Shown here in pieces: positions 1-64,000 of a stretch of DNA of 64,000 nucleotides. The translations under genes and the position numbers were made by a program. Position 1 is the stretch's first letter, and each line of letters starts with the position of its first letter. Origin of the DNA: Escherichia phage 172-1. The notes under the pieces were generated by a model, which worked only from the letters and a program-made list of their open reading frames with translations, searched no databases and had not been told where the DNA came from. The DNA lies in the sequence record NC_028903.1; one strand, given 5' to 3'.

Positions 1-42
1 CTCCCTTCTTTTATTTAAGCTATCAACCGAGGGAGAGAATAG

Positions 43-2286
43 ATGGCTAAGCAAAAATATAGTGAAGAGGTGTTGGACGAGTTACGTGTTGACCTTCAAC
101 GTCGTTTTAATTACGCTCAAGGCTACGTAGACACAGCTGTTAAGGGCTATGCTCGTGAAGCTTGGGAATATTTCTATGGTAACTTACCTGCACCAGTAAC
201 TGCTGGCAGCTCTAGTTGGGTAGATCGTACTGTTTGGGAATCTGTTAACGGTACACTGCAAGATATTATTAACGTATTCTGTTCTGGTGATGAAGCAGTT
301 ACTTTTGTAGCTGACAACCAACAGGACTCTGATGCTGCTGATGTAGCAACTAAATTAGTTAACCAAATTCTTCTGCGTGATAATCCGGGATACAATATTA
401 TCTCCTCTGCTGCACAAGAATGTCTGGTTACTCGTAACTCTTTTATCAAATACTATTGGGATGAGCACACTTCTACTCAAACTGAAGAAGCTGAAGGTGT
501 ACCACCGGAAGCATTGGCTGCATATGTTCAGGGATTAGAAGCTGGTGGACTCAAGAATCTGGAAATCTTCACTGAAGAAAACGAAGATGGTACAGTTGAT
601 GTTAAAGTTACTTACGAACAAACTGTTAAACGTGTGAAAGTTGAATATGTTCCTTCAGAGCAAATCTTTGTTGATGAACATGCTACCTCTTTTGCAGATG
701 CACAATACTTCTGTCATCGTGTACGTCGTTCTAAAGAAGATCTGGTTGCTATGGGCTTCCCTAAAGATGAGATTGAAGCATTCAACGACTGGACAGACAC
801 GATGGATACCACTCAATCTACAGTTGCTTGGTCTCGTACTGACTGGCGTCAGGACATTGATGCTGACATTGGTACAGATACTGAAGATATCGCTACTATG
901 GTTTGGGTTTATGAGCACTACATCCGTACTGGTGTTCTAGATAAGAATAAAGAATCTAAACTCTATCAGGTTATTCAAGCTGGTGAGCATATCCTTCACA
1001 CTGAAGAAGTAACTCACATTCCGTTTGTAACCTTCTGTCCGTATCCGATTCCGGGTTCCTTCTACGGTCAATCAGTCTATGACATTACGAAAGATATTCA
1101 GGATTTACGTACCGCGTTAGTTCGTGGTTATATTGATAACGTCAACAATGCTAACTATGGTCGATACAAAGCTCTTGTTGGTGCATACGATCGTCGCTCT
1201 CTGCTTGATAACCGTCCCGGTGGAGTGGTTGAAATGGAACGTCAGGACGCTATTGATCTGTTCCCATACCATAACCTACCTCAAGGTATTGACGGCCTCC
1301 TAGGCATGTCTGAGGAGCTTAAAGAGACACGTACCGGTGTAACTAAACTTGGCATGGGTATCAACCCTGATGTGTTTAAGAATGATAACGCTTATGCAAC
1401 CGTAGGATTGATGATGAATGCTGCACAGAACCGTCTCCGTATGGTATGTCGTAACATTGCTCACAATGGTATGGTTGAATTGATGCGTGGTATTTACAGC
1501 CTTATCAGAGAAAACGGTGAAGTTCCTATTGAGGTACAAACCCCTCGTGGTATGGTTCAGGTTAACCCGAAACAATTACCAGCTCGTCATAATCTTCAAG
1601 TTGTTGTAGCCATCTCTCCTAATGAGAAAGCAGAACGTGCACAGAAACTGATTAGCTTGAAACAGCTGATTGCAGCAGATGCACAGTTAGCACCTCTCTT
1701 CGGTTTGGAGCAAGACCGTTACATGACTGCACAGATCTTTGAGTTGATGGGTATTAAGGACACTCATAAATACTTACTGCCTCTGGAACAGTATCAGCCT
1801 CCTGAGCCGTCTCCGATGGAAATCCTCCAGCTTGAGATGACTAAAGCACAGGTTGAGAACGTACAGGCTTCTTCTCAGAAGATGATTGCTGATGCATTCG
1901 ACCAGCGTGAACGTACTACATTCGAACAGCAGAAAGCTGCGGATGAATTAAGTCTGCGTCAGGAAGAGTTGCAGTTCAAGCAAGAAAATGCAGCAGATGC
2001 TATGACTCTGGAAAACCGTAAAGAAGATAACAATGCAACTCTGGAACAAGCTAAGCACAAGTTAGCTCTTATGCAACAGCAGGTCCGTCAGTATGAGTCT
2101 GTACTGAAAGAATTGCAGATGGTTATGGAACATCAGGTTGACCAAGAGAAGATTGTTCAGCAAACTCGTGTTCAGGATAAAACTTTGGAACTCCAGAAGA
2201 AAGAAGCAAATGTAACTAAGAAAGAGCAACAAGCTTCTCTCAAAGATTCACGGATTCCAGGCAAACGTCTTGGAAGTAAAAAGTAA
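43..2286 (+). CDS. portal protein (putative)
   Basis: 747-aa ORF opening the + strand morphogenesis block, directly upstream of acidic scaffold and capsid genes; charged coiled-coil C-terminal tail; call by position and size. Confidence 0.55.
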   Translation: MAKQKYSEEVLDELRVDLQRRFNYAQGYVDTAVKGYAREAWEYFYGNLPAPVTAGSSSWVDRTVWESVNGTLQDIINVFCSGDEAVTFVADNQQDSDAADVATKLVNQILLRDNPGYNIISSAAQECLVTRNSFIKYYWDEHTSTQTEEAEGVPPEALAAYVQGLEAGGLKNLEIFTEENEDGTVDVKVTYEQTVKRVKVEYVPSEQIFVDEHATSFADAQYFCHRVRRSKEDLVAMGFPKDEIEAFNDWTDTMDTTQSTVAWSRTDWRQDIDADIGTDTEDIATMVWVYEHYIRTGVLDKNKESKLYQVIQAGEHILHTEEVTHIPFVTFCPYPIPGSFYGQSVYDITKDIQDLRTALVRGYIDNVNNANYGRYKALVGAYDRRSLLDNRPGGVVEMERQDAIDLFPYHNLPQGIDGLLGMSEELKETRTGVTKLGMGINPDVFKNDNAYATVGLMMNAAQNRLRMVCRNIAHNGMVELMRGIYSLIRENGEVPIEVQTPRGMVQVNPKQLPARHNLQVVVAISPNEKAERAQKLISLKQLIAADAQLAPLFGLEQDRYMTAQIFELMGIKDTHKYLLPLEQYQPPEPSPMEILQLEMTKAQVENVQASSQKMIADAFDQRERTTFEQQKAADELSLRQEELQFKQENAADAMTLENRKEDNNATLEQAKHKLALMQQQVRQYESVLKELQMVMEHQVDQEKIVQQTRVQDKTLELQKKEANVTKKEQQASLKDSRIPGKRLGSKK

Positions 2287-2295
2287 GGACGTCGA

Positions 2296-2532
2296 ATGAA
2301 CATTAGGCATCAATTCAATAAAGAGCACGCCGCCGCTTTGGCGGCTCTCAATCTTAACGGCAGTCTTGACGCAGCATTAGAGGCATTGAAAGAAAGACTC
2401 ATGACAGAGATAGTTCAAACTGAACCTCATGAGAATAAGAAACGCGAAGATTGTTATCAAAAGTATAAAATGGTGGGTAGCTTAAAAGAGGTCATAAAAG
2501 CTGCTATCAATAGTGCAGGAGATGTTTCATAA
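2296..2532 (+). CDS. hypothetical small protein
   Basis: 78-aa ORF between portal and scaffold genes, same strand, tight spacing. Confidence 0.4.
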   Translation: MNIRHQFNKEHAAALAALNLNGSLDAALEALKERLMTEIVQTEPHENKKREDCYQKYKMVGSLKEVIKAAINSAGDVS

Positions 2533-3617
2533 TGCCACAAGATAATTATATTGACCCGAACGATTTTAAATCTTTCCTCCAACTGGATGACCTGAAAGGC
2601 TCTTTTAAAGAAGAGCTTGGTCGATTAGAATCTGAACAAGAACCAGAAGTGGACATTGACGACGAGTTCCCGGAAGATACCGGTGACAACTTCGACTTTG
2701 ATACCGACCTTCTCGGTGAAAGCGATGAGCTTAAGTTCGAAGATGAAGATGGTTGGGAAGATCATGATGAGGAAGGCGAAGTCGAAGAAGATGGGGATGA
2801 CTCTGACGAAGGTGATGAAAACACTGAAGCAGAAGAGGAAGACTCAAGCGATGCAGGATATGAAGATGATTCTGCTGACGGTGATGGTGAAGTCTTTGAT
2901 GTAGACTACGAAACCGTTATCACCCTTCCTGATGGACGTGAGATGACTATTGAAGAACTCTCCAATGGCTATCTTACTGGTGCTGACATGACTGAACGAG
3001 AATCAACTCTTCAGCGTCACATGGAAGCATTTGAGGAACGTGTAGTAGGTTTGAAGGATGTATTAGAATTAGCGTCTTTAGAAGCAGACCGAGTAATTGA
3101 AGATTACAACGGATTTGATTGGGACAAGCTTGCAGTAGAAGATCCTCAAGCATATGTTGAAAACAAACGTTTCCTAGAGAAGTACACAGCTCGTCGTAAC
3201 CAGCTTGAACAGGCTCAGATGCGTGTTAAGCAGGAAGCAGCAGCTAAAGAACAGGAAGCTTTCCAAGCCAAAAGTGTTGAGTGCGTTAATATTCTGAAAC
3301 GTGAGATTCCAAATTGGGATGAAAACTTATATCAAAACTTAATGCAATATGCAATTGACTTAGGTGCTACTGAAGAAGAAGTATTGAAGGAAAACCGTCC
3401 GTCTATTTTCCTAGCTCTCCATAAAGCATACCAATTTGATAAAGGTAAGCAGCAGGTGATGGCTAAGATTAAACGTCCCGGTGCTCCACGCAAGGTTGTG
3501 AAGTCTGATGCTGCAAAGTCTCGTACTTCCAATAAGCCAGACAACGCTAAGGTTGCCAAGGCATTCGCAGAGGGTCGCGTTAGTCACGAAGACGCATTCA
3601 AATTCCTCGTAGATTAA
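2532..3617 (+). CDS. scaffolding protein (putative)
   Basis: 361 aa, extremely Asp/Glu-rich N-terminal half, helical C-terminus, located between portal and capsid. Confidence 0.55.
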   Translation: MPQDNYIDPNDFKSFLQLDDLKGSFKEELGRLESEQEPEVDIDDEFPEDTGDNFDFDTDLLGESDELKFEDEDGWEDHDEEGEVEEDGDDSDEGDENTEAEEEDSSDAGYEDDSADGDGEVFDVDYETVITLPDGREMTIEELSNGYLTGADMTERESTLQRHMEAFEERVVGLKDVLELASLEADRVIEDYNGFDWDKLAVEDPQAYVENKRFLEKYTARRNQLEQAQMRVKQEAAAKEQEAFQAKSVECVNILKREIPNWDENLYQNLMQYAIDLGATEEEVLKENRPSIFLALHKAYQFDKGKQQVMAKIKRPGAPRKVVKSDAAKSRTSNKPDNAKVAKAFAEGRVSHEDAFKFLVD

Positions 3618-3658
3618 TCGACAAATTAATTATTTAATAGTATAGGAGCTAACATAAC

Positions 3659-4720
3659 ATGGCTAATCCAACTTTATTTGTATCGTATGACCAGAATGGT
3701 AAAAAACTTTCTTTTGCTAACTGGATTTCTGTTCTGTCCCCTCAGGATACTCCGTTCGTATCTATGACCGGTAAAGAGTCTATCAACCAGACTATCTTTA
3801 GCTGGCAGACCGATGCACTGGCAAGCGTTGATGGTAATAACGCACACGTCGAAGGCTCTCGTGCTGAAGACGGCGAAATGAAACCGACTGTTATCAAGTC
3901 TAACGTTACTCAGATTCTGCGTAAGGTTGTTCGTGTTTCTGACACTGCTAACACCACCGCTAACTACGGTCGTGGTCGTGAACTGATGTATCAGCTGGAG
4001 AAGAAAGGTAAAGAGATCAAGCGTGACCTCGAGAAAATCCTTCTGTCCGGTCAGGCTCGTACCGACGTTCTGGCTGACCAGTATCTGACTAACTCCGCAG
4101 CTGATCCGACTCAGATTGGTAAGAACGACACCCATGCAGCTCGTAAGACTGGTGCATTCCAGTTCCTGTGTGCTCACGGCGGTCTGACTGGTGGCGTTGT
4201 TGACAAAACCAAGAATGGTCCTGCTGACCCAGATACCGGTGCTGTAACTGTTAAAGTTGCACAGAACACTTCTAACCCGGCTACTAACATCGGTTTTGAT
4301 GAAGCAGATATCTTTGATATGACTCTGCAACTTTACACCGCTGGTTCTGAAGCAGATATCATCATGATTAACCCGGCTCATGCTAAGATCTTCGCTGGTC
4401 TGCAAGAAAACACTCAGGGTTCACGTAAGCGTATCTTTGAGAACACCAAGCAGTTCATCTACGAAGTTAACAGCATCACTGACCCGCTGGGCCAGAGCTA
4501 CAAAATCATCGTTAACCGTTGGATGCCTACCGATGCAGTTTACTTCTTCCGTAGCGCTGACTGGACCCAGATGGTTCTGCGTGCTCCGAAACGTACCGAA
4601 CTGGCAAAAGATGGTTCTTACGAAAAATGGATGATTGAGATGGAAGTTGGTCTGCGTCACCGCAACCCGTATGCTTCCGGTGTTCTGTTCACTGCTGCGG
4701 GAAAGGCAGTGGCGGCGTAA
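3659..4720 (+). CDS. major capsid protein
   Basis: 353-aa ORF after scaffold gene with RBS aggag upstream; size and position typical of HK97-fold capsid; followed by Ig-domain frame. Confidence 0.65.
   Translation: MANPTLFVSYDQNGKKLSFANWISVLSPQDTPFVSMTGKESINQTIFSWQTDALASVDGNNAHVEGSRAEDGEMKPTVIKSNVTQILRKVVRVSDTANTTANYGRGRELMYQLEKKGKEIKRDLEKILLSGQARTDVLADQYLTNSAADPTQIGKNDTHAARKTGAFQFLCAHGGLTGGVVDKTKNGPADPDTGAVTVKVAQNTSNPATNIGFDEADIFDMTLQLYTAGSEADIIMINPAHAKIFAGLQENTQGSRKRIFENTKQFIYEVNSITDPLGQSYKIIVNRWMPTDAVYFFRSADWTQMVLRAPKRTELAKDGSYEKWMIEMEVGLRHRNPYASGVLFTAAGKAVAA
4699..4705 (+). other. putative -1 programmed ribosomal frameshift slippery heptamer G_GGA_AAG
   Basis: GGGAAAG in capsid 0-frame (codons gga aag), 13 nt before capsid stop; -1 frame open from 4639 to 5247. 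Confidence 0.5.
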
Positions 4721-5247
4721 CAGTAGATACCATAACTGTTAGTCCTTCGTCGGTTGCAAGCCTTCCGACGGGGGCTACTCAGCAGTTTACAGCTACAGCA
4801 CAAATGAGTGATAGCTCCACATCAACAACTGGATTTGTTTGGTCCGTTGAGGGTGGTGGGGCTATTTCTGTTTCTGGACTGTACACTGCACCGAGTGCGT
4901 CGCAAGAAACCCCGATCACAGTGAAAGCTACTAAAGGTGGTAAATCCGGTACATCTACAATCTCAGCTATTGCTGACCCTGAACCTACAATTGTAAGTCG
5001 TGGTCCTATTGCTGGTAAAGTCGGTGGTTCTACTACTGCCTTCTCTACAATGTTTACTGTAACCAATTCTGCTGGTAGTGATTATGATTTTGTTGTAACC
5101 CCTACTGAAGCAGGTGCTGTCAGTGCAGCTGGTCTTTTGACTCTTGCTGATGCTGCTACTGGTACAGTCTCTGTTGCAGCTACACACAAGACTAAACCTC
5201 TTGTAACAGCCACTTGTGAATTCACAGGTGTTACCCCCAAAGCCTAA
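4699..5247 (+). CDS. capsid C-terminal extension with Ig-like (Big_2) domains, predicted -1 frameshift product
   Basis: -1 frame after slip reads GKGSGGVTVDTITVSPSSVASLPTGATQQFTATA..., a Gly linker plus Big_2-type motif that starts upstream of the ATG at 4804 of the listed ORF 4804..5247; no SD before that ATG. Confidence 0.5.
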   Translation, partial: GKGSGGVTVDTITVSPSSVASLPTGATQQFTATAQMSDSSTSTTGFVWSVEGGGAISVSGLYTAPSASQETPITVKATKGGKSGTSTISAIADPEPTIVSRGPIAGKVGGSTTAFSTMFTVTNSAGSDYDFVVTPTEAGAVSAAGLLTLADAATGTVSVAATHKTKPLVTATCEFTGVTPKA

Positions 5248-5253
5248 AACTAA

Positions 5254-5282
5254 AGCTGCCTTCGGGTGGCTTTTCTTGTTTT
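5254..5282 (+). terminator. rho-independent terminator (UUCG tetraloop hairpin + T-run)
   Basis: agctgcc-ttcg-ggtggct followed by ttttcttgtttt. Confidence 0.6.
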
Positions 5283-5304
5283 AAGACCTATACAAGCTAG
5301 TGTG

Positions 5305-5313
5305 TAATGTATA
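5305..5313 (+). promoter_or_regulatory. TAATGTATA promoter-like motif
   Basis: exact 9-mer 33 nt upstream of ATG 5347; same 9-mer recurs at 22172, 31700 and in reverse at 31628. Confidence 0.35.
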
Positions 5314-5346
5314 TTCTTTGTCTACATATAACAAGGAGGACAACCT

Positions 5347-6099
5347 ATGGCGATGCCAGAAGTGCAAAACCCGATTAACACGTATGGCTGGCTTAAGAAA
5401 GCTGTTGCCTTGTGGGCCGATCGAGACGATGATGAATTTGTTAATCAAATTCCAAACTTTATTAACTTTGCAGAGAAAGAGATTTATCGTAACTTACGTA
5501 TCCCTCCTCTGGAAAAAGAAGTGTATTTAGATATTAAAGATGGAGTAGCTTACATTCCTCCTGATTACTTAGAAGCTCAGTGGATGATGAGAGCCAAAGA
5601 TGGTACAATCTTCCAAGTAACGTCTCCTGAAGAGATTAGCTATCGTAGACAGCATGGAACAATTAACCCATCTCATTGGAATAACCAACCTGTTAACTTT
5701 GCTCGTTTCGGTAGTCGTTTCATTTTCTATCCTAGCATCGAAGCAGATACTCCTGTTTATCCTGATGATGGAAGCCCTTTGATTCCAGCAGAAAACTCAG
5801 TAATTCTCAGTTATTATGCAGACCCACCGGAATTCCATGAAGATACAGACACTAGTGCTATCCTTACTATTGCACCAGAACTTCTTCTATATTTCACTCT
5901 ACGTCATGCTTGCTTGTTTGTTCAAGATGATAATGGAGTTCAGAAATGGTCTGCATTAGGAAAAGCTATCCTTGATGAAATGGTAGAGCAGAATAAGAAA
6001 CAAGAGTACTCAGGTTCACCTATCGCAATTCCGAATAACATGACTCGGCTTCAGAGCAGCTTGCCTGACATTTATGGTATTCGTACTTCTCGTGTATAA
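5347..6099 (+). CDS. virion structural protein (adaptor or tail tubular candidate)
   Basis: 250-aa ORF with strong RBS aaggagga, positioned between capsid and tail fiber genes. Confidence 0.4.
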   Translation: MAMPEVQNPINTYGWLKKAVALWADRDDDEFVNQIPNFINFAEKEIYRNLRIPPLEKEVYLDIKDGVAYIPPDYLEAQWMMRAKDGTIFQVTSPEEISYRRQHGTINPSHWNNQPVNFARFGSRFIFYPSIEADTPVYPDDGSPLIPAENSVILSYYADPPEFHEDTDTSAILTIAPELLLYFTLRHACLFVQDDNGVQKWSALGKAILDEMVEQNKKQEYSGSPIAIPNNMTRLQSSLPDIYGIRTSRV

Positions 6100-6108
6100 G
6101 GAGATAAT

Positions 6109-8667
6109 ATGATCGTTTATAATAACCAAGCACCTGATGCAGTGAATAACGTTGGGCAGTTTGGTGCTACTGAAGGCTCTATCGGAGCTTACAAGCAAGC
6201 AGCAGAATACGCAGCTGACTCCAAATATTGGGCACTGCTAGCGGAATCTAAGTTTGGTACAATTGATGACTTGATCGCTGAAGTAGAACGTCTGTATCAA
6301 CAAGGTGTTCTGATGAAGCAGGATATTGAAGATCTTAAACAAGATTTTAAAGATCAAGATGCTCGTCTTATGACCTTGATTGCCCAGACTAACGCAGCTG
6401 TTTCTGATGCGAATAACGCTGTTGCTTTAATCAATCAGAAACTTATTGAAGTCCAGAATCAGCTTGACGTTCTGTTAGGAATGTCCGTTGATGTAACCAC
6501 ACTTCCTCCGGGAACTCCGGCTACTGGTTCTTTTAATCCTAACACTGGTGTAATCTCTCTAGGTATCCCAGAAGGCGAACCCGGAAAGGATGGTTCTGTT
6601 AAGGATTTAGACACAGCTCCTACTGGTGTTCCAGAGCTAGGTGATTTAGGTTTCTATGTTGACAAAGATGACAATACCGTCCACAAAACTACTCTAGATA
6701 ACATTGCTAACTTAATCCCATCTGTTCGTTCTGTCTCTATTAACGGCGGTCCAGCTCTTGATGGAGAGGTTGCTCTAACACTTAACAAAGAGACGGTAGG
6801 TTTAGGAAATGTTCTGAACGTCGCTCAGTACAGTCGTCAAGAGATTAATGACAAATTTGACAAGACTACCAAGACATACCAATCAAAAGCAGAAGCTGAT
6901 GCTGATGCTCAGTATCGTCAAGTAGGTGAGAAAGTTTTAGTTTGGGAAGCTACTAAGTATGAATTCTATACTGTTGCTGCTAACAAAACACTGACTCCTG
7001 TTAAAACTGAAGGTAGAATTCTTACCGTTAACTCTCGCTCTCCAGACTCAAGCGGTAATATCGATATCACGATTCCAACAGGTAACCCGTCTTTGTATCT
7101 TGGTGAAATGGTAATGTTCCCTTACGACCCATCTAAGAATATCTCCTACCCAGGAGTTCTTCCTGCTGATGGTCGTCTGGTATCAAAAGAATCTGCTCTC
7201 GACTTAGGCCCATCTCTTGTCAGTGGTCAGCTTCCTGTAGTCTCTGAAACTGAATGGCAAGCAGGGTCTAAACAATATTTCTCATGGGGTAAGCTAGCAG
7301 ATGGGATTACTGATGCGGATTCTACTAATTTCATCAATATTCGACTTCCTGATTGGACTGGAGGGGAGGCAATAAGAGCACCAGATTCTGATAAAGATTC
7401 TCAATACAATGGGTCTGTACAGGCTCAGAAACCTTATGTTGTCACGGTAAATAACCAAGCTCCTGATGAGATTACAGGGAACGTAACCCTCTCCAGATCT
7501 ATCTTGGGAGCAGCTTCTTCTGGTGCAAACTCTGATATAACATCCCTGACAGGACTCACTACAGCTCTCTCTATCGCTCAAGGTGGTACAGGAGGGAAAA
7601 CTCCATCTGAAGCTAGGGCAAACCTAAATCTTGAAAGATTTCAACAAGACAACTCGCAGACTTTGATATATTCTCCTGATTATGCCCGTCGTGTTTATGT
7701 TGACAACACTGGTGGTTCTTGGGGGTGCCAGAACGTAACAGATGGCGGTTTTATTGCTCTTGGTATTCCTCAAGGGGGTACAGGAGCTAAGGATGCTGCT
7801 GGTGCACGAAGTAATCTCGGTTTGGGTTCAGTGTCCACACTAAACAATATACCCGTAGCTAATGGAGGTACTGGAGCAACTACTGCTGCTGGTGCTCGTT
7901 CCAACTTAGGTCTTGGGAGTGTTTCTACTCTGGATAATGTACCTATTGCTAATGGTGGGACAGGGGCAGCTGATGCTGCTGGTGCAAGGTTTAATATTGG
8001 AGCACTAAGTAGCACCCCAGCAAATACAGGTGTTGGTGGTACTGGTAATCGCGTCCAACATGCATCCGGGAATGGCCTGTTTACTTTAGACATGTTTAAC
8101 TGCTACTGGTATATGCAGCCAGAGGATACTAACTTCTGGGTTGCCCACAGTGTATCATATGCAGGATCTGGTGGCGAAGCCTCTGGATACGGTCGTATAA
8201 CTTACGCAATAAAGATTGCAGATGGAACAACAAAATATGTCCATTGTCTTACAAACAAAAATACTATTACCGATGTAAGCGGTTTTATCAAAGCGGCATC
8301 TCCGGTAGTTAATATTTACGCCAACGGTCGATATGAGACGAACGATGAATCTGAGGGGGTCAATGTCATTCGGCAAGGTGTCGGTGAGTATTTGATTACC
8401 GGTTGCCTAGGCTTAAACGCAGATGCAAAATGGGGAGGTATCGACGGCGGCTTTGAAATCCCTATTGACCGCAACAAACAGCCTAGGGTTTGGCTTGATT
8501 ATGAGGTTAAAGAAGATGGTTCTATTTTAGTCAAGACCTATCACAGAACCCATTCAACATCCCCAGTTTTTGCTAGAAACGAGTTGGAAGGTTTTTCTGA
8601 CGGTGACCCAATCGATATCCCTGCCGATGCTTTCGTATCAGTTCGTGTTGAAATGCCTTCTAATTAA
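6109..8667 (+). CDS. tail fiber protein
   Basis: 852 aa; tandem fiber-type repeats GGTGA..AAGARSNLGLGSVSTL(N/D)N(I/V)P(V/I)ANGGTGA in the central region. Confidence 0.6.
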   Translation: MIVYNNQAPDAVNNVGQFGATEGSIGAYKQAAEYAADSKYWALLAESKFGTIDDLIAEVERLYQQGVLMKQDIEDLKQDFKDQDARLMTLIAQTNAAVSDANNAVALINQKLIEVQNQLDVLLGMSVDVTTLPPGTPATGSFNPNTGVISLGIPEGEPGKDGSVKDLDTAPTGVPELGDLGFYVDKDDNTVHKTTLDNIANLIPSVRSVSINGGPALDGEVALTLNKETVGLGNVLNVAQYSRQEINDKFDKTTKTYQSKAEADADAQYRQVGEKVLVWEATKYEFYTVAANKTLTPVKTEGRILTVNSRSPDSSGNIDITIPTGNPSLYLGEMVMFPYDPSKNISYPGVLPADGRLVSKESALDLGPSLVSGQLPVVSETEWQAGSKQYFSWGKLADGITDADSTNFINIRLPDWTGGEAIRAPDSDKDSQYNGSVQAQKPYVVTVNNQAPDEITGNVTLSRSILGAASSGANSDITSLTGLTTALSIAQGGTGGKTPSEARANLNLERFQQDNSQTLIYSPDYARRVYVDNTGGSWGCQNVTDGGFIALGIPQGGTGAKDAAGARSNLGLGSVSTLNNIPVANGGTGATTAAGARSNLGLGSVSTLDNVPIANGGTGAADAAGARFNIGALSSTPANTGVGGTGNRVQHASGNGLFTLDMFNCYWYMQPEDTNFWVAHSVSYAGSGGEASGYGRITYAIKIADGTTKYVHCLTNKNTITDVSGFIKAASPVVNIYANGRYETNDESEGVNVIRQGVGEYLITGCLGLNADAKWGGIDGGFEIPIDRNKQPRVWLDYEVKEDGSILVKTYHRTHSTSPVFARNELEGFSDGDPIDIPADAFVSVRVEMPSN

Positions 8668-8676
8668 TTTAACAAC

Positions 8677-8695
8677 GCTCCCTTCGGGGAGCTTT
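8677..8695 (+). terminator. UUCG-tetraloop hairpin, weak terminator
   Basis: gctccc-ttcg-gggagc followed by ttt only. Confidence 0.3.
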
Positions 8696-8707
8696 AAGGA
8701 GATTTAA

Positions 8708-10915
8708 ATGGCTAGAGAATTAATGCCCAAATCTGGCATAATGATGCCTCATGTAGTTGTGACTAGAGATGCGGCAGTTGTTGGTGTTTCTACAGTAGAT
8801 GGTCAGGCAGGAGCTGTGAATCTGACTGATAAATACTTACAGAAGACAGACGCAGCTGCTACATATCAAACTAAAGTGGAAGGAGCATCTAAAGATTTTG
8901 TACTGGATTCGATTCAACCTATTATGTCTGGTGCCCTATTCAGGGAAGATCCTTGGGTTGTTAACGACACTCCTTTCCGTTCTACTGGCGCTAACGGTGT
9001 AGAGTCAGTTGATATGATGAAGGTTACTTCTGATAACTCAATCAAGATTGGTAGCTATGCCTCTTCAGTTCAAGGGGTAGAGATTCATTCTGCCGGACGT
9101 CTTCAAGTAGTAGACCAGAACGACTCTGGAGTAGAAACTAAATATCCAGTTTATTCTAAACGTTATCGCCCAGAGATTGAGGATTTGCCTTTTGCTGCAA
9201 TTGGTTCTTATGTCAAAGATTCTAAGGGTCGTACTGTTGGGGTTACTCGTACAGGGATTAACTCTGATATCAAACAACTCACACAGAAGGTTACTTTCTC
9301 TCAACCTGTAACTGTTCCTGATGCAGTTGGAGATTATGATGCAGTTACTTTGAGGCAGCTTCGTAATAGCGGTGGTGGTTCTGGTGGTCCTACAATGAGT
9401 GGCATTTCTAACTTTGGGGTTGGGGATTTTCATTTACGTGATAGTCGTGCTTTCATCCCAGCTTTTGAGGTGGTGTCTGATGGTCAGCTTTTAAACCGCG
9501 CTGACTATCCAGATCTGTGGGCTTACGCTCAGCTCTTATCCCCTATTTCTGACGAGGTTTGGAAATCCTCAATGTACAACAGAGGTAAGTACTCTACTGG
9601 CGACGGTTCTACTACTTTCCGCGTCCCTGACCGAAATGGTGTGCAGAGAAATGGTGTTAATGGCTTTACTGGTGAAGACTCTCTCGGTGCCTTATATGGT
9701 AGAGGTGATGGTGGAGGGTCTTCTAGCAATGGCCTCGTTTTTGATTCAGCAGCGCCTAATATCACTGGTTTTATTAGAACAGCTACAAATGCTTCTGTTT
9801 TCGAGTCTGGGTTAAATGGAACATCTGGTGTTTTTTATGGAGAAGAGTTTCAGAGGTATGCAAACATACAGCCAACAGAGGGGGCGACAAGCTCCTACCC
9901 AAGAACTGTCCAGTTTAATGCATCTAGGAGTAGCCCTATCTATGGACGCTCTGATGGTGAAATCATGGGTCGTAACTTTGTTGGTGTTTGGACTATTCGT
10001 GCTCATGGTGGCTTTACTGCTGCTAACACTTCTTGGTCTGTTATTAATAGTGATGCTTCAGAACAACCTTCAGGTACTCCTATTACTGGTGGATTGGTTT
10101 CTTCTAAGTATGTAGTTGGAGGTGTGGATAAGTATCGGTCTTCTATCCAGTTGATAGGGTCTAATGAAGTTGATTTATCAACTAGAATTACGACTATAAA
10201 TGATAGATATTCCATCGGGGCTGCAACTTGGGATTTTAAGTTAGATGGTAAACTTGTGTTCAACAAGAGTCTGAATCCTATGGGAACAGGGAATTCTCCT
10301 GGAAACACCTATTTAACTCTAGCTAATACTTGGATGAGTTCTTCATACGCTGGATATGTAGGGCTTGTTGGTGGTGGGGTTGGGGTTTCTAACGGAGGTT
10401 GGAGAAACTTCATTTCTTTAGGCGCTCTAATCTACCCGAACAGTGCTCACCCAACTGCTGTTATTTCTCAGGTTTATGACTATGACCTTCCTACAGGAAA
10501 TCAACCTAATGGAGATATTGTCAGAAACACCTCTTTCAATGCGGAGAGCTATGATATCACTTTCGGGAACAACAGTGGGACTACTAATTACATCTTCAGT
10601 AAATCTCCAGTCTCTGACGAGCGTCTAAAACATAGCATCAAAGAGGAGGGGACAGCCACAGCTCTTTCTAACCTAAACAAGATGGAGTATAAAACCTTTA
10701 TCTATAATTATGATGAGAAAGCAACTGTAAGGCGTGGGTTTATTGCCCAGCAACTTGAAGCTATTGACCCTCAATATGTTAGGAAGTATAAAACCTTCAA
10801 AGGTACTGATACCCTAGCTTTAGATGAGAATGTGTTGCTTTTAGATGCAATTGCTGCTATCCAAGAGCTTTCTAAAAAGGTTGAGGCTTTAGAAGCAAAA
10901 CTAGCAGAGAAGTAA
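8708..10915 (+). CDS. tail spike or fiber with C-terminal intramolecular chaperone (peptidase S74-like) domain
   Basis: 735 aa; C-terminal ~100 aa begins VSDERLKHSIKEEG and ends in a coiled coil, matching the autoproteolytic chaperone domain of endosialidase-type spikes. Confidence 0.6.
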   Translation: MARELMPKSGIMMPHVVVTRDAAVVGVSTVDGQAGAVNLTDKYLQKTDAAATYQTKVEGASKDFVLDSIQPIMSGALFREDPWVVNDTPFRSTGANGVESVDMMKVTSDNSIKIGSYASSVQGVEIHSAGRLQVVDQNDSGVETKYPVYSKRYRPEIEDLPFAAIGSYVKDSKGRTVGVTRTGINSDIKQLTQKVTFSQPVTVPDAVGDYDAVTLRQLRNSGGGSGGPTMSGISNFGVGDFHLRDSRAFIPAFEVVSDGQLLNRADYPDLWAYAQLLSPISDEVWKSSMYNRGKYSTGDGSTTFRVPDRNGVQRNGVNGFTGEDSLGALYGRGDGGGSSSNGLVFDSAAPNITGFIRTATNASVFESGLNGTSGVFYGEEFQRYANIQPTEGATSSYPRTVQFNASRSSPIYGRSDGEIMGRNFVGVWTIRAHGGFTAANTSWSVINSDASEQPSGTPITGGLVSSKYVVGGVDKYRSSIQLIGSNEVDLSTRITTINDRYSIGAATWDFKLDGKLVFNKSLNPMGTGNSPGNTYLTLANTWMSSSYAGYVGLVGGGVGVSNGGWRNFISLGALIYPNSAHPTAVISQVYDYDLPTGNQPNGDIVRNTSFNAESYDITFGNNSGTTNYIFSKSPVSDERLKHSIKEEGTATALSNLNKMEYKTFIYNYDEKATVRRGFIAQQLEAIDPQYVRKYKTFKGTDTLALDENVLLLDAIAAIQELSKKVEALEAKLAEK

Positions 10916-10919
10916 GATA

Positions 10920-10937
10920 AGCCCCTTCGGGGGCTTT
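10920..10937 (+). terminator. UUCG-tetraloop hairpin, weak terminator
   Basis: agcccc-ttcg-ggggct then tt. Confidence 0.35.
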
Positions 10938-10986
10938 AGTAGTGAGTACCCTTAGTAAGTAATGAAACTAATATATCCCAAGAGGT

Positions 10987-10995
10987 TAATATATA
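10987..10995 (+). promoter_or_regulatory. TAATATATA promoter-like motif (1 mismatch to TAATGTATA)
   Basis: 12 nt upstream of the ATG at 11008, ahead of the lysis genes. Confidence 0.25.
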
Positions 10996-11007
10996 GGAGA
11001 CAATCAA

Positions 11008-11226
11008 ATGAAAATGATGAAACAGGCTGCATACGGTTTAATCTGTTTAGGTGCAGGTGTTGTGGTGTCAACCGCAGTTCCTGTAAGCGCAGTTCATCCA
11101 TTAGTAACTGTCCCTGCTCCAGTAGAGAAGCTTAGCTCTCAATGTAAGCAGAGAACAATTCAAAATAACCTAGTTGTTATTTGTCCTGATGCTGAATCTA
11201 ACGCTCTGAGAAAGATACTACCTTAA
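11008..11226 (+). CDS. small membrane or secreted protein, holin candidate
   Basis: 72 aa with one N-terminal hydrophobic segment AAYGLICLGAGVVVSTAVPVSAV, directly upstream of endolysin. Confidence 0.3.
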   Translation: MKMMKQAAYGLICLGAGVVVSTAVPVSAVHPLVTVPAPVEKLSSQCKQRTIQNNLVVICPDAESNALRKILP

Positions 11227-11254
11227 TTTAAAGGGACTACAAAGGAGGTTAGAA

Positions 11255-11746
11255 ATGGATAACGCCGCATTGCCACCTGTACAACTAAACTTAAGCCCAG
11301 CTGGAATGGAATTCATCATGAAGCATGAGGGTATGAGAACCAAAGCTTATAAAGATTCCGCAGGTATCTGGACGATATGTGTAGGGGCTACGCGCGATAT
11401 GAATGGTTATCCGGTTAGACAAGGATTAACGTATTCTATAGAGGATTGTCTAGCTCTGCTAGATAGAGACACACAAGACTCTGTTCGTGCTACTCAGAAG
11501 AACATAAAGGTTCCTTTACTAGTTCACGAGTTTGATGCACTCACTTCTTTCAACTTCAATGTTGGCAGTGGTGCTTTGAGAACATCTAAGTTAAGGAAGG
11601 TTATCAATGGAGAAGTGAAAGGGGATGTTTATTCCGAATTTCTTCGTTGGGATAAAATAACGGTCAGGGGAGAAAAGCAGAGAAGTCAGGGTCTTCATAA
11701 CAGAAGGGTTGCAGAAGCTGATCTTTACACTGAAGGTAAATATTAA
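11255..11746 (+). CDS. endolysin, GH24 (T4-type) lysozyme
   Basis: MEFIMKHEGMRTKAYKDSAGIWTICVGAT... matches the E/D/T catalytic region and fold signature of phage lysozymes. Confidence 0.75.
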   Translation: MDNAALPPVQLNLSPAGMEFIMKHEGMRTKAYKDSAGIWTICVGATRDMNGYPVRQGLTYSIEDCLALLDRDTQDSVRATQKNIKVPLLVHEFDALTSFNFNVGSGALRTSKLRKVINGEVKGDVYSEFLRWDKITVRGEKQRSQGLHNRRVAEADLYTEGKY

Positions 11747-11758
11747 TGGAGGTGCCTT

Positions 11759-12562
11759 TTGGCTATCGAAACTAATGCGGTAGTTATTACCGACTTAAAC
11801 CCACTCTATCCTAGAGACAGGGATTACATCTACGAAGGGGCGGCTCAAATCCGCCTCATTAAACAAACACTACAGAATACATTCCCCAATGTTACAGAAC
11901 CAGTTGATATAGATTCTGATACCTTTAAGATTATGTCAGAGAAGCTCAAGTTTACTGGCGATGCAATGGATGTTGGTGGTCTGATGATTAAGAACGTCAC
12001 TCCGGGGACTGGTGACAAAGATGTTGTTACTAAGGGTCAGATGGAAGCGTTCATGAAGAACTGGATGGAGAATAAACTCTATCGAATTGGCTCTTACTAT
12101 ATCACTGAAGAAGATATTAACCCCGGTGATTCTATCTCCTTAGGGTTTGGCTCTTGGGCTAAAGTGACTGGTGTTATCATGGGTACTGGTGTTGTAAACC
12201 CTGATGGCTCTGTTCCTAATGCTCAGAGAGTTGAGTTCCAAGCAGGTGGCACAGGTGGTCGTGTCTTCAATACTATTCGTACAGAGAACGTACCTTTGAT
12301 GACAGTTAATGGCTCTAGCTTCTCCTTATCCAGCAACACCCATAGTCACAACATGGTGTTTGGTCGTGGGGATGCTAGTGGTCATAACAGCTCACCTAAC
12401 TGGTATAGTCCGGGTGGTGGTTACAGTCAGAGAACAGAGAATGATACACACTCTCATACAATCTCTGGTAGTGTAAGTCTTGGTCGTGATGATATCTCTC
12501 GTCAACCTATTAACACTTTGCCACCATTCAGAGCGGCTCACATTTGGAGACGTATTAGCTAA
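11759..12562 (+). CDS. virion or tail-associated protein, hypothetical
   Basis: 267-aa ORF in the structural block, no recognised motif. Confidence 0.4.
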   Translation: MAIETNAVVITDLNPLYPRDRDYIYEGAAQIRLIKQTLQNTFPNVTEPVDIDSDTFKIMSEKLKFTGDAMDVGGLMIKNVTPGTGDKDVVTKGQMEAFMKNWMENKLYRIGSYYITEEDINPGDSISLGFGSWAKVTGVIMGTGVVNPDGSVPNAQRVEFQAGGTGGRVFNTIRTENVPLMTVNGSSFSLSSNTHSHNMVFGRGDASGHNSSPNWYSPGGGYSQRTENDTHSHTISGSVSLGRDDISRQPINTLPPFRAAHIWRRIS

Positions 12563-12571
12563 GGAGGAATT

Positions 12572-15500
12572 ATGGCGCTGTATCCAATAAAGTCACTAGG
12601 TGCTGTAGGCGTTATCGCTGATCAAGCTCCGACAGACTTAGCTCCTAATGCTTTCACTAATGCTATAAATGCTCGATTTGTTGAGCAGAGAGTATTTAAG
12701 ACGGGGGGCAATGCCCCTCTTTCTTATGTAGACGAAGATAAGGACTTAACCCCTCTGTCTTTCGTGTCTATGCCTTTCGATTATTATAGCGCAGGTAATA
12801 GCTTTCTTGTTGTAGGTACGGATAAGAAGTTATATAAACTGACAGATGAAAGCTTGACTGACATTAGCCGTAAGGTTGCTACAGTCACTAAAAAGGCTTC
12901 TGCCTCAATTAAGATTTATCCAGTTGTTTCTCAAATCGTTCCTAAAGAATCAACCATCTCAATGAACTTCAATCAGACTAAGAATCTAGAAGTTTCTCTT
13001 CTTCCTGCTGATGCTAACAATACCGATCTTGTTTGGGAGGTTAGTAATTCAACCTATGGGAGTATTACAGTAGACCCTGATGATTCTAAACTTGCTACTC
13101 TAACATCTTTTGAGAGAGAGGGTAATCTTGTAGTAACCATCTCTACTGCTGATGATTCTGTAGTGGCTCAGATTGCTGTGAACATTATAGATGGTGATTC
13201 AGGCATCTTCTTGAGTCAAGATACTGTTACTATCCGTAAAGGAGGGACTACCACTCTTACGGCTGTTACTGGTAAAACCCCTGTAACTTGGTCCAGCAGC
13301 AATGCTTCTATTGTATCCGTAACCCCTAACGCTAATTCCCTAACTGCTGTTATTGCTGCTAATGGTGAGGGCAATGTAACAATCACTGCTGATAATGGAA
13401 CGAAGACTGCTTCTTGTGAGGTTGTTTCCATTCCTCAGATTGACAGTATCACTTTAAGCCAGTCAGATGTGATAGTTAGTAGAGGTTCTCAATACATCTT
13501 AACTGCTACCCTTTCTCCTGCTAACGCCCCTAATCAAAACATTACTTGGACTTCTTCTAATCCAAATATTGCAACAGTATCAGGGACCAGCACACAAGGG
13601 ACGATCAATGCTTTACTTGCAGGCTTTACTGAGATTACGGCTACCACTGAAGAAGGTAACAGGGTTGCTGTCTGTACTGTACGTGTAGATTTAGCTGGTA
13701 GGACAATGAGAACAAGTGCTATGGCATTTGCTGCTCCTGTATCAGAGCCAATTGGATCACAAGAGGAAGAAGTAGTAACTCCACCTGAAAGTGAAGAGAC
13801 GGTTTATTTTGCTGAGCCTACGTCTGGTATTGACACATCTGGTATGTACGAAGGTAACAGCTTCTACGACTATTCTAACGTAAACGATATTGAAGGTTTT
13901 GCAAGAGCTTCTTTGTTCGCAACTCCTTTGTCATCCGTAACCTTAGATGTTGTCAGCGCTTCTCTCGATGTTGGTGAAGAGATTGTTATCACAGCTACAG
14001 CTTCTCCAGAAGGTGAGTATTCCTATCAGTGGTCTGTTGATAAGACTGGTTATGTTTCTACAACTTCAGTTACTGGTAAATCTATCAAACTGGTTGCTCT
14101 TCGTAAAGGAGAGGTTAACGTAACATGTACTGTCAGTCAGATGACTCAGAAGGATTACGATGCTTTTGATGACTATCCTTGGTATCACGCTGTTATCTCT
14201 AACTGTGCAGTTGCTACAACCCACTATGAAACTCCTCAGGTAAAAGAATTCGAATCAGAATACTTTGTAGACCTTCCGGGATGGGGTGAGCAAACAGTTG
14301 TTGATAACGATGGAAACCCTTCAGTCAAGAAGTTTAACTGGAAATGTGAGAGAGTAAGATCTTTTAACAACCGTCTTTTTGCTCTGAATATGAGAGAGGC
14401 TAATGCTTCTGGTGTTACCACTAACTACCCGCTTCGTCTTCGTTGGTCTAACTTTGCCAATGAGAACAAAGCTCCTACACTGTGGGATGACTTTGCCTAT
14501 GATCGAGTTGTGTCTTCGGACTTAGCTTCTAATATCGTAGGACAGACTCAGGCTTTGGAGAATGGGTATGCTGGTTACATTGACCTAGCGGACTCTAATG
14601 GTAGCTTGATTGATATTCTTCCTCTTAAAGATTACTTGTTCGTTTATACAGAGTTTGAAACGTATATTGGTTCTCCGACTAATAACACATACCAACCTCT
14701 GATGTTCAAGAAACTCTTTAATGACTCTGGTATCCTTGCTCCTGAGTGTGTGGTTGAAGTAGAAGGTAGCCACTTCGTAGTTACTCAGAACGATGTAATC
14801 CTACACAATGGTGCAACCAAGAAGTCAATTGCATCTAACCGTGTTAAGAACATGCTGATTAATGAGGTGTGTCTGGTTAACCCTCTAGCAACTCGAGTAC
14901 ACTTGCATCAGGATAAGAAAGAAGTTTGGGTTCTCTATGTAGGTCCGGGAGAGCCGAAAGAAAGCTTCGCTTGCACTAAAGCTGCTGTATGGAACTACGA
15001 GTTTGATACTTGGTCTTTCCGTACTATCCCTTATGCTCAGTGTATCGGTCTGGTTGATCCTCCTGTTCTAGAGAGAGGTCCAATCTGGTCTGACTTCCAA
15101 GAGATCACTTGGGATGACCCATCTATCAAAGAACTCGTTTGGAGAAAGGATGCAACAAACTTTAGACAGAGGGTTACGATAGTAGGTTCGTTCTTGAGGG
15201 GATTCTACCAAGTGGATGTAGGTGCTCTTGATTATTTCTATGACAGGTTAAATGATGTTGTTATAGAGAAGCCTCTGGAGATGAGGTTGGAGAGAACTGG
15301 TCTAGATTTTGATAATGTGACAAATGAGTGGAATCAGAAGCATATTAACAGATTCCGTCCTCAGACAACCGGCTCAGGCACTTATACCTTTGAAGCTGGA
15401 GGTAGTCAATTCTCAAATGAATATGGACACCCACACACATCTAAGACTTATACAATCGGTGTTGACAGGCATGTCTCGGTGAGACTGAACCATCCATACC

Positions 15501-15589
15501 TTTTCTATAATGTTATAGATAATGATGTTAACAGTAATGCTGCTATCAATGGGTTAACGATAGAGTTTGCTGTTGGCGGACGGAGATAA
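12572..15589 (+). CDS. large virion protein with multiple Big_2 Ig-like domains
   Basis: 1005 aa; repeated Ig-like segments (VTIRKGGTTTLTAVTG..., ITLSQSDVIVSRGSQYILTATLSPANAPNQNITWTSSN...). Confidence 0.55.
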   Translation: MALYPIKSLGAVGVIADQAPTDLAPNAFTNAINARFVEQRVFKTGGNAPLSYVDEDKDLTPLSFVSMPFDYYSAGNSFLVVGTDKKLYKLTDESLTDISRKVATVTKKASASIKIYPVVSQIVPKESTISMNFNQTKNLEVSLLPADANNTDLVWEVSNSTYGSITVDPDDSKLATLTSFEREGNLVVTISTADDSVVAQIAVNIIDGDSGIFLSQDTVTIRKGGTTTLTAVTGKTPVTWSSSNASIVSVTPNANSLTAVIAANGEGNVTITADNGTKTASCEVVSIPQIDSITLSQSDVIVSRGSQYILTATLSPANAPNQNITWTSSNPNIATVSGTSTQGTINALLAGFTEITATTEEGNRVAVCTVRVDLAGRTMRTSAMAFAAPVSEPIGSQEEEVVTPPESEETVYFAEPTSGIDTSGMYEGNSFYDYSNVNDIEGFARASLFATPLSSVTLDVVSASLDVGEEIVITATASPEGEYSYQWSVDKTGYVSTTSVTGKSIKLVALRKGEVNVTCTVSQMTQKDYDAFDDYPWYHAVISNCAVATTHYETPQVKEFESEYFVDLPGWGEQTVVDNDGNPSVKKFNWKCERVRSFNNRLFALNMREANASGVTTNYPLRLRWSNFANENKAPTLWDDFAYDRVVSSDLASNIVGQTQALENGYAGYIDLADSNGSLIDILPLKDYLFVYTEFETYIGSPTNNTYQPLMFKKLFNDSGILAPECVVEVEGSHFVVTQNDVILHNGATKKSIASNRVKNMLINEVCLVNPLATRVHLHQDKKEVWVLYVGPGEPKESFACTKAAVWNYEFDTWSFRTIPYAQCIGLVDPPVLERGPIWSDFQEITWDDPSIKELVWRKDATNFRQRVTIVGSFLRGFYQVDVGALDYFYDRLNDVVIEKPLEMRLERTGLDFDNVTNEWNQKHINRFRPQTTGSGTYTFEAGGSQFSNEYGHPHTSKTYTIGVDRHVSVRLNHPYLFYNVIDNDVNSNAAINGLTIEFAVGGRR

Positions 15590-15595
15590 CAACAA

Positions 15596-15620
15596 GGGGC
15601 TTCGTGCCCCTTTTATTGTT
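15596..15620 (+). terminator. rho-independent terminator
   Basis: ggggc-ttcg-tgcccc followed by ttttattgtt. Confidence 0.6.
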
Positions 15621-15632
15621 TTGGAGGAACTT

Positions 15633-16601
15633 ATGGGTGCAGGTGGTTTTCGTAAGAACACTGGTCGTAATAACACCACACTCCCGTACAACGTTGGGTT
15701 TCTCAATAATGTACAGGACACAGAAACATATAACGTAGCCGTATATGACGAGCTACAGAAAGTCAGTACAGCTACTAACCAAATGTTCCAAGCTATTGAT
15801 GAGATTCACGATGAGATTGATGTTCGTATCAAAGCTCTTCATGCGATGAATCTACAATTTGATGAGCTTGAGAACAGAATTACCACAGAGATTGAAACAG
15901 CTATCGCAGATATTATAACACAGATGGGGAATCTCTCCACTGAAGATATTTGGGATAATTCTGTTCAACCTCCTGTAAAATTAGAAAGCACTGTATCTGG
16001 CTTTAAGACAAGTATTGAAGGTAACACAACTAAGATTCAAACGGTAGAAGGGATTGTTAACGACCAAGGTCAAGAGATTGCTTTAGTTCAGACAGAGATT
16101 CAAAATATCAATGGAAGCCTCTCTCAGTATATGAAGCTTTCTGAGTATGAAGCTACTTGGGGTGTTAACTCTACGGTCAACGGAAGATACGCTGGGGTCA
16201 AGTTAACTAACAACGGAACAAACAGTCAATTCCAAGTAACAGCTAACAAGTTTATTGTTGGTGATGGCAGCTCTGGTAATACCCCTTTTGTATTTGAAGG
16301 CGGAAGAGCTAGGATGGAATTCGCTGACATAAAGAACGTCAACATCACAACAGCTCAGATTGCCAACGCTAGAATTCAATGGGCACAGATTGATAACGTA
16401 TCTATCTCCAATGCTCAAATTCAGAACTTATCAGCGGATAAAATCACTGCTGGTTCTATGTGGGGTTCTAACTGGAGACTTACTGTTGGGGGTGACTTTG
16501 TTATGGGTGGCACAGGTGGTTCTCAGTTGTGGATGAATGGTAATAGAATAGATTTTTATGATGGGAGTGGAACTCTTCGCATAAGAATAGGGAGTTGGTA
16601 A
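15633..16601 (+). CDS. virion protein, hypothetical
   Basis: listed ORF 15567..16601 trimmed to the ATG at 15633, which has RBS ggagg and lies after the terminator. Confidence 0.45.
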   Translation: MGAGGFRKNTGRNNTTLPYNVGFLNNVQDTETYNVAVYDELQKVSTATNQMFQAIDEIHDEIDVRIKALHAMNLQFDELENRITTEIETAIADIITQMGNLSTEDIWDNSVQPPVKLESTVSGFKTSIEGNTTKIQTVEGIVNDQGQEIALVQTEIQNINGSLSQYMKLSEYEATWGVNSTVNGRYAGVKLTNNGTNSQFQVTANKFIVGDGSSGNTPFVFEGGRARMEFADIKNVNITTAQIANARIQWAQIDNVSISNAQIQNLSADKITAGSMWGSNWRLTVGGDFVMGGTGGSQLWMNGNRIDFYDGSGTLRIRIGSW

Positions 16602-16602
16602 T

Positions 16603-17637
16603 ATGGCGTATGGAATATGGACAAGACCGGTCGGTCCGGGGCCAGCAGCACCTGCTGATATTTACATTGACAGTGGTAGCACATTCCCTCAGTTAAGAAA
16701 CAGGGTCAGTGGTAATTTTTCTTTTAATGGTAACACATGTGATCTACCTATAAGCGGTTGGGATGGAAGTGGTCAGATAGTTGTAGTCCCAACAGGGTCT
16801 GTTGTTTGGGAGAGATACATACCTCCTAATGTAACATCTGATGTGTATTGGCTAACGGATATATCTGTTATTAATAACTCAACCTTCAGAGTTACTATGG
16901 ATTATAATGTAAACGGTTGGGTATTTGATATGGCTTTTAATGTATATCAAATATGGCCTAGAGCTAACAGGAACTATGGAATCACATTCTCCAACTCTGC
17001 TGACTATTTCTCAATCTCTGATTCTGGAGTTGTTGGTCAATGTATTTGGGCTTGGGAGGGTGACATAAATGGTGCTCTTCAAATACCAGATATTGGTGGT
17101 TTTGATATGAGCCGAGCAACTGTCTACGCGAATTGGAGTAACGGCGGAGCAGGTCTGCTATACAACCCATCCAATAGGGTTGTTTATGTGTACCAGAACA
17201 GGTCTCATGATAATGGTAACACAAACCAAACAGGGTACATTGGTGGTGTTAGGATTGCCGTCTTCTGTGATGGTTCGGGAGTACCAACCCACAATGGAGG
17301 TTTAAATATCTTTTCTCCAAATGGGTCTCAGTGTGTTTTTTCTACATATAGAACCCCTTTTAGTGTTGAGGGGTTTATGCCTATGAGTGGTGGTAACACA
17401 TCTTTGGCCTATCCAATGATACCTCTATCTTATGGTGCTGGAGCAATAAGAGGTAAGGCTAGTGGTTGGTATTTTCAACACACAAGATCTCACATGATGA
17501 ATGGCTCTTCTTTTGGTACAGGTTTCGGAAGGATGATTTACTCTTGGAGTAGTCAATATGATTTAGGAGGGGGTGGTGCCCTCGGGTTAAGTATTCCAAT
17601 ATTAGATGCTAGAAAGATATTCAGGAGTATACAATAA
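16603..17637 (+). CDS. virion protein, hypothetical
   Basis: 344-aa ORF, start overlaps the previous stop. Confidence 0.4.
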   Translation: MAYGIWTRPVGPGPAAPADIYIDSGSTFPQLRNRVSGNFSFNGNTCDLPISGWDGSGQIVVVPTGSVVWERYIPPNVTSDVYWLTDISVINNSTFRVTMDYNVNGWVFDMAFNVYQIWPRANRNYGITFSNSADYFSISDSGVVGQCIWAWEGDINGALQIPDIGGFDMSRATVYANWSNGGAGLLYNPSNRVVYVYQNRSHDNGNTNQTGYIGGVRIAVFCDGSGVPTHNGGLNIFSPNGSQCVFSTYRTPFSVEGFMPMSGGNTSLAYPMIPLSYGAGAIRGKASGWYFQHTRSHMMNGSSFGTGFGRMIYSWSSQYDLGGGGALGLSIPILDARKIFRSIQ

Positions 17638-17646
17638 GGAGATATT

Positions 17647-18429
17647 ATGGCAATTAGAATGGGTATCGAAGAACTAGACCCAATGGTACAGCAAGCTTCA
17701 AAGAAGTATGGGATTCCTGCTGCTTTGATTCATGCTGTAATCCAAAGAGAGTCTAGTGGACGTCCTAAAGTAGCCTCTGGAACTGGTCCTGTAGGTCTAA
17801 TGCAGATCAGTAAAGGGTTGGCTAAAGACTATGGATACAAACTAGAAGATAGACTGGACCCAGCAAAGAATATTGACATGGGTGCTCGTTATATCAGAGA
17901 TAACTTAAAAGCTTTTAATGGTGATGTTAAGAAAGCAATGGTTGGTTACTCTGAAGGGACAGGGGGTGCTAGGCAGATGTTTGCTGGTAAGAAAGGGTTT
18001 ACCCCTCAGGCTCTAGACTCAATGAACAATAAACATTTTCTTCCTTTTTACGGTGATGCAGCTTCTCAGATTGCTAACCCAATTGGGGCTTTACAAGCTG
18101 TTCAACCAGCCAATCAGTTTAATCCTGACCTGTTAGATAGAGAGAAGGCTGCACAAGCTCCCACTCAGGCAGAGATTGCTGCTTCTAAGACGGGTGCTTT
18201 AGGTGGTAATCCGGTAGAGTTTTACTCTGATGAAGTACAGGAGGGTGAAGACCAGAAGCCTCAACAGAACTTTGGTAATGCAGTATTAGGAGTAGCTGCT
18301 ATGCTTGCTGGTAAACCTCCTACTTCTCAAACAGTTCAGAGGGCAAGTGCACCTCATGCAGCAGGTTCTCAGTACAGTCCACAAACACAAGCAGTGCTTA
18401 GACGTTTGGCTAGCATTGGTGTTAAGTAA
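17647..18429 (+). CDS. lytic transglycosylase (SLT domain) virion protein
   Basis: ALIHAVIQRESSGRPKVASGTGPVGLMQISKGLAKDYGY matches the SLT catalytic region (ES...GLMQ). Confidence 0.65.
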   Translation: MAIRMGIEELDPMVQQASKKYGIPAALIHAVIQRESSGRPKVASGTGPVGLMQISKGLAKDYGYKLEDRLDPAKNIDMGARYIRDNLKAFNGDVKKAMVGYSEGTGGARQMFAGKKGFTPQALDSMNNKHFLPFYGDAASQIANPIGALQAVQPANQFNPDLLDREKAAQAPTQAEIAASKTGALGGNPVEFYSDEVQEGEDQKPQQNFGNAVLGVAAMLAGKPPTSQTVQRASAPHAAGSQYSPQTQAVLRRLASIGVK

Positions 18430-18448
18430 TAGTCATTAAGGAGGACTT

Positions 18449-19501
18449 ATGTCTTTATTTGGAAAATCAGCTTCTAGCAAAACCACAGTGGCTCCTTCCT
18501 CTCAGGTTGATGCCCTGCTGAAGCAGATTGTTGCTAATGCTCAGAATATGCAGAACAACGATCAGGGATTTATTTCCCAACAGCTGGCTGGGTTTAATGG
18601 CAACCAACAAGGTGCTCTGAATAACTTAGCAGCTTCTACAACTCAAAAACAATTGGCTGATATGTACACACCTCGTACACAGCAAGGTTTGGACCAACTG
18701 AACTCTCTTGCCAAACAGTATCAGAATATTGTTAATGGTGGCGGTTTAACTGCTGATGGTGTTAACAACTTTAGTAAAGGATTAAATAGCTCAGCTCTTT
18801 CTCAGGCTACTAGCAAAGCAGCTTCTAATGTTTCTCTTGGCAATGGCTCTGATTCAGGCTCTCTCCGTAGGGCTGCGGCTCAAGGGGCGGCTTTGAATGG
18901 TGCTAATACAAATCTATCTCGTACCATCAATGGTAAGAACATGGGAATCAGTGCTCTTCAACAAGACCAGAACTTCCAGAGAGGTTTGCTTGGTGCTCAG
19001 TCTGGTTTAGCTGGACAGAATCTCAATCTTGGTGCTCAAGGTGTTCAGTCAACTCAGCAAGCTATCCAGAATCAACTTATGGCTGGTAATCTACAACAGC
19101 AACAAGCTCAAGCTCAAGCAGATATCAATTGGCAAAACGCTATTGGTTCTCAGCAGTATGGATGGAATCAGCTTAACAACCAGCTTAATGTATTAAACAG
19201 TGTAAGCCCGATGGCTGGATACACAATTAAGAATGCTGCTCCGGGAGTTAATACTGGACAACAGCTCCTAGGTGCTGGTATCACTGGCTTGGGTATTGCA
19301 GGTCGTTTGGGTGCTTTCTCTCCTAACCAACAGACCCAGAATGCTTGGAGTTCCTATAACAACTCAGGTGGGCAGTCTGGTATGGCTGGTCCTATGATTG
19401 GAGGTTCTAATCTTTCTCAACAGAAAGGTCAGTCTAACTGGTTATCCACAACGGGTAATAATATCTTAGGCGGCGTCTTAGGGGCATTCGGAGCAAACTA
19501 A
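18449..19501 (+). CDS. Gln/Asn/Gly-rich low-complexity virion protein
   Basis: 350 aa; paralogous to the next ORF (shared MxLFG..SKTT N-terminus and GFN.NQ..ALNNLA motif). Confidence 0.5.
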   Translation: MSLFGKSASSKTTVAPSSQVDALLKQIVANAQNMQNNDQGFISQQLAGFNGNQQGALNNLAASTTQKQLADMYTPRTQQGLDQLNSLAKQYQNIVNGGGLTADGVNNFSKGLNSSALSQATSKAASNVSLGNGSDSGSLRRAAAQGAALNGANTNLSRTINGKNMGISALQQDQNFQRGLLGAQSGLAGQNLNLGAQGVQSTQQAIQNQLMAGNLQQQQAQAQADINWQNAIGSQQYGWNQLNNQLNVLNSVSPMAGYTIKNAAPGVNTGQQLLGAGITGLGIAGRLGAFSPNQQTQNAWSSYNNSGGQSGMAGPMIGGSNLSQQKGQSNWLSTTGNNILGGVLGAFGAN

Positions 19502-19513
19502 AGGAGATTTAAT

Positions 19514-20482
19514 ATGGCACTTTTCGGAGGCGGGGGTAGTAAGACTACTTCTCAAATGATTCGCCCTGAATACATCCAACAGTATATTGACCAGCTTAAT
19601 CAACAGATTGGTAATACTAGTTCAGGGGATTATGTTTATCGTGACAATGTAGGATTCAATAACAACCAGACAGAAGCTCTTAACAACTTAGCACAATCTG
19701 GTGCCCTAGGGACTCTCTCACAGCAATACATGGATGCAGCAGGTCAAGGGTTGGGTTATCTAGATAATGCCTATAAAGGCTATCAGAGCCTCTCTGGACA
19801 AGGTGGGATTACTGGGGAACAGATTGGTGCTCTTGCTGGTCAACTGTATGATGACGATGCTGTTCAGGCAGCTATTACAGCTAATAATGAACAAGTTCAG
19901 CAGAACCTAGCACGCAACGCTCTTCCTCAGCTAGCTCAGCAGTATGCTGGTCAGCAGGGTTCAGGTGCTCGTATGGCTAAATCTTTTGCTCAAGGTGATG
20001 CTCTGAATCAGATGCAAAGCCAAGCAACAGATATTACTAACAGTGCTTATAACTCGGCTATCAACCAAGCTGAAAGCATTCTCTCTGGTAATAGACAGAA
20101 TCAGGCAGCTGCTCTCTCAGGTCTTTCTACTATTGGTTCTAACCTTTCCAATTTAGGTCAACAAGGTGCTGATCTATCTCAACAACAAATATTAAACCAA
20201 TGGAAGGCTGGGTTGCAGCAACAACAGCAACAACAGAATGAATATGATAATGCCTACCAGAATGCTCAGAACGCAGCTAATTGGGGATGGCAAGATATCA
20301 ACAACCAACTCGGTGCAGCAGGTGTACTTAACGGCGCTCTCGGACAAACTACAACTACTAAAACATCTGGTGGGGGTGGTGGCTTCTTAGGTGGAGCTAT
20401 GAGTGGTGCAGCAGCTGGCTCTTCTTTTGGTCCTTGGGGTGCCTTGGCTGGAGGGGTGATTGGCGGGATGGCTAGTTCTTAA
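19514..20482 (+). CDS. Gln/Asn/Gly-rich low-complexity virion protein (paralog)
   Basis: 322 aa; paralog of 18449..19501. Confidence 0.5.
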   Translation: MALFGGGGSKTTSQMIRPEYIQQYIDQLNQQIGNTSSGDYVYRDNVGFNNNQTEALNNLAQSGALGTLSQQYMDAAGQGLGYLDNAYKGYQSLSGQGGITGEQIGALAGQLYDDDAVQAAITANNEQVQQNLARNALPQLAQQYAGQQGSGARMAKSFAQGDALNQMQSQATDITNSAYNSAINQAESILSGNRQNQAAALSGLSTIGSNLSNLGQQGADLSQQQILNQWKAGLQQQQQQQNEYDNAYQNAQNAANWGWQDINNQLGAAGVLNGALGQTTTTKTSGGGGGFLGGAMSGAAAGSSFGPWGALAGGVIGGMASS

Positions 20483-20495
20483 TTAGGAGATAAAT

Positions 20496-22151
20496 ATGCA
20501 ACAGACAACTTACGCTCAGGTCAGAAGTCGTGACCCGAGAAATACTTTCTATGGTGTTAATCCGGGAGCGGCTTCGGCCTCTCCTTATATGGCTAGACCT
20601 ACTCAGACAGCGGATGTTTCTATGTACCAGCGTCCTGCTGTACCTTCATCTCTCGCAGGTCTTGTCTCTCAGGCAGAAGAAGATCAGAATGCTATGGTGA
20701 ATCCGGGATTCCAGCAACGTCTTATGGAACAACAGAATCAAGGAACCCCAACAAGTCTTCAGGGTATTGACATTGGAGCACCAGCCCCTGTAGCAGCTAA
20801 TCCTAATTTATCTACTGATCAAGGTTTGCAGGATGCTGGACTTATGCCTAGTGACCCTCTTCCGGTGACACCTCCTGCCAAGCCACTAGAAACTGGTCCT
20901 ATGGAGTTTACTCCTTCTCAGGTTGAACAAGCACAAGGTGTTGTTAATACTCTTGCTCAAGGACAAGACACCGGTGACGGAATGGCTGCTGCTACTCGTA
21001 CTAAAGATCAAGAGCGTGTTAACAATGATATCTTGCAAGTTGCAAAAGCTAAAGATCCTTCAGAAGCTTGGAAGAAGTTACAGAAAGAACCTTTCTATCA
21101 GAACTCTAGTTTCTATACAGGTTTAATGGGTGTAGGTCTTTCTATCATGTCAGGTAAATCTCCTATCGAAGCATTCCAGATTGGTCAGGGGATGGCTAAT
21201 CAAGATGAGACTAAAAAGCAACTGGAAGCTAACCGTGATGCTCTGATTGAACAAGGTTTCTCTCAAGACTCAATTGCAGCTGCTATAGCTCAGGGTGATC
21301 CTTCTCTTCTGAAGATGAAAGCTAAAGACCCTCTTCAACAGGAAGCTCTGTATGCTGCTCGTGAAGAACGTCAGAATGCTGAATGGGATAGACGTCAACA
21401 GATTCAAGAGCAGTCTATGCGTGAACGTGCTGAGGAAACTCGTCGTGCTGCTGAAAAGAGAACTGACATGAACTTTGAACGTCAGAAAGAGTTGATTGGT
21501 TATCGTGATAAAGTTAAGGCTGAACGTGCTGAACAAGTTGCTCAGAGTTTTAACTTCCCCACGAAAGAAATTCGTAACGCTCAGAATACAGCTGAAGGTA
21601 CAATTGCTAAGCAGTGGGCAGAGAAAGGTGGCCTGTTTAACCAGTCTAACAAAGACTTGGATTTGGCTGATAAAGCTGTTAAGGACAAGGATTACCAGAC
21701 GGCCCGTTCTGCTTACATGCAGGCTATCATGAACTCCGCAAGGGCTGAAATCGGCTCTACTCGTTCTCTTACTGAAGAAGACTTGGGACATTTTGCAGAA
21801 GACCCATCAATCTTTATCCGTGTAGGTAACAAGTTCGCTCTGAAGTCTGGGTGGCGTCCTACTGATTCTGCTCTTGCTTATGCTCGTAAACAGGCTAACG
21901 TCGGTCATACCTCTGCTATGAAAGGTGTTGCTGATGCTAAGAGAGATACTATCAACGCTTATGTTGGTTCTGGTATGGATAAGAAGAGAGCTACTGCATT
22001 GGTTAACCGTGCAATTCCTTCTGGCGGTTTCTATGACCCTCTCGGTGTTTTCTCTGATGAAGCAGAAGATTATGTTGGTGGTGCAGCAACCAACCCTAAA
22101 CTGAACGGTGCTTTATCAGCTGTCGAAGACACTAGCTGGTTCACGCAATAA
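20496..22151 (+). CDS. internal virion protein, hypothetical
   Basis: 551-aa ORF in the late block. Confidence 0.45.
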   Translation: MQQTTYAQVRSRDPRNTFYGVNPGAASASPYMARPTQTADVSMYQRPAVPSSLAGLVSQAEEDQNAMVNPGFQQRLMEQQNQGTPTSLQGIDIGAPAPVAANPNLSTDQGLQDAGLMPSDPLPVTPPAKPLETGPMEFTPSQVEQAQGVVNTLAQGQDTGDGMAAATRTKDQERVNNDILQVAKAKDPSEAWKKLQKEPFYQNSSFYTGLMGVGLSIMSGKSPIEAFQIGQGMANQDETKKQLEANRDALIEQGFSQDSIAAAIAQGDPSLLKMKAKDPLQQEALYAAREERQNAEWDRRQQIQEQSMRERAEETRRAAEKRTDMNFERQKELIGYRDKVKAERAEQVAQSFNFPTKEIRNAQNTAEGTIAKQWAEKGGLFNQSNKDLDLADKAVKDKDYQTARSAYMQAIMNSARAEIGSTRSLTEEDLGHFAEDPSIFIRVGNKFALKSGWRPTDSALAYARKQANVGHTSAMKGVADAKRDTINAYVGSGMDKKRATALVNRAIPSGGFYDPLGVFSDEAEDYVGGAATNPKLNGALSAVEDTSWFTQ

Positions 22152-22171
22152 GACCTAAGTCCTGCCTTCTA

Positions 22172-22180
22172 TAATGTATA
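22172..22180 (+). promoter_or_regulatory. TAATGTATA promoter-like motif
   Basis: exact 9-mer 38 nt upstream of ATG 22219. Confidence 0.35.
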
Positions 22181-22218
22181 TAGGGGGTAGGACATTTTTA
22201 TTTATAAAAGGAGACGTT

Positions 22219-25200
22219 ATGGCTAACATTAAACCGTGGGAAGAAGCTTCCAAAGCTCCTGCGTATCTGAATGCCTCTCCGGAGCAGCAAGCTCAAATGA
22301 GAGAACAATATAAGGCAGCAGGTGGCTCTATTCCTGAGGAACAGCCAGTAGCACAACCACAACAAGAAGAACGTGGTGTTATAGGTGAGTTTGCTCAAGG
22401 TGTGTCAAATGCTCTTCAATCTGGTGGTGCAAATATTGCAGCTAGTGCTGCTAAAGGTATTGGTGGTTTAGTTGAGATTGGTGAGAATCTAGCTGGAGCA
22501 CAAACTAGTTATGGAAAGCGTATCCAAGAGAACTCTCAGAACCTTCTGAAAGAACGTATGGATAAGATTGAGGATGGGATTGGTAAAACTGCTGGGCAAT
22601 ATGCTGGCGTTGTTGGTGATATTGGTTTGACTGTTGCTAACCCATTAGCTGCCGCTGCTATCATTGCAGGTCGTGAGACAGGTCGTGCATATGCAGACCA
22701 AACTCCTGAAGAGGGAGAAGATAAGTCTGTTCTGGATGCCGCTCTAGTTGGTGGTGCTAACTATGCAGCTCAGAGAATCCTTCCGGGTGCTGTTGGTACA
22801 GCTGAGTCTACACTTGGTCGTATTGGTCAGAACGTTGCTAGTAACGCAGTGGCTGGTGCTAAAGGTGGTGCTCTTGTAGGTGCTGCTGAAGCTCAGAACA
22901 AACATGGTGATGACACAACCTTTGCTAATGTCTTAGAAGGTGCTATTGAAGAAGGCGCTATGGGTGCTGCATTCGGTGGTGCAGTTGGTGGTGTTCATGG
23001 TTTGATTAGTCGTCCAGATTCTACTGTCTTCAAGAATACTCCAGAGTATGCGAAGACTGATATTGCTGCTGATGATGAACTGATTCGTAGTGCTAAGAAT
23101 GTTGATGAACTGAAAGAAGCTTATTCTAAAGCTGAAACTGCTAACGCTGCTTCCGCTCTTAATCTTCTGGATGAGAATGGATTCCGTATTACTGATGCTG
23201 TTGCTGTAGACTCTCCTGCTGCTCAGCGTATTCTTAATACAGACCAAGCTCGTGCTGAGAAAGCTGCTTCTGCTCAGAAAGAGCATTCTAACATTCCAGG
23301 ACTCAATCCTTTGGCTTCTCCTGCTAAGGTTCGTGGTAAAGCATTCGCTGATAATGAGCACAATCAGAAGCAAGCTGTCGCTATGAAAGATGCAATGGCT
23401 GACTACACCAAGGATAACACGAAAGCTCTTACAGATGTTCTAGATAACCTAGACCGTGAATTAACTTCTCTTAGAGCATCTGGACACTTCACCGGTAGTC
23501 CACTTGACGTTAAGAATCGCACACAAGCTGACCGTGATTTCATTGATGCTTACAAGACTTTCTACAACGAGGCGAATCGATTCAAAGCTCGTGATGGTGA
23601 AGACTTTAATAACTTTGTAGAGAAAGCTGCTGAGCTACAGAAGATGGCTGATAACGTTTCTCCAGAGATGAAGAAAGCTATTGGCGGGTTGAAGAAACTG
23701 AAAGGTATGCCTGAAGGTTTTAATCCCATTCAAGATGCCTACACTCTGAACAATACAGCTAAATTCATGAGCAACCAAGACCGTGGTTGGACTTCCCTGA
23801 CTGATGATGGCTTCCGTGAGACTTCTTCTCCTAGTCTGGTTATGAACACCCTTGGTGCTGCTAAGTATGCTATAAACCGCTTCTCTTCTCAGCGTGCTCG
23901 CTCTCAACGTGTTAAGCAACAAGAGGCTAACAGTGAAGCTATCCGCTCTCTGGCTCGTGGTGATTTGGAAGTTGCTCGTGCTAAATCTACTGCTGATGAA
24001 GCTCGTGCTAAAATGGAAGAAGAACCAGTTGTTGATGACATTAAATTCAAGACGCAAAATGACGTAGAAACCGAACCGGTTCGGGAGCCTTCTTCTAGTA
24101 CTGTGACGGAAGAAAATCTTCCTTCTTCTGCTCCTCAAGAATCTCCTCTTACAGCTCGTGATTTAGTTGCGCAAAGACGTGCTATCCGTCAGGCTGAACA
24201 GCGTCGTGCTGAAGAAGAGGCAGCTGCTGCTCAAGAAGCTCCGGTTGAACAGGCTCCACAGGCTGAACCACTCCCTGCTCGTAATCCTTTAGAGGAACGT
24301 CGTGCAATGGAACAGCAACGTGCTCAAGAAGAGGCCGCACAGGCTCCAGAACCAACCGTAGAGGAACCAACAGCCAAAGCTGAGCCATTACCTGCTCGTG
24401 CTCCTAAAGCTCCTGAGGAAGCTGTACAGGACGTTAAACCGGAAAGCGGTATAGAGTACCTAGCTGCTATGTCAAGTACTGCTCGTCAAGTTGCTAGAGA
24501 TCGTGCAACACGTTTTGCTAAATCCTTATACTCTAAGGCTGCTAAGGCTAAAGCTACTGCTGAAAACTTCTTAGCTTACAAAGGCGACCCTTTGGAGTTG
24601 ATGCGTCGTATTCGTCGGGAAGATAATGCTATCAACACTGAACGTCATGAAGAGATGGCTCGTAATCAGTTAGCTTCTCAGCAAGGTATTGCTACTGCTA
24701 AGAACAACACTGTACGAACTAATTTTGCTGAATGGGTTAAGGAACGTGGTCTGCCAGAAGACATTGCTACTAAGGCATTACGTGCTGAAGAGAAAGGTTT
24801 AGGTGGGAACGTGACTAACTTAGATAGTCTGAAACGTCGTGCTGAGAGATTGTATCAGAAGCAGCGTGAGGATGAGTTTGATAGGCTGTACCAAGAAGCT
24901 CTGGAAGAGAACAAAGCTTTCGATAAGAAGGATGCTCCTAAATTGGTTGACCAGAAGAAAGAGCTTCAGTCTGAGATTGATACTTTGATTGATTCAGAAC
25001 CTTTACGTCCTGCTCAGAAAGATGCTATGCGCAAGCTGATGAATGATTATGTAGATGGGAAGTTTAAATCTTCAGAGAAGGCTGGTAGAGAAGAGGCTTT
25101 GGAAGTTGGTCAGATGAAGGATGTTTGGGATGGGTTTATTAACACCTATAACAGAGAAGTGAATGCCTTCAACAAAGCTAACAAGAACTCTCAATACGAA

Positions 25201-26640
25201 GCTGCTGCTAAACACTTGCAGGCTCGTGAAGAACGTCTTGCTACTCTGAGAAATAAAGCTCAGGCTCGTTCAGATGCTAAAGCTGCTGTTGAAAATGAAC
25301 GTAAAACTCTAGAGGCTATTGCAGCTCAGAAGAGTGAGATTGAGAAGATGATGGAAGGTTTACCTAAGCCTGTTCGTGAAGCTCAGGAATCTCGTACATT
25401 GAAACAGTTGGCTGCTCACCATGATAAGAACTCTCCAGTTCCTCCAGAGAAGTTCCGTAGTTACATTGAACGTATCCATAACGCCGAGTCAGATTACCTT
25501 GACCGTCAGCGTCGTTTAACTGATGCAGAGGAAGATGCTCGTCAGGCTAAGTGGAATAAGATGTATGAGCAAGCGGAAGAGATGGACCGTAAATTTGATA
25601 TAGACAAAAGAGTTAAACGCAGTGAAGAGCTTAAAGCGGCTCAGAAGCGTGAGAATGATCTCATGGCAGTACAACGTCAACGTGACGACATTCATCGTCG
25701 CCTGATGCATACTTTGGAAGATAAAGGCATATCTAAAGAGGATGCTGAAGCATTTGCTGGTTCCTACATGGATAACCGTTATGCACTTCTTGATAAGCCT
25801 ATGACTCCTACTGAACATCAGAATGCTCGTTCTCGTATCGAAGCTGATGTTGAGAAGTTTGCTAAGAAGTACGAATCAATGACCCCTATCGAGAAAGAGA
25901 TTGTTAAGATTACTGGAGATACTGAAGGTAAGCTTGATAACTTGGATGCGGATACTAGGAAGGCTGTTGAGGAGGCTCAGAAGGTTGACTCTGATATTAA
26001 GAAACTGCAAGAGGAAGAGTTGGAGATGGAGAAGATTCGTTCTGCTCTGCCTGACGATGAAAAATCTCAAGCAAATTCTGATATCTTGGAAAGTATTAAA
26101 CAGCAGGAAGAAGTCTTTGCTGATAAAGTAGAGAAAGCTTTCTTGAGTGGGAAGAGCTTGGATGAGTTGGCTAGTGTGGCTGAAGTTTTAGACAGGGTTC
26201 ATGGTGCAGACAAGGCTGGTAACAACCGTCGCTTTGTACGTGCATTGCAGACTGCTGCTGAAAACAAGAAGAAGTATGGTGATAATCCGGTAGCTTGGTT
26301 TAGTGCTGATGATTATTCTGCTATTGCTAAACTTGGTGCTTCTTCCGCAGGTGGTAACAAATCTAGAGCACTGGAGAAGATCTTTGGTTCTACAGCTGAA
26401 CAAGCTAAGAGTAAGTTGCTTGGTAGGGATGATGTAGCGAAGATGAGACGTGTAATTGAAGAGAACCCTGATGTTAAGATTCCTTCTTACAAGACAACGA
26501 ATCGTACTGAGTACTTGCAGTTCTTGGAGAAGTTTAATGACGAAGGGAAGCCGAAGATTAAACGTGGCTCATTGTCAGAGAAGCTTGAACGCAGTAAGCG
26601 TCAATCGAGACTCCGTGTAAGAGTTCGACCTAAGGAGTGA
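22219..26640 (+). CDS. large internal virion (ejection or core) protein
   Basis: listed ORF trimmed to the ATG at 22219 with RBS aaaggaga; 1473 aa, Ala/Glu/Lys-rich coiled-coil with internal repeats. Confidence 0.55.
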   Translation: MANIKPWEEASKAPAYLNASPEQQAQMREQYKAAGGSIPEEQPVAQPQQEERGVIGEFAQGVSNALQSGGANIAASAAKGIGGLVEIGENLAGAQTSYGKRIQENSQNLLKERMDKIEDGIGKTAGQYAGVVGDIGLTVANPLAAAAIIAGRETGRAYADQTPEEGEDKSVLDAALVGGANYAAQRILPGAVGTAESTLGRIGQNVASNAVAGAKGGALVGAAEAQNKHGDDTTFANVLEGAIEEGAMGAAFGGAVGGVHGLISRPDSTVFKNTPEYAKTDIAADDELIRSAKNVDELKEAYSKAETANAASALNLLDENGFRITDAVAVDSPAAQRILNTDQARAEKAASAQKEHSNIPGLNPLASPAKVRGKAFADNEHNQKQAVAMKDAMADYTKDNTKALTDVLDNLDRELTSLRASGHFTGSPLDVKNRTQADRDFIDAYKTFYNEANRFKARDGEDFNNFVEKAAELQKMADNVSPEMKKAIGGLKKLKGMPEGFNPIQDAYTLNNTAKFMSNQDRGWTSLTDDGFRETSSPSLVMNTLGAAKYAINRFSSQRARSQRVKQQEANSEAIRSLARGDLEVARAKSTADEARAKMEEEPVVDDIKFKTQNDVETEPVREPSSSTVTEENLPSSAPQESPLTARDLVAQRRAIRQAEQRRAEEEAAAAQEAPVEQAPQAEPLPARNPLEERRAMEQQRAQEEAAQAPEPTVEEPTAKAEPLPARAPKAPEEAVQDVKPESGIEYLAAMSSTARQVARDRATRFAKSLYSKAAKAKATAENFLAYKGDPLELMRRIRREDNAINTERHEEMARNQLASQQGIATAKNNTVRTNFAEWVKERGLPEDIATKALRAEEKGLGGNVTNLDSLKRRAERLYQKQREDEFDRLYQEALEENKAFDKKDAPKLVDQKKELQSEIDTLIDSEPLRPAQKDAMRKLMNDYVDGKFKSSEKAGREEALEVGQMKDVWDGFINTYNREVNAFNKANKNSQYEAAAKHLQAREERLATLRNKAQARSDAKAAVENERKTLEAIAAQKSEIEKMMEGLPKPVREAQESRTLKQLAAHHDKNSPVPPEKFRSYIERIHNAESDYLDRQRRLTDAEEDARQAKWNKMYEQAEEMDRKFDIDKRVKRSEELKAAQKRENDLMAVQRQRDDIHRRLMHTLEDKGISKEDAEAFAGSYMDNRYALLDKPMTPTEHQNARSRIEADVEKFAKKYESMTPIEKEIVKITGDTEGKLDNLDADTRKAVEEAQKVDSDIKKLQEEELEMEKIRSALPDDEKSQANSDILESIKQQEEVFADKVEKAFLSGKSLDELASVAEVLDRVHGADKAGNNRRFVRALQTAAENKKKYGDNPVAWFSADDYSAIAKLGASSAGGNKSRALEKIFGSTAEQAKSKLLGRDDVAKMRRVIEENPDVKIPSYKTTNRTEYLQFLEKFNDEGKPKIKRGSLSEKLERSKRQSRLRVRVRPKE

Positions 26641-26649
26641 TAAAAGAAA

Positions 26650-26683
26650 AGCCCCAACCGAAAGGAAGGGGCTTTATTTATTT
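26650..26683. terminator. bidirectional rho-independent terminator at the convergence point
   Basis: hairpin agcccc...ggggct flanked by A-run on one side and T-run on the other; ends both convergent blocks. Confidence 0.6.
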
Positions 26684-26919
26684 CTAGATTTTCTTGTAAG
26701 TGATAGTTCCTTCTTTAACAGCTTTATCATAAGCCGCTTTGAACTTTTTCATCATATCAATTTTGCTCTGTTTTATCTTTTCAAAAACCATCAAATTCGT
26801 CATACATCCCAATTCTCTTCAGAAGTCTGGATGTTCATCTTCAAAGCATCCTGAGATGCCTCCGTAGAACCAATCTGATTTACTGCCAAGGATAACAACT
26901 TCTTCATTCATATACCCTC

Positions 26920-27081
26920 CTAGATTGTGTTTATAAAATTAGTAAGTTTCTCTTCGCTTTCATCAAAAGCTTTTCCAGCTGCTTCCATCTCCCAAGTCTC
27001 GGCATTGTCAATAAAGCTCTGAGCTTCTAATAGATCGTGGATTAAGTCGAAGAGTTTATTTTTATCTGCTTGTGTGATCAT
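26920..27081 (-). CDS. small ORF (53 aa), hypothetical
   Basis: ATG with aggaa RBS; reads MITQADKNKLFDLIHDLLEAQSF...; not in the ORF track (under 60 aa). Confidence 0.3.
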   Translation of the reverse strand: MITQADKNKLFDLIHDLLEAQSFIDNAETWEMEAAGKAFDESEEKLTNFINTI

Positions 27082-27089
27082 GTCAGTTC

Positions 27090-27317
27090 CTAGATTAAAT
27101 CGTAATACTGAATAATGTCAGAGAGTTTGAACTCTCGAATCTCATCTTTCTCTATATCTATCGCTGTCATAATCCAACAAGGTTTGCCACCGTTATGAAA
27201 ACGGGAGCTAGCAACGGAGGTTCGGAGTGGAATAACGGACCGGTCAGCAACCTCGCCTCTCCAATTGCGATAGCGAAAGCGAAGCACTTGTTGCGTAGAT
27301 TTTTGATCATCACTCAT
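27090..27317 (-). CDS. hypothetical protein
   Basis: listed ORF trimmed to the internal Met (MSDDQK...) just downstream of the HNH gene stop. Confidence 0.35.
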   Translation of the reverse strand: MSDDQKSTQQVLRFRYRNWRGEVADRSVIPLRTSVASSRFHNGGKPCWIMTAIDIEKDEIREFKLSDIIQYYDLI

Positions 27318-27762
27318 TTCCTTTTTTGAATTGTTTTCTTGCATCATTCTCTTCTTTTGTTTTAATCTTATGACAAGGGTCTTTACATAGAACCTGAAAA
27401 CCCTCTTTCTCACACAGAGCACGAGAGATGATTTCATCCCAAGTTGCTTCATGGTCAAGAGGAACTATAGGCTCTATGTGGTCAATAGCCATATCCTTTA
27501 CAGGGTGGTCAGAACCACACATGGCACACTTAAAGTGCATTGCCAGTCTGCCTGTCTTTGGATTAATCTTCTGCTCTGTCTTGGCGTCTGCTAGTGCATC
27601 GAACATGGGCTTCCACTTTCTAGTCAGAGAACGAATCCCTGACTTGATGAAAGAATTATAACGAGCTTCAGTCCACATGCCGGAGCATCTAGTTTTCTCA
27701 GACTTCGCCATAATCAGCTTCTTCCCATACGCGCTTACCCACTCGATGTGATACTTTTTCAC
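27310..27762 (-). mobile_element. HNH endonuclease
   Basis: motifs AIDHIEPIV and VLCKDPCHKIK (HNH with Cys/His zinc ligands). Confidence 0.6.
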
Positions 27763-27890
27763 GCTTTTCTTTAATATAGCGACTTCCTAATTCATGGCTA
27801 TACTTAATGCGCTGCTCCTTACGAGATTCACGATTGGAGGAGTTTTCATCATATGAACGATAATCAAATTTACCCATTATAATATCCTTA

Positions 27891-28709
27891 TTACCAAGAT
27901 TTGTCTAACCATGTCCAGTCGAACAGGTCTTCCGGAGTCTGACCAACAAAGAGCAGCCGAGCATTCTCAAGCATCTTCTCTTCATCTTCAGTATCGAACT
28001 TCTTATAATACTCCATTCGTACTATATGATACATGGTCCATTTGTCTGTAACACCAGCCAACAACTTAGCTGCTGCTTTCTTCCCTACTCCTTGGCGTCG
28101 AAGCTGAAGCTTACCGCCCCACATAACTTCTTTACGTTCTCCACATCCGGGGATATTATCTGTTCCATCTCCAATCAACATCTGATAGAAGAAGTTTTGC
28201 CATGAAACTAAATCAGATACATAGTGAGGAGGAACTTCTTTCTGCCTTTCTCCACAAGCCCAACGGTAGTGCCATCCGGGAGTTATCAACAAATCTTTGT
28301 CTCTAGTACAGATGATAGTGTTCTTATCTCTACGTTGCCTTTCAGCTAGTGCATCATCAGCCTCTCTCCCAAATACATCTATGTATTCATATTTACCTTT
28401 AATATAATCACCAACATTTTGCCAGTGAAAAGGTCTTTCTCCGGGAGGTCTATTTGCCTTGTAGTCTTGCTGCTTAGCAACATCGAAACGGAAGTTACCA
28501 CCTTCGCTGAAGTAGAACACAACCTTACTGCAACCTGAGCGAGCAATGATAGTATCTATCTTGTACTGAAGTCGTTCAATCATGAAATTGTAATCAACTG
28601 GAACACGTCCTGTGTCAAGGAAAGGATGCTCCTGAGTAAGAGCACCCACTTCATATCGAAGAACGTCAGCATCCACTATAGCTACTTCAGGGAGCTTAAC
28701 GTCTTCCAT
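27891..28709 (-). CDS. 5'-3' exonuclease / flap endonuclease
   Basis: LIGDGTDNIPGCG matches the Pol I 5'-nuclease / FEN signature (GDxxDNIPG). Confidence 0.65.
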   Translation of the reverse strand: MEDVKLPEVAIVDADVLRYEVGALTQEHPFLDTGRVPVDYNFMIERLQYKIDTIIARSGCSKVVFYFSEGGNFRFDVAKQQDYKANRPPGERPFHWQNVGDYIKGKYEYIDVFGREADDALAERQRRDKNTIICTRDKDLLITPGWHYRWACGERQKEVPPHYVSDLVSWQNFFYQMLIGDGTDNIPGCGERKEVMWGGKLQLRRQGVGKKAAAKLLAGVTDKWTMYHIVRMEYYKKFDTEDEEKMLENARLLFVGQTPEDLFDWTWLDKSW

Positions 28710-28710
28710 A

Positions 28711-29234
28711 TTATTCTCCTAACAGCTTACGAATTTCATTGCGGAAATTATCATACTCTTCAGGGTATTCAAACCCACATTCGAGAAGAGCGTAGTGAAC
28801 AACCTTCAACAAATCCTGAGCCTTATTCTTATCCTTGTGTCGATAAGCATATTTGATCATGTTGGTTTGTTGGAAGTTCAACTGAGGGTTTGCATGGTAA
28901 AACTCAACAGGCTGAATTATCTTATTATTGGGATTGTAGTGAGAACCTCCCACCATAGATGCTAGTGCTGGATTGCCTTGAGATGCCATTTCTAATTGCT
29001 CCGTGTGGTCATGTGAGTAGTCTACTAAAGAAGCCTTGTTACCAGTCACTTTAGGTAAAATTGCTCTAGCTATTTCTATGTACTTACCGCCATCAACATT
29101 AATTTGAAACTCCACAAGTTCATCCTGTAGTTCATACCCTGATAAACTTGATAGCCCCTCTAGCTCATCTCTGAGAAAATCTAAAAGTTTGCTTTTAATT
29201 GCAAGAGCTTTCTTTAAAGATATCATCCCTTCAC

Positions 29235-29244
<10 letters not shown>
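28711..29244 (-). CDS. DUF3310-like protein
   Basis: HYNPNNKIIQPVEFYHANPQLNFQQTNMIKYAYRHKDKNKAQDLLKVVHYA resembles the DUF3310 signature. Confidence 0.4.
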
Positions 29245-30528
<1,284 letters not shown>

Positions 30529-30776
30529 AATGCATCTCTTTATAAACGGTTTCCGTGTTCTTCTTCCAGCTAGATAAACCGGTAAGAACTCTCTGAGCAA
30601 CTTCATCGGCTGCCTTACTTCTTTCAATCTCTAACTCTTGTTGATGTTTCTCTTTGTCTAGATTACTACTGTCTGTTTGGTACTCATTAAACTTCATACC
30701 ACCAAAGAATACAAGAGCTGAGAAAACGATAAACCCTAAGTTATCACTTAATGTGTTTTGCATGTTGTCTCCAACG

Positions 30777-30799
30777 AAAAAAGCCACCCGAAGGTGGCT
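30777..30799 (-). terminator. rho-independent terminator (minus strand)
   Basis: agccacc-uucg-ggtggct + UUUUU on the minus strand, just after the SSB gene. Confidence 0.5.
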
Positions 30800-30821
30800 A
30801 AGCTATAACAAGGAGAGTTAC

Positions 30822-31568
30822 TTAGAATGGGCTATCGTTGTCGTCTTCATAAGTAGAAGCAGGTTCTTTATCAATCGTAGGGATTGAAGGAGTAGCTTCT
30901 TTCTGTTCTGTTTCAGAAGCACGAGTAATTTCACGACCAGCCAGAGGCATGTTCTTAGCGTCATTAGCTTGAGTAAGCAGGTTGCGCTGGAACGGGAACA
31001 TCAGTTGATAGGATGCTACGTTCTCATCGGTTTCTGCATACGGTTCGAAGAATACCAGAGGACTGCGAGCTTCACCAACTGCTGCACGATATTTGGTTGG
31101 GATTGGAGAAATGGTTTTGATGGAGTTTTTAACTTCACCAGCTTTATTAGTGTAAGAGTTAACCAGAATGTTAACAGGCTGACCTAACAGCACATCCTTA
31201 AACCAAGACAGATCACCTTTCAGTGCTTGAATGCTTGGGTCAATCATCTTGCAGAGATCAAGGATACCAGAGTTCTTAGCTCGTGGGTTTACATCATAGC
31301 TCTTGAACTGGCAAGCAGGACGTGGTTCTAATGCCTTACCATCGGAATCTTTACCAGTAGCATCAACACCAATCAGCTCGAAAGCCAAATCCATACGGAA
31401 AGCTGGATTCTTAGGAGTTACTGCTTTGGTCTTCGGGTCAATCCAAGGGTCACGATTGTGAACACCCAAACCTACTACACGAACAATACGTGCTTCGTAC
31501 TCACCATCAGGGATGACGTCGTAGTTGGATTTACGGGAAGAAGTTGCGATAGTTGGAATCATAGACAT
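30822..31568 (-). CDS. single-stranded DNA-binding protein
   Basis: 248 aa ending in acidic tail EDDNDSPF (compare SSB C-terminal DDDIPF). Confidence 0.55.
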   Translation of the reverse strand: MSMIPTIATSSRKSNYDVIPDGEYEARIVRVVGLGVHNRDPWIDPKTKAVTPKNPAFRMDLAFELIGVDATGKDSDGKALEPRPACQFKSYDVNPRAKNSGILDLCKMIDPSIQALKGDLSWFKDVLLGQPVNILVNSYTNKAGEVKNSIKTISPIPTKYRAAVGEARSPLVFFEPYAETDENVASYQLMFPFQRNLLTQANDAKNMPLAGREITRASETEQKEATPSIPTIDKEPASTYEDDNDSPF

Positions 31569-31984
31569 ATTTTAATTTCCTTATTTAATTTGAAAGATTG
31601 TTGCTCTCTTTGAGCGGTTATGTATAGTATACATTACGCTTATACCGATAAGAGTACTATATAATATAAGTATCTTTGGTAGTAGATATAACACACTAGT
31701 AATGTATATATTGTATAGCTGATAAAGTTATTGCAGGCTTGTATATTGGGCAATTCACAGAATCCCTTGCAAGTACCGAAGGGCAGGAGCCACCTGCGAG
31801 ATAAAAATAGAGAATTAAGGAATCCTTGATTTAGGTTGTAGGGACTCCTAGGGACTTTGATTCTCTATTTAAAAGAATATTAATTACTTACTACCTAAAT
31901 AATTAACTAACTTACTTAAACCAAATTCAAGAATGATAGATAAAAAGATTATTCCTAAGAAAGCTAAGAAGTAAAGTATATAAG
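31569..31984. promoter_or_regulatory. AT-rich noncoding regulatory region (promoters, possible origin)
   Basis: about 416 bp without ORFs; TAATGTATA in both orientations (31628-31636 reverse, 31700-31708 forward); 11-bp inverted repeat AAATAGAGAAT/ATTCTCTATTT (31805-31815 / 31860-31870); direct repeat TAGGGACT x2 (31839-31856). Confidence 0.4.
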
Positions 31985-32114
31985 TTACCATTCAAGTAAA
32001 CCTTTAAAGTTAGATTGTTCTACTATCCTCTGATAACGAAGATTAGAATCAGCTTGTTTCTTTAACATCTCATTATATTTATCTCTGATAGAGTCTTTAT
32101 AAACTACAGGTTCT

Positions 32115-32615
32115 TTAAATAACGAGATCTTCTTTTCTTCTTTCATCGAAAACCTTCCTAATCTCTTGCAGAGAAACAGCTTTATAATCAATTTGCTCCA
32201 TTGATGTACAGAAATATCTCCAATCATCAATTACATGGTTATGTGTATGAGCATAAATATTAAACTTCCCTCTCATTTCATCAGAGTGAATAGGGATATG
32301 AGTTACCCAAAACTCTTTATATTTAAAATCACCAGAGATTCTACGAAAGACTTTCATCATATCAGGGAGAAGTTCTAACCTATCATGATTCCCTAAGACC
32401 AGATGCTTCTCTCCTTTTACTTCAGCGATAATATCAAGGGCATACTTTTCAAATACCCAATCACCAGTAAAAAAGATTTTATCACGTTTGGTTACGTGGT
32501 CAAAAGCAGCTAGAATTGCTTTGTCATGTTCTTCGATGTTTTTAAATTGCTTACGAAAACTACAGATGTTTCGATGACCTAAGTGACCATCTCCTGCAAA
32601 ATAAACTTCAGCCAT
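32115..32615 (-). CDS. metallophosphoesterase (calcineurin-like phosphatase)
   Basis: GDGHLGH ... GNHD ... THIP ... HTHNH metal-binding motifs. Confidence 0.65.
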   Translation of the reverse strand: MAEVYFAGDGHLGHRNICSFRKQFKNIEEHDKAILAAFDHVTKRDKIFFTGDWVFEKYALDIIAEVKGEKHLVLGNHDRLELLPDMMKVFRRISGDFKYKEFWVTHIPIHSDEMRGKFNIYAHTHNHVIDDWRYFCTSMEQIDYKAVSLQEIRKVFDERRKEDLVI

Positions 32616-32624
32616 AAAGACCTC

Positions 32625-33107
32625 TTAGATAGTTAATTTGTGATCTTCCTCCGCTCTGTTTCTAACAGAGACGGCTTCCTCTAGGGTTGAGAAAGTTCCT
32701 AGGTATTTAGTTTTACCCTTAATGTGGATATTGGCTATGTACTTCCCTCTTGAATTGAGGTATACACCCTTAGCCCCTGATGTGTTGTTAGAGTTCAAAC
32801 CCTTGTTCCAAGAATTATTCTCGTTGTTAACTTCTCTAAGGTTGCCTATGGAATCATTGGAAGGGTTTCGATCAATGTGATCTATTTGATCTTTAGGTAA
32901 AACGCCATTAGCAAAATACCAAATGATGTGGTATCTGTAAATGGATCTTCCTTTCACTCGGATAAGTACTCTTCCATCCTTTTTTGAAGTTCCTGCCTCA
33001 TCGCCCCGCCTGCATTTTGTTCCGTTGTGAATTCTCCAGAACACTTTTCCAGATGATAAATCACAAACAAAGAACTCATCCAGAAGATCTTCTATCATAT
33101 CATGCAA
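32625..33107 (-). mobile_element. HNH-AP2 homing endonuclease
   Basis: IDHIDRNPSNDSIGNLREV (HNH) plus AP2-like DNA-binding segment GKYIANIHIKGKTKYLGTFSTLEEA. Confidence 0.6.
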
Positions 33108-33295
33108 CCATCACATACGAAATCCCCGCTCAGAGATTCTTGTAACAAACGACTTTGTTCATCGGAGACTAATTGATTAACAACTTTCTGTAACTCCAGC
33201 AGTTGATCAAAATCTATATATCCCCCTTCTTCAAGGACATTGGTTTCAATTCCCCATAAAGGTGATGGCATGTTTCCACTTGCTTTAAAAATCAT
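33095..33295 (-). CDS. hypothetical small protein
   Basis: 66-aa ORF with RBS taaggag. Confidence 0.3.
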   Translation of the reverse strand: MIFKASGNMPSPLWGIETNVLEEGGYIDFDQLLELQKVVNQLVSDEQSRLLQESLSGDFVCDGCMI

Positions 33296-33304
33296 TATAT
33301 CTCC

Positions 33305-33448
33305 TTAGCTCCAAGATTTAGCTTTTACTTCAACGTAGGTTTTAACCTCACCTTTCAGTACTTCCTGAGAAGCATTTGCACTTTCTTCAGAGGTGTGCAC
33401 AACGGTGATCTCTTTCTTTCCAATCTTATAAGTGTGAACCCAAATCAT
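33305..33448 (-). CDS. small ORF (47 aa), hypothetical
   Basis: ATGA overlap with the upstream small ORF; not in ORF track. Confidence 0.25.
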   Translation of the reverse strand: MIWVHTYKIGKKEITVVHTSEESANASQEVLKGEVKTYVEVKAKSWS

Positions 33449-33612
33449 TCCTCTTCCTCGTATTCCCAATTTCTTTCATAATATCCAGAGTTGTAGTTTA
33501 GGGCGCATTTCTCAGCCTCTTCTATGTCATCGGTATTTAGGATATTAACCCATCCACCAACTTCATCAAAACCTTCATCTACTTCATTAAACCATACACT
33601 GTACTTTTTCAT
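33445..33612 (-). CDS. small ORF (55 aa), acidic C-terminus
   Basis: ATG overlaps the stop of 33609..34001 (ATGA coupling); reads MKKYSVWFNEVDEGF...; not in ORF track. Confidence 0.3.
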   Translation of the reverse strand: MKKYSVWFNEVDEGFDEVGGWVNILNTDDIEEAEKCALNYNSGYYERNWEYEEEE

Positions 33613-34001
33613 CGAATCACCAGAGGCTCTTCAGAGTACACAGGAGCGGCTATTTCTACAGGAGGTGCTGCCCTAAGGTCGTTGAGTCTTACGCCCTTCA
33701 GCATCCCATCTAGGTGGTCCTTTTTGGGGATTCCAACAGGGAAGTCGTCAATCCAGATATCTACAAAGAAACCTAGTTGTCGACATACATCATCCTTCTG
33801 GACACCATTGCAAAAGATGATAGGAATTTGCAAACACTCTGCATCAATCTTAATGTCGTGATTATCATATCCATTAGGCTCTGCAAAGCGATAAGTTACA
33901 AAACGTACATCATAACCCTTCGCTTGCATTAATGTCACCACAGAGCGCCACAGCTCCTTATCTGAGGTGTAAGTATCATCATAATCTAAACCAATATTCA
34001 T
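33609..34001 (-). CDS. hypothetical protein
   Basis: 130-aa ORF; N-terminal IGLDYDDTY is weakly HAD-like. Confidence 0.4.
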   Translation of the reverse strand: MNIGLDYDDTYTSDKELWRSVVTLMQAKGYDVRFVTYRFAEPNGYDNHDIKIDAECLQIPIIFCNGVQKDDVCRQLGFFVDIWIDDFPVGIPKKDHLDGMLKGVRLNDLRAAPPVEIAAPVYSEEPLVIR

Positions 34002-34234
34002 TTCTAAATCCTTTAGACAAGAAAAGCCGCCCTAAGGCAGCTTCTTATTTAACTATTCACTTTAGCTTCAAGAGTTTCATTTTCAATACTCAAGTCAATC
34101 ACTACACCAGTAAGCTCAACAACTGCTTGGCGAAGGGCATCTTTACCCATAGAGTGTACTTGAGATAAGAAGAAAGCTTTACCTTCTTCAGTGGACAGGG
34201 TTTCTTTTAATTCAGAAGCAGTCATTGATATTCC

Positions 34235-34429
34235 TTATGTTATGTTATAAATTCGCATGATTGTACCGCCATTGGCTTCAATAGCAGCAACCATTTGGTT
34301 TCGTTCTTCATCCGTGTAAACTAACACACTTCTAAACTCACCCGTTGCATCAGTATAAAGGATGTTGTATTTCGGAGGTGGCTTACGGTAGATACCTTCC
34401 ATCATTCTTTCTCCTCTCGTTCTTTCCAC
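34235..34429 (-). CDS. hypothetical small protein
   Basis: 64-aa ORF in the minus block. Confidence 0.3.
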   Translation of the reverse strand: MERTRGERMMEGIYRKPPPKYNILYTDATGEFRSVLVYTDEERNQMVAAIEANGGTIMRIYNIT

Positions 34430-34585
34430 AGTTCAGCAAGTTCTAAATAAAACTCAGCTTCATCAGGACGTCCTTGTTCATTACAGATGGCGCTCTGACG
34501 ATAACACCAATCCGATGGCATCTCTTCCACTTCAATCTCCTTGTTACGAACCAATCAATAAGAATAGTTCATTCGTCTTATTTAT

Positions 34586-34777
34586 TCACTCTACCAACGC
34601 AGGCACTTCTATCCTTTTAACTGTGAATGTCTTGTTTGGAAACTTTCGAACTAACTCTGCTGCTTTGGTTATTGCTAAGTTCTCTGTCTCAAAGATACAC
34701 AGTTGACCATTTAATGCTACAAGAGTGGAGCCACCACTGAAGATGGCCCAAGATTCATAATAACCTTTAACACTCAT
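34586..34777 (-). CDS. hypothetical small protein
   Basis: 63-aa ORF immediately upstream of the polymerase gene. Confidence 0.3.
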   Translation of the reverse strand: MSVKGYYESWAIFSGGSTLVALNGQLCIFETENLAITKAAELVRKFPNKTFTVKRIEVPALVE

Positions 34778-34785
34778 AATTTACC

Positions 34786-36630
34786 TTAGTGCGTATGCAT
34801 CCAGTTGAGTCCAATCTGACAATCAGATGCCAGAGGACATTCCATGTTCAAATACTCACCAGCCTTCTTAACACAAAGCTCGGTGTGCTCTTTGAGTTTC
34901 TGTACATCATTACGATTAACTGAGAACTGGCCCTCATCATGCATATCAATTACCTTAGCACAACGAACTCCATCCTTCTCAATCCACTTGTTAAGGAACA
35001 TCATAGCATATTTCATAACAACAGCACCAGCACATTGCAGGAGAGTGTTAAGTGCTTTATGAACCATAACCTTACCAGTGGCATCTCGTCTCATTGTAAT
35101 CTTACGACCATCAACACCAATCAAGTACCCTTGAGCTGCTTTCTCTGTCATACGATCAATGAGGATTGCAATACATGGGTTCTCTGCCAAGAAACGTGCT
35201 CGCATCACTGAACCTTCATCAGCCCCACCACCTACAATTGAACCAAGCTTAGCATCACCAGCACCATAGTTGAATGCGTAGATAAACGTCTTAGCGTTGT
35301 CACGAGTAGGAAGACCAGCAAGTCTCTGGTTGTGGGAGTGGATATCACCTTCAAGGAGAATATCACGATACATAATAGCAGAAGCTAAACCACGTTCTGC
35401 CAGAGCTTTCTTAGCTGGATTATTCTCTTCTATTGCTTCAGCAAGCATATCCCTACACTCTTTAATGAGGTAGTGTGCGAGCATACGCAATTCTAATCCA
35501 GAACCATCATACCCTAAGAATACTTCTTTACCAGCGGGTATGTAATATTTGTAAGCACCTACAGGTTTGTCTTTCTTCCCCGGCTTACCTTTCTCATAAA
35601 TTACGTTAGTACCTTTTCGTATATAACAACCATCAGGAACAACGTTAGTAATAACGAAAGGACGAGAGTGATCATCATCTGAGTTATAGTCAGACTCAAA
35701 CAAACCGCGACACTCATGACCAAACAAACCACGGGAGGGAATATTAACCACGATACGATGTTTGAATCGAAAAGTCGGAGTAGCGCAGCTGTTAGCTTCT
35801 GCCGAAAGTTTACCATCTTCGCGTTCCTTTGCTATAAGTCCACTGATAAGACCTAGCCTGTGAGCCGCTACAACGCGTCTCTTAAGCAAACTTCCGACAC
35901 TCCCTAGCTCACCCCCTAACCCTTCTTCAAGAGTCTCCTCGAGGTTTGTAGGAGCTGTAGGCCACTTGTTTGAGGTAGCTAGTGCTATCTTAATCTCATC
36001 AAAAGTGATAGGTCTACGTCGGTTAGGATTTAAACCTAAACCAAAAACATAAGCCTTCATGTAGTTCTTAGTTTTAAACCTAAAGTGCTTCTCTAAGAAC
36101 TTTCTGATATCAGCGTCAACCATCTCGGCTGTCTGCTTCTGTTTAGAATTACCTCGCATCCAAGCTGAATACCATGCTTGGTATGTTCCATACTTTCGCA
36201 TATCTTTCTTGATTTCAAAAGTATTCCAAGGTTTCTTTGATACGTTAAACTCTGGAGGAAGAAAACCCTCATCCATAAGGGCTTCTTTAACTCGTGCATC
36301 TTTCGATGGGTCAAAGTCCACGTATTCAACACAGGTGAATGCTCCACCAATGTCCTCTCTCTTAAGTCCAACTCTATCACAATAGGCTTGAGGCCACTTC
36401 TGTAAAGCTCCAGACTTCTTAAATGGCTTCATATAAGTAGAGCCATCTAATCTCATCTTAGGTAAGAGAGGAATTAATTCTTTGTCAATATTAACAATAA
36501 TCTCTTTAAGGAGGTGAACATACCACCGAGCATTTCTTTGGTTGAAACTCACTCCGTGCTTCGCTTGCTTAGAGATTATATCAGCGACAGTCATCTCTGT
36601 CAAAAATGGGAGAGCGTCCGGGTTGCTCAC
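34786..36630 (-). CDS. DNA polymerase, family A polymerase domain
   Basis: motif A GYDGSGLELRMLAHY, motif B RDNAKTFIYAFNYGAGDAKLG, motif C VIDMHDEG; no exonuclease motifs in this ORF. Confidence 0.8.
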   Translation of the reverse strand: MSNPDALPFLTEMTVADIISKQAKHGVSFNQRNARWYVHLLKEIIVNIDKELIPLLPKMRLDGSTYMKPFKKSGALQKWPQAYCDRVGLKREDIGGAFTCVEYVDFDPSKDARVKEALMDEGFLPPEFNVSKKPWNTFEIKKDMRKYGTYQAWYSAWMRGNSKQKQTAEMVDADIRKFLEKHFRFKTKNYMKAYVFGLGLNPNRRRPITFDEIKIALATSNKWPTAPTNLEETLEEGLGGELGSVGSLLKRRVVAAHRLGLISGLIAKEREDGKLSAEANSCATPTFRFKHRIVVNIPSRGLFGHECRGLFESDYNSDDDHSRPFVITNVVPDGCYIRKGTNVIYEKGKPGKKDKPVGAYKYYIPAGKEVFLGYDGSGLELRMLAHYLIKECRDMLAEAIEENNPAKKALAERGLASAIMYRDILLEGDIHSHNQRLAGLPTRDNAKTFIYAFNYGAGDAKLGSIVGGGADEGSVMRARFLAENPCIAILIDRMTEKAAQGYLIGVDGRKITMRRDATGKVMVHKALNTLLQCAGAVVMKYAMMFLNKWIEKDGVRCAKVIDMHDEGQFSVNRNDVQKLKEHTELCVKKAGEYLNMECPLASDCQIGLNWMHTH

Positions 36631-36646
36631 TTTATACTCCTTTAAA

Positions 36647-37069
36647 TTATTGGTAAATCAAATCCGTAAATGCTTGATTGTCTTCTATCACATCTAACAC
36701 GGTAGCTTCATAACTGTAAGCCCTAACCGCCCCGTTAACAACTATCCGAGGAGTAGGTGGAGGTGGTGCATGGTTAGCCCTAGCTTCACGAGGTTGCTCT
36801 CGTACTAAATGAGCCACAACCCTTTGGTTAGCGACTTCTTCTCTTTCTCGAATAGCTCTCTGAATGTAAGCTAACTTCATACCCCAAACTTCTTCAAACT
36901 CTTGAGGGTGTTTATCGCTGATAACTACATACTGACGTTCAGGAATACCAGAGCGAATCTCTGACAAAAGCTCATGGAACAAATCAAGTTCATGTTCAGT
37001 GAGATTCATTTCGATATCATCCCACTTGAGAACTAGGAATCTGTTTTGGTGTCTAGCTGGTAATGGCAT
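36647..37069 (-). CDS. hypothetical protein
   Basis: 140-aa ORF upstream of the polymerase gene. Confidence 0.4.
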   Translation of the reverse strand: MPLPARHQNRFLVLKWDDIEMNLTEHELDLFHELLSEIRSGIPERQYVVISDKHPQEFEEVWGMKLAYIQRAIREREEVANQRVVAHLVREQPREARANHAPPPPTPRIVVNGAVRAYSYEATVLDVIEDNQAFTDLIYQ

Positions 37070-37232
37070 TCTACTCCACCTCTACTCTAACGTAAGTTCT
37101 CTCGCCAACATCATCTTTCCAGACCCATGCCTTGGCATCTTCTTCAGACTTAAAAGCTTTCACAACGCTGTATCCACCTTCCCATTCATCACCGAACCAG
37201 CGCTGTCCTACGTAAACATATTCTTTCATTAT

Positions 37233-37508
37233 TTAACCTTTTGGGAATGGCATTAAAGATTCCATAGCAGATTTAATTTCGCTATTGATTCGAGCATCTC
37301 GATAAGAGATAAACTTACCTTTGCTATCTCGTAACATCACATGGGTTCTAGCTGTTACGTGGGGAAGTAATGTAATACTAGTTGGGATAGTGTCAATCCC
37401 TACAGAAAATTTGTCAATAGTCTTGCTTTCACTTAACAGATAAGACCAAGTTTGCTTCGGATGGTTAGGGTATGTGTCTCGAATTTGAACCATAGCTAAC
37501 TTATTCAT
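37233..37508 (-). CDS. small protein, paralog pair member
   Basis: shares ..TART.V.LR...GKFISY.......LxPFPKG with 37510..37761. Confidence 0.45.
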   Translation of the reverse strand: MNKLAMVQIRDTYPNHPKQTWSYLLSESKTIDKFSVGIDTIPTSITLLPHVTARTHVMLRDSKGKFISYRDARINSEIKSAMESLMPFPKG

Positions 37509-37509
37509 A

Positions 37510-37761
37510 TTAAACTCCTTTAGGGAATGGGATGAGGTTTTCTACTGCAACACGGAACTCTTTCTCTACGTTTTTATTCTTATAAGAAATGAATTTACCA
37601 TCAGCCCCACGGAGGATTACGTTAGTACGAGCTGTTTTTGGGTTATGACCAATCTGGTTTGCAATAATATTAGCAATGCCGTGGTTATTGGTAAATTTCC
37701 ATTTAACCATACGATTGTTAGACATTACATCAATGATATTTACAGATTTTACAATAGACAT
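37510..37761 (-). CDS. small protein, paralog pair member
   Basis: paralog of 37233..37508. Confidence 0.45.
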   Translation of the reverse strand: MSIVKSVNIIDVMSNNRMVKWKFTNNHGIANIIANQIGHNPKTARTNVILRGADGKFISYKNKNVEKEFRVAVENLIPFPKGV

Positions 37762-37795
37762 ATTTATTACCTAAGAAGTTTAATTTGGTTTATAT

Positions 37796-37824
37796 AAAAG
37801 AAAAGGCCACCCATTTGGGTAGCC
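37796..37824 (-). terminator. rho-independent terminator (minus strand)
   Basis: ggctaccc-aaau-gggtggcc + UUUUCUUUU on the minus strand. Confidence 0.5.
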
Positions 37825-37829
37825 TCATA

Positions 37830-38153
37830 TTACGATGAGCTTAAAGCTCCTTTTCGCTTAGCAGCACCAGCTGCTTTTCCAGCTCGATTACCACTTTTGC
37901 CGCCGTTTGAACGGTTTGAGCTGACTGATTCAACACGTAAGTTGCTTGACGCATTAGAGCCTCCAGACTTGACAGCTCGTTTGTGTCCAACATCTTTACC
38001 TCTGACAGCAGCTTTTCCATCGCGCTTTTCAACGATGCGACGTGCACGGTGGCGCTGAGCATCTCCGCTCTTGCTCCCAACGCCTGTCTCACCACGGGCA
38101 ATTGCGGTACGTCTTTCTTGTGCATAATCTCTCTTTCCTACATGATCTGCCAT
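37830..38153 (-). CDS. basic low-complexity protein
   Basis: strong RBS aaggag; T-rich third codon positions like other genes here; Lys/Arg/Gly/Ser-rich. Confidence 0.4.
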   Translation of the reverse strand: MADHVGKRDYAQERRTAIARGETGVGSKSGDAQRHRARRIVEKRDGKAAVRGKDVGHKRAVKSGGSNASSNLRVESVSSNRSNGGKSGNRAGKAAGAAKRKGALSSS

Positions 38154-38209
38154 TTAAAACTCCTTAATATATCAGTGTACACTAAGGAGTATACATTATA
38201 AGTTGCTGT

Positions 38210-38947
38210 TTAAGCTTTCTTTTCCATTGCTTTAACAATAGCTTTACAGAAACCAGAACGAACAATGTCATCTGATTCGCCGTCTACAATCTCAGCGAAC
38301 TCATACAGATCATGTTCATCAATAAAGTTAGTAGCCCAAGTAAGACCACTCTCACGACCACGCATATCATGCTGGTTAGTGTCACCCATGCAGAACAATT
38401 GAGAGGTTTCTCCCAATCGAGTCATGATTGAGAAGGCTTCATCTTTAGTGGTGTTCTGGAACTCATCTACGATAACAATAGCATCGTTGAAAGAACGACC
38501 ACGGAGATACTCCAGAGGTACGAACTCAATATTACTGTTACCGAGCTGGCATTCATAGAACCCTTTACCATATCGCTGAGTAATAACATCAATGATAGGC
38601 ATCAAATATGGTTCAAACTTCTCACGCATCCCTCCCGGAAGCAACCCAAGAGAATTACCCATGCCGACCGAAGGGCGACTCAGGATAATCTTCTGAATCT
38701 TACCACTCTTCAGTGCATCGATAACCGTGGAAGTGATTACAAAGGTCTTACCACAGCCCGCAGGAGCGTCTGTGAACACAACTTGTTTAGTCTTGATAGC
38801 ATTGAGCAGTTCAGACTGGAACTGGTTCTGAGGGACTACAGGCTTTGCTAAAACCACCTCTTCAAACTCGCGCTTACCCTTACGAGTGACAAGTACTTCC
38901 CGACGAAGGTCTTTCCGTGATTCTTTCCGTGATTGACGACGACTCAT
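38210..38947 (-). CDS. phoH: PhoH-like ATPase
   Basis: DAPAGCGKTFV Walker A and conserved PhoH core (ILSRPSVGMG..LGLLPGG, IVIVDEFQNTT). Confidence 0.7.
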   Translation of the reverse strand: MSRRQSRKESRKDLRREVLVTRKGKREFEEVVLAKPVVPQNQFQSELLNAIKTKQVVFTDAPAGCGKTFVITSTVIDALKSGKIQKIILSRPSVGMGNSLGLLPGGMREKFEPYLMPIIDVITQRYGKGFYECQLGNSNIEFVPLEYLRGRSFNDAIVIVDEFQNTTKDEAFSIMTRLGETSQLFCMGDTNQHDMRGRESGLTWATNFIDEHDLYEFAEIVDGESDDIVRSGFCKAIVKAMEKKA

Positions 38948-39156
38948 TTACGCTCTCCAATTTCTTCGTAATGACATTCAGTAGTTAAACAATCTTTACA
39001 GATTGCTGTATAAACCCTGACGTTAGTAAATCGTTTGTTCTTCCCTTTGGTTGGAGAGCCTTTGGCAAGCTCTCTGATAACCTTGTTACTTAAATGAAGG
39101 TTTGTCCCTTCACATCTAGAGCACTTCACCACAATGTCCATTCGGTAAGAGACCAC
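38944..39156 (-). CDS. zinc-ribbon small protein
   Basis: CSRCEG ... CKDCLTTEC Cys pairs. Confidence 0.35.
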   Translation of the reverse strand: MVSYRMDIVVKCSRCEGTNLHLSNKVIRELAKGSPTKGKNKRFTNVRVYTAICKDCLTTECHYEEIGERK

Positions 39157-39326
39157 AGAGAGTCACCTATGTGGGCATTGTCATTCCTGATGAGGTCTTT
39201 GATTTTATCAACATCAGTTAAGTGAGTCACATTCAAAATATCCTCAACATCTGGGGCATATTTAAATATGGCAACAATACTGTTGTGATCTTCAGCATAT
39301 CTTTCTAGAACATAAACTACGCTCAT
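39126..39326 (-). CDS. hypothetical small protein
   Basis: 66-aa ORF. Confidence 0.3.
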   Translation of the reverse strand: MSVVYVLERYAEDHNSIVAIFKYAPDVEDILNVTHLTDVDKIKDLIRNDNAHIGDSLWSLTEWTLW

Positions 39327-39646
39327 GCGAAGTTAACCTCTTTATGAAGTCTGTAAACAGCTGTCGCCATACAAGCAACAGCTTCGTTATGTGGGAGATG
39401 CATCCCTGTAGAACCATCCCAATCTTTGAACTCATTGTCAAAGACTCCGGTAGGCTCTGGATACAAGGCTTGCAACTCAACCAAATCGTTAGCAACTTGT
39501 TGCCATTTATCATCAGACCAGATAGGGTCATCCAACCAGTAATACAAATAGGAATGGATGATCAATTGCCTTCTGTGCCGATTGATTACTTCAGCGGGAC
39601 TTATCTCACTTCCATTTGAAGTCCTAAATGTATTACTGTCAATCAT
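39323..39646 (-). CDS. hypothetical protein
   Basis: 107-aa ORF. Confidence 0.35.
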   Translation of the reverse strand: MIDSNTFRTSNGSEISPAEVINRHRRQLIIHSYLYYWLDDPIWSDDKWQQVANDLVELQALYPEPTGVFDNEFKDWDGSTGMHLPHNEAVACMATAVYRLHKEVNFA

Positions 39647-39891
39647 TTCACAACCTTAAATTTGAATGTTGTTGGGTGATAATAATGCAACCTGTTAATG
39701 GTGTGCTTTGTTTCAAGATATATCCTACAAGAGTGACACATCACATGATTCAGACCAGTTACAGGATTAGGTTTAAAGTTGGCGATAGGCTTCTCTTTCT
39801 TACAGAAGCTACAGACTTTCTTTTCCATCTTTTCTCCAGTGGTCAACGAACTGCTGAAACACTTTACGGTCAAATGTGAAATTACGAGCAA
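39643..39891 (-). CDS. zinc-finger small protein
   Basis: CSFCKK ... CHSCR motif; true start may be the internal Met. Confidence 0.35.
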   Translation of the reverse strand: MLVISHLTVKCFSSSLTTGEKMEKKVCSFCKKEKPIANFKPNPVTGLNHVMCHSCRIYLETKHTINRLHYYHPTTFKFKVVK

Positions 39892-40042
39892 TTCCGCATT
39901 CTCTAAAAGTGGCAGGCATATAATCTACATCACCTTCAGATGTATGACCATAGACTTGAATAAGTTTCTTAATCTTATCCTTCTCTCTTCGAGGAAGCAT
40001 TCTAAATGCCTCCTGAATATCTGTAATATGTTTTATCTTCAT
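39809..40042 (-). CDS. hypothetical small protein
   Basis: 77-aa ORF. Confidence 0.3.
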   Translation of the reverse strand: MKIKHITDIQEAFRMLPRREKDKIKKLIQVYGHTSEGDVDYMPATFRECGIARNFTFDRKVFQQFVDHWRKDGKESL

Positions 40043-40188
40043 CAGAAATTCCTGCTAATCCTCTGAGTTGTGGGAACAGCAATATTCACATACTCCACAA
40101 CAAGGGCAAATTTCTACACTTGGGTCATATGCATCATCAACTGTCATCCCACACTTGGTGCAGAACACATCATCATCTTCTTCCAATA

Positions 40189-40845
40189 TTAATTCTCCAA
40201 AGTTTTCTTCAGAGCTGCCCACGAGATTGGGTAGAGTTTAGCCATCTCTTCATCCAGAGATTGAGCAAACACTCGAACTTCATACTGAGCATGGGAGGAT
40301 AGTCGCTGACGACACAACTCAAACCAGCCATACAAAGAACCAGTCCACACCCACTCAGTGATCATTCCCTGAGGAAGAACAAATCGGGCTTGTTCTGGTG
40401 CAACGAACTCAATCAACTTGTCATATGCTGCTAGAGAAGCTTCATATGCATCGTTAATCAACATTAATGCTTCAGCTCGCTCTCCATTGATGAGTTGAAC
40501 CCCTGAACCTGCATGGAGGTCCGAAGGTCTCGCAAAAATCTCTTTAGGGATGAAGACTTCAACTGCTCCGTCTTTATACCTCCGGGACATTTCGTTCCAC
40601 GAAAACCCAATTTGGTGCTTGCCCAACTGTCTCGCAATTGCGATAGGTGCTTTGCATCGGAAACTGACTTGTGGGTGTCGGAATGGAGTAACATGCTTCT
40701 CTCTTGCGAGGAAGTTGATGAGACGTTCATCACGTTCATTTAAATCACCTTCACGGGTTACGCCAAAGGAAACTCGAGCTGCGTTTACTACGCTACGATC
40801 ACTTCCCATAGCTTCGATTAATGTTGCTTGTAATTGTTCATTCAT
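40189..40845 (-). CDS. thyX: flavin-dependent thymidylate synthase
   Basis: AARVSFG ... HVTPFRHPQVSF ... ARQLGKHQIGFSWNEMSRRY resembles the ThyX signature region (RHR-x7-S..SxRY). Confidence 0.7.
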   Translation of the reverse strand: MNEQLQATLIEAMGSDRSVVNAARVSFGVTREGDLNERDERLINFLAREKHVTPFRHPQVSFRCKAPIAIARQLGKHQIGFSWNEMSRRYKDGAVEVFIPKEIFARPSDLHAGSGVQLINGERAEALMLINDAYEASLAAYDKLIEFVAPEQARFVLPQGMITEWVWTGSLYGWFELCRQRLSSHAQYEVRVFAQSLDEEMAKLYPISWAALKKTLEN

Positions 40846-40860
40846 CCGTGAATTTCCTTA

Positions 40861-41070
40861 TTAATATTCTTTTACATAATAAACCACTAAGGTTCCCATC
40901 TCTGACAATGTTGATTTATGTAAGCTTACTTTACTATAAATCTTTGGGGCCATCTTAAGAGCCTTCTTAAAACGGCGAGCATCTTTACGAGTAGCAAAGT
41001 GCTCTGTAACAGGTATAGCCGGGTCTTGGTAGAGGTAATATACCACCGTCCAATATTTTTTCATAATCAA
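40861..41070 (-). CDS. small protein, paralog family B
   Basis: MKK.W.V ... TRK.ARRFKK ... VYY pattern shared with 42925, 43134, 43343. Confidence 0.4.
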   Translation of the reverse strand: MIMKKYWTVVYYLYQDPAIPVTEHFATRKDARRFKKALKMAPKIYSKVSLHKSTLSEMGTLVVYYVKEY

Positions 41071-41393
41071 ACACCTAGGGCAGTAGTTAAGAATGCTTTC
41101 AGGTTTGCTTCGGTCTGCATACCAGAGAGACTATAGTGTGCACCACTATTACGGTCAGGTACAACGAAAGCAGGGATGCTTCTTACACCATACTTAACAG
41201 CTTGTTCACGACCATCACCTTCAAGGATGTTAATCTCTTCTACTTCTACATCGAACTCCTTAACAACCTTCTCAAAGGTAGGAGCCATTGCTTTACATGG
41301 AGCACACTGATCACTATAAAACTTAATCACTTTAGACATTCTATTCCTTGTTAATAAACAGGTTGATATGACGTTGGGTAGCAGGAACAACAA
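41067..41393 (-). CDS. thioredoxin-like protein
   Basis: CAPC active-site motif in a 108-aa thioredoxin-sized ORF. Confidence 0.6.
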   Translation of the reverse strand: MLFLLPNVISTCLLTRNRMSKVIKFYSDQCAPCKAMAPTFEKVVKEFDVEVEEINILEGDGREQAVKYGVRSIPAFVVPDRNSGAHYSLSGMQTEANLKAFLTTALGV

Positions 41394-41529
41394 TAAAAGA
41401 TTTATACTGACCTTTTGCTAAGTCATGAGCAATCTTCTTTGTCTGACCAAGACCCATCACACAGCCACTAACAATAATGGCGTGTGCTTGCAACTCTTCA
41501 GGGAGTTTTAGTTTCATTCTTCAGGTTCC

Positions 41530-41715
41530 TTACAGCATAGCAAGAATGATAATAAGAGGTAATGTTATAGCGAAATTAATAAGAACAGCGCTGCCTAGCT
41601 TGATAGCTTTAACATCCTCTTCTGATGGGTTTTCTTTAATTGCTAAATTTCGAGCTTTATATATAACAGTACCAATTATTAACGACCACACGGCCCACAC
41701 AATCAGTGAAATCAT
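41530..41715 (-). CDS. small two-TM membrane protein
   Basis: 61 aa, two hydrophobic helices; paralog of the adjacent unlisted ORF. Confidence 0.4.
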   Translation of the reverse strand: MISLIVWAVWSLIIGTVIYKARNLAIKENPSEEDVKAIKLGSAVLINFAITLPLIIILAML

Positions 41716-41724
41716 ATCAAACCC

Positions 41725-41904
41725 TTATGCAGTCAGGAGGTGAAGCAGGAATGGGATAACAACAGCTACGACAACCATGATGGTTGATGCTGTTTGAATC
41801 TCACCTTTCTTGTCAGGAGTTTCTTCAATAAGCTTGCCAGAAGCCCAATAGATACCACCACCAATAAAGACAGCCCAAATACCCCATACGATTGCTGATA
41901 ACAT
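41725..41904 (-). CDS. small two-TM membrane protein (paralog, unlisted)
   Basis: 59-aa ORF MLSAIVWGIWAVFIGGGIYWASGKLIEETPDKKGEIQTASTIMVVVAVVIPFLLHLLTA, similar to 41530..41715. Confidence 0.3.
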   Translation of the reverse strand: MLSAIVWGIWAVFIGGGIYWASGKLIEETPDKKGEIQTASTIMVVVAVVIPFLLHLLTA

Positions 41905-41965
41905 ATATCTATATCCTTATAAATAAGTTCGCCCCACCTCGGGTTAGGAGACAGGGCGGAGGTTT

Positions 41966-42565
41966 TTAGTAAGACACATCGCCACTTGAGTGGGACATGT
42001 TGCTCTTGACGAAGTAGCAATACTTGCCAAGACCTTCATTAATTTCTTGAAGCATACTCTGATCAACTGGATAAGTGGCTAAATCACCATCAAACTCATC
42101 CATCTTCTCAATAATACACATCAAGGTCATGCACATATCAGAGAGCATACCGTCCATATCTAGGTCAGCATTACCCTCTGAGAACCAAGCATGGGAGAGA
42201 TAATTGGCTGCTGTGGCGTCCACTTTAACACAGTGGTAACGCATACGTTCAGCAATACGATCTCCTACTTGTCGTGCGTAATCTTCCAGCTCATCAAACA
42301 TACCATGAACACCCTGAAATCCTGCACCAGAGACGTTCCAATGGTAGTTTTTAGCTTTGATATGCAAGAGTTCCATGTTAGCTTGTAAGCAGCTCAGGAT
42401 GTGTTCTAGGCTGTTTCCACTAATCATACCCTGCATTGTTTCAAGGCGAGAGATTGAAAGCTCGGACCGGTCTAACATATTGTATTCGACACGACCAATA
42501 TCAGGTAAATCAAAGACATTCTTATGCATTTGGGTTATCTCCATCAAGTTCAACTGAATTAGCAA
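41966..42565 (-). CDS. Dps-like ferritin-fold protein
   Basis: NYHWNVSGAGFQGVHGMFDELEDYARQVGDRIAERM matches the Dps ferroxidase-site region. Confidence 0.6.
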   Translation of the reverse strand: MLIQLNLMEITQMHKNVFDLPDIGRVEYNMLDRSELSISRLETMQGMISGNSLEHILSCLQANMELLHIKAKNYHWNVSGAGFQGVHGMFDELEDYARQVGDRIAERMRYHCVKVDATAANYLSHAWFSEGNADLDMDGMLSDMCMTLMCIIEKMDEFDGDLATYPVDQSMLQEINEGLGKYCYFVKSNMSHSSGDVSY

Positions 42566-42851
42566 CGTTACGTTCGATGTTTGCCATCACTTGCTGCGTT
42601 ATGACAATACAGTTCTGTGGGTCTACTGACTTAGAACGCCCCATTTCAGGGTCATACACCTTAACTCGCTTAGCAGTTGAACCTGTAACCTGAAGAACCT
42701 TCAACAGATATCCCTGATTACCAATAGACCAAGCAACAACATCACGATTCTTGATAAAGCGACCAAGCATATCACGATGATAAAACTGTTGCATCACCTT
42801 GGATTTTGTAATCTCTTCAGTGGGCGGGGCCACTTTACTCAAATCTAACAT
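42522..42851 (-). CDS. hypothetical protein
   Basis: 109-aa ORF; AAATGTATA motif about 41 nt upstream (42892-42900, reverse). Confidence 0.35.
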   Translation of the reverse strand: MLDLSKVAPPTEEITKSKVMQQFYHRDMLGRFIKNRDVVAWSIGNQGYLLKVLQVTGSTAKRVKVYDPEMGRSKSVDPQNCIVITQQVMANIERNVANSVELDGDNPNA

Positions 42852-42924
42852 AACTCTCTCCTGTAAAAATACAAATTCTTATTGTACTCTATATACATTT
42901 GAGAGTTACCATATCTACTACCAA

Positions 42925-43134
42925 TCAGTAGTAAACATTCCGAGATAGCATACAAGTACTTTCTGAGAATTCAACCCAACGGTGTATGCTAACATGCTCA
43001 ACCGTACCGACCAGAGCTTTCATATTCTTTTTAGCAATACGAGCCTCTTTGCGAGTGTTAAACAGTTTGATATTATCTTTTCCCAAGTGTTGCTCGTGAT
43101 TCCAAACAACACGAATAGCCCACATCTTTTTCAT
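42925..43134 (-). CDS. small protein, paralog family B
   Basis: tandem paralog (..TRKEARIAKKNMK ... VYY). Confidence 0.45.
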   Translation of the reverse strand: MKKMWAIRVVWNHEQHLGKDNIKLFNTRKEARIAKKNMKALVGTVEHVSIHRWVEFSESTCMLSRNVYY

Positions 43135-43343
43135 CAGTAGTGTACCTTTCCGCTGATATAAACACGACCAGAGGAATACTCTCTGGCCTTATGAATACTG
43201 ATGCTCTTGATCATATCTATATTAAACATGGACTTTTTAAAATCTCGAGCTTGTTGGCGAGTAGGTAGTGCAGTCATAGTCATACCGCCTGATGCCCACT
43301 TAATCTTTGCTAACCAAAACTGTCTCATAGTGATTGGTCTCAT
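43134..43343 (-). CDS. small protein, paralog family B
   Basis: tandem paralog (..TRQQARDFKKSM ... VHY). Confidence 0.45.
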   Translation of the reverse strand: MRPITMRQFWLAKIKWASGGMTMTALPTRQQARDFKKSMFNIDMIKSISIHKAREYSSGRVYISGKVHY

Positions 43344-43540
43344 TAATAATAAACCTTGCTGTTGGCAAAAAGAGCACCTTCGTTATTCACAATAGCTTTT
43401 CCTATTGTAACCTTATTGAGTCTAAAAGTAGACTTGTATTGGTTTTTGACCCTACGGGCGTGTTCTCGAGTATTAACAAAATCTACAGCTACTAACTCTC
43501 CAGTCGTGTTATCATGTACACGAACAATCCACTTTTTCAT
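43343..43540 (-). CDS. small protein, paralog family B
   Basis: tandem paralog (..TREHARRVKNQYK ... VYY). Confidence 0.45.
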   Translation of the reverse strand: MKKWIVRVHDNTTGELVAVDFVNTREHARRVKNQYKSTFRLNKVTIGKAIVNNEGALFANSKVYY

Positions 43541-43743
43541 TTTACTAAACCCTTCATAAAGTTATAAAGATCATTAGAGGCTTTACCCCATTCAAGGTGC
43601 TTCTTATCCATATAGCTCTTACATGCTTCTTTACTACTTTCGACGCATATATCAAATTGATGACATGCTCGACCAAATGTCATAGCTTTTAATTGAACCT
43701 CGGTAGTCAAACCTTTCAGTTCTTGGAACTCTTCTTCAGTCAT
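43537..43743 (-). CDS. hypothetical small protein
   Basis: 68-aa ORF. Confidence 0.35.
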   Translation of the reverse strand: MTEEEFQELKGLTTEVQLKAMTFGRACHQFDICVESSKEACKSYMDKKHLEWGKASNDLYNFMKGLVK

Positions 43744-44277
43744 TTACACACCCTTAGATGCAACAACACCTTCAGAGTTATTATAACGACCCTTCACTGC
43801 ATAGGAATGTTCCCCTGCATGAGAGTGCTCAAACATCACCATCTGACCAACACGCATACCAGCACGAACTCGTAAGCTATGATGCTTGGTTACGTTGTGG
43901 AATTCAAACGTCAGCTTACTGCTATTAAATCCAGCATCAGCCCATCCAGCATGTAGGTGGTTCAAACCACAACGAGCCATAGATGAACGAAGAACAAACA
44001 GGCTTGAGATATTATCTGGAAGATTAAACTCCTCCATGGAGTGAGCCAAGAAGAACTGACCCGGAGTGATAACCAAACCCTCTTCAGGAATCTTTACTTC
44101 CTTCCACTGAAGATTTTCTTTCGCATCAATATCAACGATGCCATCAGCCTGTTCTTCAACAAGGATAGTATCACCAATACGGATATCCACACTAGCAGCG
44201 TTAACATACTTATGCTCCGCATCCAGATAGCCATTGTCAATTACATCGTGCAGTTCAACACTTCCTAGTAAACTCAT
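43744..44277 (-). CDS. dCTP deaminase / dUTPase-family protein
   Basis: VDIRIGD ... ITPGQFFLAHSMEEFNLP ... LRSSMARCGLNH ... FEFHN ... GMRVGQMVMFEH parallels E. coli Dcd. Confidence 0.7.
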   Translation of the reverse strand: MSLLGSVELHDVIDNGYLDAEHKYVNAASVDIRIGDTILVEEQADGIVDIDAKENLQWKEVKIPEEGLVITPGQFFLAHSMEEFNLPDNISSLFVLRSSMARCGLNHLHAGWADAGFNSSKLTFEFHNVTKHHSLRVRAGMRVGQMVMFEHSHAGEHSYAVKGRYNNSEGVVASKGV

Positions 44278-44286
44278 TCTTATTCC

Positions 44287-45699
44287 TTAGTTATTTGTTT
44301 CCATGTCAAAAGAGATTCCACGACCCGCTTCATCGGCAAACCGAACTGTACGGGTTTGAGGCTGCAATACTTCAGGGTTATCAGCAACAAAGCGATCAGC
44401 GAGACTGCGGCTGACGGTCTCAGCTAATTCACCATGAGAAGGGATATTAAGATCGGCGAGATTATCAACCACATCTTGGGCCACGTCTTCATCAGTCCAT
44501 ACAGCCCTAACAGGTGCGTTGAAACTCTGACCAGAGAACTGGTGACGGCTAACAGTCAAACCATTTGATTGACCATTAGAACGTCTAGACAACCACTGCT
44601 CAAATGAATCGCCAGTAACACCAAGAGCTTCTTCAAAAGATGTTCTACGAGTAGAGCTTAGATTTCGTGCTTCGTTTGCTCGACGTCTTGCAGGGGCTAC
44701 AAACACCCCTTCAACTGCATTGTGCCGATTAGGTTCATCTTCTCGACCAAGGAGATCTCCTCCTGTATTAGTTGTTAAGTTTGTCAACCCTTCAGACCAA
44801 TATGCACGAATCTGGCTAGAGCCATGAACACTTGACATTAACTGAATCTCTTCGTAAGGTATTCCAAAGAATAGACTCATGTCTCGGTTAACACAGTATT
44901 GAGCACTTGTTGTATCCTCAATAAGAGAAACCTGACCTAATCCATTAACCAGATGACTAACTGGCTGAGGTGTAGGAAGGTATCGAGTTTGGGCCATATA
45001 TTGATATGCAACAGATGGAGCTGAGAATCTTAACACTTGTGAATTAGGCCACTTTTTGTGAACGTATCTGATTTCACGACTAGAAACAACCACAGGGCAA
45101 GGAGCGGTCATAGCTAAATATCCATGAGGAGTCATGAATAGGTTGTCAAGAGTCATCGCACCACGGCACATCATAGGAAAATTATCCAATACCTCTTCAA
45201 TAGAAGTAGGATAATTAAACATGAATTGAATGCGGGTTCCATTCCACTGAAACTCAATAATATCAGTGAATGTTAATTGAGAACCCCCAGCATATGATTC
45301 GTTTGTAGCTTCAGCAAGAAGGGATGCATACTCGATATCTTGTGATTCAAGCCACTCTTTCACATTGCTTTCAATCTCTCGTCCAAGAGCTTGCCAATGA
45401 TCAACTGTAGTGAAAGTATTTTGAGTCCCTGGCGTCTGTCCTCTGACAACGAAGATATCAATATCGTGAGGTGCTATGTTATTAAGCACGGCATCACGAA
45501 CAGCCCCACCAGTAATGATAGGGCAAATGCCGTCTGGAATCAAGTTGTTGTTAATCAACTGTTCAATGAAGTGACGACCAACAGTGATATCAGGTTGTTG
45601 AGCAACCTTATCTTCAATTCGGTTAATCGGGATAACAATCATTTTACATTTTCCAATATAATGAAGGTGGGTCGTAAGGGTCAAATCCCGTGAGTTCAC
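44287..45699 (-). CDS. nucleotidyltransferase, CCA-adding enzyme / poly(A) polymerase-like head domain
   Basis: [23 protein letters not shown] matches the class II NTase signature GGxVRD...DxD. Confidence 0.55.
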
Positions 45700-46198
45700 A
45701 CAAGTATTTATAAACCTTAACGGTTAAGTTAACGTCCTGTTCACAGTAAGTAAACATATCTTCAGTGAAAGCATCCCATGCTTCCTCTTGCTCACCGTAG
45801 TCTCCTTTAAGTTCCTCTAAGAACTCACCCCATTGCTTCAAACCATGACCTCTTGGGCCATGTCTAGGGTCACCTTTCGGATACTCAGGACTGTCACCAA
45901 TACGGTCAGGTTTAAGATATCGACTAAGACACAAGGTGTCGAAGACGTTAAAACGATAGTCGATCAGATTGGGATACATCTTCTTCAGAGCACAAAGGTC
46001 GAAGTCAATAATATTATGACCTACGAGCACATCAGCTTCTGTAAGTTTACGAATCCCATCTTCAATTTGGTGAGGCCGATAGCCCCACCTTTCACCAGTT
46101 TCAACATCGAAGATGTAAATACACCACACTTTAGTTATGTCATCGTACAGTGCATTACTCTCGATATCAAATGCAAACACTTTCTTTTTCTTTACCAC
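45644..46198 (-). CDS. 3'-5' exonuclease (DEDDy, DNA polymerase proofreading-like)
   Basis: Exo I FAFDIES, Exo II HNIIDFD, Exo III YCEQD. Confidence 0.65.
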
Positions 46199-47982
46199 GG
46201 TGAAGCTCCATCTGCTTGATTGACGAGAGAAGCTGCATCCTCTCCGTTAGTCAAAACGAATGGATTATCTTCATCAACTTCAAAGTCTTCCCTTTCTACA
46301 AGTCTACCGGTTTCGCTGATATACTTAGTATAACAGACACCCGTCTGACCATAGTTACGTTCTTTCAGTAATCGAATGACTGAGAGGTTCTTAGCTAAGC
46401 CGTCAGCTTGCTTATCACGCTCAAAGCCAATGATACACTGACACCAACGCATAAGAGAACGAGAGCCAGTGAACTGTACTTCACGTACCTGTCCACCTTC
46501 TTCGTGAGGAGCACCACCTGCCGGAGCATTAAGGTGAGATAGCACGAAAGCGGTAAAGTCTAATTCTTTACACATACCAGCAAGCTCGGAAGCAATCTTA
46601 CTGATTTCAGTGTTAATCTCTGAAGGTGTTAAATGAGATACCAGAGCGGTAATGTTATCAAGAATGATGAACTTACACTGGTTTTCAACTACCCAGAAAC
46701 GGATACACTGTTTAATATCTTCCCATTCGTTCTGCCCAAAGTTGTCATACAAGAAGAATTTGTCTGCATAACGAAGTGCTTCATTACGCAAATCCTCCTC
46801 GTCATATTCAACATCGGGTCGGTGGAAAGGAATTGATGCTGACTTACCAGCGATGTTCTTAACAGACATGCCTACCTTCTCTTCCAAGAAGAAGCCACCC
46901 CCATTAAAGCCATGCTCTAAGCACAGATGAGCAACCAGTTCGTGAGCAATTAGTGTTTTACCACTACCTACACCACCACCGATGGCTACTACCTCTCCCC
47001 ATCGAATACCGAAGGTCATCTCATTAAGAGTTTTCCACGGATATGGAATACCCCACTCCGCTTTCTTCAGAGCATCATCAAGGCAATCAAAGATTGTTAC
47101 AGCACCAGCAGGAGATTCCCGCTTTGCTGAATACTTGAGAATGTTGAATAACTCTTGACCACGACCAGACAGAAGCATGTCATTCGCATCCTTAATCTCT
47201 TTCTCCACACCGTTGTATGGGAAAGTTCCTTTAGGAATACGAGCAAACTTGACATGAGGGAATAAAGAACGACCTTTTGTTAAAGCTATCTCACCTGCAT
47301 CGTCATTGTCCATGCAGAGCACAACCTCCTCAAAACCATTTACGAAGTCTCGATTACGAGACAACACAGAAGAGATTGAACCTGCACCGAACGGTAAAGA
47401 AACACATGCTGGCTTAATATTTGTTGCATTTGTAAAAGCTGTAAGGACATGGAAACCAGACATACAAGATAGCGGGTCTTCAAAAATAAACAGCTTCTTG
47501 TTGTACACATCTCCACGTTGAGCTTGTGCCATACCAAATAAGTCTGCTTCTTTCACACTGCCAACGTAATAAAACTTCTTACTATCTAGCAGCTTAACCT
47601 CGTAACCAACAATGTTTCCATCACGTTCACGAGGAAAGAAGTAGCTGTCTGGAGTCTGACCATCAGTCTGACTTAGACCAATGCGACACTCAAAACGCTC
47701 TGATACAGCTTTAGGGATTAAACGTCGAGTAAGTTCACCCTGAGGAAGCTCTAAGCAATCATCTAAGACTTCTCTCAATTCTTCAGGGGATAACTCTTTC
47801 TTCTCGTTTGGAGTGGGTGTAGTGCCCTTTTCGAACACTTCGTAATTCCCACAACGGTTACAACTTCCCCACTCCTCACCTGTCTCTTCGTTACGGAAGA
47901 GAATCATGTGGTTGTGGGTTTTATCACGACCATGAGAGATACATTCCTTACAACCTGTGTCTCCCAAAATGATCTTTGACAT
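46192..47982 (-). CDS. DNA primase-helicase
   Basis: N-terminal Cys4 zinc ribbon (CKEC...CNRC), central primase region, C-terminal Walker [10 protein letters not shown] helicase. Confidence 0.8.
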
Positions 47983-48008
47983 GCTCTTCCTCCTTGGAAT
48001 CCTTGAGC

Positions 48009-48212
48009 TTAGTAGAACGAACGAATTTCATCCCACACTTGTTCCTGTTCTTTCCTATAAAAAGAAAGTTGGGTCTTGAACATCTCCACTGATGATTCAA
48101 AGTTTTTAGATTGTGCAGCTTCAACGAAACGTTCATGTCGGTTGATTTTGCACCGTAGCATTAAATACTTGGCTTCAAGTCTCCGAAGAGCCTGTCTTTT
48201 CTCAAGATTCAC
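48009..48212 (-). CDS. hypothetical small protein
   Basis: 67-aa ORF ending 27 nt upstream of the primase start. Confidence 0.3.
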   Translation of the reverse strand: MNLEKRQALRRLEAKYLMLRCKINRHERFVEAAQSKNFESSVEMFKTQLSFYRKEQEQVWDEIRSFY

Positions 48213-48621
48213 TTTTCAGATACTCTGACCAGTCGCCAGATTCAACCAGAACGTCTTGTTCTTCGTCAATGTGATAAATCCAAGCGATAACAGTTTCACC
48301 TGAGTCCAGCTTAACGGCAATCTGGGTGCGTTGATAGAAGCTATCTTCAGGGCTACGTTTGTTGTAACCTTCCAGTCGGTCATATGGACCTTCCAGACCT
48401 GCTTTGTCAGTAGCAAACACTTCTACACGAACAGGCTTATTGTTATTGCTGTGTGCGAGAGAGATGCTTGGGAAGTAGGAACCACCATAACGGAACAGAT
48501 CGAAGTTGTCTTCAGTCCAACCTTCACCGATTGACTTAGCACCAGCTCGGTCATTAACTAAATAGTTAGCTTGACCACGACGAAGAGAACCATAAGTTGC
48601 TACGTAAATTACTTCTGACAT
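48202..48621 (-). CDS. gamma-glutamyl cyclotransferase-like (GGCT/AIG2 family) protein
   Basis: YVATYGSLRRGQANY matches the GGCT-fold YGSL motif. Confidence 0.5.
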   Translation of the reverse strand: MSEVIYVATYGSLRRGQANYLVNDRAGAKSIGEGWTEDNFDLFRYGGSYFPSISLAHSNNNKPVRVEVFATDKAGLEGPYDRLEGYNKRSPEDSFYQRTQIAVKLDSGETVIAWIYHIDEEQDVLVESGDWSEYLKSES

Positions 48622-48690
48622 TATCTATACCTTTGTTGGTTTGTTTAGTTTATCCGAACTAGCCTCCTCTTTCGAAGAGGCTAAAGCAGA

Positions 48691-48876
48691 TTACTCTGTA
48701 ATAAAGATTTTGATTACACCGCAGATTACTTCATCATTAAAAGAAGCAACAACTTCTTTATCCTGACAGAACTCTATCTTATTGTTATAAGAGTTGAAGT
48801 AATCAGCGTCAATATCCATTGCTCGCATTTCGCCAGCTGCATTGGTATCTTTAAACAGAACTTTATATTTATTCAT
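48691..48876 (-). CDS. hypothetical small protein
   Basis: 61-aa ORF. Confidence 0.3.
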   Translation of the reverse strand: MNKYKVLFKDTNAAGEMRAMDIDADYFNSYNNKIEFCQDKEVVASFNDEVICGVIKIFITE

Positions 48877-49121
48877 AGATAAGTTACTCCCTTGTCTTGT
48901 TGTGCTTCAGTGATGATACGTTCTACGCATTCCATAGAGTATTTATCACCACGTTTTAGGAAAGTCACAATTGCGGAGAACTGATTACCAATCATTCGCT
49001 GATTAGTAATACCCCACTCCTCACACAAATTACGCAACTCTTTACGAGAGCCTACAATAAGAGGCTCTTTTTGTTCCATCATTCCATTTTGTACTAGATC
49101 TTCCAATGAAAACATATCCAT
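48873..49121 (-). CDS. hypothetical small protein
   Basis: 82-aa ORF. Confidence 0.3.
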   Translation of the reverse strand: MDMFSLEDLVQNGMMEQKEPLIVGSRKELRNLCEEWGITNQRMIGNQFSAIVTFLKRGDKYSMECVERIITEAQQDKGVTYL

Positions 49122-49127
49122 ATATCC

Positions 49128-50324
49128 TTAGTAGTTTACAACAGTGCCATCATTCAGGGTAAGGCTATTAATCTGCAACACACGACCAAGCTGACGATCA
49201 CTAATTGGTGCGTTCCATCCAGAGCGGTAGAAGTTACGACCACAGAAGAACAAGATCACATTACTTGCTACAGTCGAACCGTTTTCAGGATGCTTGATGT
49301 TAGCGATATAATAGCCACGACGTAGATTACGACGGGTTACCGGGTTGATCTCTAACCCTTGTTCTTCAACTTGCATTGTTTCAGGAACAGGCTCCGAAGA
49401 CTCTTCAGCAACTGGCTCAGCTGACAATGCGAAGTTCTCGTCATCTGCTGATTCAGCAAATTCTTCTTCCACTTCTTCAACAGGCAGTTCGTAAGCAACG
49501 CGGTAGTCAGGATCAACACCAGAGAAGCTCTTAACAAACTCAACAATATTATGAGTGTAAGTTTCTAGAGTTGTTCCAGTCAGGCCCGGAGCTGTATTAA
49601 CTTCCAGAACCCAAGCGTTAGTACCTTTGCTAATCAGGTCAACAGCACCGAAGTTCAAACCCAGAGCAGATACAGCTTTGTGAGCTTGAATCAGAACTTG
49701 ATCAGGAGGCGCTTCAGTGAAGGAGTTAGAATAAACCCAACCAGTGTGATGGTTACGAATATCTTCACGATATGTTGACAGATCGCGATAACCGTTACGA
49801 CGAATCTTCTTCTGAACGTAAGTGATAACGCCTTCGAACACATGAACACGCCATTCACGACGTGGGCCTTGAATACCTTTGGTATATAGAGGGGCACGGG
49901 AAATACCTTCCGTCGGAAGACGAACAATAATACCTTCACCGGAGTGCCCATTTAGGATTCCACGCTCATAAACAATTTCGTTCTGGTTCCAATCTGAAGC
50001 CACACTCTGACTTACGGTATACTCTACAGTAGATACTCCAGCAGCTTCCAAAGTTTGAAAAGCTGTAACCTTATTAGCTGCTCGGTTCAATGCCACTACA
50101 GAGTTCAATACAGTTGCCCCACCAAAGAAAGAATCGTTGTATCGACGGTTTCCGTAGTTGACAACAATATCACCAACCCGAGAACGATAACGAGAACCCT
50201 CTGATACCAGAGACATTACGTTAGCGTTTAAGCGGAGTTCCTGAATCTTAGTGTTAATTGCAGAAGTAAGTTCACGAACTGAATCAGAAGGGCCATAAGG
50301 AAGAACACGGATACGAGTAGTCAT
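49128..50324 (-). CDS. ATP-grasp ligase (RimK-like) with acidic linker and C-terminal domain
   Basis: GAVDLISKGTNAWVLEVNTAPGL matches the ATP-grasp C-terminal motif (GVD..x..VLEVNxxPG). Confidence 0.6.
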   Translation of the reverse strand: MTTRIRVLPYGPSDSVRELTSAINTKIQELRLNANVMSLVSEGSRYRSRVGDIVVNYGNRRYNDSFFGGATVLNSVVALNRAANKVTAFQTLEAAGVSTVEYTVSQSVASDWNQNEIVYERGILNGHSGEGIIVRLPTEGISRAPLYTKGIQGPRREWRVHVFEGVITYVQKKIRRNGYRDLSTYREDIRNHHTGWVYSNSFTEAPPDQVLIQAHKAVSALGLNFGAVDLISKGTNAWVLEVNTAPGLTGTTLETYTHNIVEFVKSFSGVDPDYRVAYELPVEEVEEEFAESADDENFALSAEPVAEESSEPVPETMQVEEQGLEINPVTRRNLRRGYYIANIKHPENGSTVASNVILFFCGRNFYRSGWNAPISDRQLGRVLQINSLTLNDGTVVNY

Positions 50325-50326
50325 TG

Positions 50327-50551
50327 TTAGATACCTTTAAGTTTAAGAATTTCGTTACGAGTTTTTTGAATCTGAGCTTCAATTTCGAAGTAGTCGTTGA
50401 ACGCATCGTTCTCTACTTCATCGGATGGTGCATCAATCAGACCGAAAGCGAACGGATACAGCTTTCGCTGCTCCGTTACTAATTCGATATGAACTCCTAT
50501 GTAATACTGTAGGAGAGTGATCTTCGGTTTCTTAGGAACCAGATTTGACAT
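50327..50551 (-). CDS. hypothetical small protein
   Basis: 74-aa ORF. Confidence 0.3.
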   Translation of the reverse strand: MSNLVPKKPKITLLQYYIGVHIELVTEQRKLYPFAFGLIDAPSDEVENDAFNDYFEIEAQIQKTRNEILKLKGI

Positions 50552-50765
50552 GAGGTTCTACCTTAATGCCTTTGATTTTTACATAATCAGCAAGTACGTT
50601 ATTGATCACCGTTGGGAAAGGAACCTCAACCTGTGTCTCAAGTACTTGACCAATACCAGCTTGCATCCACTTCTGGATTGCACGAAGGTTGTCACATCCT
50701 GTGCTCGTCATCGGGATACGTCGAGTAGTTACAACGTTATCCAGCATCATCTTACGAATTTCCAT
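50532..50765 (-). CDS. hypothetical small protein
   Basis: 77-aa ORF. Confidence 0.3.
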   Translation of the reverse strand: MEIRKMMLDNVVTTRRIPMTSTGCDNLRAIQKWMQAGIGQVLETQVEVPFPTVINNVLADYVKIKGIKVEPHVKSGS

Positions 50766-50767
50766 AC

Positions 50768-52799
50768 TTAACCTCTATTCAATGAACATTTAGGAGAATT
50801 ACAATAAACTTGATTCATAGAACCAAGCGTACAACTTTCAGCATCGCGCCACGGAATCTGCTTAAAACACTCTGAGCAGTAGCCGAGGGTTGACCACATG
50901 GCTTTGGTGAAGTCAGTGCTTCGGTTTCCGTCGAAGCTGACAACAGTTTTGCGGAGAGCTGTTCGTGATTCAGGAAACACACCTGCTTTCTCAGCAGGTT
51001 CCTCCTTTTTTGGCTTAGTTGAGATTGCAAAAACACTGTTGCTACGTTTCTCAACATAAGCATCAACAACATCCTCCAGAGTGATGCCTGTCTGTTTCGC
51101 TGAGGAAGGTAATACAGTCATACGACCAATCATATCTTCAGTTACACGTAAAGCAAATTCAGGACGGCGGGCGTTTGTTGTATCTGTTGCTTTAATCCAG
51201 ACATAACCATCTTTGATTGTAGCATTAGATACTTTCTTCTTTACATCTACAGCGCAGACTTTACAGATATCTTCACCACGAAGACGACTAAGCTCTTCAT
51301 CGAACTCATTCTCCGTTTTAACTTCACCACAGATTTCACAAACACCAATAGGAGTTTCCTCCTCTTCTTCATCTTTAGGTTTAGTCAAACCTTCCAGACA
51401 TTCAGGGTGCCAGTAGCACTGATATGCGAAGACTGCTTTAGGTGCATCCTTCCAATCAATGTGTTTGTCACAACCACCACAATCACCATGAGAGTGTGCT
51501 TCCCAGAATTTACGAGTGATAGTAACGCCATTCTTATTGACGAAACTATCATTCATGTCAAAAGGGATATCATCATCGAAGTCAGCAGTAGTAGACTCAG
51601 GCTCCTTTTTCTCCAGAGATGGGTCAACAAAACGACCTGCTGTGATTACTAAACGAACCATAGCATTAACTTCGGAGATGCAGGATACTGTCCCACGGTA
51701 AACGATTTTAGGGTCTTTCAGGGCATCCTGATAAGCCTTAATGTCTACGTTATGAACATCGCCTTCAATATACTCTTGAGACTTCTCATCGTAGATATAA
51801 CCAATCATCTTACCACGAGAAGGAACAGCACCAGCTGTTGCATAAGGAACAAACTCATGTGGTGTGATTTCCACAGTCATGTCGCGGCGAATGTCAATGT
51901 TTCGATCGCTTGCGATTTTGTTTTGACTTACCACTGCGTTTCTTCGACGAACGTCTGCCGCTGTCACTCCCGGCTTCGTGTCGTAAGGATTGCTTGTACT
52001 GCTTTTTGAGGAACTTTGATAATTGCTTTGGCTGTAGTTGTTCGAGTAGTAATTGCCCCAACGATTGATTACCGTAAAAACCGGAAGCTCGTGGGCGACC
52101 TCTTCAACTAGAGTCATACTGTTGTTTGACATATCAAAGATATATTCTGTACCAACTTTACATTCAAAGTGCTCATCAATTCGGTTTTTGTGAGACTTAG
52201 AACGCTTCAGAATCCACATCAACATGTCTTCTTCAGAAGCACCAAACCAATCTCTGTTACAACGTGCGAGATGGAAAGGACGCTCTTCATTACGGATGAT
52301 ATGAAGGCGGTTATCAGAAGCATCATGCCAGATTAAGGTGAAAGCACCATCCAGCTTTTGAATAGTCTCTGCTGCACCAATAGTGTTAATAGAGTGGCAG
52401 ATGTTCTCACTGTCTACCTCGAAGTTTTTGCTGTCAGGTAACAGATCTTGGTCCATCAAGGTTCCATTATGAACCAGCGTGATGTTACCATGTTGGAAAG
52501 GATGGGCGTTCTTGGCGTTAACTGCACCTTTCGTTGCATGACGGCTGTGACCAACAATCCATGAAGGTGCTACAGTGTAAGCTGTTTCACCAGTGGTGTG
52601 CTTCTTGTACTCATCTTGAAGGATGAATGCGAAAGAAAGGAAGAGCTTCTTTATAAGTGAAGACTTCCTTAGTGCTCTTACGCTGACCAAAGATACCAGA
52701 GGAATGTTGCCCTCGGAATACTCCAGCATAAAAGAGTTGGTTAAATACGTCTAAATCAGTGCTTGACAGATTACCGCCAGCTAATACGATGCCACAAAT
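50768..52799 (-). CDS. class II (Ntn) glutamine amidotransferase domain protein with Cys-rich C-terminal domain; frame-disrupted with apparent AUU start
   Basis: listed ORF 50768..52729 has GHSRHATKG..NAHPF..LVHNGTL (GATase II) but lacks Cys1; the upstream frame encodes (M)CGIVLAGGNLSSTDLDVFNQLFYAGVFRGQHSSGIFGQ starting at ATT 52799 with SD aggtgg 8 nt upstream; the frames differ by +1. Confidence 0.5.
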
Positions 52800-52878
52800 T
52801 TTCTAATCCACCTGAAGGGTAAACCCTTTCATCTAATTAACCTTTAAATTGTGCCCCTTTTTCAGAGGCACCCATTGA

Positions 52879-53982
52879 TTACAGCGCTTGCTCTAACTGA
52901 TTTTCCAGATGATCTGGAATGTACCTTGTGATATTGCTATCACTGTGACCTGACTCACGCAGTAAGTCAAAGATAGCACGGATACGTTGTTCTGGAGCGT
53001 GTCTTACTTGAGACAGGTCAGTTGTACGAAGCATAACCAGAATCTCTTGGTACAAGTTGTTAGCATTCCCTCGGACATACCCAAGGAATCCGTAGAAGTC
53101 TGACATATAACGTAAGTCAACAAGAACATCTCCGTTGGAGTTGGTTCGACGTAAACGAATACGACCAGACTGCTCTACTTCATGAGAACGGCAATACAAA
53201 ACATCACGGGCCATACAATACCCTGAATGCAAATCCGACTCGTCCAGATTGTAATCCAGAGGAAGGTAAGGAAGCATTGGGGCAAATCGTACAGTATTTA
53301 AATGCTCAATAAACTGATCATTGCTCATCTCTGCGTTATCTAAAGCCAGCTTCTTCAACATCAAGAAGCGGTTAACCAGATTGAGAAGTTGACCACGTTT
53401 CCACTTAGGCTCGCTGATACGGAACTCAATTGAACCGTATTGGGCAAGTGGCAGAAGATTCAGGGATGTATACTTATCCCATGAACGAACCAGACGGTTG
53501 AAGAACTCTTCATCGTCGTAGTTAAATGCGTCAGAGGCATTCATTACTTGTGCTTGTACCACTGCGAAAGCAGGGCAGAAGTTGCTACGGTAACGATGAT
53601 AGCCTGAACACTTGAACAACATCTTTTCATAGAAGGTCCAAGCGAGAATGGTTTTCTTGAGGATATTACTATCAGCATCCCTCATATCCATATGAACGTG
53701 AGTAGAGCAACGCCAAGTCCCCTCGGCGTGCGATTCAGCTACTGCTTCACTCAGGTTGTTGATAGCGTCTAACAACTCCTGTCCGTTGTAAGGTCGTGAA
53801 CATACCATTTCACAACCATTACGCAGGGAACCATCCTCTGTACAATCCCACATATCTGCTTCGATATGATCGGAACCTTCGAGTTCAAGTTCAATACCGA
53901 CACCGCACTGAAGTGCAATTGAACTATGCGCCTCAGTTAAACGACCTTCTCGATATCCAAAAGTTTGCGCTACAGTTGTCAT
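52879..53982 (-). CDS. carboxylate-amine (COOH-NH2) ligase-like, amidoligase family
   Basis: GVGIELELEGSD and STHVHMDM motifs resembling the glutamine-synthetase/GCS2-type amidoligase metal-binding pattern. Confidence 0.45.
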   Translation of the reverse strand: MTTVAQTFGYREGRLTEAHSSIALQCGVGIELELEGSDHIEADMWDCTEDGSLRNGCEMVCSRPYNGQELLDAINNLSEAVAESHAEGTWRCSTHVHMDMRDADSNILKKTILAWTFYEKMLFKCSGYHRYRSNFCPAFAVVQAQVMNASDAFNYDDEEFFNRLVRSWDKYTSLNLLPLAQYGSIEFRISEPKWKRGQLLNLVNRFLMLKKLALDNAEMSNDQFIEHLNTVRFAPMLPYLPLDYNLDESDLHSGYCMARDVLYCRSHEVEQSGRIRLRRTNSNGDVLVDLRYMSDFYGFLGYVRGNANNLYQEILVMLRTTDLSQVRHAPEQRIRAIFDLLRESGHSDSNITRYIPDHLENQLEQAL

Positions 53983-54596
53983 AACGAATCCACCAACGTA
54001 ATATTGTAATTGCTAAGGTTTTCAGAAATGTGATGAAAGTGTTCCAGAAGTCGCATCGGTTGCTGACCGTAAGAGTCACGAGGCGCTTCCAGATCTACTT
54101 GCCCTACCAGTGCACCTTTATAGTGCACCTTACCATCAGTAGGGTTGATGTAAATGTAACGAGTGACCAATCCATCAAACTCAGGATTGAACAAACTGTA
54201 AACCATCTCCCCAGAGATAGAACGACCAATCCCAGGAGCATTTCGAATCTTGTTACCCATCAAACCCTTCGCTCTCTGACGAACAGGGTTAATATGAGTC
54301 CAGCTTACAGTGTTACCGTTATGGAACAGATAACCAACATCAGGTGATTCAAGAATCAAGGTTGGGTCGAACACTGGAATGTTCATCGTAGTGTTTCGAA
54401 GATTCCCTTGCTCGTTCTTGTACCATTGCTCTACAACAAAGTACAGAGCCTGTTCTGCTTCGTGAGAGAAGTCATCACTGCGGAAGTTACCGCTCTGCTC
54501 AACACCGATCACAAAACACGGAAGGTTGATATTACCTGCTCGTTTAGCAATCCATGTACCATTATAGTAATGAGAAAAATCAGCTACTAAGCTCAC
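53979..54596 (-). CDS. hypothetical protein (ligase cluster member)
   Basis: 205-aa ORF translationally coupled to both neighbours. Confidence 0.4.
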   Translation of the reverse strand: MSLVADFSHYYNGTWIAKRAGNINLPCFVIGVEQSGNFRSDDFSHEAEQALYFVVEQWYKNEQGNLRNTTMNIPVFDPTLILESPDVGYLFHNGNTVSWTHINPVRQRAKGLMGNKIRNAPGIGRSISGEMVYSLFNPEFDGLVTRYIYINPTDGKVHYKGALVGQVDLEAPRDSYGQQPMRLLEHFHHISENLSNYNITLVDSL

Positions 54597-54605
54597 GATA
54601 ACCTC

Positions 54606-55412
54606 TTATGCTACCTGAAGGAGTTTGATCTGCTGGTCCGCTTCTTTAACATTGTTGCCGTTAATGATTTCATGAAGCTTCTCAATCGGAAGGCGAGAGT
54701 GCAATGCCATCAGAGTGGACATATCACACTGCTGAACAACTTTGTCAACCTGATCGTAAACAAACTTACGGTTTTCACGATCACTAATCCAGAAGTTAGA
54801 CAGTGAACGATACTCAATACCATAATCTTTATAACGGATTGCAGACGCTTTACCGTAGAGTTCTTTACGGCGAGTATCTTTATCCATAATAACTGCTGGG
54901 AGGGACAGGAAGTAGTCACACAGCACACCCAGCATCATTTGAGTTTGCAGGGTGATATCCAAAGCACCAACTACGCCAAGATGTACGTGACCACCGGCAG
55001 TACGAAGCCCCTTGTTCTGAGAAGTCGGGGATGGATTCTTCTGACCAGTGAAAGCGTTGAAATCAGGAGTACATCCGAAGATGAACGCTGATTCATTGAA
55101 AGTCTTCATCTCTTCTTCAGTGAAGATGTGAGAGCTAACACCCGGAGCTGTTTCCATGTCCAGTTTGTTCAGGACATTGTTGGTGAGATCGATACCACGT
55201 TGCATGTTATCGTTAAACGCGTCAAAGCCGCTCTGTGGGTCGATATCAAACTCAGCCAGTACGTTGTCCTCTTGAAGACGAACATCCTTAGCCAGAGTGA
55301 TCTTATCATCCTTAGAACAGCCTAACAGACCAGCCACAGAAGTGATGATGCCATTGCTGGTACGAACAAACATTTCAGGATCAGAGCCGATAAGGAATTT
55401 GCGCTTAGTCAT
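54606..55412 (-). CDS. GCS2/YbdK-like carboxylate-amine ligase-like protein
   Basis: LIGSDPEMFV and GGHVHLGV resemble YbdK motifs (GIELEM, GQHVHVG). Confidence 0.4.
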   Translation of the reverse strand: MTKRKFLIGSDPEMFVRTSNGIITSVAGLLGCSKDDKITLAKDVRLQEDNVLAEFDIDPQSGFDAFNDNMQRGIDLTNNVLNKLDMETAPGVSSHIFTEEEMKTFNESAFIFGCTPDFNAFTGQKNPSPTSQNKGLRTAGGHVHLGVVGALDITLQTQMMLGVLCDYFLSLPAVIMDKDTRRKELYGKASAIRYKDYGIEYRSLSNFWISDRENRKFVYDQVDKVVQQCDMSTLMALHSRLPIEKLHEIINGNNVKEADQQIKLLQVA

Positions 55413-56376
55413 TGTAATACTCCACTAGTTCAGAAAAGAGAGATGAGATTGTGTTACCAACTTCTTCAGTAGTAAGGCCAGAGCTTGGGCCAGTACGCTG
55501 AATTAGTCGGGCTGTAAAGTTTTGTACTGTAATGTTTTCCAACTTATTGTCTATTGCTTCACGTTTGTGACCATGGCAGTTGGACCAGAGTTGTAACCAC
55601 TCTGACATTGTTTGGTACTCGTCCGGGTCTTGATCTTTAGCTTGAGCAAAAGCAGTCAGAGCCTCTAGGTCGTGGTTTCGAACATAACCGTTGTGGTTTC
55701 TACCTTCACCAAACATACCTTGCACCCACACCTGATCTGTATACTCATCAGAGTCTACAACCAAAGGTAAGAATGCTGCTGCTGACATATCACCATTAAT
55801 GGCAACAGATGTACTTTCACTTGAGCTGTTAGCTCTTCCTCGTTGAGACCACCCACCGAAGAAGTCACGACCCAACCCAGCTAACACTAGAGCGATGCCG
55901 ATGCGTTTACGCTTCAGCCACTCTTCCCTGTCTTCAATTCCTTCTGCTAGGAAATCCATTCCACGATACTGCCCTTCCAGAATACTACGGAAAAGCATAA
56001 GTCCTGTGAAGATTTGATCTGCTGGATGCTCACGGAGGTTGACAGCTACACTATTCGCTGAAGTGATTGTAAATACATCACGATAGCAAGACATAGAGTT
56101 CATAATGTCTGCTGTTTCAACCAAGTTCCTTTCAATATAAGATGTAGTCTGACCATGAAAAGAGTGAGTCCAGTAATTCAACATCTCCAATTGCAAGTTG
56201 ATATCACGGTTGAAGCGTCTATAACGCCCATCTTCAGTGATAACTTCACCATTAATATCATTTACACACTGGCCTTGCATGTAGTTGTGGATACCGAAGC
56301 ACCCACGACCTAAGAACTTCTGTTCCCCTAAATCCTGTTGAAGATTCAGAGGTACGATCGTTGTGGAGATTGACAT
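55405..56376 (-). CDS. hypothetical protein (ligase cluster member)
   Basis: 323-aa ORF overlapping its neighbour's start. Confidence 0.4.
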   Translation of the reverse strand: MSISTTIVPLNLQQDLGEQKFLGRGCFGIHNYMQGQCVNDINGEVITEDGRYRRFNRDINLQLEMLNYWTHSFHGQTTSYIERNLVETADIMNSMSCYRDVFTITSANSVAVNLREHPADQIFTGLMLFRSILEGQYRGMDFLAEGIEDREEWLKRKRIGIALVLAGLGRDFFGGWSQRGRANSSSESTSVAINGDMSAAAFLPLVVDSDEYTDQVWVQGMFGEGRNHNGYVRNHDLEALTAFAQAKDQDPDEYQTMSEWLQLWSNCHGHKREAIDNKLENITVQNFTARLIQRTGPSSGLTTEEVGNTISSLFSELVEYYND

Positions 56377-56386
56377 AACTAACCTT

Positions 56387-57580
56387 TTATTTTCCTAAAA
56401 ATAATCCGCTCATAATACCATCCCACTCAGAGGATGGAATCACTGAATACACTGAACTTTGGTCCATAGTTCCACTACTAAATCGCTGAACAATGTTATA
56501 AATGTTGAACAGATCTTTAGTCTCAGCACGGATGCCGTAGATTAGACTATTAGCTGTTCTCTCATCTTTAGATACGCGACGGGTAAAGTTAATCAGAAGG
56601 TTGTCACATTTCAGGATTTCTGATTCATTCTCTACTAAATCAGGGTGCATCACCGGCAAGAACATCGAGTTATTAACTCGTAATTCTGCTGTTTCATCAT
56701 TCTCATAATGAATCCACTTAAAGTCTTCATCACGGAAGTGACCACACCCATCCCTATACGACTGTTGACGCCAAGGTACTTGGAATGCTTCAGCATACTT
56801 ATCAGCCATGCCTACTGTAAACAGCGACGCTGGGAAAATACAGGCATCCCAATCATTACCAACCAGAGTTGCTTTTGTTTCACCCAAGAGGTTAGTGTAA
56901 GTGCTAACCATTCGTGAGTAAACGTAAGCCTGAAGAATTGTCCAGCCTTCAACCAACCATTTATGAAGGAAGGTTTCAACTTGACTCTCTTCATCATCAC
57001 AATAGAAGGTTCGATCTAACATTAAATAGAACAGACAACGATCAGCAGGAACATTCTCAGTTGCTACACCCATAAAACCTTTTTCGTGCCAGCGTAAACA
57101 GGAGGGACGATCTTTGTCCACAAATGCTTCCATAGCTTCCAGTACAGCACGAGGTGAGGTTTGATACTCAGGGTTTTTATCATTCCAGTGCTCAATGTTA
57201 TTTTTAAGCTCGCCTTCGTGATCAATTGCACCCCAACCTAAATCTGCGGATACAGGTTTTTCATCACGCCATCGTCTAAAACCTAACATCTTCATGTGAG
57301 TTCCTGAGTTCCAGATATGTTTGATTTTACACATATCCATCTCTCGGCTTAGCAGGAATTCTTCCCCATCAGCACTACGAACGTTAGCTTCTTCATGCCA
57401 CACTCGAACGTGCATATTCCACCCATGAGTTGCCTCATACATGTTAGGGTCGAAGTATTCATCTTCGTAATCATCTTCATCAACGCCACCATTATAGTTG
57501 CGAAGCTGAAGGAACCCATAACAAGGAGGGTGGACCGTTAAAACATTACCTTCAGTATCTTCTAATGTTACTGGAAACAT
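56387..57580 (-). CDS. hypothetical protein (ligase cluster member)
   Basis: 397-aa ORF, first gene of the cluster in transcription order. Confidence 0.4.
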   Translation of the reverse strand: MFPVTLEDTEGNVLTVHPPCYGFLQLRNYNGGVDEDDYEDEYFDPNMYEATHGWNMHVRVWHEEANVRSADGEEFLLSREMDMCKIKHIWNSGTHMKMLGFRRWRDEKPVSADLGWGAIDHEGELKNNIEHWNDKNPEYQTSPRAVLEAMEAFVDKDRPSCLRWHEKGFMGVATENVPADRCLFYLMLDRTFYCDDEESQVETFLHKWLVEGWTILQAYVYSRMVSTYTNLLGETKATLVGNDWDACIFPASLFTVGMADKYAEAFQVPWRQQSYRDGCGHFRDEDFKWIHYENDETAELRVNNSMFLPVMHPDLVENESEILKCDNLLINFTRRVSKDERTANSLIYGIRAETKDLFNIYNIVQRFSSGTMDQSSVYSVIPSSEWDGIMSGLFLGK

Positions 57581-57591
57581 TATACCAACCT

Positions 57592-57954
57592 CTATTGGTT
57601 TTTAATCAACTCAATCGACTTACGGATATAAAGAATATCTCGGAAGTTTCGATAGTTGTTCATAAATTGGTGCTTCTGGAAAGTAGCTTCTTCCAGAGCT
57701 TTCTTTGCTTCTGCGTAGTTTTTACGGGCAAGATGTACAACCCGCTCTGGTAACACATTTGCACGACGGATGATATACTTGTGAGCTTTCATGTTGCTTT
57801 GCTCACGAGTAATCTTACCTTTAGCAACTTTGATACCATTTGCAATCCAAGCAAGTTCTTGCTCAAGCTCATCGTTGGACATTCCACCGAGATTTGATGC
57901 AACCTTGTTCAGAGTTTCAATATTAACGTTGCCCTTAATGGGACGTGTATTCAT
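57592..57954 (-). CDS. hypothetical protein
   Basis: 120-aa ORF. Confidence 0.35.
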   Translation of the reverse strand: MNTRPIKGNVNIETLNKVASNLGGMSNDELEQELAWIANGIKVAKGKITREQSNMKAHKYIIRRANVLPERVVHLARKNYAEAKKALEEATFQKHQFMNNYRNFRDILYIRKSIELIKNQ

Positions 57955-57956
57955 AC

Positions 57957-58109
57957 TTACTCCTGTTGTTTACACTCGTCAATAACCCACTGATAAGTGG
58001 ATTGCCCAGAAAAGAAACACTGAATAAATCCAGATGTTCTCTGCGTTACCAGTGCTAGTGCACAAATCACTACCGCTGCTGCTAGCAGTTTTAAATCTAA
58101 TTTAGACAT
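57957..58109 (-). CDS. small hydrophobic protein (50 aa, unlisted)
   Basis: ATG with RBS gagagg; MSKLDLKLLAAAVVICALALVTQ... has a signal/TM-like segment. Confidence 0.3.
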   Translation of the reverse strand: MSKLDLKLLAAAVVICALALVTQRTSGFIQCFFSGQSTYQWVIDECKQQE

Positions 58110-58128
58110 ATTTCCTCTCATTGAATTT

Positions 58129-58153
58129 AAAAAAGGACTCTCCGAAAAGAGTC
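58129..58153 (-). terminator. rho-independent terminator (minus strand)
   Basis: gacucu-uuucgg-agaguc + UUUUUU on the minus strand. Confidence 0.45.
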
Positions 58154-58335
58154 AAGCTTTAAATCCAAAAAGATATTACCCAATATCTGTGGATAACCTG
58201 CTCTTAAAATATCTATCCGACGGATGTTTGAGGATTATTCCTCGCCCTAGCATCGGCCCCATACGGGAAATATATTAAGATTAGGTTAGTTGAGTTAGAA
58301 TAACTCACATAGCCCTCCGAAGAAGGCTATAAATG

Positions 58336-58800
58336 TCACTCTATCTTAACTGAAGGGCAGTATTTCTCTTTCTTGCTGCGATACATCACAACAATCCAGT
58401 TTGAATCACGACGTTGCTTTTTAAGTCGTTTCTTTTCAGCACGAACTTCATATGTACTGTTTCGACGATCTCGGAGTTTGTCACGCACCTTAGATAAAAG
58501 CCACGTTGCGCCAATTATGAAACCGACTAGGCTTCCAGCAGCACCTAAACCAACCATAGGAGCAGCAAACCAAGTCCACCATACAAACGTACCTGCTGTA
58601 TCATGTCCTAGCAGTACACCACCAATAAGGCTTAACGCTGCATATACCATAGCGGATAGCACTATTAATATGGCAAAGTTTTGCACTGTTCGCCAGAAGT
58701 ATTCACAGAAGTTAGTCATGTTGTCCCAATGATAATTAGGGAGGCTTGACATGGCTTTGTTGAATTTGTGCAACCAGCCGTTCTTGTTAACCTTGATCAT
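58336..58800 (-). CDS. integral membrane protein (about 3 TM)
   Basis: hydrophobic helices FAILIVLSAMVYAALSLIGGVLLG, WWTWFAAPMVGLGAAGSLVGFIIGATWLL; basic C-terminus. Confidence 0.45.
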   Translation of the reverse strand: MIKVNKNGWLHKFNKAMSSLPNYHWDNMTNFCEYFWRTVQNFAILIVLSAMVYAALSLIGGVLLGHDTAGTFVWWTWFAAPMVGLGAAGSLVGFIIGATWLLSKVRDKLRDRRNSTYEVRAEKKRLKKQRRDSNWIVVMYRSKKEKYCPSVKIE

Positions 58801-59033
58801 TACTCACCTTTCTTGGCACGATCTTTGGCAGTTTTGCCAGTGCGGATACGATGGGAAACGTTAACCAGAGTGCCACCATCAATTACGGTAACGCTCTTGT
58901 TTTTAGCCAGATCAAACACAGTCTTCTCTGTGCCACCCAAGCGAATTTGCTTAGGCTCGCTGAAGGTTTGGGTTGATTTGGATTGGAACTGGAACGGTTG
59001 ACGGATTGCATCGATTGCGCTTACTTTAGACAT
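58800..59033 (-). CDS. hypothetical small protein
   Basis: 77-aa ORF. Confidence 0.35.
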   Translation of the reverse strand: MSKVSAIDAIRQPFQFQSKSTQTFSEPKQIRLGGTEKTVFDLAKNKSVTVIDGGTLVNVSHRIRTGKTAKDRAKKGE

Positions 59034-59264
59034 AGGGGAAATTCCTTAAAAAGTTATGGCTGCGTAGAGGGAATTCCCTACGCAAATTGGGCCGCCCACA
59101 GAGAGGCGTCATAGTACTAAAAGGAGGAGAGAAGAGGGCTTATTTAGCTACCTTTTTCTGTCCATTTACGAACCAGATAATTGAACCATCAGGCTGTCGT
59201 TGACCGAAGCCTTTCTGGTTAATCATATCGTCATAAGAATATGCTTTACGTCTCATTTATTTTC

Positions 59265-59507
59265 CTATGGAGTTAAGATAATTTCAGCCTTACTAAACTT
59301 CTCACCAACTTCAAGAGTATCAGCAACAGGACGGGGCACACCTGTACCCAAACAAACAGCCCTTCGATACCCTCCAGTCACAGGCATCATCAAATAGATG
59401 ATCTGATTATCATCTTCTTTTAAAGTGAAGATATCAGCGATCGATAGATCTTTAACAAAGAGTTTCTTTTCTTCTTCATGATGAACTTTGATATGTATTG
59501 TGCTCAT
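59265..59507 (-). CDS. small protein, paralog family A (divergent member)
   Basis: tandem array position and size; weaker motif match. Confidence 0.4.
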   Translation of the reverse strand: MSTIHIKVHHEEEKKLFVKDLSIADIFTLKEDDNQIIYLMMPVTGGYRRAVCLGTGVPRPVADTLEVGEKFSKAEIILTP

Positions 59508-59509
59508 AC

Positions 59510-59755
59510 CTACTCCTGAACAACTGACATACGAATCATTTCAACCTGTTCGTCAGCACCTTTAACACACAGCACACCTGTTAATAGATTCACTACAGGA
59601 ATCCAACCACTGGCTATACGGATGTTACCAGAGGCATTTTCAACCCTCATATAATACTGAGGGGAGGCACTTCCGTGCTGAATCACGAAAGGGTTTCCGG
59701 GAATGATTGTTTCCAATCGTACAGTATTATCCTTTTTCTTTGGGATGATTTTCAT
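59510..59755 (-). CDS. small protein, paralog family A
   Basis: VRLETIIPGNPF ... GNIRIASGWIPVV. Confidence 0.45.
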   Translation of the reverse strand: MKIIPKKKDNTVRLETIIPGNPFVIQHGSASPQYYMRVENASGNIRIASGWIPVVNLLTGVLCVKGADEQVEMIRMSVVQE

Positions 59756-60003
59756 TATGTGTTATCCACCAAAAGTTCTGCTGACACAGGAACAACTTGG
59801 CACCAGCTAGACGGTGCTGTTACGTTACCATCAGATAGACGGAGAGTGAGTACTCGATCAGAGTTAACGGTTACATTAGGACTTTCAGATACAATCCCTT
59901 TGACGTAGAGAGTATCACTCTCAGGGAATTTAAACACTGCTCCGCTGGGAAGCGCGTTGAGATCAACCTTGGTCACTTCTTCTTTCTTGTGAGTAATCTT
60001 CAT
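59755..60003 (-). CDS. small protein, paralog family A
   Basis: VDLNALPSGAVF ... GNVTAPSSWCQVVPV. Confidence 0.45.
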   Translation of the reverse strand: MKITHKKEEVTKVDLNALPSGAVFKFPESDTLYVKGIVSESPNVTVNSDRVLTLRLSDGNVTAPSSWCQVVPVSAELLVDNT

Positions 60004-60251
60004 TTAGAACCCTTAATAACGTTAGCTTCAACTTGGACAGGGATCACTTTGGTTGTTCTTAACGGACAACGTATCTTACCATTTGCTATATCAACAACAA
60101 CCATACGATCTGAGCTGACTTTTAAATACTCAGAGTAACTAGGTTCCGCAAGAATCATCACGTTATCATGAAGAGATCCCATCCGGAAAGTCTCTCCCGG
60201 TCTGATGTTCTGTAATTGGACCTGAAGAGGGTTTGGCATATTTACTTTCAT
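60000..60251 (-). CDS. small protein, paralog family A
   Basis: VQLQNIRPGETF ... GKIRCPLRTTKVIPV. Confidence 0.45.
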   Translation of the reverse strand: MKVNMPNPLQVQLQNIRPGETFRMGSLHDNVMILAEPSYSEYLKVSSDRMVVVDIANGKIRCPLRTTKVIPVQVEANVIKGSK

Positions 60252-60259
60252 ATTGATTC

Positions 60260-60571
60260 CTATTTAAGTTTGAGGCTAATGTTAAGGTGCATACATGCCC
60301 TGTTCTGTACAGCAGCATAGCTTCTACCGAGCATGTCAGCCATTCTCTGAATAGACATGAACCCAGCATTACGGATAAGGAACTGGTCTTCTTCTTTAGA
60401 CCACTTGACTCGGATTGCAGCTCTTGATATACCAAACTTAGTACAAGCTGTATTAACTGCATTCTCCGTTACATTCATAATCTGAGCAACCTCTTGAACA
60501 GAGTACTCTTTGATTAATCTCCGAAGATTTTCAATCTGCATCGGAGTCCATATAGTTCTTCGAGCTTTCAT
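60260..60571 (-). CDS. HTH DNA-binding protein (putative transcriptional regulator)
   Basis: two HTH-like segments YSVQEVAQIMNVTENAVNTA and SIQRMADMLGRSYAAVQNRA. Confidence 0.45.
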   Translation of the reverse strand: MKARRTIWTPMQIENLRRLIKEYSVQEVAQIMNVTENAVNTACTKFGISRAAIRVKWSKEEDQFLIRNAGFMSIQRMADMLGRSYAAVQNRACMHLNISLKLK

Positions 60572-60862
60572 ACATCCTCCAATTAAACATTTATATAAGA
60601 CTTGCTTAGATAAAGATTCAATAAAATAGGGGGAGGGGACGAATCCTCCCTTATCCTATTAATTAAGTTTGCATGTAAGATCTAACAATCGGTTGCCTTT
60701 GTAGGAATAAGCGTTATGCCAATCCAGCACTAAACTCCCGCCCCCTTAGTGGGCTGGGTTATTAAAGGGTAACGCCCTTATGGGCTAGTTACATGAATGT
60801 TAGTTTGATAGGAGATCTGAAGTCCTATCTCAAAGGACTCTCGTAAGAATCCTTCACGATAG

Positions 60863-61054
60863 TCACCCTTTATAGGTGGTACAGATTAATGTTGCATGTC
60901 TTTGGTTATACAGTTCGAAGTAACGAGGCTTGCTCCAGTCTCTGTCTCTGGTAAATGATTGAAGGATGAAGTGTCTGTCACATCCAAGCCACTCAGAAAC
61001 ATCCATCGCTAGACGTATAGGAGAACCTCTGAACTCTCTTCGCTCCATAGCCAC
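60863..61054 (-). CDS. hypothetical small protein
   Basis: 63-aa ORF. Confidence 0.25.
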   Translation of the reverse strand: MAMERREFRGSPIRLAMDVSEWLGCDRHFILQSFTRDRDWSKPRYFELYNQRHATLICTTYKG

Positions 61055-61386
61055 CCCTTAATATTACTTATTCATCTCTCGTCGGCTATCTCTCCAAGCC
61101 AACCAAGTGTAGGTTTTCAGCTCTTCAAAATCTTCTGGAGAGAATAGGTATTCTTTGAAGGTATCACCAAACCATTTTAAAAACTCTTCAGTCATAAAAC
61201 CTCTTAACAAGATTGATCACAAGGCTGATCTCCACATGTTTTACAGATCACTGGTGAATAACTACAGGCAGGATATACTGACACGCCATCAAACGTTTCA
61301 CACCCACAGTCAGGGCATTCTCCATTAGAAGTCATGTCATCGTCGTCATCCACTTCACCGCCACCATAACAGCTCATATGAACCCC

Positions 61387-61608
61387 TTAATAAACTAAAC
61401 CTATAGCCTTTGCGTCAGGCTGAGGGACTACTTTTGCATTAGGGCGATAGCCATCTACTGAGCCATTCCAAAGATTGACACAGGTAATATACCCATCGTT
61501 CAAGTAGTCTGTTTTAATCCAGAAGTGTTTATCATGACCAAAAATACTTCCGTTTGGCAGCGTGGACAGTTCAACAGTTTTAAGAGATTGTTTAGAATCT
61601 AATTTCAT
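61387..61608 (-). CDS. small protein, paralog family A
   Basis: VELSTLPNGSIF ... GSVDGYRPNAKVVP. Confidence 0.4.
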   Translation of the reverse strand: MKLDSKQSLKTVELSTLPNGSIFGHDKHFWIKTDYLNDGYITCVNLWNGSVDGYRPNAKVVPQPDAKAIGLVY

Positions 61609-61617
61609 ATAAGTTCC

Positions 61618-61815
61618 TTAATACACCAAGCCATGTAAGAGAAACACTCTCTTAGTTAACTCTGCTTTAGCTCTGTAATAAGCCTTAGAACCTAACAGGC
61701 GGCGTTTAACAAAGAACTTAATGTCATTGCTAACATCTTGTATTAAACGCTCCTGTACAGCTTCTGAGGAGCTATTAATCGAATCAATTAACACCTTTGT
61801 AGATGTATAATTCAT
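61618..61815 (-). CDS. hypothetical small protein
   Basis: listed ORF trimmed to the Met at 61815 with RBS taaggag. Confidence 0.35.
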   Translation of the reverse strand: MNYTSTKVLIDSINSSSEAVQERLIQDVSNDIKFFVKRRLLGSKAYYRAKAELTKRVFLLHGLVY

Positions 61816-61816
61816 A

Positions 61817-62116
61817 TCACCACTCCTTACCGGTTGTAGTCGTAGAGCCACCACACCACAACGCTGTGTCAATCACAACATTGTCTGGCGTAGACTTCTC
61901 TTCATTGATAGAAGGATTAGCATTAGAGCAGGTTGCTCCATTCCAGCGCATATCAATCTCACCAGAAGGAACCTTCTCACCTTTATGCCAGCGAGATACA
62001 CAAATACCATCCACTGCTACTGCACACCATCCATCAGGACGGCTCTGTACGCAGCCTGTAAGGGCCACACAGACAAGGAAGATACAGATTAAGGATATTA
62101 CACCACCCCAACTCAT
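61817..62116 (-). CDS. Cys-rich lipoprotein, superinfection-exclusion candidate
   Basis: signal peptide with lipobox LTGC (MSWGGVISLICIFLVCVALTGC); small mature domain with several Cys. Confidence 0.5.
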   Translation of the reverse strand: MSWGGVISLICIFLVCVALTGCVQSRPDGWCAVAVDGICVSRWHKGEKVPSGEIDMRWNGATCSNANPSINEEKSTPDNVVIDTALWCGGSTTTTGKEW

Positions 62117-62135
62117 AACAACCTCTCATTCAATT

Positions 62136-62212
62136 TGGCGCACCGTGGAGGATTCTAACCTCCAACCAATTTCTTAGAAGGAAACTGCTCTATACAATTG
62201 AGCTAACGGCGC
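62136..62212 (-). tRNA. tRNA-Arg (anticodon UCU)
   Basis: hand-folded cloverleaf: acceptor GCGCCGU/ACGGUGC, D stem GCUC/GAGC, anticodon stem GUUUC/GAAAU with loop CUUCUAA, T stem GGAGG/CCUCC with loop UUAGAAU, discriminator G and encoded CCA. Confidence 0.65.
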
Positions 62213-62220
62213 AGAATTAT

Positions 62221-62529
62221 TTATAAGGAGAAAGACTTCTTACAATCCTTCTCTTCAAAAGTGTAGTAGCCTGTTGTATCAGGGAAGTAGGCATACTTTG
62301 TTTCTTTGCCATCAATAACCATGACACGATTACCAGAAGTTGTTTCTACAAACAGAAGCCCATCTCTTACCATACCATGAGATTCTTTGATACCAGTTAA
62401 GCTATGCTCTTTAAGAGTGCATTGCTGAACACTCTGATACTTAACTCCAATCTCTGCACTATTAACAGAGATGATACCAATGGTTGTCATTAGTAGTAAG
62501 GTTGAGATGATAAAATGCTTTTGTTTCAC
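62221..62529 (-). CDS. secreted (periplasmic) protein
   Basis: N-terminal signal peptide MKQKHFIISTLLLMTTIGIISVNSA. Confidence 0.45.
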   Translation of the reverse strand: MKQKHFIISTLLLMTTIGIISVNSAEIGVKYQSVQQCTLKEHSLTGIKESHGMVRDGLLFVETTSGNRVMVIDGKETKYAYFPDTTGYYTFEEKDCKKSFSL

Positions 62530-62547
62530 ATTAACCTCTGAATTTGT

Positions 62548-62757
62548 TTAACTGAAGATACGCAAGGCCACATCATGACCTATATGACCGGGAACTTTAT
62601 GCTGCTCTATTTTCAAACAGCGTTTACAGATACGAGATACACGAGATTCTTTTCTCTCGACTGGAGTGTCTTTAGCGTGAGTGATTTGAAGATTCTCAGT
62701 GATCACCCACTCATGTTTACACTCAGAATCTTCGGGCTTTTTCTTACGGAAGAACAT
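62548..62757 (-). CDS. zinc-ribbon small protein
   Basis: C..H ... CKRC pattern in a 69-aa ORF. Confidence 0.35.
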   Translation of the reverse strand: MFFRKKKPEDSECKHEWVITENLQITHAKDTPVERKESRVSRICKRCLKIEQHKVPGHIGHDVALRIFS

Positions 62758-63051
62758 AACACCCCTTAGATTACATCACGATGACTGACTTCACCACACA
62801 CCTTACACTGGATAATGTAACGTGTGCCCTTGTCATTGTTTCCATCTGAATCTGTATAGACCAGAGGGCGAGTATTAATAATCTTCCAATCATGACAATG
62901 AAAGACACGCTTTAGCCACTTGAACATAGTTAACCTCAACTATTTACCGAAGATTCCATGCATACACATACTGAATACAATACCAAAGCAAAAACATGCA
63001 GCAGCGAATCTAATCAAGTCCCATCCAGTACACACTTCATTCATATTAACC

Positions 63052-63303
63052 TCAAGCACAAGCAGGGAGAGTAATGATTTTATACTTGCCATCAAACTCG
63101 CTAAATAAACCCAAGAATGTAGGACTGTAAGTACCAGTACAAACAAACTCATCAAACAGTTCGTTATAACTAGGCTTAATTTTCCAAGCCCATACATAAC
63201 CCATCTTGTCAATTGCAATGTAACGAGTGTTCAGAGGAACAGTCATCATCACATCATCAACTTCGATCACTTTAGTTATTGGTGCAGCTTGGAAGTTTTT
63301 CAT
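63052..63303 (-). CDS. hypothetical small protein
   Basis: listed ORF trimmed to MKNFQAAP with RBS aggagag; ATGA overlap with the upstream gene. Confidence 0.4.
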   Translation of the reverse strand: MKNFQAAPITKVIEVDDVMMTVPLNTRYIAIDKMGYVWAWKIKPSYNELFDEFVCTGTYSPTFLGLFSEFDGKYKIITLPACA

Positions 63304-63524
63304 CCTACTCTCCTGACGTTTAGGGTAGCTTGATAAAATTTGACAGGACAACTTCTGTCAAACGTAAATCTTGTTTCAGGGTTATTTATACAGATAGCAT
63401 GTCTGTGCATAACCTTCATATATAAAGGAGGTTTTGTATCCCCATCTATCTCTAGAGAGAACACATCACCATTACGTAGACTACCAAAAGTATTATCTCT
63501 AGGCTCAGAGCGGATGATAATCAT
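63300..63524 (-). CDS. hypothetical small protein (possible family A relative)
   Basis: 74 aa; FGSLRNGDVFSLE is loosely like the family A motif. Confidence 0.35.
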   Translation of the reverse strand: MIIIRSEPRDNTFGSLRNGDVFSLEIDGDTKPPLYMKVMHRHAICINNPETRFTFDRSCPVKFYQATLNVRRVG

Positions 63525-63697
63525 ACTTTACCTTTAATAAAAATGTCATTACCACAGACACAGCATGAACGAACAACAGTAGCGCCACGCTGAACGATAC
63601 GAACCTCTTCCTTAACCAGATTAACACGAGCACCACAGCAAGGGGAGTTAACATAAGAGTAACCAGCTTGTGTATTCTTGATTGTTTGCTTAGACAT
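63521..63697 (-). CDS. small Cys-rich zinc-ribbon protein (58 aa, unlisted)
   Basis: ATG with RBS aggaag; MSKQTIKNTQAGYSYVNSPCCGARVN...SCCVCGND; ATGA overlap with the downstream gene. Confidence 0.3.
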   Translation of the reverse strand: MSKQTIKNTQAGYSYVNSPCCGARVNLVKEEVRIVQRGATVVRSCCVCGNDIFIKGKV

Positions 63698-63740
63698 TTG
63701 AGCTTCCTATTGTTAGTTTAAGTAAGAGCTATCCCTTAAT

Positions 63741-63785
63741 TAAAACAACAAAGGCCACCCGATTGGGCAGCCTTTTATTTATTTC
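63741..63785. terminator. bidirectional hairpin terminator
   Basis: ggccaccc-gatt-gggcagcc flanked by A-run and T-run. Confidence 0.4.
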
Positions 63786-63988
63786 TGTTTTAAACCAAGC
63801 AGACGGTTTTGTAAAAACTCATCTTCTGCGTTATAAAGGAATGCGAACATTAATTCCTTAGCCATATCTCTTGAGCAATTAAGACACTTAGAGATTTGCG
63901 TTAGTTGCATGTTGCGATCAGTGTGTTCCATCAAGGCAATGCGAATGATCTCTCGCATACCTATTACATGGGTTGTTTTAACCGGCAT
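63779..63988 (-). CDS. hypothetical small protein, possible DNA-binding
   Basis: 69-aa ORF followed by the terminator. Confidence 0.35.
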   Translation of the reverse strand: MPVKTTHVIGMREIIRIALMEHTDRNMQLTQISKCLNCSRDMAKELMFAFLYNAEDEFLQNRLLGLKQK

Positions 63989-64000
63989 AGGTCCAATTAC

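What the first reader, a model, noticed from the sequence alone, without database searches (positions are those of the whole stretch)
4639..5247. Predicted -1 programmed frameshift at GGGAAAG fusing the major capsid protein to Ig-like (Big_2) domains
The capsid ORF stops at 4718-4720. Thirteen nt earlier the 0-frame contains G_GGA_AAG (4699-4705), the X_XXY_YYZ pattern and, as I recall, the same heptamer as the lambda G/GT shift site. The -1 frame is open from 4639 through 5247 and after the slip would read GKGSGGV (Gly linker) then TVDTITVSPSSVASLPTGATQQFTATA..., a Big_2-type Ig-like motif that begins before the ATG at 4804 of the listed ORF 4804..5247; that ATG has no SD. A stem-loop (cgtcgg...ccgacg, about 4749-4770) lies downstream. 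This parallels the T7 10A/10B arrangement and the known habit of phages adding Ig-like decoration domains by frameshifting.
Basis: partly seen in the sequence, partly recalled or inferred. Interest (0 to 1): 0.75.

Follow-up and report, generated by a model that had tools for sequence, protein, structure and literature searches.

The report
Known capsid frameshift adding Ig domains
A small share of ribosomes translating this coliphage's major capsid gene very probably slip back one base at GGGAAAG and add two Ig-like domains to the capsid protein; the prediction holds up, but the same frameshift is already published and annotated for this phage genus.

Summary
The window is a Kuravirus, 99.8% identical to Escherichia phage NJ01.
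- The capsid (MCP) ORF is 3659-4720.
- G_GGA_AAG lies in the X_XXY_YYZ phase at 4699-4705.
- The -1 frame is open 4639-5247 and has no ATG, GTG or TTG before ATG 4804.
- ATG 4804 has no Shine-Dalgarno sequence.
- A real stem-loop lies at 4748-4770.

The frameshift reading is strongly supported:
- The heptamer sits at the same codon in 29 of 29 Kuravirus loci.
- It uses the gene's only GGA codon.
- Positions 4721-4803, upstream of any start codon, evolve as coding sequence in the -1 frame (p = 4e-5).
- The Big_2 domain and three predicted β-strands begin before ATG 4804.
- Related phages encode the same capsid-Ig architecture as single in-frame ORFs.

It is not new. The frameshift is reported for phiEco32, SU10, Privateer and YF01. 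GenBank records for Paul and YF01 annotate the joined CDS at GGGAAAG. Only the NJ01-type records lack it.

Two leads remain. A covarying hairpin (4732-4790) starts 26 nt downstream, too far for a classical stimulator. Sister lineages use a non-canonical G_GUA_AAG site.

Interest is low (0.2).

The parts
3644..3648 (+). Shine-Dalgarno sequence (AGGAG) of the capsid gene
   Evidence: Read directly from the sequence; ATG 4804 has nothing comparable.
3659..4720 (+). Major capsid protein ORF in the 0 frame, 353 aa, 38.8 kDa, stop TAA 4718-4720
   Evidence: ORF list and translation. Pfam SU10_MCP E 9e-77. About 98% identical to the solved SU10 capsid protein 7z45 over residues 1-351. Mass.
4699..4705 (+). 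Slippery heptamer G_GGA_AAG, the proposed -1 tandem-slippage site
   Evidence: In phase. Invariant in 29 of 29 Kuravirus loci. Uses the only GGA codon of the gene. Same heptamer as lambda G/GT. Annotated as the frameshift site in phage Paul.
4706..4720 (+). 0-frame tail (AVAA plus stop) that overlaps the -1-frame Gly/Ser linker
   Evidence: Alignment A3: 3-nt indels occur here, the 0-frame tail varies (AVAA, VAA, AAA, AGA), and the -1 frame always encodes G/S residues.
4705..5247 (+). -1-frame extension read after the slip: GSGG linker plus two Ig-like domains, stop TAA 5245-5247. The predicted fusion is 529 aa, 56.0 kDa.
   Evidence: Translation and fusion mass. The annotated YF01 fusion protein P0001 is 87% identical and covers 100% of the predicted fusion.
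4723..4962 (+). Ig-like domain 1 (Big_2), which begins 27 codons upstream of the annotated ATG
   Evidence: Pfam Big_2 at 25.3 bits, above the 22.8 cut-off, residues 8-80. AlphaFold β-sandwich at residues 8-87, pLDDT above 95. Foldseek matches LigA Big_2 at E 8e-11 and the phi29 capsid protein. Sequence match to the phi29 gp8 C-terminal region.
4804..4806 (+). ATG used as the start of the separately annotated 'Ig-like domain protein' (NJ01_022); probably just internal Met35 of the extension
   Evidence: No Shine-Dalgarno sequence. Not conserved as a start across relatives. It would remove three β-strands and the Pfam hit is lost. GenBank annotation seen.
4987..5235 (+). Ig-like domain 2, with no Pfam family
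   Evidence: AlphaFold β-sandwich at residues 96-178. No Pfam hit at E <= 0.1. 67% identical to a module fused in frame to a capsid protein in P0020.
4732..4790 (+). Conserved extended RNA hairpin inside the extension's coding sequence (core stem 4744-4753 with 4765-4774); role unknown
   Evidence: -24.6 kcal/mol, z -4.5. 20 pairs, 98.5% of cells paired in 20 distinct sequences. One pair is GC:8, UA:8, AU:4 and is never broken. No Rfam match.
5252..5283 (+). Terminator-like hairpin plus T-run just after the extension's stop codon, closing the capsid transcription unit
   Evidence: Pattern scan. The homologous site is annotated as a terminator in SU10 and Paul. In relatives without an extension, similar GC-rich hairpins with T-runs (judged by eye) follow the capsid stop directly.

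Best explanation
This is a programmed -1 ribosomal frameshift at the end of the Kuravirus major capsid gene.

1. The capsid gene and the downstream Ig-coding sequence form one transcription unit. It ends at the hairpin plus T-run at 5252-5283. This is inferred from the sequence and from annotations in relatives.
2. Most ribosomes read 3659-4717 and stop at TAA 4718. They make the 353-aa, 38.8-kDa capsid protein. This is shown by the ORF, its homology and the solved SU10 structure.
3. A minority slip back one base when GGA and AAG occupy the P and A sites at 4699-4705. The Gly and Lys tRNAs re-pair with GGG and AAA. This is inferred from sequence, conservation and precedent.
4. Those ribosomes then read GGC AGT GGC GGC GTA and onward to TAA 5245. 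The product is a 529-aa, 56.0-kDa protein: capsid residues 1-349, a GSGG linker, a Big_2 Ig-like domain and a second Ig-like domain. The architecture is shown by Pfam, the AlphaFold model and in-frame homologues.
5. The long form co-assembles into the prolate head through its capsid moiety and displays the Ig-like domains on the outside. This is inferred by analogy with T3, with phi29 gp8, and with the virion proteomics reported for phiEco32 and Privateer.
6. The efficiency was not measured. If it resembles the roughly 3.5% quoted for the same heptamer in lambda G/GT, a head of 715 subunits would carry about 25 long subunits. That would be invisible in symmetrised cryo-EM maps.
7. The Ig-like domains probably give weak adhesion to surface carbohydrates. 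This is speculation from the literature on phage Ig-like domains.
For: - **Slip site.** The heptamer is in phase and conserved in 29 of 29 Kuravirus loci with 21 distinct junction sequences.
- **Extension kept.** It is open for 178-545 aa in 28 of 29 loci.
- **Avoided codons.** GGA is used once in 26 Gly codons, at the site. GCG is used 3 times in 36 Ala codons, only at or next to the site.
- **Coding signature.** Third-position excess in the -1 frame across 4721-4803, with no start codon upstream (20 of 28 against 13 of 55, p = 4e-5).
- **Linker.** The Gly/Ser linker is kept in the -1 frame across indels.
- **Domain boundary.** Big_2 and three β-strands begin upstream of ATG 4804.
- **Start codon.** ATG 4804 has no Shine-Dalgarno sequence, and no start codon is conserved in the -1 frame.
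- **In-frame equivalents.** P0060 aligns across the junction, P0020 carries the second domain, and 7-11 gp009 and the second capsid gene of ECO319P1 are capsid+Big_2 fusions.
- **Independent lineages.** Related phages attach Ig-like domains at the same capsid C-terminus through other slip sites.
- **Transcription unit.** No terminator-like site separates the capsid stop from the extension, and one follows the extension.
- **Literature.**
  - SU10 paper: GGGAAAG slippage 'as in phiEco32', with 38.5 and 55.4 kDa forms (PMC4281155).
  - YF01 paper: two forms in 'YF01 and other group phages' (PMC9965538).
  - GenBank joined CDS in Paul and YF01, citing PMID 18294652.
  - G_GGA_AAG is described as highly shift-prone in E. 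coli (PMC5009743).
Against: - There is no protein-level evidence for this phage or for NJ01.
- No RNA structure lies at the canonical 5-9 nt spacing, and no Shine-Dalgarno-like element lies upstream of the site. The efficiency may therefore be low.
- The SU10 cryo-EM study saw no extra capsid density and no longer band. However, the deposited SU10 sequence has a 1-nt insertion that closes the -1 frame after 11 codons, so SU10 is not a fair test.
- The primary phiEco32 paper (Savalia 2008) could not be read here. Its result is known only through citations.
Confidence: 0.9

Rival explanations
1. The Ig-like protein is made separately. It starts at ATG 4804, as annotated in NJ01, XT18 and PE006, and acts as a detachable 147-aa decoration protein.
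For: Several GenBank records annotate it this way. The SU10 cryo-EM authors treat gp10 as a separate putative minor capsid protein. Gene callers in metagenomes also start at this Met; many hits cover 81% of the extension.
Against: There is no Shine-Dalgarno sequence. The start is not conserved: the first candidate start lies at +105, +30 or +54 from the heptamer, or only upstream of it inside the capsid ORF, depending on the phage. The 33 codons upstream evolve as coding sequence in this frame. The product would lack three β-strands of domain 1, and the Pfam hit disappears.
Confidence: 0.04
2. The extension is an unexpressed or decaying remnant of an ancestral in-frame fusion, and the heptamer is incidental.
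For: The deposited SU10 sequence has lost the -1 reading frame, and no long form was seen in its capsid. In-frame fusions do exist in relatives.
Against: The frame is intact in 28 of 29 loci. Third-position variation dominates. The AlphaFold model is very confident, and the extension has expanded modularly to 264-545 aa in relatives. The heptamer is invariant and built from avoided codons.
Confidence: 0.03
3. The fusion arises by another recoding route: transcriptional slippage at GGGAAAG, or termination at TAA 4718 followed by reinitiation in the -1 frame.
For: The 0-frame stop lies only 12 nt after the heptamer, so terminating ribosomes are close by.
Against: Runs of three G and three A are far shorter than the homopolymer runs known to cause RNA polymerase slippage (general knowledge). 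No ATG, GTG or TTG exists in the -1 frame between 4639 and 4804 for reinitiation. Reinitiation would also give a separate protein rather than a fusion.
Confidence: 0.02

Closest known systems
Capsid-gene -1 frameshift of phiEco32-like phages (Kuravirus: phiEco32, Paul, YF01; reported also for SU10)
   Same: The heptamer GGGAAAG sits at the homologous codon and the capsid family (SU10_MCP) is the same. The linker plus Big_2 begins right after the slip. The YF01 fusion protein is 87% identical over 100% of the predicted product.
   Different: The extension here is the short 180-aa two-domain type, against 543-545 aa in YF01 and Paul. The NJ01-type database records do not annotate the frameshift, and the NJ01 record omits the capsid CDS altogether.
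Proteus phage Privateer capsid frameshift (Grimontviridae)
   Same: It uses GGGAAAG at the end of a homologous capsid gene. The longer form was detected in virions by mass spectrometry. The extension in close relatives is Ig-like, I-set plus Big_2.
   Different: In Privateer-like loci the heptamer directly abuts the stop codon (GGGAAAG TAA). The first Ig domain belongs to a different family, I-set. Capsid identity to the window is only about 57%.
T3 and T7 gene 10A/10B capsid frameshift
   Same: A -1 frameshift near the end of the major capsid gene yields a minor, longer capsid subunit. In T3 the extension is Ig-like (review PMC5009743).
   Different: The capsid family and the slip sequence differ (slip sequence from my own knowledge). 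The T7 extension is not Ig-like. No sequence homology to T3 or T7 was found or tested here.
Lambda G/GT tail assembly chaperone frameshift
   Same: The slippery heptamer GGGAAAG is identical (PMC3296357). As far as I recall, lambda also has no tightly spaced stimulatory structure.
   Different: The gene and its function differ: a tail chaperone, not a capsid protein. The frameshift product there is an assembly factor, not a surface decoration.
phi29 gp8 capsid protein with an in-frame C-terminal Big_2 domain; Salmonella phage 7-11 gp009
   Same: A capsid protein carries a C-terminal Big_2 Ig-like domain.
   Different: These are made by ordinary in-frame translation. Phage 7-11 also keeps a second, short capsid paralogue instead of using a frameshift.

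Membership tests
Programmed -1 ribosomal frameshift (tandem slippage, X_XXY_YYZ) | Slippery heptamer in the X_XXY_YYZ phase of the upstream ORF | tested here: met
   G_GGA_AAG at 4699-4705 in the capsid frame.
Programmed -1 ribosomal frameshift (tandem slippage, X_XXY_YYZ) | A -1 ORF that overlaps the site, lacks its own initiation signals and encodes a real protein | tested here: met
   The -1 frame is open 4639-5247 with no start codon before 4804 and no Shine-Dalgarno sequence. It encodes Big_2 and a high-confidence two-domain fold. It carries a codon-position signature upstream of the ATG.
Programmed -1 ribosomal frameshift (tandem slippage, X_XXY_YYZ) | Heptamer conserved among relatives beyond what the protein sequence requires | tested here: met
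   Present in 29 of 29 loci. It uses the only GGA codon and rare GCG codons.
Programmed -1 ribosomal frameshift (tandem slippage, X_XXY_YYZ) | Stimulatory element: a structure 5-9 nt downstream or a Shine-Dalgarno-like sequence upstream | tested here: inconclusive
   Nothing lies at the canonical spacing, and there is no upstream Shine-Dalgarno-like motif. A covarying hairpin begins 26 nt downstream. A hairpin that encloses the site (4689-4712) has no covariation support. A stimulator is not obligatory for this heptamer in E. coli.
Programmed -1 ribosomal frameshift (tandem slippage, X_XXY_YYZ) | Two protein products with a shared N-terminus are observed | not testable with these tools
   Reported for relatives only: phiEco32 and SU10 through citations, and Privateer by mass spectrometry. 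The claim for SU10 is contested.
Kuravirus capsid-Ig frameshift (phiEco32, Paul, YF01) | Same heptamer at the homologous capsid codon, and a fusion product homologous to the annotated one | tested here: met
   Alignment A3. Joined CDS in Paul and YF01. P0001 is 87% identical with 100% coverage.
Pfam Big_2 (PF02368) / Ig-like fold | Score above the Pfam gathering threshold, and a β-sandwich fold | tested here: met
   25.3 bits against 22.8. AlphaFold pLDDT 95.8. Foldseek match to LigA Big_2 at E 8e-11. The second domain has an Ig-like fold but no Pfam match.
SU10-type HK97-fold major capsid protein | Pfam SU10_MCP match and similarity to the solved capsid protein | tested here: met
   E 9e-77. 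7z45 matches at E 1.6e-230 over residues 1-351.
T7/T3 gene 10A/10B system | Homologous capsid gene and slip site | not tested
   The resemblance is in mechanism only. No T7-like capsid family appeared in the Pfam results. The comparison with T3 and T7 rests on the review.

The most novel reading that the evidence does not exclude
The most novel reading not excluded concerns the long hairpin at 4732-4790. It is conserved, and its base pairs change in a compensating way. One pair appears as G-C, U-A or A-U and is never broken in 20 distinct sequences. On the 5' side the change is a synonymous Ser third position. On the 3' side it is the second position of a variable P/E/Q/L codon.

The hairpin may be a functional RNA element that tunes the frameshift, or the fate of the sparsely translated downstream mRNA, from 26-34 nt away. 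That is well outside the canonical 5-9 nt spacing.

Related to this, sister lineages reach the same capsid-Ig fusion through a non-canonical G_GUA_AAG site, backed by a GC-rich hairpin at the canonical 6-nt spacing. That pairing would suggest a trade-off between slip-site quality and stimulator strength within one capsid family.
Probability: 0.25. Interest if true: 0.45.

Novelty: already known. Interest (0 to 1): 0.2.

Why it matters
**What is gained.** The result corrects annotation. NJ01-type records, including RefSeq, list a truncated 147-aa 'Ig domain protein', and the NJ01 record omits the capsid CDS. The gene should be a joined capsid CDS with ribosomal slippage at GGGAAAG.

**What is reinforced.** Phages place Ig-like modules on capsid proteins either in frame or out of frame. 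The C-terminus of SU10-type capsid proteins looks like a recurrent docking point. At least three different slip sequences with Ig-like extensions, and several in-frame fusions, were seen here.

**Practical value.** The long form is a natural display scaffold on a therapeutic-phage genus. It may also influence adhesion to host surfaces or mucus.

None of this changes current understanding, because the frameshift itself is published for the genus.

Tried and rejected
- **Primary papers not available.** The phiEco32 paper (Savalia 2008) and the NJ01 genome announcement are not in the library. The phiEco32 result is cited second-hand.
- **A 23-38 nt invariant stretch upstream of the site (around 4641-4678).** I considered it as a possible upstream RNA element. 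I rejected this because the same 23-mer is identical in capsid genes that are only about 55% identical in protein, such as 7-11 and L032. The stretch encodes an invariant peptide in what I judge to be preferred codons, so strong codon bias is the simpler explanation.
- **Hairpin enclosing the slip site (4689-4712; proposed for SU10 by Mirzaei 2014).** It is stable in this window (-11.1 kcal/mol, z -3.3). Across relatives its pairs are mostly gaps, mismatches or one-sided changes. It would also be melted by a ribosome sitting on the site. It is not supported as a stimulator.
- **Small hairpin AACAGT/ACTGTT (4719-4740).** It is invariant, so uninformative, and weak at -5.1 kcal/mol. It encodes a repeated Thr-Val motif and competes with the extended hairpin.
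- **Rfam scan of 4500-5400 at E <= 1.** No match.
- **Other GGGAAAG sites in the window (47219, 50614).** Neither lies in a long ORF on the + strand.
- **Promoter scan.** No promoter-like site on the + strand between the capsid stop and ATG 4804.
Full report
**Identity of the window.** The region 3600-5350 is 99.8% identical to Escherichia phage NJ01 (Kuravirus, Gordonclarkvirinae), with 3 substitutions. It is 87-99% identical to about 95 other Kuravirus genomes. The local gene order is portal (43-2286), a small ORF, scaffold (2532-3617), capsid (3659-4720), the Ig-coding stretch, and adaptor (5347-6099).

**Check of the observation.**
- The capsid ORF is 3659-4720, 353 aa. It matches Pfam SU10_MCP at E 9e-77. 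It is about 98% identical to the solved SU10 capsid protein 7z45.
- GGGAAAG occupies 4699-4705. GGA (4700-4702) and AAG (4703-4705) are capsid codons, so the phase is X_XXY_YYZ.
- The -1 frame is open 4639-5247. After the slip it reads GKGSGGVTVDTITVSPSSVASLPTGATQQFTATA.
- The first ATG, GTG or TTG in that frame is ATG 4804. It has no Shine-Dalgarno sequence, unlike the capsid start (AGGAG) and the next gene (AAGGAGG).
- The stem-loop cgtcgg/ccgacg exists at 4748-4753 and 4765-4770.

**Chance.** In-frame X_XXA_AAG heptamers occur 6 times in 16,588 codons of the window's long ORFs. This one is the only classical heptamer in the capsid gene and lies in its last 7 codons. Only 3 of 45 long ORFs have a -1 frame that stays open 175 codons or more past their stop.

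**Evidence that the -1 frame is translated from the heptamer.**
1. *Conservation.* I collected 29 Kuravirus-type loci with 21 distinct junction sequences. They came from GenBank phages, IMG/VR, and a metagenome scan anchored on a capsid 23-mer that did not require the heptamer. All 29 have G_GGA_AAG at the same codon. The -1 frame continues for 178-545 aa in 28 of them.
2. *Codon choice.* GGA is used once among 26 Gly codons of the gene, at the slip site. GCG is used 3 times among 36 Ala codons, at 4697, 4712 and 4715 only. The site is built from codons the gene otherwise avoids.
3. *Coding signature.* Between the capsid stop and the annotated ATG (4721-4803), variable alignment columns number 7 of 27, 6 of 28 and 20 of 28 at -1-frame codon positions 1, 2 and 3. 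Fisher p = 4e-5. This stretch has no upstream start codon in that frame.
4. *Linker.* Three-base indels occur between the heptamer and the stop. The -1 frame always encodes a Gly/Ser linker (GGG, GSGG, GGS, GGSG), while the 0-frame tail varies.
5. *No conserved start.* The first possible start in the -1 frame lies at +105 (ATG), +30 (GTG), +54 (GTG), or only upstream of the heptamer inside the capsid ORF, depending on the phage.
6. *Domain boundaries.*
   - Pfam Big_2 (25.3 bits against a cut-off of 22.8) covers residues 8-80 of the -1 product. It therefore starts near nt 4723.
   - The ATG-initiated 147-aa protein has no Pfam hit.
   - An AlphaFold model of the 181-aa extension has pLDDT 95.8 and shows two β-sandwiches, residues 8-87 and 96-178. 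Strands 8-14, 26-28 and 30-35 lie at or before Met35, which is ATG 4804.
   - Foldseek finds Leptospira LigA tandem Big_2 domains (E 8e-11), the phi29 capsid protein and the Ig-like domains of the SU10 nozzle protein.
7. *In-frame equivalents.*
   - The 490-aa single-ORF protein P0060 aligns without a break from the capsid C-terminus (RHRNPFASGVL) through a short linker into Big_2.
   - P0020 fuses a capsid protein in frame to a module 67% identical to the window's second domain.
   - Salmonella phage 7-11 has a short capsid gene plus a 585-aa capsid+Big_2 paralogue.
   - ECO319P1 has a similar capsid+Big_2 paralogue of 361 aa.
8. *Transcription unit.* No terminator-like site lies between the capsid stop and the extension. 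A hairpin plus T-run follows the extension at 5252-5283. In relatives without an extension, similar GC-rich hairpins with T-runs (judged by eye) follow the capsid stop directly.

**Wider family.** Other lineages with SU10-type capsid proteins attach Ig-like domains at the same C-terminus through other -1 sites.

| Lineage | Slip site | Extension | Source |
|---|---|---|---|
| Privateer-like phages | G_GGA_AAG directly abutting TAA | I-set + Big_2, 168 aa after the stop | |
| Uncultured 82-90 kb lineage (L008-L010, L052-L061) | Non-canonical G_GUA_AAG, with a GC hairpin 6 nt downstream | Two Big_2 domains | |
| Aeromonas phage LAh_8 | G_GUA_AAG | I-set | |
| Phage PJNS034 | C_CCA_AAA, with a strong hairpin (-18.4 kcal/mol, z -4.6) | Ig_3 / I-set | |

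In each case the Ig-like domain starts 1-9 residues after the slip. The mixture of Ig families, and of in-frame and out-of-frame solutions, matches the published view. On that view Ig-like modules move by recombination and are rescued by frameshifting when they land out of frame (PMC5009743).

**Mechanism.** The most likely mechanism is tandem -1 slippage of the Gly and Lys tRNAs on G_GGA_AAG, then decoding of GGC AGT GGC GGC GTA. The product is a 529-aa, 56.0-kDa fusion, alongside the 38.8-kDa capsid protein.
- The heptamer is the one used by lambda G/GT. A published review describes it as highly shift-prone in E. coli.
- The efficiency is unknown. If it is near the roughly 3.5% quoted for lambda, a capsid of 715 subunits (SU10) would hold about 25 long subunits. 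This figure is an inference.
- No structure sits at the canonical 5-9 nt spacing, and no Shine-Dalgarno-like motif lies upstream.

**The stem-loop.**
- It is the core of an extended hairpin, 4734-4787 in the single-sequence fold and 4732-4790 in the alignment consensus. It folds at -24.6 kcal/mol, z -4.5, and 0 of 200 shuffles fold as well.
- Across 20 distinct sequences, 98.5% of cells in its 20 pairs are paired. Three pairs show changes on both sides.
- One pair is GC:8, UA:8, AU:4 and never broken. Its left partner is a synonymous Ser third position. Its right partner is the second position of a variable P/E/Q/L codon.
- The sequences are related, so these represent perhaps 2-4 independent events.
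- The hairpin starts 26-34 nt after the heptamer, so its role is open. It could be a distal stimulator, or it could protect the sparsely translated downstream mRNA.

**What is already known.**
- The SU10 genome paper describes GGGAAAG slippage that fuses the major head protein to the Ig-like domain 'as in phage phiEco32'. It reports 38.5 and 55.4 kDa forms, and it names NJ01 among the closest relatives (PMC4281155).
- The Privateer paper reports the same signal, a longer capsid protein in virions, and conservation among phiEco32-like phages (PMC7881722).
- The YF01 paper states that the capsid protein of YF01 and other group phages is made in two forms through GGGAAAG (PMC9965538).
- GenBank records for Paul and YF01 carry the joined CDS.

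SU10 is the exception. Its deposited sequence has a 1-nt insertion that closes the -1 frame after 11 codons. Its cryo-EM map shows no extra density.

**Verdict.** The feature is already known for the genus. What is missing is only the annotation in NJ01-type records, which list a truncated Ig protein; the NJ01 record also omits the capsid CDS. Interest is 0.2. The residual leads are the covarying distal hairpin and the G_GUA_AAG lineages.

Noticed in passing
window 3659-4720; L014 (JX867715 13490-15840): The NJ01 GenBank record has no CDS for the major capsid protein. Locus tags jump from NJ01_020 to NJ01_022, although the ORF is intact. The RefSeq copy also lists no head protein under the match.
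   Followed up: partly
L002 (SU10 KM044272) about 1630-1640; alignment A3 column 65: The deposited SU10 sequence has a unique 1-nt insertion 16-20 nt after the capsid stop. It closes the -1 frame after 11 codons and puts the Ig ORF in the capsid frame behind TAA. This may be a sequencing error or a real loss. It would reconcile the conflicting mass-spectrometry (2014) and cryo-EM (2022) reports.
   Followed up: partly
L008-L010 about 3912-3950; L052-L061; L011 (Aeromonas phage LAh_8) 3912-3918: Sister lineages have a non-canonical G_GUA_AAG at the capsid C-terminus, followed by a -1 ORF of 88-169 aa past the stop that encodes Big_2 or I-set domains. In the L008 type, a GC hairpin (GCGCCCCUACGGGCGU, with a C-G to U-G change between relatives) starts 6 nt downstream.
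   Followed up: partly
L031 (Escherichia phage PJNS034) 3385-3440: C_CCA_AAA lies at the end of a capsid gene about 42% identical to the window's. It is followed by a -1 Ig-like extension (130 aa past the stop) that is annotated as a separate hypothetical protein. A strong hairpin (-18.4 kcal/mol, z -4.6) starts 15-20 nt downstream.
   Followed up: partly
L029 (Salmonella phage 7-11) 1482-4258; L030 (ECO319P1) 2492-4596: These phages carry two capsid paralogues in tandem. The second is fused in frame to Big_2-type sequence (585 and 361 aa). In 7-11 a terminator is annotated after the first copy. This is an alternative to frameshifting for making a minor decorated capsid subunit.
   Followed up: partly
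window 4987-5235: The second domain of the extension has no Pfam family (E <= 0.1) but is confidently predicted as an Ig-like β-sandwich. It recurs at 67% identity fused in frame to a capsid protein only about 46% identical to the window's (P0020). It looks like a mobile module.
   Followed up: partly
Kuravirus loci L025, L026, L036, L038, L039, L041, L043, L044, L046, L047, L049: The length of the frameshift extension varies widely within the genus: 178-180, 264, 271, 372, at least 403, 437, 443, 457 and 543-545 aa. The heptamer, the linker and the first Big_2 domain stay the same.
   Followed up: no
window 4654-4676 (CTGCGTCACCGCAACCCGTATGC): This 23-nt stretch of the capsid gene is identical in phages whose capsid proteins are only about 55% identical, such as 7-11 and L032. 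An invariant peptide (LRHRNPYA) written in preferred codons is the most likely explanation, not an RNA element.
   Followed up: partly
window 62136-62212 (-): A single tRNA-Arg (anticodon TCT) gene.
   Followed up: no

What the first reader, a model, noticed from the sequence alone, without database searches (positions are those of the whole stretch)
10613..10915. Tail spike ends in an autoproteolytic intramolecular chaperone domain
The last 100 residues of ORF 8708..10915 start with SDERLKHSIKEEG and finish in a coiled-coil, as in the C-terminal chaperone (peptidase S74) domains of endosialidase-type spikes, which cleave at the Ser of S-D-x-R-x-K after trimer folding. The mature spike would lack this segment, and the upstream domain probably carries the receptor-binding or depolymerase activity.
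Basis: partly seen in the sequence, partly recalled or inferred. Interest (0 to 1): 0.45.

Follow-up and report, generated by a model that had tools for sequence, protein, structure and literature searches.

The report
Self-cleaving chaperone end of tail fibre
The last 100 residues of this phage tail-fibre gene are a well-known self-removing folding domain, already described and shown to cleave in related phages, so the finding is correct but ordinary; the protein is a receptor-binding fibre, not an enzyme-bearing spike.

Summary
ORF 8708..10915 (735 aa) ends in SDERLKHSIKEEG…AEK, and this segment matches Pfam Peptidase_S74 well above threshold (41.5 bits against a cut-off of 22).

- **Conservation:** Ser636, Lys641, Gly677 and Ala680 are the only invariant residues in the variable C-terminal 265 residues across 121 homologues.
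- **Fold:** the predicted fold (pLDDT about 90) matches all four solved chaperone structures: MyRF 7DC3, endoNF 3GW6, GA-1 3GUD and T5 4UW8.
- **C-terminus:** the last helix (707-734) has a clean heptad pattern.

The window is a Kuravirus (phiEco32/NJ01-like podovirus). The gene is the distal subunit of the branched long tail fibre, equivalent to phiEco32 gp15 and SU10 gp13. It carries a T4-gp12-like domain and a T5-like receptor-binding domain. No sialidase or pectin-lyase fold was found.

Self-cleavage at the aligned Ser-Asp site was shown by mass spectrometry for the homologue EP335 gp13. The domain is also drawn in the 2025 BASEL collection paper.

The released piece is predicted to be 99-100 residues (11.3-11.4 kDa). 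Which side of Ser636 is cut remains unsettled. This is already known biology and of low interest.

The parts
8708..10915 (+). Gene for the distal subunit of the long (branched, 'T-shaped') tail fibre, 735 aa. It is the orthologue of phiEco32 gp15, NJ01_025 and SU10 gp13.
   Evidence: ORF. PHROG 6921 'tail fiber' matches full length. It is 84-85% identical to phiEco32 and NJ01 and 60% to SU10 gp13. Synteny is proximal fibre, then this gene, then holin. An AAGGAG ribosome-binding site lies 7 nt before the ATG.
8708..9307 (+). aa 1-200: conserved N-terminal module, inferred to dock the distal subunit onto the proximal fibre protein.
   Evidence: 78-98% identical across Gordonclarkvirinae homologues whatever their C-terminal cassette. 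Golomidova 2016 reports that the first 45 aa of the phiEco32 gp15 type are shared with DT57C LtfB and proposes the gp14-gp15 contact (PMC4728585). The AlphaFold2 monomer is unreliable here (pLDDT below 40).
9314..10117 (+). aa 203-470: first receptor-binding region (T4-gp12-like 'collar' type), containing a hypervariable stretch at aa 341-425 (nt 9728-9982).
   Evidence: Matches DT57C LtfA 559-884. There is a sub-threshold PF07484 Collar hit at 294-311, and PF07484 is precomputed for homologues P0008 and P0022. pLDDT is 60-88. The hypervariable segment is 29-36% identical to NJ01/phiEco32 but 99% to P0002. The domain naming follows PMC11990801 and PMC8217332.
10118..10612 (+). aa 471-635: second, distal receptor-binding cassette ('T5-like RBD2' in the BASEL paper). 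This is the part the chaperone is expected to fold and cap.
   Evidence: It behaves as a cassette: 87-95% identical in 22-23 homologues and 11-28% in the rest. The monomer model is unreliable (pLDDT below 50 for 520-633), so its fold is taken from PMC11990801 and was not shown here.
10613..10912 (+). aa 636-735: intramolecular chaperone / Peptidase_S74 domain (stop codon at 10913-10915).
10613..10630 (+). S636-D-E-R-L-K641: scissile/nucleophile Ser and general-base Lys of the Ser-Lys dyad.
   Evidence: S636 and K641 are invariant in 26, 122 and 121 homologues. The motif S-[DG]-x3-K is present in all 121. The profile aligns them with MyRF S587(A)/K592 and with SDERHK of GA-1 gp12. The spacing equals endoNF S911/K916 and T5 S1264/K1269 (PMC8326128, PMC4690869).
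10736..10750 (+). G677-F-I-A-Q681: conserved core motif of the chaperone domain.
   Evidence: G677 and A680 are invariant, and I679 and Q681 are at least 90% conserved. The Ser-to-Gly spacing of 41 is the mode (93 of 137) among distant representatives. The equivalent Gly (endoNF G956, MYRF G626) is needed for function (PMC3742443).
10778..10822 (+). aa 691-705: short beta-hairpin, the counterpart of the 'tentacle' that embraces the upstream domain in endoNF and T5.
   Evidence: Strands at 691-695 and 701-705. Most homologues carry 4-18 extra residues here (alignment; chaperone lengths of 100-118 aa).
10826..10909 (+). aa 707-734: C-terminal helix, predicted to form the central trimeric coiled coil.
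   Evidence: Helix 707-734. Heptad a/d residues are L711, A714, I718, L721, V725, L728 and L732. L721 and L728 are at least 90% conserved. There is a sub-threshold PF13887 MYRF_ICA hit at 705-735.
6109..8667 (+). Upstream partner gene: proximal long-tail-fibre subunit (852 aa; phiEco32 gp14 / SU10 gp12 equivalent). It has no chaperone domain.
   Evidence: PHROG 10305 and PF25670 Phage_tail_C_2. NJ01_024 annotation. SU10 structure paper (PMC9509320).

Best explanation
The window comes from a Kuravirus (phiEco32/NJ01-like podovirus of E. coli). ORF 8708..10915 encodes the distal subunit of its long tail fibre. Residues 636-735 are a C-terminal intramolecular chaperone of the Peptidase_S74 family.

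Proposed mechanism:
1. Three nascent chains are brought into register by the C-terminal helices (707-734), which form a trimeric coiled coil.
2. The small alpha/beta body and its short hairpin (691-705) template the folding of the intertwined distal receptor-binding domain (aa 471-635).
3. Once the trimer is correctly folded, Lys641 activates Ser636 and the chain is cut at Ser636.
4. The trimeric 11.3-11.4 kDa chaperone falls away, leaving a roughly 67.8 kDa mature fibre subunit whose distal tip is now uncovered for receptor binding, most likely to O-antigen.

Shown here: the domain, its position, the dyad and its invariance, and the fold. Taken from published experiments on relatives: that such domains cleave and that cleavage unmasks binding. 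Inferred: that this particular allele does the same.
For: - **Family match:** PF13884 at 41.5 bits against a cut-off of 22, covering the whole model.
- **Constraint:** in the cassette-like, highly variable C-terminal 265 aa, the only invariant columns across 121-122 homologues are S636, K641, G677 and A680. The motif S-[DG]-x3-K is present in 121 of 121. Among the best 149 of 461 distant cluster representatives, 137 have S-x4-K about 41 aa before G-x-I-A-Q, and in 135 of those 137 the Ser lies 90-149 aa from the C-terminus.
- **Fold:** pLDDT is 87-96 for residues 636-735. All four solved chaperone types are recovered: 7DC3, 3GW6, 3GUD and 4UW8. A profile search of the PDB aligns the dyad with MyRF S587A/K592 and GA-1 SDERHK.
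- **Experimental precedent in the same virus subfamily:** EP335 gp13 loses 11.8 kDa at Ser621/Asp622 (PMC8217332). That site aligns with S636/D637 here, and the reported mass loss fits my recomputed fragment mass.
- **T5 pb1:** S1264A blocks cleavage, and the uncleaved protein no longer competes with phage infection (PMC4690869).
- **Prior description:** the BASEL paper draws this chaperone on Gordonclarkvirinae distal fibres (PMC11990801).
Against: - No experiment exists for this allele or for its chaperone subtype. The EP335 chaperone is only 26-28% identical to this one.
- The 'folding-sensor' arginine of endoNF (R897) and T5 (R1250), 14 residues before the Ser, is absent here (N622) and in all 121 homologues. 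How folding is coupled to cleavage in this clade is therefore not established.
- Trimer geometry, the coiled coil and the chaperone-to-receptor-domain contacts could not be modelled, because only monomer predictions were available and the receptor domain had pLDDT below 50.
- Papers disagree on the side of the Ser that is cut. T5 is reported as Thr1263|Ser1264, and the GA-1 chain starts at Ser. EP335 is reported as Ser621|Asp622.
Confidence: 0.85

Rival explanations
1. The domain is a genuine S74-type chaperone and trimerisation module, but in this short-hairpin subtype it is not released. It stays on the fibre tip as a permanent cap or structural knob.
For: The sensor Arg at -14 is missing. 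The tentacle hairpin is very short. The BASEL paper notes one Gordonclarkvirinae phage (Bas93) with a largely truncated chaperone domain, so the domain is not handled identically everywhere.
Against: The catalytic Ser and Lys are invariant in 121 homologues although everything around them varies, which is hard to explain without catalysis. EP335 gp13 also lacks Arg at -14 and still cleaves. MyRF cleaves without a stalk arginine (PMC8326128). In T5 the retained chaperone blocks receptor competition.
Confidence: 0.08
2. One reading: an endosialidase-type tail spike whose upstream domain is a polysaccharide depolymerase, matured by the chaperone.
For: S74 chaperones were first described on endosialidases and K5 lyase. 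At least one Kuravirus (ES17) carries a pectin-lyase-fold fibre protein at a different locus or allele.
Against: Pfam finds no sialidase, beta-helix or lyase family at E up to 1. Foldseek on the full-length model gives only chaperone and fibre hits; the one tailspike depolymerase hit (8OPZ) has E 1.8. The upstream 330 aa align to the non-enzymatic DT57C L-shaped fibre at E 7e-98. Homologue EP335 gp13 binds cells, and no enzymatic activity is reported for it. The BASEL paper classes these proteins as non-enzymatic fibres.
Confidence: 0.04
3. Chance resemblance: a helical C-terminal tail that happens to begin with S-D-x-R-x-K.
For: None beyond the shortness of the motif.
Confidence: 0.01

Closest known systems
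EP335 gp13 (Nieuwekanaalvirus, Gordonclarkvirinae), tail fibre with a C-terminal intramolecular chaperone; cleavage shown by LC-ESI-MS (PMC8217332)
   Same: Same gene position (after the proximal fibre gene, before the holin), same length class (729 vs 735 aa) and 54% overall identity. The N-terminal 340 aa are nearly identical, there is a gp12-like central domain, and the chaperone begins S-D-E-R-I-K at the aligned position.
   Different: The distal receptor-binding cassette and the chaperone are of another subtype (16-28% identity over aa 471-735). The EP335 chaperone is 108-109 aa with a longer insert before the last helix. Its receptor (O157/O26) need not apply here.
phiEco32 gp15 / NJ01_025 / SU10 gp13, Kuravirus distal long-tail-fibre subunit
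   Same: Orthologues. The chaperone segment is 100% identical to NJ01, and to phiEco32 it is 100% over 636-700 and 94% over 701-735. Architecture and synteny are the same.
   Different: This allele differs in the hypervariable part of the first receptor-binding region (aa 341-425, 29-36% identity) and has a 9-residue insertion near aa 314-324. SU10 gp13 carries a different distal cassette and chaperone subtype (42-46% identity).
T5 pb1 and DT57C LtfA L-shaped tail fibres with intramolecular chaperone (PDB 4UW8, 8HQZ)
   Same: A non-enzymatic fibre ending in an S74 chaperone. The Ser/Lys spacing of 5 and the terminal trimeric coiled coil are shared. DT57C LtfA aligns over aa 203-533 and 636-734, and 4UW8 is recovered by fold.
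   Different: The T5 chaperone is 133 aa with 50 Å tentacles and uses Arg1250 at -14. Here the domain is 100 aa with a 15-residue hairpin and no Arg at -14. These are siphovirus fibres; this one is from a podovirus.
[quoted passage not shown]
   Same: Same domain family, the same Ser-Lys dyad, a conserved Gly (G956 / G677), and release after trimer folding.
   Different: endoNF is an enzymatic spike with a sialidase propeller and a triple beta-helix stalk, very long tentacles (T977-H1026) and the Arg897 sensor. None of these is present here.
MyRF ICA domain (PDB 7DC3)
   Different: It is a eukaryotic ER-membrane transcription factor. The domain is internal rather than C-terminal, and it stays on the membrane after cleavage.

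Membership tests
Peptidase_S74 / C-terminal intramolecular chaperone domain (Pfam PF13884) | Sequence match to the family profile above the curated threshold | tested here: met
   41.5 bits against a gathering score of 22, E 1.6e-10, model positions 1-57 of 58 on aa 636-691.
Peptidase_S74 / C-terminal intramolecular chaperone domain (Pfam PF13884) | Ser-Lys catalytic dyad, S-x4-K, at the N-terminal boundary of the domain | tested here: met
   S636 and K641 are invariant in 121 homologues. They align to MyRF S587A/K592 and GA-1 SDERHK. The spacing is the same as endoNF S911/K916 and T5 S1264/K1269.
Peptidase_S74 / C-terminal intramolecular chaperone domain (Pfam PF13884) | Located at the extreme C-terminus of a trimeric phage fibre or spike protein | tested here: met
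   aa 636-735 of 735. The same terminal position is seen in 135 of 137 distant representatives. The trimeric state itself was not tested.
Peptidase_S74 / C-terminal intramolecular chaperone domain (Pfam PF13884) | Characteristic fold: small alpha/beta body, beta-hairpin 'tentacle', long C-terminal helix forming a trimeric coiled coil | tested here: met
   The monomer model has pLDDT 87-96. Matches are 7DC3, 3GW6, 3GUD and 4UW8. The heptad pattern covers 711-732. The coiled coil as a trimer was not modelled.
Peptidase_S74 / C-terminal intramolecular chaperone domain (Pfam PF13884) | Autoproteolytic release after folding | not testable with these tools
   Shown by mass spectrometry for EP335 gp13 and by S1264A for T5 pb1. 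No data exist for this allele or its chaperone subtype.
Peptidase_S74 / C-terminal intramolecular chaperone domain (Pfam PF13884) | Upstream arginine from a neighbouring chain acting as folding sensor / oxyanion stabiliser (endoNF R897, T5 R1250, both at -14) | tested here: inconclusive
   Position -14 is N622. No homologue of 121 has Arg at -14. R606 (-30) and K632 (-4) are invariant within this cassette type. MyRF shows this feature is not universal in the family. A trimer model is needed.
Endosialidase-type tail spike (GH58 sialidase spike) | Sialidase beta-propeller and triple-beta-helix stalk upstream of the chaperone | tested here: not met
   No endosialidase Pfam family at E up to 1. 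No such fold among Foldseek hits to the full-length model, with the caveat that the model is poor outside aa 250-520 and 636-735.
Kuravirus/Gordonclarkvirinae distal long-tail-fibre subunit (phiEco32 gp15, SU10 gp13) | Orthology and synteny: follows the proximal fibre gene, precedes holin and endolysin, and has a conserved N-terminal 200 aa | tested here: met
   60-85% full-length identity to SU10, phiEco32 and NJ01. The N-terminal 200 aa are 78-98% identical. Gene order is shown.

The most novel reading that the evidence does not exclude
In this clade of fibres the coupling between folding and cleavage may differ from the endoNF/T5 paradigm. There is no arginine at -14 in any of 121 homologues, the tentacle is reduced to a 15-residue hairpin, and the only measured relative (EP335 gp13) is reported to cut after the Ser rather than before it. 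If real, this would be a variant S74 mechanism, closer to MyRF, in which trimerisation of the chaperone itself, rather than completion of the upstream beta-structure, licenses cleavage.
Probability: 0.15. Interest if true: 0.35.

Novelty: already known. Interest (0 to 1): 0.12.

Why it matters
The value is mainly practical.

- **Annotation:** the mature virion protein ends at residue 635 or 636, not 735.
- **Expression:** the fibre must be expressed with the chaperone present in order to fold, and an S636A mutant would trap a capped, probably non-binding form.
- **Host-range engineering:** swaps of the distal cassette should carry a compatible chaperone.

It adds no new biology. The domain family, its presence on Kuravirus distal fibres and its self-cleavage in a subfamily relative are all published.

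Tried and rejected
- **Word-indexed homologue search** with the C-terminal 200 aa returned only one hit. The full-length query was used instead.
- **AlphaFold2 monomer models** gave pLDDT below 50 for aa 1-244 and 520-633. I therefore draw no conclusion on the fold of the distal receptor domain, on chaperone-domain contacts or on the sensor residue.
- **Depolymerase reading** was rejected: there are no enzyme families or folds.
- **'Unusually minimal chaperone'** was considered and rejected as a novelty. 100 aa is the shortest among the 121 close homologues but sits in the commonest length bin (100-109) among distant relatives.
- **Tandem-repeat scan** of both fibre genes found nothing at DNA level.
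- **Exact protein look-up** found no record. The best relative is P0002 at 96% identity.
- **Literature searches** for 8JOV, for endoNF Ser911/Lys916 and for phiEco32 virion proteomics found nothing usable in the held library. Whether phiEco32 gp15 is processed in virions therefore could not be checked.
- **Promoter/terminator scan** around the gene was not enriched over shuffles.
Full report
**What is in the sequence.** The ORF 8708..10915 exists on the + strand and encodes 735 aa. The stretch 10613..10915 translates to SDERLKHSIKEEG…LEAKLAEK followed by the stop. Ser636 is codon 10613-10615 and Lys641 is codon 10628-10630. An AAGGAG ribosome-binding site sits 7 nt before the ATG. No ORF of 60 aa or more overlaps 10629-10915 on either strand other than the gene itself.

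**Is it more than chance?** Pfam PF13884 (Peptidase_S74, 'chaperone of endosialidase') matches aa 636-691 across 57 of its 58 positions, at 41.5 bits (gathering score 22), E 1.6e-10. The isolated 100 residues give 46.2 bits. PF13887 (MYRF_ICA, the C-terminal helix of the same domain) gives a sub-threshold match on 705-735. A phmmer scan of 1.84 billion cluster representatives with the 100 residues finds 461 clusters at E ≤ 1e-3. Among the best 149, 137 have an S-x4-K motif, most often exactly 41 residues before a G-x-I-A-Q core as here. In 135 of those 137 the Ser lies 90-149 residues from the C-terminus.

**Where the window comes from and what the gene is.** The two-gene block 6109-10915 is 95% identical to Escherichia phage NJ01 and 91% to phiEco32 (genus Kuravirus, Gordonclarkvirinae). 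The gene order is:
- proximal tail fibre (6109..8667),
- this gene,
- holin (11008..11226),
- endolysin (11255..11746).

This order is the same as in NJ01, phiEco32, SU10 and EP335. In SU10 the long tail fibre is a trimer of the proximal protein gp12 plus a trimer of the distal protein gp13 (PMC9509320). The window ORF is 60% identical to SU10 gp13 and 84.5% to phiEco32 gp15. Golomidova et al. report that phiEco32 gp14 and gp15 form a branched fibre, and that the related T5-like LtfA/LtfB proteins carry pfam13884 self-cleaving ends (PMC4728585). The protein is therefore a fibre subunit, not a spike.

**Domain layout.**
- **Solved relative.** Against solved structures the only strong sequence relative is DT57C LtfA (8HQZ chain d), E 7e-98. 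It aligns aa 203-533 to LtfA 559-884 and aa 636-734 to LtfA 959-1071.
- **Segmental identity.** Identities against 25 homologues show a mosaic:
  - aa 1-200 is conserved (78-98%);
  - aa 201-340 is mostly conserved;
  - aa 341-425 is hypervariable (29-36% to NJ01 and phiEco32, 99% to the metagenomic protein P0002);
  - aa 426-470 is conserved;
  - aa 471-635 is a cassette that is either about 90% or about 20% identical;
  - aa 636-735 is the chaperone, which mostly travels with that cassette.
- **Published description.** The 2025 BASEL paper describes exactly this layout for Gordonclarkvirinae distal fibres. It reports a Gp12-like receptor-binding domain 1, a T5-like receptor-binding domain 2, and a C-terminal intramolecular chaperone domain (PMC11990801).

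**Catalytic residues.** In alignments of 26, 122 and 121 homologues, the only invariant columns in the variable C-terminal 265 residues are S636, K641, G677 and A680. D637, I644, I679, Q681, E684, L721, K723, E726 and L728 are at least 90% conserved. All 121 sequences start the domain with S-[D/G]-x-x-x-K. A profile built from these homologues hits:
- MyRF ICA (7DC3, E 1e-10),
- 8JOV,
- the S16 fibre (6F45),
- the GA-1 neck appendage chaperone (3GUD).

That profile places the dyad on MyRF A587 (the S587A mutant) and K592, and on the SDERHK start of 3GUD. Published mutagenesis shows:
- the Ser and Lys are indispensable in MyRF and endoNF (S911/K916; PMC8326128);
- the residue after the Ser and the conserved Gly (endoNF N912 and G956) are also required (PMC3742443);
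- S1264A blocks cleavage in T5 pb1 (PMC4690869).

**Fold.**
- **C-terminal model.** AlphaFold2 on aa 471-735 with 122 sequences gives pLDDT 87-96 for the chaperone. Its elements are helix 650-658, strands 662-664 and 675-677, helix 680-686, hairpin 691-695/701-705, and helix 707-734 (residue numbering from the full-length model).
- **Foldseek.** Against the PDB the top hits are 7DC3 (E 7e-6, TM 0.57-0.60 on the target) and then 3GW6. The full-length model adds 4UW8, the T5 fibre with its chaperone, at E 3e-5.
- **Coiled coil.** The last helix has hydrophobic a/d positions L711, A714, I718, L721, V725, L728 and L732. This is consistent with the central trimeric coiled coil seen in T5 and MyRF. 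The trimer itself could not be modelled.

**Evidence for cleavage.** No experiment exists for this allele. The nearest characterised protein is EP335 gp13, 54% identical overall. [quoted passage not shown] In my pairwise alignment EP335 S621-D622 falls exactly on S636-D637. The recomputed mass of EP335 D622-end (11,838 Da, or 11,820 Da after subtracting water) fits the reported loss better than a fragment starting at S621 (11,925 Da). One caveat applies: the EP335 chaperone is a different subtype, only 26-28% identical to this one.

**Which side of the Ser is cut?**
- T5 work places the cut at Thr1263|Ser1264, and says K1F behaves likewise.
- The deposited GA-1 chaperone chain begins with the Ser.
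- The EP335 paper places the cut after the Ser.

For this protein the two options give 1-635 plus 636-735 (67,715 and 11,397 Da) or 1-636 plus 637-735 (67,802 and 11,310 Da). I cannot decide between them.

**What does not fit the textbook mechanism.** In endoNF and T5 an arginine 14 residues before the Ser (R897, R1250), contributed by a neighbouring chain, senses correct folding and stabilises the transition state. Here position -14 is N622. None of the 121 homologues has Arg at -14, and arginines cluster instead at -24 to -32. R606 (-30) and K632 (-4) are invariant within this cassette type. EP335 gp13 shares this absence and still cleaves, and MyRF cleaves without any stalk arginine. I therefore treat this as an open detail rather than evidence against cleavage. 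The tentacle is short: the domain is 100 aa, against 104-118 in the other homologues, 133 in T5 and more in endoNF. However, 100-109 aa is the commonest size among distant relatives, and long tentacles are known to be the exception (PMC3742443).

**The depolymerase idea.** Pfam at E ≤ 1 finds only Peptidase_S74, a weak Collar hit and the weak MYRF_ICA hit. Foldseek on the full-length model returns only chaperone and fibre structures at significant E-values; one tailspike depolymerase appears at E 1.8. Another Kuravirus, ES17, has a pectin-lyase-fold fibre protein, but it is a different protein and showed no lyase activity. The BASEL authors class these fibres as non-enzymatic. Receptor binding, probably to O-antigen, is the likely function of the mature part; this is inferred.

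**Verdict.** The 'tail spike / endosialidase-type / depolymerase' framing is not supported. The feature is already known:
- the chaperone segment is 100% identical to that of NJ01;
- source databases already name homologues 'Peptidase S74 domain-containing protein';
- the domain is drawn in PMC11990801;
- processing was measured for EP335 gp13.

Interest is low. The only mildly open points are the cut side and the missing -14 arginine.

Noticed in passing
window 9728-9982 (aa 341-425 of ORF 8708..10915) and aa 314-324 (nt 9647-9679): This is a hypervariable stretch of the first receptor-binding region. It is only 29-36% identical to NJ01 and phiEco32, although the flanks are 79-98% identical. 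It is 99% identical to metagenomic protein P0002 and 73% to P0023. A 9-residue insertion (within RNGVNGFTGED) is shared with only a few homologues. This suggests a recent swap of receptor-binding loops and hence a host range different from NJ01.
   Followed up: partly
window 10613-10912 compared with homologues P0009, P0013, P0016, P0021: Four homologues keep the distal receptor cassette at about 90% identity but have a chaperone only 66-68% identical. The differences are concentrated just after the dyad (SDENKKHDITPISTEQ… versus SDERLKHSIKEEGTAT…). The chaperone therefore diverges or recombines partly independently of the domain it folds.
   Followed up: partly
window 8677-8692 and 10919-10936: GC-rich hairpins with C-TTCG-G loops (GCTCCCTTCGGGGAGC and AAGCCCCTTCGGGGGCTT) sit immediately before the ribosome-binding site and immediately after the stop codon of the distal fibre gene. 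Each is followed by only TTT. They could be weak terminators or RNA-stabilising or processing hairpins.
   Followed up: no
window 6109-8667 (+), about aa 555-640 of the 852-aa product: The proximal fibre protein contains about three imperfect protein repeats (…GGTGA..AAGARSNLGLGSVSTL.N.P.ANGGTGA…) and ends in Pfam PF25670 Phage_tail_C_2. It has no S74 chaperone. No DNA-level tandem repeat was detected.
   Followed up: partly
window 11008-11226 and 11255-11746 (+): Holin-like (72 aa) and lysozyme-like (163 aa) genes lie directly after the fibre genes, inside the structural module, as in NJ01 and EP335.
   Followed up: no
window 62136-62212 (-): A single tRNA-Arg (anticodon TCT) was found.
   Followed up: no
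PDB 8JOV chain 1 (not in the window): This is a 439-aa 'putative tail fiber protein' in a solved phage structure. It carries the identical S-D-E-R-L-K start and a chaperone alignable over its residues 332-437. No paper describing it was found in the held library.
   Followed up: no

What the first reader, a model, noticed from the sequence alone, without database searches (positions are those of the whole stretch)
18449..20482. Tandem pair of Gln/Asn/Gly-rich low-complexity proteins inside the virion gene block
The two adjacent ORFs (350 and 322 aa) share an N-terminus (MSLFGKSASSKTT / MALFGGGGSKTT) and a GFN-x-NQ-x-x-ALNNLA motif, then dissolve into Q/N/G/S/A-rich sequence with poly-Q runs. 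They lie between the SLT-domain protein and large internal proteins, so they are probably ejected or internal virion components; the composition resembles prion-like or disordered phase-separating domains.
Basis: seen in the sequence. Interest (0 to 1): 0.5.

Follow-up and report, generated by a model that had tools for sequence, protein, structure and literature searches.

The report
Paralogous Kuravirus DNA-ejection proteins gp21/gp22
The two Gln/Asn/Gly-rich genes are the already-known ejection proteins gp21 and gp22 of SU10/phiEco32-type coliphages: conserved helical proteins, carried in the phage head and expelled at infection, that probably help build the DNA channel through the bacterial envelope rather than acting as prion-like disordered filler.

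Summary
ORFs 18449-19501 (350 aa) and 19514-20482 (322 aa) exist as described, are 62% Q/N/G/S/A and only 7-9% charged, and are true paralogs (BLASTP E 4e-13; hhalign E 1e-33; shuffled nulls far lower). The window is a Kuravirus (99.6% to phage PE006). The ORFs are orthologs (about 95-97% identity) of SU10 gp21 and gp22.

The "disordered, prion-like" reading is not supported:
- dN/dS is 0.04-0.06.
- Q/N positions are conserved position by position.
- AlphaFold predicts an all-helical protein, with the poly-Q inside its most confident long helix.

New here:
- gp22 is homologous to Bruynoghevirus Pa223 gp56/LUZ24 gp53, a proposed outer-membrane channel (hhalign 98.5%, E 3e-15).
- The gp21/gp22 duplication is old and retained in distant relatives.
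- Homology to P22 gp7 or T7 gp14 is not shown.

Most likely both insert through C-terminal glycine-zipper segments as the membrane-proximal part of the ejectosome. That step is inferred.

Verdict: already known kind, low interest.

The parts
17647..18429 (+). gp20-like ejection protein with a lytic transglycosylase (SLT) domain. It is the first gene of the five-gene ejection cassette.
   Evidence: Pfam SLT PF01464, E 1.7e-24. phrog_12507, E 9e-176. SU10 gp20 is a virion protein lost on genome release.
18449..19501 (+). ORF A, 350 aa, ortholog of SU10 gp21 (Kuravirus ejection protein, A-type paralog).
   Evidence: 94.9% aa identity to SU10_021. phrog_4287, E 1.7e-116. dN/dS 0.047-0.062. SU10 gp21 found in virions by MS.
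18590..18631 (+). Shared GFNxNQxxALNNLA motif of ORF A (residues 48-61).
   Evidence: Read directly from the translation. Q53, A56 and L57 are nearly invariant in the family alignment A1.
18959..19198 (+). Q/N-richest 80-residue stretch of ORF A (residues 171-250, 35 Q/N). It includes QQQQ and most of the conserved NWQNAxGxQQxGWNQLNNQLNVLN block.
   Evidence: window count. (invariant N208, L210, G213, Q217, N230, N244, N247).
19262..19321 (+). Conserved glycine-zipper-like hydrophobic segment of ORF A (residues 272-291, QLLGAGITGLGIAGRLGAFS). Candidate membrane-inserting helix.
   Evidence: Highest Kyte-Doolittle 19-residue window, 1.26. G275 and G285 are invariant; A276, G277, L281, G282, G288 and F290 are nearly invariant.
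19454..19498 (+). Second Gly-rich hydrophobic C-terminal segment of ORF A (residues 336-350, NILGGVLGAFGAN).
   Evidence: It is conserved in close family members and variable in distant ones.
19514..20482 (+). ORF B, 322 aa, ortholog of SU10 gp22 ('DNA injection/ejection protein', B-type paralog). Homolog of Bruynoghevirus Pa223 gp56/LUZ24 gp53.
   Evidence: 96.6% aa identity to SU10_022. phrog_4287, E 2.8e-108. hhalign against the LUZ24 gp53 family: 98.5%, E 2.7e-15, 260 columns, with null controls. dN/dS 0.041-0.056.
19652..19693 (+). Shared GFNxNQxxALNNLA motif of ORF B (residues 47-60).
   Evidence: Q52 is invariant; G47, N49 and A55 are nearly invariant in A2. Q52 is also nearly invariant across all three families.
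20093..20338 (+). Predicted single long alpha-helix of ORF B (residues 194-275). It holds the Q/N-richest stretch and the QQQQQQQ run (residues 235-241, nt 20216-20236).
   Evidence: AlphaFold2 with a 108-sequence alignment: helix 194-275, pLDDT 77-83 for residues 231-260. Helical periodicity of family hydropathy, p about 0.05.
20366..20479 (+). Thr-rich to poly-Gly to glycine-zipper C-terminal tail of ORF B (residues 285-322, GGGGGFLGGAMSGAAAGSSFGPWGALAGGVIGGMASS). Candidate membrane-inserting segment.
   Evidence: Many invariant Gly positions (G287, G290, G294, G298, G302, G306, P307, G313, G317). It aligns with the C-terminal segment of Pa223 gp56, where MemBrain predicted transmembrane helices at 278-291 and 296-311. 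Only sub-threshold Pfam glycine-zipper hits, E 0.08.
20496..22151 (+). gp23-like ejection protein, 551 aa. Candidate periplasmic-tunnel (gp15-like) component by size and position only.
   Evidence: phrog_12130, full length. SU10 gp23 is a virion protein lost on genome release. No detectable similarity to LUZ24 gp51 and no PDB relative.
22219..26640 (+). gp24-like ejection protein, 1473 aa from the likely true start at 22219 (the mechanical ORF starts at 22174). Candidate inner-membrane/cytoplasmic (gp16-like) component by size and position only.
   Evidence: The phrog_14629 match begins at residue 16 of the 1488-aa ORF. An AAGGAGA Shine-Dalgarno site precedes the ATG at 22219. SU10 gp24 is 1473 aa and a virion protein. 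No similarity to LUZ24 gp50 by BLASTP.

Best explanation
ORF A and ORF B are the gp21 and gp22 ejection proteins of a Kuravirus (the SU10/phiEco32 group).

Established by experiments on 95-97% identical orthologs: both proteins are made late, packaged inside the prolate head together with the SLT enzyme gp20 and the larger gp23 and gp24, and expelled through the tail when the genome is released.

Shown here: they are anciently duplicated paralogs of one family (phrog_4287). They are under strong purifying selection and are predicted to be almost entirely alpha-helical, with a Gly-rich, weakly hydrophobic C-terminal tail. gp22 is homologous to the 313-aa Bruynoghevirus protein Pa223 gp56/LUZ24 gp53, which has been proposed to be the outer-membrane channel of that phage's ejectosome.

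Inferred mechanism:
1. After the tail needle leaves, gp21 and gp22 exit first, unfolded or as extended helices, through the nozzle.
2. They oligomerise, possibly as a hetero-oligomer, since both copies are always retained.
3. They insert their C-terminal glycine-zipper segments into the outer membrane, or the membrane-proximal end of the channel.
4. This forms the first section of the conduit. gp20 cuts the peptidoglycan, and gp23 and gp24 extend the conduit to and through the inner membrane.

The Q/N/G/A-rich, nearly uncharged composition is a class-wide trait of small channel-forming ejection proteins. P22 gp7, N4 gp52 and LUZ24 gp53 share it. It probably serves unfolded transit followed by polar helix-helix packing, not permanent disorder.
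For: Identity of the phage and orthology:
- The window is 99.6% identical to Escherichia phage PE006 and 92-97% identical to many Kuraviruses.
- The gene-by-gene match to SU10_020 to SU10_024 is shown.

Virion presence and ejection, in the ortholog:
- MS coverage is 53.4% for gp21 and 49.1% for gp22 (PMC4281155).

Paralogy: BLASTP E 4e-13; hhalign 99.9%, E 1.2e-33; nulls score 26 or less; both hit phrog_4287.

The pair is retained in distant relatives:
- A 334-aa A-type gene (hhalign E 3.9e-56) sits next to a 322-aa B-type gene (43% identity), within an SLT/498-aa/1113-aa cassette beside SU10-type capsid and portal genes.
- A second contig shows the same pair.

Link to Pa223 gp56/LUZ24 gp53:
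- hhalign of A2 against A3 gives 98.5%, E 2.7e-15, over 260 columns and nearly end to end.
- Controls score 26 (column-shuffled), 36 (locally shuffled) and 38 (reversed), against 108 for the real comparison.
- LUZ24 gp53 independently hits phrog_4287 at E 2e-10, and bridging metagenomic proteins hit both PHROGs.
- Pa223 gp56 and LUZ24 gp53 are 311/313 identical.
- Pa223 gp56 is a virion protein with predicted C-terminal TM helices and is proposed to be the outer-membrane channel (preprint 10.1101/2025.06.11.659172).

Structured, not drifting:
- dN/dS is 0.04-0.06.
- The alignments have invariant and nearly invariant columns.
- Q/N positional conservation is 45% in distant members.
- The AF2 model is all-helical with pLDDT 59.6 and 85 residues at 70-90.

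Gene order: small to medium to large, with a detachable peptidoglycan hydrolase, matches the general ejectosome scheme (review PMC8954989).

Class-wide composition: P22 gp7 has QNGSA 58% and 10.5% charged; LUZ24 gp53 has 53% and 13.7%; N4 gp52 has 48% and 12.7%. N4 gp52 forms channels in lipid bilayers (PMC13434306).
Against: - No experiment localises gp21 or gp22 after ejection. The outer-membrane-channel role of the Pa223 homolog is itself only a bioinformatic proposal.
- The Gly-zipper segments are only weakly hydrophobic (best 19-residue Kyte-Doolittle mean 1.26 for A and 0.94 for B). They reach only sub-threshold scores against Pfam glycine-zipper models.
- ORF A does not match the Bruynoghevirus family directly (hhalign 5.7%). 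The link is only through ORF B.
- At 322-350 aa the proteins are much larger than the established outer-membrane ejection proteins T7 gp14 (196 aa), P22 gp7 (229 aa) and N4 gp52 (150 aa). No significant similarity to any of them was found.
- The monomer AF2 models are of low to marginal confidence, and fold searches returned nothing significant.
- Helical periodicity is significant for most B segments but only one A segment.
- The downstream genes show no similarity to their supposed Bruynoghevirus counterparts.
Confidence: 0.6

Rival explanations
1. The proteins are intrinsically disordered, prion-like or phase-separating Q/N-rich polypeptides. They would form a condensate or gel inside the capsid or at the entry site, with function residing in composition rather than in a defined structure.
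For: - Both proteins meet the Q/N-rich window criterion (35 and 31 Q/N per 80 aa), have 62% QNGSA and very low charge.
- The AF2 monomer with the family-only alignment had pLDDT 39.5.
- SU10 cryo-EM showed no resolved density for ejection proteins in the head.
Against: - Sequence positions are conserved, not just composition: 51-64% mean column identity with many invariant columns, and Q/N residues are 45% identical in homologs below 60% identity.
- dN/dS is 0.04-0.06, as for the adjacent enzyme.
- Both proteins lie on the folded side of the charge-hydropathy plot.
- With a deeper alignment AF2 gives continuous helices, and its best confidence falls exactly on the Q/N-rich, poly-Q region.
- Proline is scarce (3-6 residues) and Leu/Ile/Val/Met residues are regularly spaced. 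Helical periodicity is significant in four of five B segments.
Confidence: 0.1
2. gp21/gp22 are ejected channel components, but they form the periplasmic extension of the nozzle (the tunnel) rather than the outer-membrane pore. In Kuraviruses the 28-nm nozzle built from tail proteins may itself cross the outer membrane, leaving gp21/gp22 to bridge to the inner membrane, or to insert into the inner membrane.
For: [quoted passage not shown]
- The predicted long helices (82 residues, about 12 nm) fit an elongated tube.
- The proteins are larger than known outer-membrane ejection proteins.
- In N4 the tunnel protein gp51 also has membrane activity.
Against: - The only detectable homolog with an assigned role, Pa223 gp56, is proposed as the outer-membrane component. 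It lies upstream of a separately identified tunnel protein.
- gp23 (551 aa) is the better size match for tunnel proteins, which range from 431 to 982 aa.
- The gene order small-medium-large usually follows the order outer membrane, tunnel, inner membrane.
Confidence: 0.2
3. The proteins are internal head components whose main job is inside the virion, and they leave passively with the DNA. Possible jobs are organising or spacing the packaged genome in the prolate head, plugging the portal barrel, or chaperoning gp23/gp24.
For: - SU10 shows density in the portal barrel that could be DNA or ejection proteins.
- P22 ejection proteins occupy capsid volume and stabilise the portal barrel.
Against: - The proteins are nearly uncharged (net charge about +0.02 per residue), so DNA binding is unlikely.
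- The conserved Gly-zipper tails and the homology to a proposed channel protein are not explained by this reading.
- Retention of both paralogs next to an SLT enzyme across distant relatives suggests an envelope-penetration module.
Confidence: 0.1

Closest known systems
SU10 gp21 and gp22 (also phiEco32 gp23/gp24-region proteins; PHROG phrog_4287 'DNA ejection protein')
   Same: They are orthologs at 94.9% and 96.6% amino-acid identity, with identical lengths (350 and 322 aa) and the same position between SLT gp20 and gp23/gp24. SU10 gp21/gp22 are shown by MS to be virion proteins released with the genome.
   Different: Nothing of substance differs. Only a few substitutions separate them. Neither the SU10 papers nor the GenBank records assign a structural role to these two proteins or comment on their paralogy.
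Bruynoghevirus Pa223 gp56 / LUZ24 gp53 (phrog_7477), proposed outer-membrane channel of the ejectosome
   Same: - ORF B is homologous (profile-profile 98.5%, E 2.7e-15, 260 columns, with controls).
- The size is similar (313 against 322 aa).
- Both are helical with a Thr-rich to poly-Gly to Gly-zipper C-terminus.
- Both are virion proteins.
- Both lie upstream of a roughly 500-aa and a 1000-aa or larger ejection gene.
   Different: - Kuraviruses carry two diverged copies (A-type and B-type), while Bruynogheviruses carry one.
- ORF A is not directly detectable against this family.
- LUZ24 gp53 has an extra N-terminal segment of about 22-25 residues.
- Kuraviruses have a separate SLT ejection protein.
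- The downstream genes are not detectably related.
P22 gp7 (Pfam PF25688), small ejection protein of P22-like phages
   Same: - The composition is very similar (QNGSA 58%, charged 10.5%).
- The C-terminal glycine-zipper ends in a nearly identical PWGAxxGGxIGG motif.
- It is the first gene of a small-medium-large ejection cassette.
   Different: - It is shorter (229 aa).
- No significant homology was found: hhalign scores of 30-34 are inside the null range, and none of 108 superfamily members hits PF25688.
- gp7 has an OpdA-cleaved 20-residue propeptide (annotation).
T7 gp14 and N4 gp52/DEV small ejection protein (outer-membrane pore formers)
   Same: They share the functional class proposed here: small, helical, membrane-active proteins that leave the virion first. 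They also share the gene order with a tunnel protein and a large inner-membrane protein, and N4 gp52 has a Q/N/G-rich composition.
   Different: There is no detectable sequence similarity. They are about half the size (150-196 aa). Their pore activity and localisation are shown experimentally for T7 gp14 and N4 gp52 but not for the Kuravirus proteins.

Membership tests
Kuravirus ejection proteins gp21/gp22 (phrog_4287) | Significant full-length sequence match to the family | tested here: met
   phrog_4287 E 1.7e-116 for A and 2.8e-108 for B. 94.9% and 96.6% identity to SU10 gp21/gp22.
Kuravirus ejection proteins gp21/gp22 (phrog_4287) | Position in the late operon between the SLT protein gp20 and gp23/gp24 | tested here: met
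   The same order appears in a distant relative.
Kuravirus ejection proteins gp21/gp22 (phrog_4287) | Present in virions and lost on genome release | not testable with these tools
   Shown for the SU10 orthologs by MS and SDS-PAGE (PMC4281155, PMC9509320), not for this isolate.
Pa223 gp56 / LUZ24 gp53 family (phrog_7477; proposed outer-membrane channel) | Sequence homology to the family profile | tested here: met
   ORF B family: hhalign 98.5%, E 2.7e-15, with shuffled and reversed nulls scoring 38 or less against 108, and a cross-PHROG hit. ORF A is linked only transitively (5.7%; 99.9% to B).
Pa223 gp56 / LUZ24 gp53 family (phrog_7477; proposed outer-membrane channel) | C-terminal Gly-rich predicted transmembrane segments | tested here: inconclusive
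   Conserved Gly-zipper tails are present and align with the Pa223 segments predicted as TM. Hydrophobicity is modest (Kyte-Doolittle 0.94-1.26). No TM predictor was available.
Pa223 gp56 / LUZ24 gp53 family (phrog_7477; proposed outer-membrane channel) | Oligomeric hollow channel inserting in the outer membrane | not testable with these tools
   Only monomer AF2 was available. The Pa223 channel is itself an AlphaFold3 nonamer prediction.
P22 gp7 family (Pfam PF25688) | Match to the Pfam model at or above threshold | tested here: not met
   No hit at E 0.1 or below for A or B. PF25688 is not among the 25 most-matched families listed for the 108 superfamily members scanned at E 1 or below. The model does detect the P22 gp7 C-terminus at E 4.5e-18.
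P22 gp7 family (Pfam PF25688) | Profile-profile homology | tested here: inconclusive
   hhalign scores of 30-34 (E 3e-4 to 1e-3) are limited to 16-49 columns and lie within the null range. The gp7 profile had very low diversity (Neff 1.1).
T7 gp14-like outer-membrane ejection proteins | Sequence similarity to T7 gp14 | tested here: not met
   hhalign probability 0.1% for all three family profiles.
T7 gp14-like outer-membrane ejection proteins | Size of about 180-240 aa | tested here: not met
   The ORFs are 350 and 322 aa, against the 181-240 aa range in the review table.
T7 gp14-like outer-membrane ejection proteins | First gene of a small-to-medium-to-large ejection cassette | tested here: met
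   350/322 aa, then 551 aa, then about 1473 aa, preceded by a separate SLT protein. The scheme is described.
T7 gp14-like outer-membrane ejection proteins | Outer-membrane localisation and pore activity | not testable with these tools
   Requires fractionation or lipid-bilayer recordings.
Prion-like / Q/N-rich disordered domains | At least 30 Q/N in an 80-residue window (criterion cited from memory: Michelitsch and Weissman 2000) | tested here: met
   35 for A (residues 171-250) and 31 for B (residues 195-274).
Prion-like / Q/N-rich disordered domains | Intrinsic disorder, with composition conserved but not positions | tested here: not met
   - Helices are predicted across the region, with the highest pLDDT there.
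- Both proteins lie on the folded side of the charge-hydropathy plot.
- Q/N residues are conserved position by position.
- dN/dS is 0.04-0.06.
Prion-like / Q/N-rich disordered domains | Amyloid formation or self-templating, or condensate formation | not testable with these tools
   Needs experiments.
Pfam glycine-zipper families (PF05433, PF13441, PF13488) | Score above the gathering threshold | tested here: not met
   The best result for the ORF B tail is E 0.08 at 13.3 bits, against a cutoff of 24.2. Only 5-7 of 108 members give weak hits, all with E 0.02 or higher.

The most novel reading that the evidence does not exclude
The Q/N-rich, almost uncharged helices of gp21/gp22 may be a functional adaptation and not just a compositional quirk. 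On this reading they let the proteins travel unfolded through the narrow tail. The proteins would then self-assemble by polar-zipper (prion-like, templated) helix packing into a hetero-oligomeric gp21:gp22 channel at the outer membrane. That would be a conditionally folding 'refold-on-arrival' pore, and its two ancient paralogs would alternate in the ring. The same principle would then explain the shared composition of otherwise unrelated small ejection proteins (P22 gp7, N4 gp52, Pa223 gp56).
Probability: 0.15. Interest if true: 0.55.

Novelty: already known. Interest (0 to 1): 0.2.

Why it matters
The practical value is annotation. Many GenBank Kuravirus records still call gp21 "hypothetical protein" and gp22 variously "DNA injection protein" or "hypothetical". 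Both can be labelled as paralogous ejection proteins of one family.

The homology between Kuravirus gp22 and Bruynoghevirus gp56 ties the ejection cassettes of two related podovirus lineages together. It also gives a testable candidate for the membrane-proximal part of the SU10 "nozzle extension", which the structural study could not resolve.

The observation that small ejection proteins of unrelated podoviruses share a Q/N/G/A-rich, low-charge composition may help to spot such genes in metagenomic phages.

None of this changes current understanding of phage DNA delivery.

Tried and rejected
- Pfam scans of both ORFs gave no family. Scans of the C-terminal fragments gave only sub-threshold glycine-zipper hits.
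- PDB sequence searches found no relative. This held for both single proteins and for the A2 and A3 profiles, and for gp23.
- AF2 with the B-family alignment alone gave pLDDT 39.5 and was unusable. A 108-sequence three-family alignment raised it to 59.6.
- Foldseek against PDB and BFVD then gave nothing significant. The best PDB E-value was 1.4. The best BFVD hit was a 314-aa protein at E 3e-3 with TM 0.24.
- hhalign against T7 gp13/14/15, P22 gp14/7/20/16, LUZ24 gp52/54/55 and N4 gp51/52 was all at noise level, apart from a borderline P22 gp7 signal.
- I built a P22 gp7 family profile from 54 distinct IMG/VR sequences. It was too uniform (86% identity or more) to settle the question.
- phmmer of P22 gp7 against all 368 retrieved proteins gave only weak C-terminal matches.
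- BLASTP of gp23 and gp24 against their positional LUZ24 counterparts showed no similarity.
- Longer superfamily members (453-930 aa) carry no Pfam domain in their extra regions.
- A search for the chromosomal relative in complete E. coli genomes found no match.
- The contexts of two remote homologs were on contigs too short to be informative.
- One preprint on P22 in situ ejectosome assembly (10.64898/2026.09.03.749273) appeared in the search results but could not be opened.
Full report
**1. What is in the sequence**

The two ORFs are exactly as reported. ORF A runs 18449-19501 on the + strand and encodes 350 aa. ORF B runs 19514-20482 on the + strand and encodes 322 aa. No other ORF of 60 aa or more overlaps the interval in any frame. 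Each is preceded by a strong Shine-Dalgarno site, and so are the flanking genes.

They share the N-terminus (MSLFGKSASSKTT / MALFGGGGSKTT) and the GFNxNQxxALNNLA motif (A residues 48-61, B residues 47-60).

Their composition is unusual for this genome:
- Q+N+G+S+A is 62.6% in A and 61.5% in B, against 36-43% in the neighbours.
- Charged residues are 6.9% and 9.0%.
- There is no Cys or His and very little Pro.
- The poly-Q runs are short: QQQQ in A; QQQ and QQQQQQQ in B.

**2. The resemblance between the ORFs is homology, not composition**

- BLASTP with compositional adjustment aligns 271 residues at 32% identity, E 4e-13.
- Profiles built from 38 and 46 family members (A1, A2) align over 278 columns at 99.9% probability, E 1.2e-33.
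- Forty column-shuffled versions of the partner alignment never scored above 25.8, against 242 for the real one. The reversed alignment scored 23.8.
- Both proteins fall in one PHROG, phrog_4287 "DNA ejection protein" (E 1.7e-116 and 2.8e-108).

The proteins therefore do not "dissolve" after the N-terminal motif. They are paralogs along almost their whole length.

**3. Where the window comes from, and what is already known**

The region is 99.6% identical to Escherichia phage PE006 and 92-97% identical to dozens of 75-78-kb E. coli/Shigella podoviruses classified in Kuravirus, subfamily Gordonclarkvirinae.

ORF A is 94.9% identical in protein to SU10_021. ORF B is 96.6% identical to SU10_022. 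The flanking genes correspond to SU10_020 (SLT), SU10_023 and SU10_024.

For SU10 there is direct evidence:
- Shotgun MS of phage preparations detected gp20, gp21 (35.9 kDa, 53.4% coverage), gp22 (33.3 kDa, 49.1%), gp23 and gp24 (PMC4281155).
[quoted passage not shown] It found no resolved density for them in the head (PMC9509320).

**4. Is it disordered or prion-like?**

As a matter of composition, yes. The richest 80-residue windows contain 35 (A) and 31 (B) Q/N residues. That passes the classical Q/N-rich criterion of at least 30 per 80, a threshold I cite from memory.

Every other test points to a conserved structure:

(a) Selection. Against SU10 and SGF2 orthologs, dN/dS is 0.047-0.062 for A and 0.041-0.056 for B. 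The neighbouring SLT enzyme gives 0.040-0.056.

(b) Positional conservation.
- The family alignments reach homologs of 32-45% identity and still have 17 and 34 invariant columns. An example is the block NWQNAxGxQQxGWNQLNNQLNVLNSVSPMAGYT.
- In homologs below 60% identity, Q/N positions are 45% identical. Gly positions are 52-55% and hydrophobic positions 50-54% identical.

(c) Charge-hydropathy. Both proteins lie on the folded side of the plot.

(d) Structure prediction.
- With the B-family alignment alone, AlphaFold2 gave a poor model (pLDDT 39.5).
- With a 108-sequence alignment spanning three related families (A4), it gave pLDDT 59.6, with 85 residues at 70-90.
- The architecture is all-helical: H19-34, H50-61, H64-95, H101-111, H114-144, H151-190 and a single helix 194-275.
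- The highest confidence (77-83) is at residues 231-260. That is on the poly-Q run and the Q/N-richest stretch.
- Only the Gly-rich tail 276-322 is unresolved.

(e) Periodicity. Family-averaged hydropathy has significant alpha-helical periodicity in four of five B segments, but in only one of three A segments. This last test gives mixed support.

**5. Wider relatives**

An exhaustive profile search with the B family found 410 cluster representatives at E 1e-3 or better, and 62 at E 1e-10 or better. Most are 300-430 aa and matched end to end. The sampled ones belong to phrog_4287, and several also hit phrog_7477.

phrog_7477 is the family of LUZ24 gp53. That protein is 311/313 identical to Pa223 gp56. 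The evidence for homology with ORF B is:
- The B-family profile aligns with a 40-member LUZ24 gp53 family profile (A3) over 260 columns, nearly end to end, at 98.5% probability, E 2.7e-15.
- The controls were: column-shuffled maximum 26, shuffled within 30-column blocks maximum 36, reversed 38, real 108.
- LUZ24 gp53 also hits phrog_4287 on its own at E 2e-10.

The A family does not reach this family directly. It is linked only through B.

Pa223 gp56 is an MS-confirmed virion protein. MemBrain predicts transmembrane helices at 278-291 and 296-311. Its authors propose it as the outer-membrane channel of the ejectosome (T7 gp14-like), lying upstream of the tunnel protein gp54 (505 aa) and the gp16-like gp53 (1055 aa) (preprint 10.1101/2025.06.11.659172). 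Those predicted helices align with the Thr-rich to poly-Gly to Gly-zipper tail of ORF B.

**6. The duplication is old and both copies are kept**

In a relative whose B-type protein is only 43% identical, the order is SLT (291 aa), then an A-type protein (334 aa; hhalign E 3.9e-56 to the A family), then B-type (322 aa), then 498 aa, then 1113 aa. This cassette lies next to SU10-type capsid and portal genes.

A second short contig shows the same A-then-B pair. Several long metagenomic contigs carry members of both families. Bruynogheviruses have a single copy.

Retention of both paralogs suggests non-redundant roles. A hetero-oligomer is one possibility, but that is inference.

**7. Comparison with the classical small ejection proteins**

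T7 gp14 and N4 gp52 show no detectable similarity.

P22 gp7 is intriguing but unproven:
- Its composition is almost the same (QNGSA 58%, charged 10.5%).
- Its tail, SSTPWGAAIGGGIGLLGSLF, resembles ORF B's SSFGPWGALAGGVIGGMASS.
- However, hhalign scores of 30-34 fall inside my null range.
- The gp7 profile I could build was too uniform to help.
- Neither ORF hits Pfam PF25688 (P22_gp7), and it is not among the families matched by the 108 superfamily members.

I therefore do not file these proteins under P22 gp7 or T7 gp14.

What they share with that class is the working scheme described in the review PMC8954989:
- The first, smallest gene of the cassette encodes a helical membrane-active protein that leaves first and forms the outer-membrane pore.
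- It is followed by a tunnel protein and then by a large inner-membrane/cytoplasmic protein.
- The peptidoglycan hydrolase is a movable module. Here it is a separate protein, gp20.

N4 gp52 has been shown to form channels in lipid bilayers (PMC13434306). The Q/N/G-rich, low-charge composition recurs in N4 gp52 (QN 21%), P22 gp7 (18%) and LUZ24 gp53 (16%). It therefore looks like a property of the class, not a peculiarity of this phage.

**8. Most likely mechanism**

Shown:
- Both genes are paralogs under strong constraint.
- ORF B is homologous to Pa223 gp56.
- The orthologs are packaged in the virion and released with the genome.

Inferred:
- After the SU10-type nozzle forms and the needle leaves, gp21/gp22 exit in an extended state.
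- They oligomerise and insert their glycine-zipper tails to form the membrane-proximal section of the conduit.
- gp20 cuts the peptidoglycan, and gp23 and gp24 complete the path.

Weak points:
- The Gly-zipper segments are only weakly hydrophobic and sub-threshold against Pfam glycine-zipper models.
- The role of the Pa223 homolog is itself only predicted.

I put 0.9 on "ejection proteins" and about 0.5 on "membrane-inserting first segment of the channel".

The alternatives are listed with their tests in the rival explanations: a periplasmic tunnel role, a purely intracapsid role, and a genuinely disordered condensate.

**9. Verdict**

The feature is already known in kind and in near-identical sequence. 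The additions from this work are modest:
- the explicit gp21/gp22 paralogy and its age;
- the controlled homology of gp22 to Bruynoghevirus gp56;
- the note that this composition is class-wide.

Interest is low.

Noticed in passing
L086:1-20969 (E. coli assembly GCA_023211535.1, contig DAHCAP010000002.1, 389,554 bp, range 204317-225285): A distant relative of the Kuravirus structural and ejection module lies inside a 389-kb bacterial contig. It carries SU10-type capsid and portal genes, terminase, and the SLT/A-type/B-type/498-aa/1113-aa cassette. This suggests a prophage or otherwise integrated relative of a phage group regarded as strictly lytic. Similar B-type proteins occur on a 317-kb Enterobacter cloacae contig (P0042) and in Enterobacter mori (P0039). 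No match was found in 5,426 complete E. coli genomes. Integrase and att sites were not examined.
   Followed up: partly
window 15567-16601 and 22174-26640: Two mechanically listed ORFs are probably too long at the 5' end. The tail-needle (gp18-like) gene most likely starts at the ATG at 15633, which has a GGAGGA Shine-Dalgarno site; the PHROG match starts at residue 23 and SU10 gp18 is 322 aa. The gp24-like gene most likely starts at the ATG at 22219, which has an AAGGAGA site; the PHROG match starts at residue 16 and SU10 gp24 is 1473 aa.
   Followed up: yes
window 16603-17637: A 344-aa Gly/Ser/aromatic-rich DUF6453 protein (PF20051, E 2.3e-24; phrog_1265 'membrane protein') sits between the tail needle gene and the ejection cassette. 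Its SU10 ortholog gp19 is listed as not detected in virions. This is a non-structural gene in the middle of the structural operon, and its role is unknown.
   Followed up: no
L005:1370-2059 (P22 gene 7), L091:22072-22524 (N4 gp52), L003:8258-9199 (LUZ24 gp53): Small ejection proteins of unrelated podovirus lineages share a Q/N/G/A/S-rich, low-charge composition (QNGSA 48-58%, charged 10-14%). P22 gp7 and ORF B end in a nearly identical PWGAxxGGxIGG glycine-zipper motif, although no homology could be demonstrated.
   Followed up: partly
L003:8258-9199 (LUZ24 gp53) versus window 19514-20482: The Bruynoghevirus homolog has an extra N-terminal segment of about 22-25 residues before the conserved GG-(S/K)-TT motif. 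That motif forms the very N-terminus of the Kuravirus proteins. P22 gp7 is annotated as losing its first 20 residues to the host OpdA protease. Whether LUZ24 gp53 is processed in the same way is unknown.
   Followed up: no
P0275, P0276, P0284, P0359, P0363 (metagenomic proteins): Some superfamily members are 536-930 aa long. Most have the gp22-like module matched at the N-terminus; in P0363 the match lies near the C-terminus (709-779). The additional region has no Pfam match. They may be fusions of the small ejection protein with the next cassette component.
   Followed up: partly
window about 26640-27300: Gene orientation switches from + (late structural and ejection genes) to - strand here, and the GC skew changes sign at the same place. 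This is as expected for the phiEco32-type genome layout.
   Followed up: no
PMC9509320 Supplementary Table 1 versus KM044272 annotation: The SU10 supplementary table lists gp23 as 515 aa. The GenBank CDS (23951-25606) and this window's ortholog both encode 551 aa. This is probably a typographical error in the table.
   Followed up: yes
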